Shown here: positions 1 to 64,000 of the stretch, piece by piece | Layout: each line of letters starts with the position of its first letter | Numbering within the stretch: position 1 is the stretch's first letter | NCBI GenBank assembly: GCA_012295275.1 | Contig: CM022670.1 | Coordinates: 5,270,001 to 5,334,000 of the forward strand | Length of the DNA stretch: 64,000 nucleotides | Origin: Chrysomallon squamiferum | Lineage: Eukaryota; Animalia; Mollusca | Reading direction: 5' to 3' | Program-made: the position numbers and the translations under genes | Notes under the pieces: generated by a model | What the model saw: the letters and a program-made list of their open reading frames with translations, nothing else | What the model was told of the DNA's origin: nothing | Database searches by the model: none

Positions 1-2511
1 ACTTCTACAAACTGTTTATGCTCATAGGGAGAAGTAAAATCTGCAGTAGTTGTAGTAATAGTTGTACAACATCATGTCTGTTTTCAATAAAACTGAGAAG
101 TGCAATAAACTGTTGAAATTATTTTAGTTTTGTGAAAGTTTTGTATTGAAAGGTTAATTAAATGAGATGAATGCCACTACTTTCCATTATTCAGTCAGTT
201 TACCATTTCTAGGTATAAGCTATGACTGTTACATCAAAATAATGGTGAAGTTTATGATTTCTTGTCTTTTGGAAAATGCTTAAGATTTATCCAATGCTTC
301 TAAACTGGAACAGATTTCCTATATATAATATAAAAGCAAATACATATAAAAATATTTTTAAACATTCATTAATTTAGTTCTCTTTAAAGTGTCTGAACAT
401 GTCACATTGCACCTGTTTGCATCATTTTTCAGAATAGCTGAAACCAGCAATTAAAAAAATAACAAAAAATATATATATATCTGATTTGTTATATGGCAAT
501 TAACCTTTGTAGCCAACAAATCTATTTTTATGTGTACAAGCAACAGAAAATTACTGGTCTTTATTTAAATAATTAACATTTGTTTAAGAATATGTTTTTT
601 TGATTTCCCACAATACTGGTGGCAGAATTTCATAATTGTTATCTTACCCAATATGCAAAGATCCTGTTTATATTGTTTTGTTATTACTGTATTCAGTTTT
701 TACCTACACAGTTTGAAAAATGAAGCTTTCATTTTATTTCACATAGCCTAATTTAATCTCCCAAAACACATGCCATCTTCATGTTACCACTTGATACAGA
801 GGTTAGTTAACCAGATCTTTTCACTCTTCACTAATCAAATTTGAGACACCTTGTTACTTTTCCTTAAAGTATTTCAAATCTTTTCATTACATTTTAAAGA
901 CATTTTTTGAAGAAAAAAGTGGAAAAATCCAGAACAAAATAGAATATATTAGTAGTATTTATTTGTTTATTTATTTATTTATTTATTGTTATATTGGCTG
1001 AAGATACTATTACTATTTTTTACTGCTACTAATATTACAACTTCTACTATGGTTACTATTATTAGTAGCAACCAAAGTTATGTAGATAATACATGTAGAT
1101 AATACAAAATAGGCCAGCCATCTGTCAGCTAAAGAAAGCAATCAGCATTTCACAGATATGATTCATTACCAGTGCAATACCACACAGTCTAATTAAATCA
1201 TTAACTATGCAAGCGATATGCTGCAAGGATCTCAGAGAAATCTATGGCAACCCAGTAAATTATGTATGTACTTAAACCTGATGTCTGAGTCAGGGTGCAG
1301 AATGTCGTGTAGCAGTTTCTATTGATTTTAATCTTTTCTTATCCAATAATTGCTTTACATGTCCACAAATTAGTGTGATGCTGAGGTGAGAACATTAAAA
1401 GAATTTGACATAATGTTTAAAGACAAGATAAGGGTAGGAGAGAGAGAAAGAGAGATGTAGAGTGAAAGTAATTAATTCCATCTGTTAGTGGTGATTATGA
1501 AAAAGAGTAATCTTAATGATGTGAAAGAACAGGCACTATAATAAATAAATGTTTTGTTTGTGTGGATATATGTATGTGTCTGTGTTGTGTGTGTGCATGT
1601 GTGTGTGTGTGCAAGGGGTGGAAAAAATTCCATTTTGGCATTTTAAAATGAATGTAACAATAAATAATTATCCTAATTTTTGTTTCCATTATTTAATCAT
1701 TTTCTTTCCTTTTTTTCTTTTTGTTTTTCTATTTTTCTTTTTCATTCCTCTCTATTTTAAAAATAAATAAACTTGCAAATTCATCTTGGAATAGAAAAAA
1801 AAAAAAAAAAAAAAAAATTTATTCTATGGGCCTGCATTATTTTAGTACACCAGCACTTATTTATTAATACAATTTTTCACTAGACAGTTATACATTGTTT
1901 GTTTTTTAAAAAGAATCATAAAAAATACAATATCTGAAATAACATAATTCAAGAAACAGAACTGGTCATTAATCATTCAGACATCACTGTCTGAAATGTT
2001 GGCGGGCCTGTGCAAATAGTATCATGTTCATTTCACAAATTAATACATATCTAAAAGGCCTATGATAAAAGTATACCGAGTTAAATGAAAGTATTTTCTT
2101 GTCATTATCAAAAACTTATGGCCCACAATGGAGAAGATAAATATTTTATAGTTACCTAAAGTAATGGCTGAATTAAGAGGGTACATGTATGTTAGAATTA
2201 ACACTATGTGCCAAATTAAATTTAAAAAAATTTATTATATAGATTTTGTACAAAATAATAATTGTAAGAAATACAGTAAAAATATTAGAAATAATTAAGT
2301 ATAAACTGTTACGCTTTCATTACTTTATTATTGGAAGTGTCTGCTCATAATATTGAACTTAAATATATATGTTTGGTGCCCATAATTAAATAAACTCTAA
2401 TTTTACACAGCTTAAATAACCATGGTTTTTTTTTTGTTTGTTTGTTGTTTGTTGTTTTGTTTTTGTTGTATTTTTCTTTTCTTTTTTTGTATTTTATTTT
2501 ATTTTATTATT

Positions 2512-2513
<2 letters not shown>

Positions 2514-2561
<48 letters not shown>
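2514..2561. repeat. (CA)n microsatellite
   Basis: Direct reading. Confidence 0.95.
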
Positions 2562-2563
<2 letters not shown>

Positions 2564-2699
2564 TACACATTGTTGTGGTTTTGCTTTCATTTTTATTTTT
2601 TGAATTCATTTCGCAATCACAAATTTTCGGTTTATTTATTCAGTCCTTTGTCCACTTTAATAAAAATATTAATAATCATTCATGCATTCATTCAATGAT

Positions 2700-3100
2700 T
2701 ATAAGAAATCGTAAGACGTGAAGGTTTGATTTGAAATCAAAACAGAAACCATTCAGTGCCTTCGCAAAAGATCGTAATAAACTGATTTTTAAAACCGGGG
2801 TCCGCCGTATTTGATCAAAGTAGCTGCTGATCGATAACTGACGTAGAACTTGTCCAATAACAAGTAAACATTCCAGAAGACGAGAGCTTCAGTTTATCCA
2901 ACTTTTTACATTTTGGATTAAAGTGATGATAATTTTTTAATGGTAATTATTTACTATAGGTCAGTATCAGGTTAATATTAATCCAGCAGTTAATTCTTTT
3001 TTGAACTGATTGATTGTTAACGATATAGTTATGTTTCCCAGCAGACGACTTGTTGAAACAAGTTAACCGAAAAGAGGATCTTTTAAGGTTTAGCGATTGA
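2700..3100 (+). promoter_or_regulatory. Probable promoter / 5' non-coding exon region of the kinase gene
   Basis: Local CpG enrichment between CpG-poor flanks. Candidate donor AAG|GTTTAG near 3087 and acceptor ATCAG| at 3765 upstream of the start codon. Confidence 0.45.
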
Positions 3101-3857
3101 TTAAAAAAAGTCTTCTCTGTATTTCATCTGTGTTTAAAATATGTGTAGTATTTTACACATTTAGAGAGTAAATTTGTTATTTTAGTAATGCGAGAATGAC
3201 GGATGTCTTTACAATGCTGTCATTTATTTAGCCAACTATTACATTTATGCATACACAATATTATATACACACGTTATAGCACAGACTATCGAATTAAAGA
3301 TAAGTTTTACATACTAAGCATTAGAAATCATTGTTATTAAATGTCAAATCAAATCTGTAATAAACTATTAGTCAGATCTGTTTTATTACCCTTTAATCAT
3401 CCTAACGAGATTAACAAGATTAGTAACTGTAATCATGTAAATAATGTAGGTGTTTATGTTTGAGGTAAGTAGCTTACCATGAAGATAATGTATCATTTGT
3501 CTTTAAATTTATATACAGTTTCATGGTTGTTTTAATTTTTATTTTCTGAAATATTCTTATAGTCAGAATTTAGTAAATTCATTTAATAATTGGCAGTCAG
3601 TTTGTCTGTTTATGTTAATGATAATTTCTTAAGACTTCATTTACAAAATATATTGTTGAATATTTTTTACTGTGTGTTAGAGCATCTATATATAAAGAGA
3701 GAGAGAGAGCATTAATTATTTTACCTGATTTAATATATACAATGTATTTTTGTTTATTTAATCAGAATTATGAAAATCAAAAGTCTGAAGCATGGTAACC
3801 TAGACTTTTTGTCATGATCAGTAAGTTGTGCACACCAAGAGCTAGGATTTACAAAGG

Positions 3858-6800
3858 ATGTCTTTTCGCAAGCCTCATTCGAAGCCACTTGCAAGTACAA
3901 AAAGCAGGTAGATTAATCAGTTAAAAAATACATATCTGTAAACATGTGTGGACACATTCATTAATAAAAACTAATTTTTGACATTGTTTGTTTTAATTTT
4001 ATATTAATTATATAATTTTTATTATTTTTATTTTTTTTCTTTCAGTTTTCATTATAACACACTACTGTCACAAATACTTGTAAATACAGTTACACACTTT
4101 ATTTTGATTTCAGAAGTCGTGTTCCTGATCCAGATCATTTACTGAAGCAGAATTTCAAACTGCACTCAGAGATTGAGGATCTAGAGAGTGCATTACAGCT
4201 GCACCATGACCTGAAGCAGGCAGAAGACAACACTGTTCAAGGAATGTTGAGGTTAGTTCATAGGATTTAATTCTTAATTAGTGTTAATTGTGATATGTTA
4301 TAGTTAATATTAGAAACATAATTTATATATCTTAAGCATTTAAAAGAGATTCAATATCTTTTGAACAGAATCCTGCAGCATTTATTTTATATATATATAG
4401 AAAAAAACCTAAAATATAATTCTGGAATAATATTCATCTATTTTTTAATTTAGTTTTTTAAATGGGGCATAGGGAAAATGATGCTAATATTTGTTATATA
4501 GTATTGATACTGGATTTAATTGAATTTGTACAAATCCAATTTGTTTCAAAAAAGAAGTTTCATTTACAGGATTACATAGTTCAAGTAAACAATTAAAATA
4601 AGTATATGATAATTATTTCTAAAGAAATTTAAGCTTTCTTTTTGTTTGTTTTTCACTCAGAAAAGAAATTGGTGGTACAAGGTGGCAACATGGAGCCAGT
4701 GGGAAGCTTCAGGGTTACAAATCAACAAATGACCTGAAAGATCCACATGGACTAACTCCAGAGACGTCAGCACAGAGAAAAAAGAGAGTCAGAGAGCAAA
4801 GCAGACTTCAGAGAACAGAGATAGCAACAAAGGAATATTTACCCAAAAGCCAACAAGATTCTTCATCAGATGATGAGTTTGCTTCAGACCTCTCTAAACT
4901 GACAGAGAAACAAAACAAAAGATACGCACCAAGAGCCCGAAGTGCTAGAAAGTCCAGGACTCCTGTTCAGAATGATAAAAAAGATTCTTCAGTTACATTG
5001 AGTTCAGTGAAGAAAAATGAAACACAGCCAGATTTGTTTTCAGCTGATCCAATGCATATAGATTATTTGAAAAATAAGGTTCTTGAAAAAATTGGAGCCA
5101 AAGTGATTAAAAGGCCATTAATAGCAAATGGAAGAAATGTCAGTGATATCGTTCCAGAATCTCATTCCAAACCAGATTTAAGTAAAATATCTTCAAATAG
5201 ATCAACACTGTCAGGGAAACAGAAATCTCAGGATTCATCAAATATTCATTCAGAAATACCATCCAGTAAGGGTAGTAGTACCTATTATAAGAATAAATCC
5301 TCTTCAAAGTCAAAAATTCAGATACCCAAAGAAAAACATGCGACACTACAGAAACAAAATGTTGTGAATGAAAACAATGAAAAAACTAATTTTGAGGAGA
5401 CAGCAAGAGTCCAGTCTTCAAGAGAAATGCCAACAAGTGATTACAGTTCTGATATAGAGGCTTGCCCAGACAAACTGGATGATTTCAGTACTGCTAGTCC
5501 AATCCACGATTATCTGTCCCATCCCATTAACAGTAAATCTGATTATATTAAAACCAAAAATCCTTCAAAGGCCAGTTCTGAGTCTGGTTGTTTTAAGAGT
5601 CACAGATGTTTGTCAGATAATGCAGATGACACACCAGTGCTAGGCATGAAATTTGCATTTTCTTCAGCATCCAGTAGTCACCTTTCTGAAAGAATTGTTA
5701 GTCCTGAATCAAAAGTAAACAACAGTTTACAGACTGAAGCAAAAGTAAAATCAGATCCAGATGTAGACTTATGGTTGAGAAATATTGGTCTCAGAAACTG
5801 TGATAAATATATTGAAATCTTTGCCAGACATGAAATTGAAATGGATGGTTTAAAATATTTGACTGCAGAGATGCTGAACCAGATGGGAATAAAAGCTGTA
5901 GGACCAGTCAATAAAATTCTTATGGCTATTCTTAATCTAGATGAAGCAAAAGAAAAGAAGGAATCTTCAAGAGTCCATAATGAAGCAAATGGCCAAGCAC
6001 ATAGGAATTCTATTACAGAAGTGTCTCACATTTCTGAAAACAAAGATTCTAAACGTTCACCTTTGTTGTCTCCAAAAGAGGAAGATTGCATTCCAGAGTT
6101 TACCAGTCAACTTCAGAAAAACTATAAGAATATGAACAAAGAGATTCATGAATCAAAGGCTGTTTCTGAATCAAAACAAACAGATAACATTTTGGACAAA
6201 AATATTCCAAAGACAGAAACGTCACAGATCCAGGCAGAAAGCAGAAGGCCTATGTCAAAGACTCTGATTACAAAAAGAAGTTCATCAGCTTCAAGAATCA
6301 CATCTGATGAAAAACTGGTTAATAAAACAAGAATGCAGTCAAAAAGTGCAAGCATTTCCAGTACAAGACAAAGAGATGTCACCAGTGCCAAAAAAGAAGG
6401 GAAGAAGGAAAAAGTAGTGACGTCTAGAGAGACATCCAGATCAAATGTAACTAACAGATTGCCTGCAGATGTTATTCAAAAGAAGGTTGACATGGGTATG
6501 TAGAGTTAGGTCTTGCTTTCACAATTTCTGTGGTTTATTCTATTCCAACATTCCTAGTTTATTTATTTGTTGATTTTCCTTTAAAAGAGTAATAAGAGTA
6601 ACACAATGACTAAAAGCAGCATATTTCCTTTCTGTTAATTATAATTACAAGAAAAAGAAAAAATCATAAATAATTAAAAATAATAATGCACTGGTATAAA
6701 AATAGAAAATATGGAAATAGAAAAATAATTAGATAAATGTATAAACATATTTGAAATTCTTAACATGCTATAACATAGCTATTGTTTTCACATATTTTGA

Positions 6801-9800
6801 TTTTTCTGATATTTATCTGTGTTGTAGGCATATGTATGGCTGCACATAAAATGGAAAACAAACAGAAACAAGAGCAAGATGAAAGGAACCATCTTCTAAA
6901 ACTGATGAGAAAGAGAAAACAGAAAAGAGATGAACTGGCAGCTAAACATTTAGAAAGAAAAACAACAGAGGTAAGTAAAAATCATGAAAATCTAACAAAA
7001 ATACATGTTAAATATTTTTTTTTTTGTATATTAAGCTTTCTCAAAAAGAAAAAAAAGATTTTTTCAACTTTGTTTATATGGGTTTATATTTTTATTTATT
7101 TACATAAGGTGGGGAAAAGATGAAAAATACAAAGAAAATGTTTTTTCAGTTTGATTTTTAGACATATATATTTTTCATAACAGATTTTTTAATTTGTTCT
7201 GTTTCTCATTACTTTAGTTTTCTACCTTGCTATTCTTGATCAATCATTTGAATAAAATAAGTTTTGGAAAATAGAAATAATAAAAAAATAAATAAATACA
7301 GTAAATAAATTAATTAATTTTTAATTTATATATATTCTTTTTTAAAATTTATATTTTCTTTTAAGTAAATGAAATGGGAATATATCATGGCACATTATCT
7401 TCCAGAATTTAATTTGATTTCAGACACATGAGCCACAGAATTCAGCTTCTGCTGATCCTTTGACAATAAATCTGTCTTCTCCTGAACCAGTCTCAAGTCC
7501 TGAGCCTGAACAAGTGCCACTGAAAATTACCCTTACATCTAAAACTAGTCATGGTAAACATCCATTACATATACTACTTCATTTACACTTATCTGTCTCT
7601 GTGTCTCACTTTTACTATCTCTCTCTCACACAGACAGACAGACAGACACACACACACACACACACATACATTCATAGACACACAAACAGACACACACACA
7701 TTCACAGAATTAAACGCTGTTTTTATAAAATGATGATAAAACCATTATTGTTTAAGAATTAAATTCTGATCATCATAGGCACTAACTTTCCTTTTCTAAA
7801 TTGTTAAATAGATCAGATGAGAATTCAGGTAGAAATGATTATGTTTACATGAATGGATATGAACTGATGTCATTTTACTGAATTTCAGACTCTCTGGTGG
7901 AAAAAAATCAACCAAAAGTGTGTGAAGAACAATCTCGACCTTTCACTGCACAACCAAATAGTCAGAAAATACAAGATGGAATTTATAAACAAGACATATC
8001 TTTATCAGCAAGGGAGAGACTGAAAAATGTTGATCTGACTGTAAATAAGCCATTGATTTATTTATTTATTTATTTATTTATTTATCTTCAAACTGATTTA
8101 TTTTAAGAATGTAGGAGTAATTATTTAATTGTGTGTTTTACATTAACTTTGTATCAGTTGTTTAGTATTTCATTGTTACTGTAAATCTTTATAATGCACT
8201 TTAAATAGTTGTGCAGATAATATTAAATTACTTACATATTTACCATAATGTTAGTTTTCATAAATATCAAAGTATAACCATTGCACATGAAGTTTTATGC
8301 TCTGAAATAACTTAGATAATGTTATGCTTGACCACCCAGAAATAATTAATATTAAAATAATATGCTGATATTAAACAGATATCTATCCATTTATTCATTA
8401 TTCAAGCTTGATCATAATGTTCATTAAACATTACTATCTTACATGAAATAAATTATTTCCATGAGATAAATCCAGATTCAACAAAAATATTGTGATGAAT
8501 ACTTAAAAATCTATTGACCACGTGTAAGGGATGGAAATGTTTTTGTTAATACCTACAGCTACAGGTGTTCAAGAGTCAGACAAACATTCACCAAAAACTG
8601 ACACTGGAAATGGTGAAAGATCTTCAGAAGCAGCTGGAGGAGATTGAGAAGGAAATAACCAGCACAGATGTCAGTACTGAAAACCACAGTGATCTGAAGT
8701 CACCACAAACCGATTATGTTAAAACATCTCATGTAGATGTGCTGAAGTTGAGTTCTGAGAGAGCGGCGTCTGCCTCAGATAATAGATCACTGCTGAAGGA
8801 TCACAGAGGTGCCAAGAATTTGGGTGATGTCCAAAATGCTGCAAGTTCGATGATAATATCAAGAAGTAAAAGAGCTTTGCTGGATGAAATACGCAAGGAG
8901 AAAGATGAACATCGAAAACAGATACGGTAAGAATAATTGTACCAAAAAAAATCAATAACAAAAATAAAAACAACACACAAACAAATATAATACCTAAAAG
9001 TATATTTTCACTAATATATAATCAAGCTTTAACAAGAACTCAATTATATTTTTCAGGCATCTGAAATCAGAATTGAGCAGACTTCAACACAAAGACCCAG
9101 TAAAGAAATCAGAATTGGATGTCAAAGATATAATATTTAGTGACAAAGGTATTTACTGCATAAGTTTCATTAAAACTGTACCTTTTATACATAGAAACAT
9201 ACTAATATGCACATGAAAAAATAAACTGAATTGCCAGTACTCGTATAAACATAAATACCTGTGAATTGATTTTATTTTCAGACATTATAGGAGAAGGAGC
9301 CTTTTCACAGGTATTCAGGGGAAGTTTTCAAGGAGCTGAAGTGGCAGTGAAGAGACTGAAAGTTCCACTGTCATCACAAGACAAAAACTATTTTGCTGCT
9401 GAGGTACATTGATATATTCTTCCATGACATACATTACTAATTAATCATGCACTTATTTATCTATTTCATTGGAAATCTAAATATTTTATATATTTCATTT
9501 TATTTCATTTCATTTTAATTTTTAAAATTTTTTTAAATTTTAAATATTTTTAATTTTTTTAAATTTTATTTTTGTTAGTTAAAGTATAAATGTCCTATTT
9601 TAATTATAACTTCATCTAATACTATAAAAGAAAATGTATTAGTTCTGTTTGTACAATACATAGTTTTATATCTGCACTAAGAATTTTGAGAAAAAATTAC
9701 ATCAAAGATAGTAATAGATGTGTGCCCACTATTTCAATGATAGTTTTGATGTGTGAAAAGTGATGGCAGCTATAGTAACACCTACGATATTGTATACATC

Positions 9801-12800
9801 ATGTTCTGCAGCCTTTAATATGATAATTCAGCAAAAACTCAGTCTTTTTAAAACTCACATACAAGGATTGATCTTTCACATGCTGAAAAAATAATAATAA
9901 TAACTGTTCCACAGGTGAGTCTGCTGAGAGAACTTCATCATCCCAGAATTGTCATGTTGATTGGTGTGTGCACTTCACGCAAACTGCCACTCATGGTTCT
10001 GGAGTATTTATCAAAAGGAAATCTTTTTGCCATTCTGCATGATTCATCCAGGTAATTAATTTTGCATGCTTTTAATTATTTCATTTCAAAAATGTTTAAA
10101 CTTAAAACATAACCTGAAATTTATACGTATTTATATTAATGATATTGTAAAATGTAACTTGAAGTATAATTTTACAATACATTTTTTTAAATTATTATTA
10201 TTATTTATTAATTTTTAATTTTAATTTTTTTTTTTTATTTGTTTATTTATTTATTATATCTATATTTTCATCCATTTACATAACAGATTGTGTAACTTGA
10301 ATATTTCTTAATGTGAATTCAGTCTAGGATGCAAGTTAAAACTTACACTGTACATTGTGAGTTCAAAGAAAATAATTCTTTAATGTTTATCTTTTTTTTT
10401 GTGCAGAGAGAAGTTTGATCATGCAGAATATTACCAGATTGCTCGAGACATTGCCTCAGGGATGGTTTACTTACACAACCATCGCCCTGCAGTACTTCAT
10501 CTAGACCTAAAATCTATGAATGTTCTCATTGGTATCGGAAACAGGGCAAAGATTGCTGACTTTGGATTCTCCAAACTTAAGTATGTTGACGTTTATTTTT
10601 TTAATTATTATTATTTTGTTTTTACATTTAGGCCATCAGGTACTTTATTGTACTAATTAGAAAGAGATACTTAATTTGGTAATTATAAATTTTTCAAGCA
10701 TGAAGTTTGATATTGTTGCAGATGTAAGCTTACACTACAAAATGAAAATATGTACTCTATATATACACACTCACACACACACATTTATATGTAGATACGT
10801 AGGTATGTATGTATGCATGTATGTATAAAATTACATTATTTATTTCCTAATAATGAAAATGTTTGTATGTTTCAAAAACATTAATCTAAGTATAATGTTA
10901 TCAAAATTTGGAAATGAAAAATTCACAGACATGATGCTGATGTGAAAGCTGCTAAGACTGACAAAGCACGCCCAATCCAGGGCTCTCCTGCATGGATGGC
11001 TCCTGAAATGGTTCAGGGAGGGGAGGTTACTCCAAAGACAGATGTCTACAGTTTTGGAATTATTCTTTGGGAAATGTTAACAAGACAAATTCCTTTTGAG
11101 CATTGCTCAACATTTCAGGTATTAGTTGTTGACAGTTTTGATATTTTTAAAATGTTATATTTTTTGACTCTAACAAAAGATAAAGTTGAGCTAGAGTCTC
11201 TGTCCTATATTTATGGGTATTTCTTATGTTTTATACAGGAGATCTTAAATATCTTAGGAATATGGTTTGACATTTGTTGGCATTGTTTGGTCTGTGTGTG
11301 TTTAAAATATATTTCTAGTATTTGTAACAAACAGTTATTTGTTTGTGTGATAAAAGTCATAATTTTATATTTTATTGGTCAGATCAACCAAAAAAGACAA
11401 CAAGAAAGAAAGTAAAAATAACACAACAATTTGTTAATATGGATTAAATTAAATTAGTATCTTCATTTTAATAATTAAAAAAAAAAATAAAGAAAAAAAA
11501 AAAAATAATAATACATTTCTGTATTTAGTTGTTATCTTTCTTATGCTGAAACTGTTTCAAATGTTAAATTTTAGATTTTGGAGAATGTTAGACTAGGAAA
11601 AAGACCAGTAATACCTGAAGATTGTCCTCCTGAGTTGTCAGAATTCATACAGAAATGCTGGGACAGCCTGCCAATGAGACGACCGCATTTCAAGGTTAGA
11701 ACAAGCTTAATTTTAATGTAAATTATAAATTATAAATGGTTATATATATAACAAAAAACAAGTAGTTTCCATGTGATATAAAGGGTTGATATACTTTTTC
11801 TTTTTCATAAACTTCAAATAATATATAGCATTTAAATAAAAATTTCAAAAATTATATATGTACATATATATAATTTTCGTAATTTTTTTTTATTATTATG
11901 TGTAATAAATGATATAAGTACAGACTGCCTGCCAGTCATAAATATTTGAATAAACACAGAAATTTAATTCTGGTCATTTCTAACATACAGAAAAAAGTAT
12001 GGCCAGAAAAGAAATATCATTAATTTAAACCATCAGGTAACAAAAGGGGGTAAAAAACATTCAGCAAAACAATAGACTTTAATCCTTTTCATAATTTGTA
12101 TAATGTGTATGTTATAAAAATATAAATTTAAAAAAACAACATCTTCTGATTTAATTTCCATCTACAGGAAGTGCTGAAGTCTTTAGAAAATCTTTCTTTC
12201 CCTCCTGACTGGAGAGCTCTTTTCCAACAAGCAGGAGTACCAGACGAAGCTCTTGAAAATCTGCAATCAACACGTAACATCATTTCTCTAGTAACATCAA
12301 CACTGGAGTCATCAAAACTACAGCACATTATCAACGAATCTCAGTCAACAGGTCAGGGAGAATCTTCCTTTAACAGTATAACTGATGAAGCTGATGAAGC
12401 TGATGAAAGTGATGAATTCACAAAAATGAGTGACGACAGTCTGGAAAATGTTAATGCAGGAACTTCAACATCATCTTGGCCTTCATTGCCTGTAAAATCA
12501 GAATCTGTGGAAGAATGGAATAACAATAATAATAAAGAAAGAAAGTCTGATCACACTGAACGGTTGGCTGTTCCATCTCTTCCTGTGAGAAGCAGTTTAT
12601 TGTCTCCAAGCCTGTCTGAAGGAAAAAGAGACGCTTCTACATCTCCGAGAAAGAGTTTTGAGGCTTGGACAGAAACTAAAACTGACACATCTCACAATGA
12701 GGATAAAACCATTCCACCACCACCTCCTCCACCACCACCACCACCACCACAACAACAACAAAAATCCATGTCAGCATCTGCATCAGGGAAAAAACAACCA

Positions 12801-13544
12801 GAGAAAGTTATGACACAAACAAAAATCAAAGTTACAGGTCAGATGCTGAAAGAGAAATCTGCAGGATTAAAGAAATGCACGCCAAAGACAAAAGACACAA
12901 AACGAAATACTGTGAAGATGAAGCCAGCAAGCACAACAGTACAAAGTGGTGCTTGTTTTGTACTAGAAGCATCAGAGCTTCAGAAACAGAGAAGCAAATT
13001 GAAGTCAACATCATGTCCTCATCCTAATCAACTTGAAGACCTCAACAAAGTGAGCAAGAAGGATCTCTTTAGTATAGCAGAAATTCTCAAACATGTAAGT
13101 AATCTTTAAATAAATTTGAAAGTATAAGAAAGTATAATATCTTTAGTGTAGAAGCAGTTCTAAAGCAGGTAAATAAATGTATCTCTAAATATTTAACTCT
13201 ACTACAGTGTGTAGATGTTTTAAAGCTAAAATTTTCTTGACTAATGTAGGGATGTTTTAAGTGAGGAATACTCAAATATGCAATTATATAATTACAGTGT
13301 AAATATTGCAGAAGCTTGTTGTTTTAACAGTTTTTGTTTCTTCTTGAAGATTGTAATAAGGAGCAATGTTTCTAAAAATCTTGGAATTGTATTAGTACAG
13401 AGCCTTTGATTCTTTTTATTGTTTATATCTTTCATATTATGATTTCATCATCAGAATTTATTTTTGTTTTAATTGTGATAATTTTGTTATTATTAATATT
13501 AGTAGTAGTAGTAGTATTAATAGTATCATCATAGTCGTTATTAC

Positions 13545-13580
<36 letters not shown>

Positions 13581-13686
13581 GGCCATGTCAGAGAGAAGAT
13601 TTGCAATGGGAGAGGTGAGAGTCAGTGTAGACACAGATGTCAGTCAGTCACAGACTGAACTCAGCTGGTCAACTATAGAAGACTGA
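3858..13686 (+). CDS. SAM-domain TKL-group (MLK/RIPK/Raf-like) Ser/Thr kinase with WASP-like C-terminus, ~1560 aa, 15 coding exons
   Basis: Phase-consistent GT-AG exons: 3858-3907, 4114-4251, 4661-6495, 6828-6970, 7424-7553, 7889-8040, 8559(or 8565)-8926, 9057-9148, 9282-9403, 9915-10051, 10407-10580, 10929-11118, 11575-11694, 12168-13094, 13582-13686(TGA). Kinase motifs: IGEGAFSQV, VAVKRL, FAAEVSLL (alphaC Glu), HPRIVMLIG, HLDLKSMN, KIADFG, GSPAWMAPE, DVYSFGIILWE, CWDSLPMRRP. An in-frame TAG at 3843 lies upstream of ATG 3858. Confidence 0.9.
5754..5940 (+). other. SAM (sterile alpha motif) domain within kinase exon 3
   Basis: DVDLWLRNIGLRNCDKYIEIFARHEIEMDGLKYLTAEMLNQMGIKAVGPVNKILMAI fits the SAM pattern V..WL..IGL...Y...F....I....L..LT...L..MGI..vG...KIL.AI. 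Confidence 0.88.
12186..13686 (+). other. WASP-like module in last two kinase exons: GBD helical switch, poly-Pro, two WH2-like motifs, C helix, Trp-containing tail
   Basis: FPPDWRALFQQAGVPDEALENLQSTRNIISLV (~12198-12293); 12 Pro (12714-12749); GQMLKEKSAGLKKC; SELQKQRSKLKST; SIAEILKH|AMSERRFAM; ...TELSWSTIED*. Confidence 0.68.
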
Positions 13687-16297
13687 CAGTAACCTGGCAG
13701 GATAAAAAAAGAGTTAATTTTGTCATCTTTAAACAAATATATATTTTTTAATTTTATTTATTTATTTATTTTTTAGCATACAAAACAACAGTTATCTTTT
13801 CCTAATAAAAAATAAAATAAAAAATACATACATATTTAAAATTAGTAGATTGTCTACAATATCAAACACATTTTTAAAAATAAAAAAAGACCTCAAATTT
13901 TTGTTGGAATAAATTTGTGTAATTGCATCACTTTTAAAAAAATAGAATTATTAGTGTTTTAGTTTTATTTTTTATTTATAATCGGTATCTCAAATGCAAT
14001 GACCATTGTAAAATGATTTTTTAAAAAGTGGAAAAAATTATTAACAACAATGTCCAGCAAATTTATTAGTAGCTGTAAAGTTTTAGTGCTTCAGAGATTC
14101 TCTGATTTGTTGTGTTGATTTTAGATTAAATTGCAGTCAGTTTGACAATCATATTTATTGTTGTATCACTGCATTTAAATTTGTTTTTTTCAAAACAGAA
14201 ACAGTTCTAATAATGTGTAATGCATAGTAGGATGTTTTCCTTACTAATGCCCGTTTCTATTTTTAATATGTGTTTATGTGTTTGTGAGAGAGAGACATAT
14301 ATGTTTTTCTTTTTCTTTAGTTTCTTGAATGACATATGAAGCAGTTGTCTAGTGTTTTAAGTTGTGCTATGTTGTTATTTATTTTTTCTATTTCATATAC
14401 ATTTTAATTTTGAATTGTTATTGTTCCATCCATTTATACCCATTAATAGTTGTTTATATTTGCTGTCTCATATGTTCATATTTTGTAGTGCCATGTAATT
14501 ATACATATTTTTTATTTATTTGTTTCATAATGGTGTTGTGTTCAGAGATTTTACAGAAACAGTGTTTATCACTTAGCAGATATTTATGCACAAATGCATA
14601 TTCATTCTAAATAATTGTAAATAATTATTTTGTGTCCAGTTGTAAATGTAAAAAATGATTGAAGTTTGTCCAGCAAAATATATAATAAACTGAGAGTTAG
14701 TCCATACTCAGTACTAATTTAATTCATAATTTCACAATATCTGAATGATTTATTTATTACAAATATTTTCATTAAAAGGTGAGAAAACTGTATAAAAAAT
14801 TTTGAATACTTAATTAAAAATAAATAAGTACTGCTTGTTTTTAAAATGAAAGTTAATATTTGGGTTATATTCTTAATTTTAGTGGATATTCTTTAATGTT
14901 TATCTGATTAATAAAATGTTTGAATGTTATTCTCAGTTAAATGTAATATTAAGAAAGATATTCAGTTTGGAATCCCTTGAAAGGGAAAATGTACTTTGTA
15001 CATCTACATAAAATTTAGCCATATCATAGTGGATAAAAAAAATATATATATTATAAACTGAGAAATTATTTTAACAGATCATACAGTATGATAAACTGAT
15101 TCAAACTGTTTAGAAAAGTATTGGCTTGTAGCACATCATCACTGAGTCAGTGAGAAAATGGATCAGACCCACCACAGCTCAGAAAAAATGTTTCTTACAT
15201 TTTACCATATGAATCAAAATGAAATTTATTCTACTTTCATAATCTTTTCACCATGTAATTATCAGTAAAAGGTTGACTGTCCTGACTTTACATTGTTACA
15301 ATAATTTTATATAATCTGACACAATGAACGAATGAAATTTTGGAAATGTAAATTTTTCACATATTGCACGTTCGGTCAAAGCTTGCTGTGATAATAATAA
15401 CAAATGAAATATCTGTTACTTCACATTCCAGTTCAAAATCTTGTTCAAGGCAAACATCTTAATATTTGTAATAAAACATTTTAAATGAAATAGTCTGTTT
15501 TCATTTATAATATCTGTTCTTTATCTATTCACTGCCATGCAACCAAGACATTAAACATTCAGAGAAAGTGGTATATTCTGTACGTTGTCTCAGTTACCTC
15601 TTCTTTTATACAGCAGTTTGCAAATAGTAAAAAAAATAAGAGAATTAATCAGGCTGATTTTATTTATTTCCTTTCCTCATTTGATTGATTCACAGGAAAG
15701 TACTAATTAGTACTAATAGTAATATCCTGGTTCATCAATACATTTGTTTAATATTGTAATTATTTCAAAAATATGAACTGGTGGAACTAACAATATTTTT
15801 ATAGCAAACAGTTTGTTTTGATTTGTTAGATTTTTTTTAACACAAATAAAAGAGATTAATAAAATTCATCTCAATATTAAAACATTTTTAATGCACAGAT
15901 CTTGTTTTTTCGACACTCAAACATTACATAAACTTTGTAAGTATAAATACTTCTTGTTTGTGTTAGTATGATACTTCAGTTTCAAGTTATGACATTTGTT
16001 TAAGCATACATTAATTTTCTGTCACTGACTATTCAGATTTCAATCATCTAATATTTGCTACATGTTCCCACTGTTACAAAAAGAACTTCAGTATGCACAA
16101 ATCAGTAGTTACCAGATCCTTAAACTGAGCACTGGTTGAAACTCAAGGGTTGACAAATAATCTACATAAAAATACAACTGGGAATAGTTTCAAATTAGAG
16201 CCTAATTAACTTATTCTGCATAAGTAAGATGTTAAACAGTGGAAGACTGAATGTAGAAGCACAAAACAGAACAGAATCAAGTGTAAAATTCAAGTTG

Positions 16298-19659
<3,362 letters not shown>

Positions 19660-19778
19660 AGTTTTTGTTTTACCTAGAAATAAAATAGGTACTGATTTTA
19701 AACTTATTTATTCGTTACGTCTTTTGTTGAAAAAGCTCACGTCTGAAAAAAAATAAAGTAAATTAATAAATTATTTTT

Positions 19779-19827
<49 letters not shown>

Positions 19828-20199
19828 CAATATATTAAGTGACATATACAATATATTAAAAGTCAGTCACATAAAATACAGATGAATGCATACATATAGT
19901 ATACATAATATAATAATATATATATAATGTAAGAGTGAGAAACTTGTTTCGTCTTAATAAGCTCACATATTTTTAATTATGTATACAGATTCTAAATAAT
20001 TGATATCCAAGAATAAGAAAATCTATCTGAATCTGAGTTAGAACTTTGATTTAGAAGGGGAGAAAAAATATTTAATTTTCAATAATAAAAAATAGGAAAA
20101 TGTAAAAACCATAATAATTACGATCTTGACTGATGTAATTATTTGCAATTACATTATTGGGATTCCTTTATATATTATCAAAGAAATTAATATTATTAT

Positions 20200-20494
20200 A
20201 AAAATAGCCAAATGGGCGCAGCCATTTTATATTATACTTGCTTTAAATTCCATTACAAGTAAGTGAAGAGCACCACTGCACGTTGGAGATTATAATACCT
20301 GAACACGTACAATAGTCTTTACAAAAAATATATTAATGGTAAAAACATTACTAATAAAATTAATTTTAGAACATTAATCAATGTTATGTTGTTGTTGTTG
20401 TCATTGTATTATCATCATCATCTTCATCATCCTTAACATCGTATTTAAATTCCTAATGACAGCAATAAACAAATGAATACAAAAATCTCTACCA

Positions 20495-20554
<60 letters not shown>

Positions 20555-20814
20555 ACATGCATTTGCTTTTGTCATAAACAAAACCGATAAAAGAAAAATA
20601 ATGTTTATCGTCACATAACGAGTACAGTTACATTCACCACTATCCAAAGTATATTAGTTATCCACCTTGTGTAAACTTATTATCTATGATACATTACATC
20701 ACATGACTTGTCAGTTGTTTATCGTTATCGCTTCAGTTTCATGTACGACCAGTTGGCTTTTAAATTAAATTGTGTTGAACGGTTTTTTCAAACAACATTA
20801 ATATATCTGTGGCA
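20200..20814. promoter_or_regulatory. Divergent (head-to-head) promoter region between GTPBP8 and the sphingomyelinase gene
   Basis: Start codons 19659(-) and 20815(+) are ~1.15 kb apart. YY1-like AAAATGGCTGCGC on the minus strand (20216-20228); CpG-containing; (AG)n tract in the middle. Confidence 0.6.
20497..20550. repeat. (AG)n microsatellite
   Basis: Direct reading. Confidence 0.95.
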
Positions 20815-20969
20815 ATGAATTATTTAGTTTTTCTAATATACTGCTGCACTGTGGCGTGTGGAATCACGACCAAAGAGTGGACTCGTTCTAGCGAATTGTC
20901 GCAGTTTTCTGAGCAATCCTATATCTTATGTCCATACTGCAAGGTGAGAATAATATCAAAATAACCAAA

Positions 20970-21003
<34 letters not shown>

Positions 21004-21734
21004 ATTATTATTATTATTGTCCGAAGTATATTAATTAATACAATTACCTTATTTTTTATTCAAATGCTAATAAATGATACTGTTTGATAAAAAGTAATAA
21101 GTATGTTAATGCTCATTAAAGTCATTAAAGTCAGTATTCTTGTTAGAGTTTAATTCCATAATTTTTTAGCACAGTTCAGTTTTATGACGTTACTTGACAT
21201 AATATAATTACAGGTTATTGACAGACAGGTGCAGACAGACAGACAAACAGATATAAATTAATGAAGATGTATAATACATATGTATACTCATTACTAAATA
21301 GTCATATCGGATTGTTTACATGACTAACATAAAAATGACTTGAACCAGAATCTTAAATTTGAGAGTCGTCACTCCAGCAACATAAATATATCTTTGTCTT
21401 ATCTTATGTATCTTTAGCCACGACTATTATTATATATTTTATTTTATTTCATTTCATTTTATGAGTTTAAATTATGACTTCTGTTTTTCCAATAGGAACT
21501 TGTCCAGATAGTGAACAAGAACATTGGCTCGAATAAAACTTTCAATGATTTCAAAAACGAAGCGATTCGCGTGTGTTACACAGTTCTGGATTATAAAAAC
21601 ATCAAAGGGCACGTTGTTTGTCCTGGCATTATCGACTCATTTGGACCTCACGTAAGTACTCAGTTAGTGCCGATCGTTTTGCAATGATCTGTTGTTTTTA
21701 TTTATGGAATGGAATATGATAGCAATGTTCTACA

Positions 21735-21813
<79 letters not shown>

Positions 21814-22498
21814 TCCGACTATCTCTCTGTATGTATAAATATATACCTGTCTATCTCTGTTCGGCTCTTTTAGTCTCTCTTTTTATCTATATATCTATTT
21901 ATCTACCCCATTGTCATTTTTCTCTTTCATTATTTTTTTTTTTTAAATTTATTTGTTTTTTACGTTTACTTTTACCAAAATTCTCGCTCGATCTTCATTC
22001 GAAGTAAATCTTCTATATTTCCACTCCTTTCATATTTCAAATGTAATAAAATATCATTTAATCACATATCTTAGGATTTTTCTTGCCAAAATTTCAAATT
22101 TGTTATTTCGAATGAACAAATTACCCATGATTTCATTAAATGTTTTATAATCAAAATATTTTCTTCCAGGTGTTATACATTGCTACTCAGCTAGTGCTGG
22201 ATCCTGAAAAGATCTGCCAAGATTTAAACTTCTGTCCACAAGATCTGAAAGACCTTCCTCCGAAACGCACCTTCTTAAGTCTTCCTTACAATAATACAGC
22301 GAACAAAAAGACGCCAAACATGACAACACGTAAAGGATCTCACAGAAAACAAAATGGCGGATCTACGTTCAGCGTTTTACAAATTACAGACGTGCACATT
22401 GATCCTCATTATACTGTTGTTAGTGTTAGGAAAAGTCATTAAAAAATAACTTTATTTTTAAACAGATATCTATAATTACACACTCACACACACAAACA

Positions 22499-22529
<31 letters not shown>

Positions 22530-23904
22530 TATTATTATTATTTAAAAAATACACAACTGTATATTGCATTTTAATATCTTAAACTGATACATTAAGACCT
22601 ATATTTGTTTGCACACGTACACAAAGATACAAAATAATAAGCACATTGTTATATATTTTGATAAAATTACAAAATGAAATTAAATAAATAATTATAAATT
22701 ATTATCGTTCTAAGCATGCATTAATGCTTAAGACTGGAAGTTAACATTGTTTTAATTTATTTCTGCTTAGGGAACGCCAACTAAATGTAATATTTTCATT
22801 TGCTGTTATCCGGAGTTCAATGGTACGGTATGTACTTTATTTGTATTTCAAAAATATTATATACTCACGTTTTATTTTCTTTTTCCAATTTACACACACA
22901 CACATACACACACATATACACACTACACACATGCACACGTTGTCTGGATATATAATTAAGTTATAATAAATAGTCTTCATTTCCAGGGATCCGCAGGGCA
23001 GTTTGGCGACTATAACTGCGACCTTCCAAAAAAGACGTTTGATATAATTCTGGATGCCGCCAATGACATCCGACCGAAACCTGCATTCATCCTTTTCACA
23101 GGTAAACCCGACAAAAATGAAGAACAATGCTGATAATTCTGTTGATGGTAAACAGAGCAATGACGACATTAATGCCTGTAACGAGATTTTCTTTCATAAA
23201 AATCAAGAAAATTATAAAATATGTTATTATTCTCTTTCTTTCTTCTCTCCTCCCCTATCCAAAGGTGATTCGCCACCACACGATATATGGCAGCAATCCT
23301 GGGCCAGTCAGCTGGATCGAACCCACGACACTCTGATTCGGATTAGAGAAAAACTGCCACATTTTAATATATATCCTGCTGTTGGTAATCACGGTACATA
23401 TTTGTTAATTATTTACTTACAGTGATTTTGATTTTTATGTATCTTAAACTTTAATAACTTTTTTTTAACAGTGAAATATTAAAAATTACAAATAGAATTT
23501 TTCTGAATAAAGAAGTAAATAGACAAAATAAATAAACTTTATTTTTATTGTGCTGTTGTTATGATTGTTATTATTATTATTATTATTTTAATTATATATT
23601 TAAATGTTATTTCTTCTCTTTTATTACCATTTTCTCATTACTTTTTTGTTATTGATTTTCGTTTATTGATTTTTTTTTTTTTTTTTTTTTTCAGATAGTT
23701 TTCCAGAAAGTCTGTATTATCGACCAAATGACTTGGTAAAATTTTAATATTTTGTGGGGGTTATTTTAGAAATAATTTTATAAAAAAATACAGTAATTTT
23801 AATTTTTATTTTTATTTAAATCTATCAAAAAAAAAATAGCAGAAGAAATCAAAACAAAACAAATCAAGACAAACACAAGCAATATTAATTAATTGAGTAA
23901 ACTT

Positions 23905-23943
<39 letters not shown>

Positions 23944-25899
23944 TTATTTAATGTTTTTGTTCTGTTTTGCTATCCATTCAGACTTCATGGACTAATATTT
24001 ATGCAGACATACAGGTAAATATAGAGACAGATAAACTGTCTCATTCTGTTCGTTATCAAATCATTTCATTTTTCTGTAGGAATTAAATTACAAGACAGCT
24101 CAGTGGTGGAAAACCTTATTTCCTATCCCATCCGAACAGCTTGAAAACATCGCATATTCCCTGTACTATACAGTGTTAGTTAAACCTGGACTGAGAATTC
24201 TAAGTTTCAACAGTGATTACGGGTAAGACACTAACTAATAATGCGTTTCGTCGGCAGTCACAGGTTATATCCAGTATAGCCCTGCTAGATTAATTTCCTG
24301 ATAAAAATATGTTAAAAAGAGTCACGTCTTCTATGTTAACGGAATTCACTTTATTTGGTTAGGAATTTATATTTACATTTGCCATTAAATAATATAAAAG
24401 AACGTTAAAGGTGATAATAGGCACAGGATCAGTCATCAATTTGTCCATTACGCTATTTCCGGTTCCTGTGCACATCTTTATATTTGCTTCATTCTCTATG
24501 GAAATAAACATACATATAAAAGATACGCTGATATTAATTAGCATGAAGAGTTATAGTTAAATGGCGTCAGAGGGTTTTCGTTCTCAAAGACAAAAAATTA
24601 TTAGACAACTAAAATATCGTTAATATAAAAATATATTAAGTTGCTGTTAAGAAAAAAATATTATATAAATAATACATAAATAACATTCCCCCAAAATTTG
24701 GTAAATTTAGATTTTTATTTCCTGCCAATCTGTTTCAGATACACAATGAACTTCTATGGACTCTTAAATGAGAAAAACCCTGCTTACTTCGAGCAAATTC
24801 ATTTCATGGAGAAAACTTTGCATTTTGCTAGAGAAAGCAATGAAAAGGTTAGAAAATAGTTATCTTGACAAAACAGACGAAAATACTTTGATATAACTAA
24901 CAAACATTTTAATAAGTGGTTAAAAGTCTTGAAGAAGTTTAACTTTTTTTTAGTGGATGTGTCTTGTGTAACGGACTGCAGGTTCAGTCCTCTTCGGTCC
25001 ACCTTTTGTAAAATTTCCCGTACTATGATGGTGCCACGACTGACAATTAGATTAAAACTATCAGTATTGTTATATCTGGGGTAGAAAAAAATACGCCATT
25101 ATTGTTTCACAAAAAGTGGGGAAAAACAACGACAATATTAAAATAAATAAATAAATAAATACTATAAAATATTAGTTTGATGAAAAGAGGAGGAGCTACT
25201 TTTAATTCGCGTGTAATATATAATAATTAAATTATTATTGATTACCATCAGGTTATACTTATTGGTCACGTGCCACCAGGTGACGTTGGTAGAGCAATCC
25301 TGAGCTACGGTGATTTCTTTACTGAACTTGTTAACGCCTACTCTGACGTCATAGTTCTGACAACGTTTGGACACACTCATTTCGATCATTTTGAATTGGT
25401 AAGTATTCTAGTCGTGCTTTTTTTTTGACATCCATTAAGTACTGGAAGCAGAATATTGTATTTGTCTGACAGGCAGGTTAAAGGTGTCGCCAGATGCATG
25501 TACGTGTGTCAGTGTATTTGAACATCGAATAGATCGATTATCGTCACGTGCATCTATCGACAGTTGCTCTTTTGCACGTGCCTTTATTAGTAGTCGCAGC
25601 ATCAGCAGCAGTAATCGTAGGAGCAGTAAATGACATTGTTGTTTGTTTATTACTAGAATATACTAAAACAAAATTAAGGTGTTACAAGCTGTTAAATTTC
25701 ACTTCAGGTGATGAATTCAAAAAATAACGAGGACGCTGTGGGCGTGGTTTTGATCGCGCCGTCTGTGACTACTGAAGGAAAGATAAATCCATCTTTTCGT
25801 GTGTATCATTTTGACTCGGATACATTCGAACTCGTAGATTACGACCAGTATTTCCTTAACATCACAGAAGCAAATCGTAGGTGTTTCTGTTTCTCTGTG

Positions 25900-25985
<86 letters not shown>

Positions 25986-26743
25986 ATATATCCTTTTATT
26001 CTCACATAAAATATTATTTACACATTCGTTTTATGCAGACTGTATGTATGATTTTGGTGTTATTACGTTTATATTACAGAACTGGGAAAGGCGACTGTTA
26101 AGAAATTATATTCGGCGAAATCTGAATACAACATGGTAGATCTGAGTCCAAAATCATATCTAGATTTATCTAACAGGTATTTTTATTATATATGAATGTA
26201 TCAATATTACTGTGTGCAGAGAGGTACCATTTGTTTGTCTGGGTATGTAAATAATCAGTATAAAAAAAACACCAATATGAATTTAAAAAAAATGTCTGTT
26301 GTATTTAAGGTTGCATTTAATACGATATTATATTAACAATTTGTGTTTAATATGTAAAATTATTGTCTGTTCACAATAGAAAATAAATGATTTAATGCTG
26401 GAAACTTTTTAGCAGTAGCATATTACTTCTACTACTACTACTACTACTACTACTACTATTTTTTTAGATAATGATTATTTTGCTTTTGAACATGGGCAGT
26501 GAGAACAAAATATTTAAAAATTTCAGTTTGTACAATTATCATCAATAACCAAATATAACAGTTGCTGAGGCATTCTATTTCAGATTCAAGACAAACGCAA
26601 CCGTATTTAATCAGTACTTTAACAACTATCGAGCTCGCAACGGCCTGAATATGTCATGCAATTACTCGTGCAAGCTTTCCATGATCTGTAAATCCCGTTC
26701 TACCTCACTGAGGGATTATTTGCTGTGCATGGACAAAAACTGA
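20815..26743 (+). CDS. SMPD1: Acid sphingomyelinase-like (signal peptide + saposin + calcineurin-like metallophosphoesterase), ~577 aa, 14 exons
   Basis: Exons: 20815-20943, 21496-21651, 22170-22418, 22771-22827, 22987-23101, 23265-23393, 23695-23735, 23982-24014, 24080-24222, 24739-24847, 25252-25398, 25708-25876, 26080-26176, 26584-26743. Six saposin Cys (CPYC..C..C..ICQDLNFC). Metal-ligand motifs intact: TDVHID, TGDSPPH, VGNHD, IGHVPPG, FGHTH; also FGDYNCD and APSVT..INPSFRVY. The symbol denotes the family; one-to-one orthology is unverified. Confidence 0.92.
21738..21808. repeat. (CT)n microsatellite, sphingomyelinase intron 2
   Basis: Direct reading. Confidence 0.95.
25905..25983. repeat. 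(CT)n microsatellite, sphingomyelinase intron
   Basis: Direct reading. Confidence 0.95.
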
Positions 26744-26872
26744 GTTTGTTTCTTTCAGTGGAGGTCAGATTGTTTGTGTTTTGGGTTTTATTATCATGTG
26801 TATTAATCAGACCATGTAAACAACTGAAATATTATATGGATTCTGTTGATATCTTGGCTTCTGTAAATTAGA

Positions 26873-26939
<67 letters not shown>

Positions 26940-27049
26940 CGAAGATGATGATCACAACAATAAATAAATAAATGATACATTGTTAATATTCAACAAAGAT
27001 AATTTTTTTTGTCCTTGTTTCTTTCTTTTTAAGATTAAGAAAAAAAAAA

Positions 27050-27088
<39 letters not shown>

Positions 27089-27594
27089 TCCTTTTTCCAA
27101 ATGTACATTAACAAAATACTGTCTTTTTCATAAGCAATAAAAAAAAATAATAATAAAAAAAAAAAAAAAATTAACAAACAAAGGAGCACATTTAGTTTCA
27201 ATTATTTATTACAAATAATATAAAAGTGATCACAGCTGTGCTAGGTTTAAACATACAACATTAATAAGAGCACTTTATTTTTATAAATGAATTATTTTTT
27301 CAATGCAATACAATCACAAGAATATAAAACACAATAACGTTTATATACGTATGTTTTATTTATCAGTTTCACTGACAATGTTTCAAATTTGATGCAAATT
27401 ACAACTGAAGACATCAAATATATTTATTGAAAAAAAAAAAAAGACCTATTAACTAATACATTATGATAAAATTTCTTTATTAATAAAACATGTAAATTCA
27501 CCGATGTTTAATTTTTAAATTTTGAATGTGTGTTTTGGAGTGGAAGTCTCTTCATTTTATTACTGTTGAAATTTGCTAAATCCATTAACTTAGA

Positions 27595-27613
27595 AATAAT
27601 AATAATAATAATA

Positions 27614-27681
<68 letters not shown>
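27595..27681. repeat. (AAT)n microsatellite
   Basis: Direct reading. Confidence 0.95.
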
Positions 27682-27683
<2 letters not shown>

Positions 27684-29312
27684 TGTAACAACATCTGACT
27701 ATATGTATTAACCAAAAATTATTATTTTAGATAAAAAGAAAAAATTTCATTATTTCAGTGGCAGTTCTCTCATTCAGTATTTCACAAAAAAACATCAGTG
27801 AATGTAATTAAAATTTTAAATCTATCAACCATTATATAAAATTATATAATTTTAAAAATAATTTTTAGGAGAAAGTTTTGGACTGATAGCATTGTAATAT
27901 TTGGTATACATCTGAGATGTACCTGAAAAGAAAATTTGAAAATCAGTGAACTTAAAAGACTGACATTCAGTTAATTAATATTATTGCTTAGTTAGTAATA
28001 ATGTTATTTAGAGATTAATTGAAGCAATGATTAGATTTTGCAAAGCTCTTTGAAATATTCTGTTTAAACAAAACATTGTATGAGAGAAATTCAGTTTATA
28101 CTGTGTTTGCAAACATTAATAAATATCCAAATATCTTAATGGCACCAAAACTAATCCGTGAGATTAGTTCTATGCAGTTCTTCGAAACTGAATGTTTAAT
28201 TACAGTTTCATTTTACACTGCTTTTACAAAATCTCAAACCACATATTGTAAAATAGCACTAGGAATGAAACCCCCCTCCAAAAAAGAAAATTTTATATAG
28301 ATTTTGTAAAGCTCTGAAAACTTTCTCTTTTAATAGAAACTGAAACAGATTAATTCCATCTGGCTTTTGCATAATTCAAAACAAATTCAAAAGACAAAAC
28401 AATATCAGAGGCTAATTCAAAATAGTTTTTATGAAAAACATATTAAATATTAAAAATACCTTTTGCTAAACTCACTTGAAATATTTGTTTTAATATTTAC
28501 TGGAAGTAAAATCAGAAATTAATTCCAGACTGATTTTGCAAAGCTTAGTGCAAATGTTATTTGAAAATCACATGAAATACATACATCTCGTTCACTTTGC
28601 ATGACCACTCATTCATATATCATTGCATAGTTTTACACAAAACATTAGTGCTTTTCAATAACTTACTACTAGTGATAAAAACAACCCCACAAGATTATGT
28701 TATAACCAAAACTGTTACACAGTCTTAACAAATAAACATCATGACAAATGTTTAAAACAAGAAAATTTATATGCTGGTTTAAACAAAATAAAAAATATAT
28801 GAAAGAAGTAAAATTGTTAATAGTTTTAATTAATTAATCGTTAAAACAAAGATATCAGTATAATTATACAACATTCTGATTTCTTTTTTGTCCTTTGTGC
28901 TCCTTAAAAACTATTTTCATAGATCCTGGAATATATTATTATTAGATAAAACAACATTTAAAATAGAAAAATAATTTTACAGACAGTGTAATACAACACT
29001 ATACTTTAACAACTGACAGTATTGTTTACATAACAAGTAACATCATTATCAATAACGAATGAGAAAGAAAACATATATAATTCACATTCAATAAATTTTA
29101 GATTATTTTAATTATTTTAATGCAGAAAAATCTAAAGTAAAGTGAAATTACTTTCCAGTTCACCTTCAGTTGATTTTTAATCAGTAAAAAATGTTAACAT
29201 CTACTCTTAATACTCTTCATTTTATTTTCATTTTATTTATATAACCATGTGAATGTTATACAAAAAACCTGTAATTTGCTTTTGAAGTTTGAGTACTTTT
29301 TTTTTCAGTCTA

Positions 29313-29376
<64 letters not shown>

Positions 29377-30356
29377 GTAACAAGAATAATCATTTTTAAA
29401 AGATAGACCAAAATGATAAGAAAGTTATAATAATTCAGAGCTTAAAGCTGCAATTTAAATTTTCATTTAAAGTGGATCTGTGATGGTTAACTAACTTGTT
29501 TAAAGCACATAAACTTTAAAAATGTAACCACTGGGTTCACATTGTGTTTCAAATGGAAAGACACTGAACCTTAATATCCTTTTAACCTTCTGATTACCTT
29601 CTATAAACATTTTAATAACCCCTGTACAGCTACAGTTCACCGAGTTATAACAATCATATATCCAATACTATGTCTTGGTATCATCTACTTCTATATATTT
29701 TCATTGTCAGATGACCATACCCATCTACATAAAGAGATTAAAGTAACTGATTATACAAAATGGATAACTTATTTTCACATTTATTTTCAGATATAATGTC
29801 AGAAATATATATAAATAAAAAAAAAAAAAAAAAAAAAAAGGTTTTTACTTTTTTTCATATTTATATTTAATTCATAGCTAAGGTTTATTCCTAGCTATAG
29901 TTAATTCAGATTTACAAAATTAATAGAAAGAAATAAAATTTACATTTAAAGTTTTAAATCCATCAACTTTGTTCATTCTAGAAGTATTCACAATATTGCA
30001 TAAACTTCTCAGGAGAGGTAACACAACAAATAACGTTTTATAATACCTAATACAGAACAATAATAATAATAATATTAATAATAATAATAAAAGTAATAAT
30101 AACAAATGAATAATACTCAATGATTTCTCAATGTGAACATGTGACATTTCCATGGGTATCAATTAATTGTGTTAATAAACTATAAAACAATGTAATTAAG
30201 TACATTAGTATATGTTGGTATGCCATTTAAACATCATAATATTCATCTGATTAAATGTCAGATATTAGTGTCCGTTATTCAAAATGCTAATTGATCTTAG
30301 ATGTTATCTAACTACAACCTTAAAACAATGCAGAAAATGTCTTAACTTGTGTCATG

Positions 30357-32022
30357 TCAAGACTTCTGAGGAGCAACATGGCCAATGAGATAGATGTTAT
30401 CATAGAGATGACCTGCAAGGTCATTGCTCACTTCTGCTGTAGCCCGACAGGTGTTTTTGATGAATTCTCTTTTTGACATTTTGTTTTTGACGTGAGGTGA
30501 TGACAGGTCCACAGACAACATGATCAGTGAGTAGCAAAGAAGGAAAACTGCATCTGTGAGTGAGAAAAAAAAATTATTTCTTTTTTTACTTTAGAAAGAA
30601 AAATATAATGAGGACTATAAAACCTACACAAGCCTATAAAAAAAAAATGTCTTCAGAATTATTTGAATAAACGTGATTAATGCATCAGCACACATTTAAT
30701 ATTTGTAGCTCGTAAGTATTAGTTGAGTGACAATCACTAATATCAATCTACCAGCTACTCTTGTGAACTGTCAGTTAGAAGCAACATTTTCTTTAACAAC
30801 AACAACAACAACAAAAAACATATACACATACATAAATACATACATGATACACTGAATGCTCTAGTTATAGGATTTAAATGACAACCATACCTTACTAAAG
30901 CCAAGGCTGGAATTACACAATTTAAATGACAAAGTCTTCCATGCTATGTCCAGTGCTATGATCAGTTACATTATAAAAGTGACAAACTAACTGTTACTGA
31001 CTCCAAGGCTATGGTTAAATTAATTAAAATAATTAAAACTTACCCTCAGTAAGGCCAGTGATGGGATTATAGTAATTAAAAGAAACAAAAACAAAACAAA
31101 ACCCTACCCTTACTGAGTCCAAGGCTTGGATTACATGATGTAAACTGATCCGAAAACCGATCAATAACTTCAGCAAGAAATCCATCCCTGTCATTGGGTG
31201 CGGAAATTTCAGCAAAAAACTGACGCAGAGCGTTTGGTAAAAACATCCTCTCAAAGTTTTGTAATTTTAGTAGGTGGGCCAAAACATCTCGCCTGTAATA
31301 AAATGAAAATTATACTAAAATATTTCACAGACTTCACAAATAGAATAATTTAAAAATTGCATTTACAATAGTTAGTTATTGTTACTACTAGAACAAAAAA
31401 AAAAATATGCTGCTACACTGCTGCTGCTACTACAGCTACTACTTCTGTTACTACAACTACTACTATTATTTTATTAACAAATAAATAAAAAATAGCAACT
31501 CTTTAAACCCATAAAAATTTATTATAAACTCAATTATTAAAAACAACAAAACAACAACAACAAAAAAAAAATAATAAAATGAAGTGAAAAAATAAATAAC
31601 TCACCTTCTGTCTAGAAACTCTCTTTTTTTCTCAGGTAACAGGTTTTTAGCTGTGTGAAGAAATTTAGCTATTTCTAATGGCTCATCATCCACAAGCTGG
31701 TGCTGAATCAGGTATCCCACTCCCTTCAAATTCAATTAATTATCATATTATGAATTCTAAATTTAAACAGAATAAAATAAACAAGCATTTAACTCATTCG
31801 GGTATAACACTCCCTTCAAATACAATTAATTATTTAATTTGAGTTCTTAATTTAAATAGACTGAAATGAACAAGCATTTAACTAAATTTTGAAAATGTTT
31901 AATTTAATAATTATCAGATAAGACTACAAGGTAACTGTGCATATGTAAGAGAGAATATCTGCTGTTGTCAGTCCAACTGATAATATTTTCAGATAGCAGC
32001 AAGCATTTATGTGGCTGTTTTT

Positions 32023-32057
<35 letters not shown>

Positions 32058-33061
32058 TCTATTTACTTATTTATTTTAAATGCCTTCCCACAGAAATGGA
32101 TGGAATGGGAAATTGCCCTGTATGAAGAAAATCTGATTTTGTGACCAAAGAAATGAATGTCTTGAGTATGCTCTGCTATGTAACCACAAACAGACAAGCA
32201 TACTGCTGGGTGTCAGTGTATTATTATATCAAGAAAAAGGGACTTTTAGCAGTATTTAAAAAAAACAAAAACATTATTTGTAATGTTATATATAAGAATA
32301 AAATAACACTAGAAGTAAATAAATAATACTAACTTCAAAAGGATCACCGTTGAAAGTGAGAGATGCTTCATCCAACTGAAGAAACATTCGACGATATGAA
32401 AATCCTTTGGCATTTCGACAGTGCGAGTAGACACTGACATAACCCCAGACACTCTTACAGAGGCTAAAACAACAATGACAATAAAATGAAACAAACAGCT
32501 ACATACATTAATCTGATGTTTTGTATAACTAAATAATAATTTTTGAAAAACTAATAGTTTACAAAATTTGGTAAAGAATATTATTTACAAAGGGAAAATA
32601 ACATGACTACATACCACAAAATATAATTTGAAAGAAAACTAGACAGAGTGAGAGAGAATAAATAAATGAATGTTCTACAACACCCAAGCACAAAAATCAG
32701 ATTGGCTGTTGGGTGGAAAGAGTGAGAAATGTTTTTTTACACAAAGATGAGGTCTATATATATATATTATAAGAAAAAAACAAAGAAAACCCAACCAAAA
32801 ACATCAACAATAAACAAACAAACAAGCCCCAAATAAAAGTGATACAAACTCTTGCCAAAGAAGTTCATCATTTGCCAGATTTTGCCACACACAAGCTGCC
32901 AAACAGAGGTCGGTGGGGTTCAGGTGGGACAAGATGGCAAGTCCCAGTTCTGGTGGCAATTGGGAGAGATCGGGAAATCCTCGGCTAATCTGAGTAGAGG
33001 TGTTACCAACACCTCTACACACTGGATCTAGTTCTTGCAGTCTCCTAAGAACCTGTCCCAT
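30357..33061 (-). CDS. FBXO8: F-box only protein 8 (F-box + Sec7 domain), ~280 aa, 5 coding exons
   Basis: Exons (minus): 33061-32850, 32463-32334, 31723-31605, 31292-31108, 30553-30357. MGQ start; F-box DLSQLPPELGLAILSHLNPTDLCLAACVW; LDEASLTFN; FLPNALRQFF; YSLIMLSVDLSSPHVKNKMSKREFIKNT; GHLYDNIYLIGHVA. Confidence 0.95.
31711..31885. repeat. 90-bp-period tandem duplication spanning the FBXO8 exon-3 splice acceptor
   Basis: GGTATCCCACTCCCTTCAAATTCAATTAATTAT...AACAAGCATTTAACT (from 31711) vs GGTATAACACTCCCTTCAAATACAATTAATTAT...AACAAGCATTTAACT (from 31801). Confidence 0.85.
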
Positions 33062-33301
33062 AGCAGTGTTCTTGAGTTAGTTGAAAAACAATCCAGCCAT
33101 TTTCACAAAAAGAGAGTTACACTGGAAAAAGAAAGCCATCAAAAAATTATTACAATAATGCAAAAATCGAAATTTCTAACAAAATACCATAGATATCAAC
33201 AACAAAAAATAAAAAAATAAAATAAACTGTGTTTTCACATTTAAAAGCTATATTTATATGAAAAATTATATTGTATTTTTAAAAATAATAACTCCATTAA
33301 C

Positions 33302-33332
<31 letters not shown>

Positions 33333-33424
33333 AGGACACTGATACATTTCAACAAATGTGAAAACATATATATAACTTTAAAATAAATAAATAAATAAAT
33401 AATAAATAGTAATAATAAATATAA

Positions 33425-33464
<40 letters not shown>

Positions 33465-33749
33465 GTCAAGAACAGATCTGTACAGTAGTATAGACCACTG
33501 TCAACAACGGGTGGATAAGAAGAAAGAGATAAAGCAAGAATTCGTAATATATAACACATTAAATTTAAAGATATAATTACAGTATGATAAAATATACAAA
33601 AAAAAACCTGATTAATCTAACAATTAACTATTAACCACTGGTATTTATATATCTTCTCTATTATAACACTACTGATGAAATAACTAATATTTAAATACTT
33701 TTAAAAGATTTAGGAAAGCTATGAACAGTATGATAAATCCAAACTGCAA

Positions 33750-33904
33750 TAACTAATAATAACCATAAAATATTCTCAACATGCATTTTTAATTAAACTA
33801 CTGTAAATAGTATAGAAATGTATATTTAACATAAAATTTCATAATCATGTATTATTAGTGAACGCTTGTGTTAACAAAAATTAAAATAAAATGTTACCTG
33901 ATTT
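33750..33904 (+). repeat. ~155-bp direct repeat, copy 1
   Basis: TAACTAATAATAA...ATGCATTTTTAATTAAACTACT...GTATAGAAATGTATATTTAACATAAAATTTCATAATCAT...ATGTTACCTGATTT recurs at 35161-35326. Confidence 0.9.
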
Positions 33905-34188
33905 TTTAAGAATTGTCATAATGAATTACAATTAATTTACGGAAGTTGAAACTGAATATTTCTTTTATTGTTATTCCATTTCAAACAATAATTCCATTTG
34001 AATGTAAACAGATTTATTTTACGATGTATGACAGCGTAGGTACAAAATCATGTGTTTATCAACAATTAAAACTGTGAATTGAAACCATAATTAAGCATAC
34101 AAAATGTCAGATTGTAACTGATAAATACTTCAACGGCTTTGACAATACCGACAGACAAAAAATATATTATGCACTCATTCCTAACTTA

Positions 34189-34500
34189 CCTCTCATGATA
34201 ATAAGCATAATGCAACGTATAAGTAGCAACATTAAATATTCTTTTTCTGCATTCCTTCGATGACATTTCTCTCGGACAGTGTCAAAATTGACGTGGAGCT
34301 ATATCGGAGCAAAAGAAATCTGCAATTTCATTCGTCGAAATTACCTGAACGCAAAAGGTCAAGGACCCACGTTTGCACATAGGGAATTCCCTGTTTCCGC
34401 AGATTTGCATGTTCGAGTTATCTGAAGAGAAAAGAATAGTAAAAAAAATAATTAAGTAATGAAAACAGTTTGCGACTTCACTTCGTATTCTTGTTTTTAA
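34189..34500 (-). promoter_or_regulatory. Probable FBXO8 promoter and non-coding first exon
   Basis: CpG-rich patch. Minus-strand donors GAG|GTAAGT (~34189) and CAG|GTAAT (~34345); acceptor TTTTTCCAG| at ~33123 just upstream of the ATG. Confidence 0.5.
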
Positions 34501-35160
34501 CATTTTCTTCCATATTATAATTATTATTATTATTTATTTATTTTTAATTTTTTTTTGTTGTTGTTGCTGTTGTTGGTCTTACCAAATTATGATTTATTCA
34601 TGGCGTATAATTTTTATTTTGTATGCATATTTAGCATTAGCATTAGCGCTAATAGCATTTCAAATATGAACTAATAAATTTTATGGTATGATTTCATGAT
34701 AATAATTACATTTACCTTTATTTTGGTCAGCTTTGTTAATTTTGTTTAGTATTTTTATAATTATTTTTTTTATTTATTTATTTATTTATTGAGTATCTCT
34801 ATTTTTCTGAAATGAAAGAAAAAATAAAAAAAAAGAACAACAACAACAACAAAAATACAGAAAAAAAAAAAAAAAAGATATGAATAAACCAAATATTACT
34901 TCCGAATGGCACCGAGTAGGATATCATTGTTTGGCTTTTACAATGTCGCCCTCTATCTTGGATATAAAAATGACGTCAACAATCGAATGACGTGACTCAA
35001 GTAAATAACATAAATAATGAGAGGTTTATTACCGAATTTTTTTTAAATCTGAGATGATTAAAGCCAGTAAGTACAGAAAATTTAATAATTTTCAAACTAG
35101 ATGTAAAAGATAATAGGATTATTCATTGTTAAATATATATATATATATAAAAACTAGTAA

Positions 35161-35326
35161 TAACTAATAATAAGCATCAAGTATTCTCAATATGCATTTT
35201 TAATTAAACTACTCACTGTAAATAGTATAGAAATGTATATTTAACATAAAATTTCATAATCATATATTATTAGTGAAGGCCTTGTGTTAACAAAAATTAA
35301 AATTAAAATAAAATGTTACCTGATTT
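35161..35326 (+). repeat. ~165-bp direct repeat, copy 2
   Basis: Near-identical to 33750-33904, with a few substitutions and small indels. Confidence 0.9.
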
Positions 35327-35435
35327 CATTTCACTTTCTCCACACACATATATACATACATTATTTTTGTCGATCTATCATGATTTGTAAATTTTATTAT
35401 AACAGCTCATTCTTCCTCACTAAATAATATCTTTT

Positions 35436-35466
<31 letters not shown>

Positions 35467-35799
35467 TTATTATTATTATTTATCTATTTATTTATTTAGC
35501 ATTTATTTATTTATTATTATTATTATTTTGTATTGTCTTGTTTACTCTGTTACAGACAGTATAAGCTCTAAATTACAGATAAATTTAATATAACAGTTCT
35601 CTCCCTTCAGCTGTTACTTTTATTTTATTTTTTTTTATATATATATATTTTATATTTACCTGTAAATACTGAAAGAACTCAACAAAAACACAGAATGCTA
35701 TACAGGCGATCCACACTGACCTACTTTTTGATACAGATATACATTACCAAACAAGCTGATTTCACCAAACTAACACAAAAAAAAAAAAAACCACTTCCT

Positions 35800-35851
<52 letters not shown>

Positions 35852-36180
35852 AACACATACACACACAGATACGCACACACATTTGAGATAGAGAGATCTT
35901 AGACATTATCTTTCATTACTGCGTACATATATTTATTATTAGAAAACTGTCAAAAATCTCTCTCCTTTTCCATATCTCAGAGCCTGACTTACATTAACCA
36001 GGTGGCTTTAACTGACAGGTGGTTTCCATTATTCAGTGCATTTTAATTTTGAGACCATTTGTTACTAACACTAATTCATTTAAATTTTGGACGCGTGGTG
36101 ACATAAATCTTGAAATTCGTATTATTTCAAAACTAAAATTAATAACAATATAAAAGCTCATTCATACCAGAAGAAATATA

Positions 36181-36230
<50 letters not shown>

Positions 36231-36417
36231 TGATGATGATGATGATGATAAATATTATTAATAAATTACTTGTTGCTAAGGAAAAATGCTTGTAATAACA
36301 ACTGCCGTTTATTTAAATTATATACAGTTTCGTTGATATTCTTTGTAATTTTAATGTTATAAAACAGTAAATAAATTGATGAATGAGTGAATGTTTAACG
36401 ACACTTCAACAAAAAAG

Positions 36418-36462
<45 letters not shown>

Positions 36463-39400
36463 GAAAAAGGAAAATATAATTAAAGCGTTTCGTTTTAGAA
36501 ATAAGCATGGTAAAGAAAGCTGGTAGAAAAAGTCTAATAAGACTAGATCAACATAAGCCGATCAATGTTTAGTTTTTTGAAGTTTTGATTATTCTTGTTG
36601 TTGTTGTTACTATTGATATTATTATCATAATTATTGTTGTTGTTGTTGTTGTTGTTGCCAGTGTACTTATGATGTTCATGATTTCTGCTGTTGTACTGCT
36701 GCGACTATTCTTCCTGTTATCATTCTTACTGTTGGAGTTATAATCATACTGACTATTCTTTTTATTTGTATTGCTATTGTTGTTGCTGATGTTATTTTTT
36801 GTGTTTTTGTGGTTATTTTTGTTGTTGTTGTTGTTGTTATTATTATTATTATTATCATAATTATAGTCTGTTATTATTATATACTGTTTTGTTGTTGTTC
36901 GTGTTGTTGTTTTTTTTATTTGGCATTTGCAATAAACAAACATAAATAAATAATCAAATAAAAATAACCACACACAACCCTTTGAACAATTATAATTAAT
37001 TATGTTTTTGCCCTTTTTTTTTTTTTTTATTTTTTTTTTTAGAGTATTCTTTAATTAATGAGTTAACTATTTAGCACATGGTTACATGTCAAGAAGAATT
37101 AAAAACATCTCTTCTGGGACGACTACGTTGTCTCTCTGGGTGTATAATTATTTTGTTATGGTAGTGTTAACATATTGGACAAAAATAGCGTGCGTAGTGC
37201 TATAACGAATTCCCAGTTATAACCATATACTTCAGTTCTGGTGATGTCGAGATCCCGAGATCTAACAATTTCAGTCCGACAGGTTAACCATTAGGTCACG
37301 ATTGTCAAAAATCATTTACCCTTTAAAAAGTATAATCGTCCTTTGCGTTTATATTATTATTGTATTTTCGTCTGCGGACATCAAAGTGTAACAGGTACAA
37401 CGAGAACAAACAGTGAGACGAAAAATATAGCTTCGAGTCCCGATCGATGTTAAACAATTCAGTTTTATTGTCTTGTTGTGAACATATCAATGCGCATCGG
37501 GCTTTTCTTCCTCGGGCAAAACAAAGAACAAACATAATCTGTCTTCAAACACTCGAAAGAAAAAAAAAAAAAAAGAAAAAAATGGTTCTGGCAACAAATG
37601 AAAAATAGCTGGAGGCTTTGTAAAGCAAAGCCAATATACCTTCATCAACTGTTTTCTGGTTTCATGTGCAAAACCAAACACAATGAGATATATTCTTGAC
37701 GGCGAGTGCTAATTAGTTACGTATGGTGCAAGTAAACAGAATAAGCCGTACAGCCAACAGAACAGTTGAGAAAAATTTATATTTCTAGACTAAGTCCAGA
37801 TGAAGAATAAAAGGGATAGCTGATTGCGTTGAAAATTCAAACCTTTTTTTCACTTTTCTGTGTTTAAAAGAAATTAAATTTGTTTGTTTTTCTGACTACG
37901 TGAACAACAGGCTTTGTCAGTCTGCAAATATTCTTTGTACTATGTACTTAGTATGTACTTTATAATTCTTAGCTTAAATAATATTTTCTTTCATATACTT
38001 ATATGCTGTCATAAGTTAAATTTTAAAGATGTTTTGACTTTTGACAGAAAGAAAAAACAAGGAAAGATTATTTATTAAAATTAATACTTCTTTCTTTCTT
38101 CTTCTTTATTTCTTCCGAATGACCTAATATCTTTAAAATAATACTTAAAACAACATACACTTTTTTATACTATTTTTTAGAAAAAACCTAATACATCTAC
38201 AAAACAACAACAATAACTGCTACTACTACGACTACTACGACTCAGTACAAAAAACTTCTTAAACTATATGAAGAGCATACAGAAGATCCCTTGAAGTCAA
38301 CTGAAAAAGACAACAACAAGAGTTAGTTTTTCAATCTGCCTTAATTATTATTATATTACAAACAATATTGCTACAACGACTAGTGACACAAGTGTTGTTG
38401 CTGTTATTGATATTAGAACTGTTATCACTATTATTGCAAATATTGCGATATTATTGCTATTATCGTAAATATTGCGATGTTATTGCTATTATTCAATTTA
38501 GTCGTGCTTTTGCTAATACAGATTTCATTTATATTATTGCTTTGTTCTATTACTGCTGCTATTGTTATTATAGCTGTTACTGGTAATATTTGTGTTGCTG
38601 TTGTTATTACTGCTATCATAGCTTTATTAAGATTATTGCTACTTTGCTATTTTTGCTGTTAATACTATTACTGATATTATTCGTGTTATTGCTGCTGTTG
38701 CTGTTATTGCTATAATTGCTGCTCTATTACTGTTTTTAAAACTACAACAAGCAAAAACACTACGTCGAGGATTACTCGCGATGAACACATAGCTTAATGT
38801 TATTTTGTTTTTAGAACAAAAATAAACTGATATCTGAAACGCAATTGCTTTAAAACAAAAATAAGATCAGATAATAATTCATTTATGAAAATAAAATAGA
38901 AAGAGAAAAAACTAAAAAAGAACCAAATTTATCCTTTGCATTAGTTAAGACATTAGCGATCTTGCGATAGAAATATATAATCCCCGCGCTCGACCAGCTC
39001 TGAATTTAATAAATCTTCAAAATGCTTTTATCTCAACAAGCAGAAGGTATGACCCTATAAAGCAGCGACCACACCGTGCGATTTGTGTAAGCGATTTGTG
39101 GACTAATCTTAACCGAATCGTACAGTAAAAAAAAAAATATAAACCGTGGTAAGATACACTATCCTAAAAATCTATAAGCTAAGCCAGGAGGAAAAAAAAA
39201 TAGTAATAATAATAAACAAAATAAAATGCAATCTTGTTAGGAAGCATTTGATAGAGGAATTTTTTGTATAATATGTAAAAACTGACTTTATAGTTTCTAA
39301 TATTATTACTTTTACAATTTTTGGAATCCAAGTTTTTATCTGGATTCAATGTTCTTTTCATGAAGGTGATAGTTATTTGTCCGGATACAGAAGGGCAATC

Positions 39401-40925
39401 CTCAAAATATCAAAGGCGTTTGCATGATTATATGGATTGATGGATTAGTACGGAGAGAAAATACTTTTGCAAGGTTTTGAATAGTCTTATGAAGGAAAAA
39501 AAAAGAAAAGAAAAAGAATATCAACAACAATAACAACAATAATAAACCGAATTTATTCAATTACCATTGTCCTACTTACACCTCAGACTTTATAAATCAG
39601 TTTACAGACTCTGCAGCATTATTGTGTATGTAATATTATTATCATACCACAAGTCGCGTGGTGTGAACGATGCTTTACACAGGTAGACTACGATACTCAG
39701 GAAACGAATGGTTGATCTGAACTCCTTCGGCTAACAGCAATCTTCCTCGATCGATGGATGCGACTTTGAAGTGTCGAGTCAAAAACCTGCTTCTAATGAG
39801 CAGGTGAACGTCAAAGAAACTCAAAGTGCTTTAAACTGTCCGCAGACTCTAATTTATTTTAGCTATAAATCGTTTAAACTTCATTTTTGTTTCATGATAA
39901 TGTTGTTATTGGTCGATGTTCGCATGCTTTTCAAATACGCCAGCGTACGAAGAATCATAACTATAGCTGAATTTTTTATTTTTTATTATTATTTTTTTTT
40001 TTTCAAGAAACCTTTTCGTTTTCTTTTACATGCAATGTACGTTTCTTCACTGTTTTTTTAGTGCTTATTCTGCTAATGTTAGTAACACCACAACTACTGT
40101 TACTATTACAATTACAGTTATTCTTATTATTATTCTTATTAGAAGTAGTAGTAGTTATAGTAGTAGTAGTAATTGTAGTAGTAGTAATAGTAGTAGTAGT
40201 AGTAGTGGTAGTAGTAGTAATAGTCTTGATTCATGACATCACATCGTATATAAAAAGGAAATATGAAAAGGAAATGATCGAATGTCAGAGCAAACTTATA
40301 TTAAGATTTTTGCTTATTTATTTTTATTTTCAGTATCATATAAGCTGTTTATTTCTTTTTTTCATATATGAGATGACGTCACAACGTAGCATTTCCATTC
40401 TGACTTGTTACATAATTGTTATTCTTTACTATTGTAATAATCAAAAAACAAACGAACAATTTATTTGGAAGTATATTAGATATATGTTATATATATTTTC
40501 ACAGGCACATTAAATAATGCATACGTACTAACAAATAATACATAATTCGTTTGGAAATACAAATAAAACGGATTTAATATCTAACGAAATAAAACCATTT
40601 TATTCTTCCGTTGCCAAAACTGCCTTCAGCAAGAAAACGTTAATTTACAGATATTGGCCTGTTTATTAAATATATCTTATTGTCTTTTTGCATTGTCAAA
40701 GTCGTTTTAAAAAAAGAAGAAACACGTAATAAATGGATTTTTGCCATACTGGATGCTCGTTGATTTCTGTAGATGTTAATGAATATTAATATCTGTTGTT
40801 TATTATATGATATTGATAATTTTATTATTTTCCTTCTTCCATTGTTATGTTTCATGTATCTTCTAACTTCTACGTTATTAAAAATAAATAAATAAATAGT
40901 AATAATAATAATAGACATAATAGAC

Positions 40926-40978
<53 letters not shown>

Positions 40979-42199
40979 TCAGAATCTTGTTCTGAATCTT
41001 TAAAATTAAGGTCAATAAAACGTTATGATACGTATTATGTCTTGTTTTCTTTGTCTCCGTGGTCATCGTCATTATCATCATCAACATCATCACATTACTG
41101 TTATTATTATTACTATTAGTATCATCATCATCATCTTCATCATTGTTATTGTTATTGCTGTTATCTAAGTTAATGACGTTGAATTTGCTGTTGTTAGTGT
41201 TGTTGTTTTTATTAATGTTGGAGTTATAATATTTGCTATCATGACGTTGTATTATAGTTGTTAATGTTGTTGTCGTTGTATTGTTTTTATGATCTTTTTT
41301 ATTGTTATTGCTGTCGTTTTATTATTGTAGTATTGTATTACTGTTAATTCAAAACGTAATAATAAGAAAATATATTGAAAAACATCTCTACAATGACAGT
41401 GACAAACTATTTGCCTTCAGTGAAGGCAGCGCCTCAAGTAATCGTGAACAGATAAACGTTTTATTAATATTTCAGTTAAGTTACATTTTTATTGTTCTGT
41501 TTGTAATAATGGAGAAGATTATTAATTATAATAGTAATAATAGTAACAACAACAACTCCAACTACAACTGCAGTAGTAATACTACTACTACTAATAATAA
41601 TAATAAATAATAAATAATAATAATAATAATCATAATAATAATAATAATAATAATTATGATTATGATTATTATTATTATTATTATTATTTTAGTTGTAGTA
41701 GTAGTAAAAACAACAGCAACAACAATAATAATAGCAAGATGATGATAATGATAATGGTAATGATGATGATGAAAAATTCAGTGTATGACAATATCCACAA
41801 TAACAACATCAATAACAACGACAACAACAGTAACCTAACGTCATCAATTTTGCTCAATTTTTGTTTCTTCTGCAACTTGTATTACAAATTCCCAAGTGAT
41901 TTACTGTCTTTGTTAATACTGAATTATATCTTCCTCTAGTAAGATTATTAAACTCAGATACACACAAACAACATGAGGTTACAAAATGTGATTCAGACAT
42001 TAGAGAACTGTAGAAGTAGACTGTCAACATATCAACAATAGACGTTTTAAAAACATCTATGAAATCCTTACGGGGATTCATAACCACGATTACCTACACA
42101 AACTCTTATTTTACTCTGTGATAATCTGTGTCTTTCTTTACGTGAATTCAACGTTGTGTTAGAGTACTTAGCTCTTGCTCGTTAATTTTATTATTTGAA

Positions 42200-42398
42200 T
42201 AATTCTTAGGCGATTTTAATGTTGTTCCAGATCTATTATTTTTTTTTTTTTTTTTTGCGATTTTACCGTTGTTTTTATTCCGCTCTCAGAAATCTTCATA
42301 ATTAATTGTATTTTATCTAATATCTGAAAGTGAACCGATTTAAAGGACTTTGTGGGCGTTTTAAAGTTATCTTGAACATGATTTTAGATATACCAATA

Positions 42399-42444
<46 letters not shown>

Positions 42445-42935
42445 TTATATGTTAGTTTTACGTTTAAGCCGAGGATTTCATAATCTTGATTCTTTGCGAA
42501 GATGAAATCAAAATCAAAAAGATTTTTATCGAGATTTTACCGTTATTTTAAGTAATGGTTATCAACAAATTTTATAACGGGGATTTCAGAATTATCTTTC
42601 AGTTGACCATACATTGATTTTCGATGATTTTAGCAATACCGTCTGTGTGATACTTAATGGGATTTTGAAATCACTTTTAAGTCAGCGAATTCCCAATCCA
42701 GATAACAGGCATTATAACCATTATCTTTAGGTCGCCCAATTAAAAATTCGTGTAATTTTTTATGAGAATTTTAGGAAACCAAAGATAACCTTGACTTAGA
42801 GATAACGCTAAAATCTCCATAAACATCATTACAATATTATATGTATATCTATTGGGAATTTTTCTGGTGCGTTTAAGTCGGCCTATTCAAAAATCTATGT
42901 AATTCTTGTGGGGATTTTAGCGTTACCTTTAACTG
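42200..42935. repeat. Degenerate satellite-like repeat with a G(G/C/A)GATTTTA(C/G)CGTT core
   Basis: Core recurs at ~42210, 42257, 42531, 42625 and 42910; an inverted copy TAACGCTAAAATCTCC lies at ~42803. Confidence 0.5.
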
Positions 42936-44104
42936 TATAAAACCTTCGTTCAAGTCTTGGGGTTTTCTTGATCGATAACCCGACTGGACATGTTCGTCTT
43001 ATAAGTGTTCTTAAAAGACTGCCAGGCACAGTAACGCGCTGTTTTCATACTTCATTAAATACCAGGCTCCGTTCGTATTTGGCTTTTCAAAATGCCATTT
43101 CCATAAAAGCATTTTGTCGACAGAAATCAAACACATTTTTATCGTGTAAAACATCGCTGATCAGTCGGCTTTCAGCGACACAGAGGATAAATCAAAGACA
43201 GTTCTTGCCGTCTCATTCTTTGCAATCAGACCGTGCAAGGAAAGCACTCGGCAATTCGAATCGAGTGCTTTATAGAAAGATAAAAAATATTGTGTTTTGT
43301 CACTTGAAGTAAGTGGTTTTTGTTATGCGGTAAAATGCTATTTCTTGTAACGAGTGTTAGTACAAGATGGACTAACGTGAGTATGGTTAGAGCCTGTTAT
43401 CACTAATACATTCATAAATAATATCATTCACCGTGCTTGTAATGTATCAAGCCATGATAAATGTCAATGATGTTGCCGTCGTCATTGTAGTTACTTACGC
43501 TATGATCGGTAATATCGTGGTCATCCCTACTATTGTATAAATCGCCGCCATTACAACAGCTATTACTGTTATTAAAATTACTTTTGCTCTACCACTATTA
43601 CCAATGGTACTACTATTATGAAGACGTCAAAAATAACAACAATTACTACTATTAATTCTACTAATCTGCTTCTGAGACTGTTATAACCGGTATTATTATA
43701 CCATCTTCATCAGCTTTATCATCATCATCATCATCATCATTAGTACATGTAGTACTATTAATAGTAGCAGAAGCAACAAAAATAGAAGACATAATAGTTG
43801 AATACTAGTAATAGACTGATGTCTTCATCATTGCCGTCATAACCACAATCATGATCATTATTATCATTTCCATTATTACTACTGAAGAAACGTTTATTAT
43901 TCAAATTACTAAGCTTCAATTATTTTCTTTTTGTTAATGTCTTCATGTAAGAATTATTTATGACAAAAAAATTATATACTTATTTAATTACTTATAAGCA
44001 ATTTAAAACAAAAGAAGAGAAAAAAGTTAAAAAAACATTTGCTTAAAGACACTACAATATATTTTTAAAGATTAATATATATCCCTTGTTGATTTGATTG
44101 TGAT

Positions 44105-44200
44105 AGTTTGAAAGAAGAAACCCGCTGCTATTTATAGAATAACAACAAGGACTCATTTATATGTACTTTCCACTAAACAGACAAACATATAACAATGATT
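44105..44200. mobile_element. Degenerate SINE-like remnant
   Basis: GAAACCCGCTGCT...AACAACAAGGACTCATTTATATGTACTTTCCAC...ACAGACA resembles, from memory and unverified, the body of tRNA-derived SINEs common in gastropod genomes. Confidence 0.35.
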
Positions 44201-45088
44201 GGTTGAAATTATACGTAATCGAAAGGACACACTGATGAGGACTGATCTTGTAGCCACATTTTTTCAAGAGTGTGTTTTACAGCAGAACTACAGCCCACAC
44301 TTTGAAGCCAGTAGTAAAGAAACCCAGACACTACCATGTTAATAATAACATTGAAAAGTTTGTTCTGCGTGTTCCGAAACATGTTTGTTTTAAGAAGAGA
44401 GAGGGGAAAAAATAATTAATCATGATTTTTACTTAATTTGAAACTCTGTAATATCATAACATCAATCATTAAATCACTTTCTCAGCCTGATCCCCAGAAA
44501 GGTTTGTCTCTTGAAGCGTGACTCCTAAAAAGAACTATTCTCGGGAGCCAAAATTGTAAAAGGAATCTTTCAGACTCGATTAATTCAGCTACATCTCTGT
44601 CTTCGATCGTTTCTACCGCATTAGCGAAATACAAATCAAGGGAGGTAACCGGACACGGAAAATACTCACCGGAAGTCTCGTAGTACGAGACGTGACGAGA
44701 ACGGTACCTCTCGTCATGATGTTCGGATTCTCGGAAATCGCTCACAACGCATTTATCGTCCAGTTTCTATCATATTAATCATTTAAGTAGTGTTTTTTCT
44801 CGGTGTCTTGTTGGCGCTCTTATTCAATATAGGATACTGAGGAAAAGTGGAGTCCATTATGAGAGACGCTGCCTCGTTTCATTCACATTAGTTTTGATAA
44901 TTTTTACAAGTTTAGTTCAGATGCCGCAGGCAAATATATGGCTTTTAGTAAGATATGAGATTCTGTTATTCTGAGAAAAAAACTAAAAAGATATTTTTCT
45001 TTTTATTATGTTTTTATTTATTTATTTTTATCTTTGATTGCTTTCCGAACATGTTTTAAGAAGATGTAGATTTAGTTTAAATAATTTA

Positions 45089-45133
<45 letters not shown>

Positions 45134-45159
45134 TAGAAACAATAAGTAATTTAAAAAAA

Positions 45160-45198
<39 letters not shown>

Positions 45199-45764
45199 TA
45201 GAAACAATAAGTAATTTAAAAAATAAAAATAAAGAAAAGAAGAAATAATAACAGTAGCAACAATAACAATACCATAGCCGATAATAATAATATTATTAAA
45301 TCAGAAGTTTACTGTCTCTGGGATTATCCAAATCCATGAATTATTCCTGCTAATTTAAAAGAGTAGCTCTTAGAATGACGGCAGCTGTTTCTTCAGTCAT
45401 ACAATCTTACGTTAAGTATAGAAATGTTTGAGATGTTAAATATTCATTCATCTGTATGCACGTTTGTATGTATGTGTGTTCCTATGTGCATATATGTGTG
45501 CTTGTATATTTTAATTTTATTCGTGTCCGTGTATGTATGTAGTTCTTGTACGTGTGTGTGTGAGTTAGTGTGAGTGTGTGTGTGTGTGATATGACTTCAC
45601 AAACGAGTGACAGTTCTGATCAGTTCAATCTGTTGTAAAGCACGACTCTCTGGGGCACACAGAATACAACGCCTCTGCTTTCTTTCCAAGCCGCTGTCAA
45701 TTTATCAGCTTGGCGAAAATAATTGTTGTAACGACCAAACACTTCTCACGTCAACAATGACGCT

Positions 45765-45835
45765 GAAAGGAATCTGGTCTTGAGATTCGATCCCGGTACC
45801 CACTCCCAGTGACTGCATTCATCGTTAGACCCATA
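45765..45835 (+). mobile_element. tRNA-derived SINE head remnant
   Basis: B-box-like GAGATTCGATCCCGG followed by TACCCACTCCCA; no complete tRNA cloverleaf. Confidence 0.3.
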
Positions 45836-46323
45836 TGTTTTAATAAGCTTTTAACACGGACATGTTCATGCACGTCTGCCGTGACCACAATCTCTCACTT
45901 TCGTCAGACTGATATATTATAAATTATTATTATTATTGATTAACATCAAAAATATCATTTTCAAATTTCATTGCAGCGGAATGGCGCCTTTATATGAGAT
46001 TATATCTCACACTGCGTTCATATGACGATTATAAAATTTCGTTACTGCAGATTTCTGAGAATGAGAGAAAAAAAAAGAAAAGTTTAATTCGTTTACGAGT
46101 GACTCCTTTGTAGTTCCCATAGGTTGTATTGATTTGCGACTGAGTAATACGTTAGACGACAGTTAATTTAAACACTGGAGCGATTTCTTTATAGAAAACA
46201 AACGTGTCAGTGACAGTGGTCGTAGTAGATTCACAGAATGTTCAAGTGAAACGCGTGGAACTCACCTAACGGTCATCTACATGCACGTGGACTGTACTGA
46301 AGAATTTTGTTTGAAATTAGTAA

Positions 46324-46383
46324 ATACATACATACATACATACATACATACATACATACATACATACATACATACATACATAC
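46324..46383. repeat. (ATAC)n microsatellite
   Basis: Direct reading. Confidence 0.95.
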
Positions 46384-47362
46384 GTACATACGTACATATA
46401 TGCATACAGACAAAGCACACCAAAAAATACGTACACACATAAATACATGCAACCCATCATGCATACATATACAAATGCACATACATACATACATACATGC
46501 ATACACTCAAACATACACATACACATACACATACACACACTCATACTTGTATACATGCATTCTTACATATAATAATACAGCGACAGAACAAACCCCAAAC
46601 TACTTGAAAATTATCTTTTTTAATATTAGCTATTACCGGATGTCGATCACGTGGGTTGATTTGTAATCATTTGTCACTATTTGTTATCACCTCCACATCT
46701 TCAGCATCGTTGTCATAATCAGCTTCATGAACAACATCTCACCTTTTAATTTTCTTCCGTTTGTCTGAAGGTAAGAATATTTTCATGTTGTAATAATAAT
46801 AATAAGAATAATAATAATAAGAAGAAGAAGAAGAAGAAGAAGGAAAAGAAGATTAGAAGAAAAAGAAGAACAAAAATAACAACAACTCTAACAATAACAA
46901 CAACAGCAAACGACATGTACGTGTTTACGTATGTATATAAAATAAATATAATTATGTTTAGATGCAGTATTGAAAGTAATTATGTGTATGTATTAATATA
47001 TGTATATATTTACGTATGTACGTATTTATACGTACACGTACATACGTACTTATTAATAACTTAAAATTGCACTTAAACTTCCAAGAACTATTTCTCATCT
47101 TTTGGTTCGCGCGCTTCGCGCCTTGATGATTAACAATTTAAACAAATTATTGACTTCATTTCAGTTAGTTATCCCCATTCGCACCTTGCCACAAACGAGT
47201 CACTGACGAGCGTGTAAATGTTTTATAACGTCGAGAAGTAATCAATGCTACGTGTGAGGGTCATCGTGCTTTCAGAACAGCACTCCTGTTAGTACATCTA
47301 TGAAATGAAATTACGCTGTTGTCTCATATCCTTTTTTTTTTGTCTGTTTCTTTTCTTCTTCT

Positions 47363-47430
<68 letters not shown>

Positions 47431-48096
47431 CGCTCGCTCGCTCGTTCTCGCAAATTCTGAAAAAAAATAAAATAATAAGTAATAAAAAGATAAAGAAGAA
47501 GCCACATAATAATAAGATTTAGATTCAAGATTTAATTTTATCATTACTGCCATATATTTTTATTTTATTTTACATCTTTATTTCTACTCTTCATCTCATC
47601 CTGATGTGTTGACAAATATGAACAGAATCACCAAAACCGCATTAGTATTATTTTTTTATTATTCATAATTTCACATTATCCTTATGTTCACAGAATTTAT
47701 GTATTTATAATAACAATTCTGGCATCCTTTTAAATCGACCTTCTCTGGTTTGAGGACACTTAGTAACTTTTTGTCAACGATGTGGATTAAGTAGCGAAAA
47801 CCCAGAAATTGGATAAATAAATAATCCAAAGTTTAAGGATTATCTTTTTCAGTTTTTAATTTTGTGATCTCTGCAAGTCTTCAGTTTCTAACAATCAAGG
47901 AAAAAAGAAAAAAAATCTCTATCTTTCATTAAACTAAACAGCACTTTATGTTTGAATTCATAAGCCTTTATATCTGAAGTTAGTGACATTTAGAATGTTA
48001 TTCAGTTGTGACGCAAATGAAAATTTGCAAAGTCATTAAGGTTTTTTAAAAGTGTTATTAGCGAAAACCCGTTAGTACACGTTAAACATTTTGTAC

Positions 48097-48128
<32 letters not shown>

Positions 48129-48514
48129 TAATAATAAATAAATAAATAGATCGAAAAAAAAAATAGTAAAGAAAAAGAGAGTTTTTCTTTTATCAGATTT
48201 TATCATAAGTAATCTGTACTTTTTAATAATGTCGCTATTTAAAAACACGTAGGATCAGGTTTAGATACAATCTGTTCACGTTCATCAAGATAAATGCCAA
48301 TGCAGATCATCTGTTTATCTTTTAAGTCGTGTTGCTCGTTTTTCTCCAGTTTTTGAAACGGAAGCATTTAAGGCCATAACTTTTACACTCCAGATTTTTC
48401 TCTGTCGGCATTAATGATCAGTTTCGAATATCTTTAAGCCAAAATGTCCGATCTTTATGTTGAAAGAAAGAAAGAAAAAACTGTATGTACATTTTAGTCT
48501 ATACTGTTATTATT

Positions 48515-48546
<32 letters not shown>

Positions 48547-48581
48547 TTGTTTTGATCTTTTGTGTACAAAGCACATTTCTT

Positions 48582-48616
<35 letters not shown>

Positions 48617-49818
48617 TGTTTTTCTTTACTATTTATATAAGTTAAATTTTAGCATTTAAAAAAAAAAAAAAAAAAAAAAAAAATTATGACTTTACTAACC
48701 GAATATGCAAAGTCGGATTTTCATTTGCGCTCTAAGGAAAAAGCTGTTTAATCTTTTCCAAATGGAACCTCTTCTATCTCAGATAATTTATATTAAATCA
48801 TGTACAGCAAACATTAAAAATTAGAACCGACACTGAATGAAATCGAAATTTATAATGAATACCCTCTCTCAAAAAAAAAATAAAAATAAAAATAAAAAAA
48901 TAAAAATAAAAAATAAATAAATAAATAAAAAATAAAATAAAAGTAAAAAAGTTAAAATAAATGAAAAATAAAATAAAACTAAAAAAGTTAAAATAAATAA
49001 AAATTTAAAAATAGATATAAAAATGCCGGAGGTTTCATATCACAGATAATTTTATCGCTGCAAATTGTAAAGTTTTTCAAGTACGTGAAAACGTATTAAT
49101 AACGCCCTGAATAATTAAATATGGTCTTTACAGGGTAAGACAGCAGTGATCGCCGTGTTTATTATTAATAACAGTTTTTTGATTCCAGCATCAAATAAAA
49201 CACAATCTTAATTACTTTCTCAACAATCGGGTATTCCGTGACAGCGGCTTTAGAACCTGGCATCGCCGTAACGCTATTAAAAATTAACTCTTTAAATGCG
49301 AAGAAAACCCGCGAGTTCTTGGTCAGTCAGTGTAAGGTTGAATGAAATATAATATGACGTATACGTGCGACTTACCAAAAGATGAAAAAGTTTAATTACG
49401 AACGAAGCACGAGGCGTAACAACTAATCCACTTCGGTGTCTGAATGCTGGTAATCAGTTGACTTTTATTTATTAAAAAACTTCCGTGCGTGTCTTCGGTA
49501 CTTTCCGCTGTAAACTCTAGTCATAGGTGACGACATAGGCCTTGTTGATTCTGGTGTTAGCAAAGGACACGAACATTAGGAGTGGTAAACCAGAGCACTG
49601 ATTTCACTTAAACTGAATAATTTATGTTAGAAGCAGGATGAACTTTTTTTTTAACTATTATGTCCAGTGGTCATGAGATGTAAAACAAAGAAAAGTTTTG
49701 TTTTGCCAAATAAACGAAGAAGTTAAATGTTCACTGATAAACTATTTATTTGTCTGACCTTTTAACTGTTAGTTTTTACTATTTTTATTTTAACCCTTCA
49801 ATAGTTCTCTCTCTTTCC

Positions 49819-49850
<32 letters not shown>

Positions 49851-52431
49851 GACTCTGTGTACGTGTTTGTGTGTATGTGGGGTTATGTGTGCGTGTGTGT
49901 CTGTGTTTTTCTTTCTCTGGTCTCTATATCTCTCACTCTAGCTTCTAATCTCTCTTCAGCATATCTTCCTATCTTCTTACAAATCTGTCTATCTGTATAT
50001 CTAACTCTCTATCTATCTTTCTATCTATCTTTTAATATAATTTTTCCTTCTAACCAACAGCAATAATAACTTTTACATCTACGAACAAAATTCGGATCTG
50101 TCTTTGACTGAAAATAAAACGACGTAATTATGACGACCATTCATAATTAATTAACTTATTACAAGTGTCGTGAATAATTTATCGTTGCGAAACTACGTAA
50201 TGTCCAAAGCAATTTATACTTAATCTTTCTCCATTCAAATCAGGGTAACTAAAACTGGATGCATGATTGCTTACTTGCCTAACTGTCTATCGAAAAATAT
50301 GTATGTATAATTCGTTCCTGTTATGTATGTATGTATGTATGTGTCTGTGTGCGTGTGTGCATTGATATTGATGTATTATATAGGCATATGTATGTCTATC
50401 TATTTTATCTAAATGGTGTTTTTTTTTATCTATTTCTTTGTCTGTCTGTCTGTCCATCTGAGTCTGTCTCTCTGTCTTTATATCTATTTATATATCTGCC
50501 TAAGTGTATATGTGTATAATATATATACTATTCAGAAAGGTATTCAGCAGACATACACAAACATACTGAATGTTATTCTGAAGTCAGTGTGTGAATATAT
50601 CATAGTTCTGATATTTAAGTCACTCGTGGCCATTCTCTGCATCAGTTCCTGGTTTATTTTTATTTCTTCTCTTTTACTCTTTCTTATCTTCGTTATAGCC
50701 ATCCCAGTCTTCCATTTTCATTTTCATAAATTACGAATCACTACCACATCATTACCATCATCGTTACCATCATTTCATCATCATCATCTTGTAGTTATTC
50801 TTTGCAATAGTTTTCCTATCTGTATTTTCTTTTCACTTAAACCATACATTTTGGAGTGTTGCTGTTTGGGGTGTTTGTTTGGTGTTTTTTTTCCTGTTGC
50901 GTCTTTCCTTTGTCTTATCTTTCTTAATTTATTTATTTTCTTTTTCTTTCTTTTTAATTTCATTCCTTTTTCATTTACTCTCCTGTACATTTTTAACAAT
51001 AATTTCTATCTCTATTTTTATTTATTTTATTTTATTTTATTTTATTTTATTACACTTTATTTTAATAATCAGTTCATTAATAAATCTGCTTAATTCTTCC
51101 CTTCAGTCAACATCAGCTCATAAACATGGAGAATCCATAAAGAAATCCGAGAAGGACGATAGCTTTTAAAACAGCAACAACATCAAGCACCATTTTGTTC
51201 CACGGATGCGCATATTCTAATGCGCCTTTTCCGGTTCCGTTTTGTGACAAAACACGAGTGAATGAAAATCCTACGCTTGGTAGATCAATCGAAGTAATGC
51301 AAAGCTTGGCAACACAGTACACAGAAATAGCATATTATTAATTCTGACGTTTACTTCCGTATCTATGGAATAGGGGCATTGCAGATGTATCACATTAAAA
51401 TTTAGTAGAAAATTAAGAAAAATAAGAACATAATTACTGCGTGATGTAGCTGTACAGCTAATAATAGAAACTGCTGGAGAATCGCTGGAATAGTTTTTTT
51501 TTAATTTTTTACCTAAATGTAGGATTTATTTATTTATTTATTTATTTATTTATTACTGATTTTTCTTTTTATTTATTTATTTATTTATTTTTTTTTTTAT
51601 TTATTGTTGTTGTTGTTGTTGTTTTTTTGTTTTTTAAAGAAAAATAAAAATATATATAAAGATAAATTTAAATTTTCACTGAGAGACATCCGAATTTTTA
51701 CTTTTATTTTTACTTAATTTTTGTTTATTTATTGATTATTGTTGTTGTTATTTATTTTTAAAAATTACGACTAAATGTTCTTTAACTTTTACCACAAATA
51801 TTTTCCTTCGTATTTAATTTTAAATTTATTTTATATTAGCTTTATAGTTGTTATAATTATTTTATTTGTCTCTTTTGGTTTTTTTTTTACCATGTTGTTA
51901 TTATTGTTATTTAGTTTATTCGGTTTTTATTAAATCTCCATCAAACCATGTCGGAACGGCTATAAAATCTCTCCCCTGATTTGTTCAGTAAGTTTAATTA
52001 GAATCGACATCCAATAATAACACTCATAATGGTTTCAACGATACAACAGTGCATTAATGACGTTATACTACACAAAACAAAACTTGTTATTAAAACTCCA
52101 TACACTGAGTATTCTCTGACAAAACAGTAGAAAAAAAAAAAGCTTACAGTTATCCATTCACAAACAAACACAGTGTCTACGTTTCGGTGCATGAATCTGA
52201 TCAATGCAATAGGATGATGCGCAGATTATTCAAAGTCTCCATGTTGACATTTAATCTTTATTACCGTACTGCCATTGAACCAAGGCAATGTTCTGTCAAA
52301 GTACTGGTGCGGTTTTATTGAATTGTCGTGGGTACCGTGTCGTGTAAATAATGTCTGGCTCCATTGTTGTGTTTGGGTAGCTTTGTTTCAGGGACGGTTG
52401 TTTTCGTATAAGTCTCTCTGTCTCTGATTCT

Positions 52432-52559
<128 letters not shown>

Positions 52560-54278
52560 TTAACAGTGGTGTAGAGGTTATAGCAGAGGAGTAATAATAA
52601 GAGTCCTTTTACTATTTCAACTACTCAGATCTACTATTAAGTAGTTGAAATAATATTTAATTATTTATAGTTTTTATTATCAATACTTTTGCTTTAATGC
52701 TACTACTACTACTACTACAAAATATGCTTTATGAATTTGTAGTATTACTACTGATATAAATACAACAAATGATGATGATGATGACAGTAGTAGTAGTAGT
52801 AGTAGTAGTAGTAGTCGTATGATTACGGTTATGGCACCATTCTCACCTTTTTGCCCTTTATATCAGATCACTGTTGCTAATAGTAACAACAGTTATTTTC
52901 TTATTATAACGCTTCGCTCGCTGTTTGTAAACCAGTCAAAGGTTGAGTGTGTACCTACTTGCTTGCTCTGTCTGTCTCTCTGTATATCTGTGTCACTTTG
53001 TTTTTATCGTTCTGTCTGAGTTTCTGGCCCAGTCTGGCACGACAATGACTGTTCTAAGTAGTTTTAGTCCGCCTATTCAGACGTCTCGATGTCTCCACGT
53101 TTCCTAATACAGCACAAAAGAAAACGAAAATAATTCGAGAAAGGATTTAATGAAATGATATACACTGGAAGTTAACTGTACGCTGTTTGTTTTAACAACT
53201 GAGAAATTTCTTCAAAAAACAGAAACAATGTTTGTATTGTACAGCTGGAAGATTTGTTTTGAATGAAAGATATTATAGTAACTGAAGTAGGGCGTATAAT
53301 GTTTTTTGGATAATAAATGAAGTAGAGAGTATAGGTTTTTGTCTGTTGTAACATCAGAAGTAAGGTTCTTTACTAACTGTAATATACGTTTTTATACAAA
53401 TTCGATAATTATTGAAGTACAAGTATTGTCTGAAATCTAAAATAGTGAATTATCAGCCTTAATGTAAATGCTAAATAACAGGAAGCCAAACCTTCAATTT
53501 ACGTGAATGCTAAAACATTTATTAGAAATAAATTTATTTTTTATTATTATTATAAACCTTTACTGGAATTATAAAATAAAAAAAAAAAAAAAAAAAAATT
53601 AATGAACACACACACACACCCACACCCACACACACCCACACACACACACATACATATATACATACGTATATATCCACACGTTTGACGTGATATAGACGTA
53701 CAATATTTTATAGATAGCAAAACGATCAATTAAAAGGTACTGAAAACATTGCGTTTCGGACCAGTGACTGGATTCTCTCTCTCTTTCAGAGTAATGGATT
53801 GGAAACGAGTCATTCTCGCCGTACACGTGTAGTTTCTGTAAACAAAAGCTTTGAAAAGAAACGTTCTATCCCGACCGACAAATTGACGTGTCCATTTTTG
53901 TAGTTATTTATTTTTTTATTTTATTTATTTTTTTATTCTATTTCTGCTGTGACGAAATACATTTGTCTGTAAATAATCATTACAAAATGCATCTCTGTCG
54001 TAATAGTTTAGATTCGATTTTTCTTGTTGTTAGTTTTTTTTTTTTTTTTTTTTGAAATTATCTTTGTGCCCACGTTAAACTGCCTTCATTTTGGATAATA
54101 TAGCTTGTTGTTGAAGTTAAATGTAAATGTAACGAAAATATCATTTGTCTTTCCTGTACACGATGATGTTTGGCGAAGGCTGTCATTGACGTTTATATTT
54201 GCACAGGTGTTTCGTCCTTTAGAAGGTATGTTTTACTTAATGGTATGTGTAATGCATTACAAAAACAATTGTTTTGGT

Positions 54279-54381
<103 letters not shown>

Positions 54382-55199
54382 CTGTCTCTTTCTCTCATGA
54401 GAATATGAATATTTTGTTCTGTATTTAAACTATAATGAATGAATGACGTCAGTGCTATCATAGATAAACCAGCATTTTTGTCACAGAAAGACAGACTTGG
54501 ATGTATGAATGCAAAATCGATACAAATATAGACTTTTAAAAACGGACGGATAAACATGTTTGTGTGTGTATTTTTGTGTATTATATATATATATACATAC
54601 ATATATATGCATACACACACAAACATACACACACACACACACTCATACTTACATATGTAGTGGGTGTGCAAGAAACAGAGAGCAGGATGCACGGGCGGAT
54701 GGACGGATTTAAATAAAGATAAGTTGATAACAGATGTAGAGACAGAATTGCTATGTAAAGAGACAAAAAGAAATTCTTAAATGGATGAAGAAATTTTAGA
54801 CTGTAGACAGATAAACAGACGGGACGTTTTACTTAATCTCTTACAACAATCTGATAACCAAACATGATCTCCGCTATTACAGCAGCCCGTGCAAACCGTG
54901 CACTCGCGTGAAAAGCTTGGCCGGTTGCGATTAATTTGTGACATGCCACTAAACTGCAATCAAGATGAAATCAATAGAGTTTTGCAAAGAAGAAGGACAC
55001 GAAGAAGAACCCTCGTTCCCACTAATAGTTATTGATAGGCATTTCGCTTTCTGCCGTCGTTCACCACAAATCACTTCAAGAGTGGTCGGCCACTTTTCTC
55101 AACAATTTCACTGACAGGCATTGTGTGTGCACAGATCAACCACTGGGAGATAGCGCTTTACATATAAGTCGTCTGACATTATTAAATCTATCGGTTAGC

Positions 55200-55572
55200 A
55201 TGTTTACACGGGGTCGATATTTCGATCTAACGGGGATCCTCACGCGCGACTCGCGCATCGCACGAGCTCACGCTCAGGGAACGCGCTGAAGGGTGCGCCG
55301 CGGCCGATATTAATAATCGTCTGATTGATCAAAAAATCAGACATCTACGAAAACTCGACTGGCACGCAGTCCGGTGTTAAAATATTAACTTCGTCGACGC
55401 CGACCGGATAAACGGAGTGAATGACGTGGCCCCTGCAGCGAGAGATATAACAGAGTTTTTTTAACCTACCAGTCTACGAGTTTAAAGACGAATTAAAAAG
55501 TTGTTGGAAAACTTTGATTTTTCAGTTGGTGTAAAATAGTTTGAGGAACGTTGAACATTTTTTTGAAAGAGA
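55200..55572 (+). promoter_or_regulatory. CpG-island-like promoter with TATA/Inr and a short non-coding exon (~55471-55572)
   Basis: The most GC/CpG-rich patch of the window. TGACGTGG at 55421, ATATAA at 55445, CCAGTC Inr-like at ~55469, donor AGA|GTGAGT at 55573. Confidence 0.55.
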
Positions 55573-55778
55573 GTGAGTATTTAAAATTGTTTTGCTTATT
55601 TCAAAAATATAATCTGTTCAAGTACGCTTGAGGTGTACACAGTGTTGTACTTTGTCAGTCTTCTGTTCAAGCTAATATTTGTTTGTTTTTTGTTTATTTC
55701 TTATACGTGGGCAAAAAGATGAAGAACAGAATGGCACGCGATTTTGAAACCTTTCAAAAAATTTGTTTATAAATTTAA

Positions 55779-55829
<51 letters not shown>

Positions 55830-58361
55830 TTTTTCTCAAGTATAACATGCTATTAATTTATATTTCAAAAAGTACTTTTATTTTTAAAGTTCAATTTATT
55901 CACTTGAAAGTTAATTTTATTTTAATTAATTTACTTTATAGCATATTAATTTTGTAATTTTAATAATACAATTGTAATCAAGATCTTGTTACTGATAACT
56001 TGAAAGTCTCTACGAGTTTTAATATATACTTACCTCGTTTATATTATATTTTCTTTCTTTTGTGTGTGTTTCTGTGTTGTGTGCAGATCCATATATATAT
56101 AAAATTAATTTTGTGGGCTTTTCTTTCTTCTTTTTCTTTCCATGTTATCCTTTCATTTTCTTATCTTCAAAACCTTTAACAACTTTATAATATTTACAGT
56201 CTCGAATCTTAAACGAGCGAATGTGAGCCTTTGATTCTGCACTAATTTCACACCTTAATCAAACAGTCCGGATCATATTTTGAAATATCGAATTCTGCTT
56301 CGTCTTTTAGGCCTAACATTTCGCTGATCAAAGTCTCGATCAATGGCAGATGTTTCTGTTGAAACCTGATTTGTTTTCAGACAAATTATTTGCCATCCCA
56401 AATATCTCTTAAACTTATTATGTACTTTGCTTTCAGTCTGTGACATGCTCTCGATCAATAGTATCGGCAGATACGGTCGTTTGTCATTTCGTTGTCATCC
56501 TTCGATAACTATCACGTGAGGAACAATAATCACATGATCGTATTTTCTCATTCACCGGAGTACCGTGAAGAGACGCACAGTTCATTAAACAGTTGTTTAT
56601 TTTATTTTATGTTATTCAAATTTTATTTATTTGTTTATATTTAGTTCTGATCTTTCTCTTTATTTCTTTTTCTTTGAAAGTGGACGTAAATGAAGAATAA
56701 TGGAATAATTTTCTCTAATTGTTAGTATATTTATTTTATTTTTTTATTTTATTTTGTTTTGTTTTGTTTTGTTTTATTTTATTATTTCTTTTTCTTTCAA
56801 ATGGATGGAGTAAGGAGGTAATTTCCGTTTACCTGAATAAAATAAAAGCTGACATTATTATTATTATTTATTTTATTTCTGTTTTTAATATATATATAAT
56901 AATAATATTTTTATTATTATTATTATTATTTTTTATTTTTATTTTTATTTTTTTTTATGTCAGTAAATGTATTCCAAATCTTCAGTGTTAATGCCAATCA
57001 TCATACAAGGTAATGTTCAAAGAAATGTCCTTAAAAATAAACTAACTGTGAGTGTTATTAGCATGAAAAAAAATAAAATAGAAAAACAAATCTTGTTTCA
57101 CTACGAGACTGAAGTAGTCTGTGCTTTTCAAACGGACAGAAAAGCCTAAACGATTTACTATAAATAAATTAAGGTGACTCATTCACTGACTTCTTCTTCG
57201 AAATGATGTTAATAATTATATTTTCCGTTCACTCTGTTGGCGGTTAATTTCATGCAAGATATTTGAGACTCGAGCTGTTAGCTGGAACGCGATATAGATT
57301 ACAGGATGCATCTAGCAGAATAGTTCTTTATCTACCGTTAATTTTTATTTTATCCTTTAAAATGTTAAATAGTTCTAGCGTTTCATATGTTAATAAATCT
57401 AGCTAACTGTTCGTTGATAAATGCAACTAATTATGTTTAAAATAAAATTATTTAAATATAATGAAAATGTAAAAAAAAAAAAAAAAAAAAAAGGAAAGAG
57501 GCATGAAGGATTAAAGGTTCGAGACTGGTTTATTTTTCTAACGCTTTGTACCAAAAGTACACAAGTAGATGTATATAACGACTGAAGCCTCAAATGGGTT
57601 TACGCAAAGTGAATCTTGCTGCTTACATCTGTATTCCACTGATGTGTATCAGCAGATAGTTTGTTTCTTCTTTGTTCTTCTTTTTTTTCTTTTTTTTTTT
57701 GTACGTTCTTAACAACATGTCTTAAACAAATCATCACATTATGTAATCTTTGTTAGTTATTTACATCAACACAACCAGTATTTAAATCGTTTCAATTTAC
57801 TGGACATCACCTCGGATGGTTATATATATATATGTATATATACATATATATACCAACATATATATACATACATGTATATATATACATACATATATATGCA
57901 TATACATACATATTTATTTATTTATTTATAATTCTGTACATTTTTTTTTAGTTCATTATTATTTATTCATTTAATTTTATTGATGTTTTTTATTTGTTTT
58001 AAATTTCCATTCTTCCTTCTTTTCACTTAATAACATAAATTCTGAAATATCTATTAATATAAAATACTTGTCTCTTTATTTCCTGGTAATCAAAATAGAT
58101 TTTACAATTATACCGAAATATAATGGTAATAATAATCGATGTAACCTGTCAAGTCAAAATCACTGAATTCTCAGAAAGCGGCATCAGCTTGGTTATTTGT
58201 CACTCTGCCCGGCGTGTTTGTGGATCACGTGACTGACACGTTCTCACAGGCCCGTGGAAAAGGTGAAGTAGTCTTACTGTCACTCTCAGCAGTAGTCAAA
58301 TTCCTATAACTTGTCTCGATGTGTCGTGGTGGAGGTTTTATCTGATCTTATTACAACATTC

Positions 58362-58830
58362 CCAGTAGGAGAATAACCACTGTCAGAGGCTGCAGGAGAA
58401 AAGCCTCTGTAACAGACTGCGGGAGGAATGCCACTCCTGTAAACTATAGGAGGAATGCCACTCCTGTAAACTATAGGAGGAATGCCACTCCTGTAGACTA
58501 TAGGAAGAAAACATGTAGGAGGAAAACTCTTTCGCACACTGCAGTAGAAAAGCCAGCATGACAGTCTATAGGAGGAAAACCACTGTAACAGACGGTGGGA
58601 CAAAAGTCACTGTTACAGATTACAGGGGGAAAGCCACAGTCACAGACTATAGTAGAAAAGCCAGTATCACAATCTAAACGAAGGTAGTTTCTATTACAAA
58701 CTGTTGTGGAAAAGTCTAGAAGAAAAATCACTGGTAAAGCGTTTAAGAAGAAAGCCATTGTTACAGTCAAAAGAATATAACTGTTACATGATAAAGACAC
58801 TGTCTCAGAACATAAGAGGAATGCTACTGT
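58362..58830. repeat. 27-bp-unit minisatellite (three near-perfect units plus about ten degenerate units)
   Basis: ACTATAGGAGGAATGCCACTCCTGTAA-like units at 58416-58500; diverged 27-mers such as ACTGCAGTAGAAAAGCCAGCATGACAG and TCTATAGGAGGAAAACCACTGTAACAG. Confidence 0.88.
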
Positions 58831-60142
58831 TGAAGATTATGCAGCTAAAGCAACAGTCTTCGTGTATTTACAGTATGATTTCTAGATACAGTTTGTACTC
58901 TGTGTTCTTTGATTTACTCATTTTGAATAACAGTAACAATAACAATAATAATAAAGAAGTGTAAAATTCTGCTACAACTTTCTGGTTGTTTCGTTTTCTT
59001 TTTGTGTCTTTCTTCTTTGCATTTTTATTTTAATTTGTGCTTGAGAGTCTGCTGAATTTTTCTCAGTTTGTATTTTCATCTATTTTTTCTTCACATTTTT
59101 TTTTTTTTTTTTGTCCTTCTCTCGGTTGGTTCGTCAATCCATTGTCCGTCTGCCTATCCATACCTACATCCTTCCTCCCATCCGTCCATCCATATATCCA
59201 TCTGTCTCTGACTTTGTCTGTCTGTGCACATCTGTATGATTTTCTAGAACATGTTTATTACTAGATCTTAGCTGTTGGTTCTATATAACCGTGTGGGCGT
59301 GTGTGCGTGAGAGTTTCTTGTTTTTGTACATACATATTACGGATTAACATATGTTCATGGGTCGTTAATTTGACTAGTACTTCTCTCTGTACTGAGAACA
59401 TAAAACATTAATTACTAGTTTTTCGAGTCTGTAAGCAAATTCGACACTTCCCCTGAGTGAACGAAACCAATTTACAAGCATCTGTGAAACCGGCCGTCGC
59501 TCAGTTCTGACATATGCTATAGAAATTGTTAAATGGATTAAAAAAATAATAAATAAATAAACTAAAATGATAGTTACGCTGTATGCTGTAACAAGATTAA
59601 TAATTTTGTACTTAAACAAGGCGCTACTGAAGTAGTCTTATGTTGAATGGATTTAAAAACATTAAGAGTGATGTGGATTAGGATTCCTGCTATCGCTAAG
59701 ACGTAAAATGTAAATTATATATTATCAACACAGTAAACGATAAATATAAAATAAGACTGTAGAATTAAAGAAATTAATGTCATCATCATCATGATCATTT
59801 CTATTGTTTTCATTATTAAATACATCATCTACACCATTAACTATACAATATTCTTATTTATTTATTTATTTATCTATCTATCTATCCATTATTAGTACTA
59901 ATATTAGTACTAGTAACATTATTATTATTATTATTATTATTATTTAATCATGTTTCGTCGTTGCTTTTGTTTTTTTCTTTGCTGTTTGATATATTTGGCT
60001 GGGAAGGCTAAGTTATTAATAATTCAAGGAGTGATTTCAGACTTTAAGGACATCTTAAAGGTTTCTAGTTAGTTACACAAAATTAGCACTAGCTGAAGTG
60101 AAGCGTAAAAACAACAGAGGAAACAAAATTAAAAACAGCTAT

Positions 60143-60144
<2 letters not shown>

Positions 60145-60225
<81 letters not shown>
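60145..60225. repeat. (AG)n microsatellite
   Basis: Direct reading. Confidence 0.95.
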
Positions 60226-60230
<5 letters not shown>

Positions 60231-61318
60231 TTCAAGATTTAAATAAAAATAATAAGCTTTCGTTTTTTTACTATAAATTATTACGAAAACTTAAATCGTT
60301 TTTTTTCGTCTGCTTCACTACCTCTCATGAACTTAATGGTGGTATAAAACCGATCTTTTAGAAAACCAGTTTATTCATTTACCAATCCTCTGAACGCTAT
60401 CATACTCGCTTTAAAAAAAAAAAAAAATATGTTAAACTTTTTATTAAAAAAAATCATAAAATCAGAGCCAAGCAAACCATTAATTTCGTCCGTCTTTTCA
60501 GAGAGCACCGCCTGCATCGTCTTTGTCAATAATTACCACTCTTGCTATTCGTACCACACAATCTGGACCATAAGTGTTGTATATTTGTCTTTTACAATGT
60601 TTGTTTAACAAATGATTCGCAGCAGTTTGCTAATACCTGATCGATAAGTTTGCCGCTCGCTCTCGCCTCACTTTGTTTTGCCTTCTTTTGCAGGAAGCAA
60701 TCAACGCTGGTTGCACTCGGAAGTGGTTGTCGTGAAAGTATCACACGTTTTCTCGGAAGTCTTCGGAAGCAAACGGCATTCTGCTGCTTTAAAGGGCCTG
60801 AGTTGAACGAAGAGAAATTACTTAGCTAACAATAACCATTTAAAACAGATGAACGATTCTGCCTTCTTGGAAGTTTGTTATCAATTTTAATTTTGCTTTT
60901 AGCGTTTTTCACACAAGGGCGAGAAGAAGAAGAAAAAAAATGAAAATAAATATTTTCGTTTTGCAGTAAATCGTAGATTAAATGAAACTGCAGATACACA
61001 GTTGAAGTAAATCTTGTATTTTGAGTTGATAAAGGAAACTGTGATAAAACTTTACATTTCCCGTAGAACAGATCGAACCTCCGACGAGCCAGACCACTAA
61101 CTAAGTGAAATTTAGAGACAGCAAACTTTAACTGCTTGTAACTTGTTTTCTGATTGGTCGGGAAGCCTCAAGGCGTAGATCGGATCGTCAGTTCGTTAGC
61201 GAGAAAGCAGTGTTCGTAAAAGTTTTAGAGGATTTTTCTCATAAATGGATTTTTCTCTCAAACTGGAATACAGAGAGGATTTGTAAAAATTCTTCTTCGT
61301 ACGGTGATGTTTTCAAAT

Positions 61319-61367
61319 ATGGCGAGAACCCTGGAAGATATTTTCATTCTTGGATTTCTAATTACAG
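61319..61367 (+). CDS. Probable first coding exon (signal peptide) of a secreted or membrane protein continuing beyond the window
   Basis: AATATGG context; MARTLEDIFILGFLIT + phase-1 donor CAG|GTAAGA. Upstream are an inverted CCAAT box (CTGATTGGTC, 61150) and an Inr-like TCAGTT (61188) in a CpG-rich patch. Confidence 0.55.
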
Positions 61368-62833
61368 GTAAGATTTCTAAGAAGTTTGTAAATAATTTAC
61401 ACAATTAGATTTTACACGCACTGAGGCCGCTGGTTTGTGGCATTTACAGTGTGATCGTAGAAGATTTATTCATGTATGTTTTATAGAGGAAGCGAGAGAG
61501 AGAAAGAAAAGAGCAAGAAGAAAAATGATGAATAAAAAGGGAAAAGAAGAAAATGAGAGGAAATTTTAATATATATTTAGAGTAAGAATATTCAGATAGA
61601 TAATTTAATATTTTTCAGTTAGTTTGTTATATTTCAGTCAATAAATCAAATGTAACAAACAATATCAGCTTTCGATTTGCCTATACATTTAATTACTTTT
61701 CATGGTTTATAATATTAGCATTTTAAACAAAATATAGCATTAAGATAGAATACGGTTTGATTAAGTATTTTCCACGATGATACCAGATTAACATTGGTTA
61801 CATATATTCTGATTAATACAGTAGTCCTTGCGATATATTCAGTTCGGCGTTGAATTTTACAGATGTTAGACCATATGTTAGAACTATAAAACATTCTCCA
61901 ATCTTTAAAATAATTCATAAACAATTCACAAGAATGAAAGTAATATTCATTGTTATATTTATCTCAGTGAAAAAGGATATGAAACAAAACAAGTTAAAGA
62001 ACGTTTTCCGTATGAGTATACGATACAAAAATACGTTACTTTCTTCGTTTTATTTCTTCATTGTTTAATCTGTGATATAATTATCTTCTAACTGTATAAG
62101 GTTTTGTTAAATTTGGAAAATATCAATATCTGTTGCTAAAATTAAGAAAATTTATTGAAAAACAGTTTGATTATTTGAAATCAGTTAAAACGGATAATGA
62201 CACTTCGGATACGAGTACACGGGTTTATAAATATTTCTTTGTGACCTTGTTTTGTGACGAGAAAACTCAACAATATGAGAGAGTTGAAAATAAGTAAACC
62301 TTTATTGGGCACTCATAACTTATTACAAATATTTCATATTTCAAAGCCTTTCTTCAGTGTTCAAAAACTGAATTATTGGGACATTTTTCATCTTGTATGT
62401 TTAAGGTATCTTTAATATTAGTCTTTCTAACTGTCATTTGAAAACTATTAATGACAGTTAGTAGAATATGTTGTGCTGTCATTAAACATTTATTTATTTA
62501 TTTCTGTTGTGTATGGATTCTTCAATATCCCGCTTATTTTGTTTCCGACGATTTCATATTAGTGTTATAATGACCAAAATCAGGAATCTTTATAATAGAC
62601 TAATGTTTTAACTTCAGAAAGACGCCGAAACGTAGATACAAGTTTAGTACTTTTTGGCCTTAATTCTAAAAATGTATCTGTGCCCTACACAGGCACAGAA
62701 AGACCATTATTAAAAATACTTAAACCTACGAAGTAACTCAGTAGTAATATTGTACTCAAGACTGAAACCATCACTTACACTGTCTAGGTGTCGTCTAGAT
62801 GCCACTATCTGGAAAGGCAAAACCATAATAGTG

Positions 62834-62903
<70 letters not shown>
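62834..62903. repeat. (AAT)n microsatellite
   Basis: Direct reading. Confidence 0.95.
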
Positions 62904-62904
<1 letters not shown>

Positions 62905-63481
62905 TGTTACAGCAAACCTTAATGGAACAAAATTTCAATACATTTCATTATAAAGGGCGAGGTTTAAGGGCGTGTTCATGACGTTGAACACCCTTTCACT
63001 GAGTAGCCGTTTTAATATTGTGATAAAGTAATCTTAGACATTCGTTTATTAATTAACCATTCATAATACTACGATAAAATTAAAATCGTTTATTAAAGAT
63101 ACTGTATATTGAACGAATCGATGAACCAATGTTTAATACAGTATCAAAACTGTATTTTGAACTAGAATATTTCCTGGGATGGTTTGCAGTGACTGTAAAG
63201 TACACGGACATAGTGGTAAGTTTACAAATGTCAGATAATTCAATATAGAATTTACACAGTGAGTGAGTAAAGTACAGATTACGTTATAACGAGTAGCGGC
63301 GTTATATCAGTACACGGTATACAGAAAATACGATATCAGAGGAAATAATGAATGAATGAATGTGTGTATCTGTATACATTAATTATGAACGGATTATTAG
63401 TAAAAGTAATAATAGCAGTAGTAATAATAACCGTAGTAGTGCTAATAGTAGCAGGAGTAGTTGTAATAGTAGTATTAGTAA

Positions 63482-63540
<59 letters not shown>

Positions 63541-64000
63541 TCAATAGTAGAATCGGTAGTATAGTAATAAATATAACAGTTCAATATATTACAATACAGT
63601 GCAGTACAATTCAATACAGTACAGTATTAATACAATATCACGTTTAAAATGTATATATAAGTCGAATCATATTTCCTTAATCTTTTAATAAAGTAGTATT
63701 ACTAGTAACAGTTATATATTTCCATTGAACCATCCAGTAGAACAGCTTTTTAAAATAAATATTTCTAGATCATATCTAAATTTACCACTAGGAAAGATAA
63801 TAATTTAAATAGCGTTATGAGTAGATAATTACATTGTTTCCCCACTAGGTAATTTAAATACGTAATTGATAGAAAATTAAAGGTAAACAGCTTTCAGTGT
63901 ATAATAATATAACACATCACAATATCTAATTTAAACAATAAAAAATAATCCTAAAATATTAAATAAACGAAGATTAAAATTAAAAGTTACACTTGACGAA

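Follow-up and report, generated by a model that had tools for sequence, protein, structure and literature searches.

The window, by which we mean the whole 64,000-nucleotide stretch of Chrysomallon squamiferum DNA that was analysed, carries on its forward strand a predicted gene of 15 exons (3858..13686, +), the frame of which is open from the ATG at 3858 to the TGA at 13686, with every intron bounded by GT/AG. Two alternative splice edges give a product of 1,554-1,560 amino acids. Nine exons from 8559 to 13686 form one GT-AG open frame, and six further exons lead back to the ATG. In a tblastn search with the Haliotis protein P0002, 13 stretches of the gene were matched, in order, and, among named proteins, those of abalone are nearest to the product (74% across the part that matched). 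RNA contigs bear on the junction between the kinase and the segment that follows it; the upstream exons derive from prediction and tblastn. The order of domains in the gene is a SAM domain, a coiled coil, a TKL-type kinase, a homolog of the WASP autoinhibitory domain (WAID), a polyproline run, a WH2-like motif, a C helix and a Trp tail. Elsewhere in the window are exons of an acid sphingomyelinase-like gene (23048-26139, +; Pfam ASMase_C E 1.3e-5 at 25696-26136) and, at 19204-19707 (-), an exon end that presumably resembles the start of EngB/GTPBP8-type GTPases and for which there was no significant Pfam match.

The N-terminal part of the protein contains a short Trp-Gly motif, W-x2-G-x2-G-x-L-x2-Y/F (4683..4718, +), which is kept as far as Chromosphaera, is present in 7 of the 12 family proteins checked and has no Pfam match. 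It is followed by the SAM domain (5745..5939, +; Pfam SAM_1 E 2.2e-13) and, directly before the kinase, by a conserved predicted coiled coil (8868..9100, +, in exons 8559-8926 and 9057-9148), which has a mean modal identity of 0.57 across 43 orthologs and corresponds to helix 669-698 in the AF2 model of the crinoid ortholog P0030. Six exons encode the kinase (9282..12197, +), the last helix of which ends in the exon starting at 12168; Pfam PK_Tyr_Ser-Thr and Pkinase were matched exon by exon. The catalytic motifs are intact (GxGxFxxV, VAVK, a non-RD HLD at 10498, DFG at 10558 and APE at 10999), HLD being retained in 41 and DFG in 44 of the 51 family proteins. These motifs, an xLKxxN loop and TKL neighbours place the predicted enzyme in the TKL group. 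The kinase scores best with Pfam PK_Tyr_Ser-Thr and with TKL/TK structures, and its best PDB matches include the SAM-type TKL kinases ZAK/MLK, CTR1, DLK and TNNI3K (E 1e-48 to 1e-40), the single best match being a chain labelled EGFR (E 3e-52). We know of no WAID or VCA in ZAK/MLK, CTR1, DLK or TNNI3K. The Lingula protein P0123, the annotation of which ends inside the WAID, has degenerate catalytic motifs (VLE, GFG) and is a possible pseudokinase.

Exon 12168-13094 (AG..GT, phase 0) carries the kinase on in frame and leads directly into the WAID. The kinase motif RRPHFK (11677-11694) is succeeded by EVLKSLENLS and then by FPPDW at 12198, 10 residues past the motif, which is where a sequence-only reading of this DNA had placed the start of WASP-like helices. 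That reading had also claimed that no CRIB precedes the helices and that the kinase sits where the Cdc42 site should be, unless a CRIB-coding exon had been skipped in the phase-0 intron that lies within the last kinase helix (11695..12167, +). No CRIB-like pattern was found in the six frames of this intron or of the whole window, nor in any of the 51 family proteins, whereas the same pattern detects 15 of 21 WASP-side controls. RNA contigs from three of the four runs, all of one study, join 11694 directly to 12168 (GT..AG), the remaining run, X1, having no informative contig. The skipped exon is thus ruled out by the six-frame scan and the direct RNA splice. It should be emphasized, moreover, that as the intron cuts the last kinase helix, and the WAID begins in the exon that holds the end of this helix, a CRIB exon placed before the WAID would break the kinase. 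The kinase lies at the position of the basic region that precedes the CRIB in WASP, and its last helix occupies the place of the hairpin that in WASP follows the CRIB and precedes the helical bundle (PMC8847673). The join is also rigid. Exactly 15 residues separate the Phe of the kinase RxxF from the Trp of the WAID in 47 of the 51 proteins, Chromosphaera included, the four exceptions being heterobranch snails, and Trp was seen at this position in 0 of 212 other kinase ends. In the acidic linker beyond the WAID, RNA run X2 carries a 9-base in-frame deletion and two substitutions at 12382, a difference that is likely allelic.

The WAID itself (12192..12311, +) comprises three predicted helices. 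Single sequences gave little indication of its ancestry, a PDB search recovering WASP only at E 1.1 and Pfam finding neither PBD nor WH2 in the window exons. A profile of 40 columns built from 24 orthologous segments returned six PDB matches at E<=10, four of which are GBDs (WASP 2k42, 1ej5 and 1cee, and Entamoeba PAK 4mit), none being significant. Against 1.84 billion proteins the same profile gave 90 matches at E<=0.001. We sort these into 57 that belong to the family itself, whole or as fragments, 24 WASP-side proteins of GBD type, one malawimonad kinase and eight repeat proteins, the scores of the last being sums of short stretches. The WASP-side proteins (E 1.7e-6 to 9e-4), which confirm the claim that the segment represents the autoinhibitory helices of WASP, contain Pfam PBD at E<=0.05 in 23 of 24 cases and WH1 as well in nine; the closest are metagenome proteins with a PPEW-type WAID and the pre-C motif described below. 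A reverse profile, in part circular as it was built from proteins chosen by the forward profile, gave the WAID 35.8 bits, compared with 5.9 for the best of 2,000 shuffles and 0.2 for the best of 87 other kinases. At the columns equivalent to WASP L270, F271 and I294 (numbering counted from the PDB-profile alignment, with residue names from bioRxiv 10.64898/2026.05.19.726146) all 43 orthologs have a hydrophobic residue, and at the I290 column 42 do, the remaining one having Tyr; mutation of these residues is reported in that preprint to open WASP. The C helix (mean conservation 0.62) and the WAID (0.60) come close to the kinase (0.69), the linker having 0.21. Judged on these profiles, the segment is almost certainly a homolog of the WASP autoinhibitory domain.

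The sequence-only reading had further remarked that the position of the regulatory WASP tyrosine reads IISLV. The alignment stands, as IISLV (12279-12293) matches IYDFI of the WASP chains 2k42 and 1ej5 column for column, and all 43 orthologs have either I or V at the position of the Tyr. Loss of the Tyr as a sign that the kinase has taken over was rejected, however, since the column is V, I, M or L in all 20 retrieved WASP-side segments, which were themselves chosen by likeness to the kinase-WASP family. Even so, these segments show that WASP-type proteins with a CRIB often lack this Tyr.

Downstream of the WAID a run of 12 prolines (12714..12749, +) represents a proline-rich stretch found in 25 of the 51 family proteins. 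The WH2-like motif (12963..13010, +), L-x2-Q-K/R-x2-L-K/R, is non-canonical; it occurs in 47 of 48 family tails, of which none fits the strict WH2 pattern of PMC3298513, compared with 3 of 11 WASP-side controls, and Pfam WH2 was detected neither in the window exons nor in the full-length orthologs. Chromosphaera has a canonical WH2 head at this position. Upstream of the conserved motif, residues encoded by 12831-12878 (VTGQML...LKKC) form a second WH2-like stretch, which is also present in abalone and P0158 and is not family-wide (mean identity 0.31). The pre-C motif, Q-L-x-D-L-x2-V (13017..13052, +), is recovered by pattern in 43 of 48 tails and by profile-profile alignment, and is common to many retrieved WASP tails. 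The C helix (13071..13608, +) is interrupted by the intron 13095-13581 (SIAEILKH / AMSERRFAM), a junction supported by tblastn of an abalone protein, the RNA contigs stopping short of it. The helix conforms to the pattern phi-x3-phi-x3-phi-x2-R used in PMC3298513 (three hydrophobics spaced by three, a basic pair and a closing hydrophobic), in 48 of 48 tails, which bears out the earlier prediction of a C helix downstream. The protein ends in an A-like tail (13609..13686, +) with 6 acidic and 8 Ser/Thr residues among 25 and a Trp at 13666, a residue conserved in 47 of 48 tails and absent in the acoel. At 655 residues the acoel protein, P0124, is the shortest complete ortholog; it retains the kinase, WAID, WH2-like motif, pre-C motif and C helix, and lacks the SAM domain, polyproline and the terminal Trp.

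A single-sequence PDB search with the tail returned nothing relevant. Comparison of the family tails with 11 complete WASP-side tails by hhalign gave a probability of 97.3% (E 2.7e-11, 59 columns), and the scores of the 48 family tails lie between 17 and 36 bits, whereas none of 2,400 shuffles exceeds 10. As the WASP-side proteins had been selected by their WAID alone, the tail comparison is independent of that selection, and the match points to a WASP as the ancestor of the entire C-terminal half. In composition the two groups differ, the acidic fraction being 0.24 in the family and 0.56 in the 11 WASP-side tails, and the Ser/Thr fraction 0.24 and 0.12, respectively. As the family tail is half as acidic as WASP tails and twice as rich in Ser/Thr, phosphorylation could complete it.

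Named orthologs, which the databases call 'uncharacterized', 'drkB/drkD-like' or 'splB-like', occur in molluscs, a nemertean, a brachiopod, an annelid (partial), crustaceans, echinoderms, a hemichordate, amphioxus and an acoel. The ichthyosporean Chromosphaera perkinsii has one too (P0198), which contains the kinase, WAID, canonical WH2 head, pre-C motif, C helix and Trp. A quick tree of kinases, built from 15 rows of the family and 36 others (four family rows were dropped because the cutting pattern failed, and named human TKL kinases were absent), placed P0198 as sister to 14 bilaterian kinases with an SH-aLRT of 100. The Chromosphaera ortholog and its position in the tree make it likely that kinase and WASP were joined before animals arose. 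The named matches include no vertebrate, insect or nematode protein, which is weak evidence of loss and may be why this branch was overlooked.

In four heterobranch snails the WAID profile score is nil. Two of these proteins keep the Trp at the WAID position beside the kinase in an otherwise decayed WAID, and the three with complete tails, P0033, P0042 and P0050, have lost both WAID and pre-C motif and kept the C helix and Trp tail, which makes them a natural deletion of the putative clamp. The joint loss counts as one evolutionary event, and P0050 and P0037 are possibly mis-predicted at the junction. Loss of polyproline in these snails was rejected as evidence of co-loss, as 26 of the 51 family proteins have none.

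Structure prediction gave a mixed picture. In the full-length AF2 model of P0030, the WAID helices (975-983, 988-992 and 994-1009) follow immediately on the kinase with pLDDT 81-86, and the C helix has a pLDDT of 78-85, a value that is no proof of docking because it is similar in a low-pTM model without the kinase. That model, running from the WAID to the end, had a pTM of 0.23 from a shallow alignment (~19 effective sequences). Foldseek returned four weak matches for it, the top three of which were WASP/N-WASP GBD structures (E 4.6-8.4; the 1ej5 match had an rmsd of 7.6), and with the full-length model it returned kinases only. In the kinase-free model no docking of the C helix was seen, the structure search treating it as a lone helix, and a wide VIA-align search gave a best Z of 4.3 to generic helices, with WASP absent among 50 rows. 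Complex prediction for Haliotis kinase plus WAID (1072-1386) with the pre-C/C segment (1684-1724), run without alignments, gave no answer, with a score of 0.02 in both runs and controls that did not fold. As there is no sign of docking in the kinase-free model, the clamp considered below is deduced rather than modelled.

We propose that the WAID clamps the C helix of its own chain, and that the kinase, having replaced the CRIB hairpin, gates release of a VCA-like tail that would then activate Arp2/3, a reading to which we assign a probability of about 0.45. That the clamp exists is, by analogy, probable: contact between the WAID and the C helix would follow the WASP precedent and involve the conserved clamp residues. 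The last kinase helix and C-lobe would pack on the first WAID helix in the stead of the hairpin, and the state of the kinase, or its autophosphorylation, may open the clamp. The rigid spacing and the intact catalytic motifs suggest that release may be driven by the kinase. As the CRIB-less layout recurs in lineages as far apart as amphioxus and a unicellular relative of animals, the kinase is likely to act as the switch in the GTPase's place. The acidity that the tail lacks could come from phosphates on its many Ser/Thr residues, and the tail, once free, would activate Arp2/3. In WAVE2, serine phosphorylation of the VCA is needed for high Arp2/3 affinity, and two of the five phosphorylation sites inhibit activation (PMC2798068). 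We hold it a shade less probable that the proteins constitute an undescribed subfamily of Arp2/3 activators of the WASP type, which would be older than animals and retained in many invertebrate phyla. Here a non-RD kinase within the chain would have replaced the Cdc42-binding hairpin, propping and opening the helices and acidifying its own tail, to give a self-switching actin nucleation factor free of GTPases. Against the proposal stands the atypical tail, with strict WH2 in 0 of 48, less than half the acidity of WASP and polyproline in 25 of 51 proteins, as does the absence of any docking sign in the kinase-free model.

It could be argued that the clamp is real and is opened from outside, by a partner of the polyproline, SAM domain or coiled coil, by another kinase or by a competing helix, the fused kinase being a parallel output at sites of actin assembly. 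The homology evidence for kinase gating applies equally to this scenario, and PMC3298513 describes CRIB-less WAIDs with no kinase in ascomycete WASPs and Entamoeba WAML, from which it follows that other routes can release, or dispense with, the WAID. External release would, however, leave unexplained why the 15-residue join has stayed clear of indels in 47 of 51 proteins and why the WAID Trp survives beside the kinase in two decayed snail WAIDs, and we consider it distinctly less likely than the proposal above. More doubtful still is the view that the WAID now does no more than cap the C-lobe of the kinase structurally, while the free tail activates weakly, anchors the kinase to Arp2/3 or actin, or inhibits. 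The degenerate WH2, weak acidity, lack of a docking sign in the kinase-free AF2 model and the fact that heterobranch snails manage without a WAID are consistent with a cap, but throughout the family the WAID and the C helix have retained their clamp-face hydrophobics, and the pre-C motif disappears along with the WAID. Finally, a PAK-like arrangement, in which the helices keep the kinase inactive (probably in trans, within dimers formed by the SAM domain or the coiled coil) or alternate between it and the C helix as the sequence-only reading had envisaged, is improbable, for although the WASP and PAK switches are homologous and Entamoeba PAK 4mit is among the six PDB matches (over 15 positions), no CRIB-plus-kinase PAK occurs among the 25 non-family, non-repeat matches, the domain order is reversed, the kinase is TKL-type, the co-conserved partner is a WASP-type tail and, as the helices follow the kinase without a linker, they would probably not extend to its substrate face in cis. 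One of those 25 matches, the malawimonad protein P0212 (Gefionella okellyi), has, ahead of a different kinase, two WAID-like stretches without a CRIB and a linker rich in proline (residues ~40-115), and it has no VCA, a layout that favours a PAK-like reading and is possibly a second, independent pairing of WAID and kinase.

If the kinase-gated clamp is correct, the proteins form a new branch of the WASP family with its own kinase in place of the CRIB, whereas the WASP-type switches known so far respond to Rho GTPases, to lipids or to kinases acting from outside. The sequence-only reading was right that a WASP switch without a CRIB is present here, although such a switch is not new in itself, being known from PMC3298513. 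The novelty lies in the fusion of kinase and WAID, which is absent from the literature searched, though WASP-family surveys may list such genes. The family makes the release of a CRIB-less WAID testable, a question left open for WAML in PMC3298513, and tractable hosts include sea urchin relatives, amphioxus, the acoel and Chromosphaera, in addition to the natural deletion in heterobranch snails.

Currently the closest comparison is with WASP and N-WASP, where the WAID, proline-rich run, WH2-like motif, C helix and Trp tail succeed one another as they do in the family. The family differs in lacking WH1 (Pfam found none in the window exons or in full-length P0002-P0004, P0124 and P0198), the CRIB and a Tyr at the Y291 column, in having a SAM domain, coiled coil and kinase instead, and in its non-canonical WH2 and half as acidic tail. 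Group I PAKs, in which a CRIB-inhibitory switch precedes an STE20 kinase, likewise combine a WAID-homologous switch and a kinase in one chain. In contrast with PAK, the switch described here is C-terminal to a TKL-type kinase without a linker, lacks a CRIB and is succeeded by a VCA-like tail. Entamoeba WAML (IMD-WAID-polyPro-VCA) and the CRIB-less ascomycete WASPs also join a WAID to a VCA without a CRIB; their N-terminal partner is an IMD or WH1 rather than a kinase, they belong to other lineages, and Pfam IMD was not found in the full-length orthologs. WAML must be released in some other way, as stated in PMC3298513, and for the CRIB-less Wsp1 of fission yeast the accessible text of PMC2171502 reports assays of the VCA only. 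Amoebozoan WAWH, a WASP without WH1 (PMC3298513), similarly places the C-terminal half of WASP on a different N-terminus, but keeps the GBD and has no kinase. By its anatomy the family would work like a WASP-family nucleation-promoting factor, and it lies outside the WASP, WAWH, WAML and PAK subfamilies.
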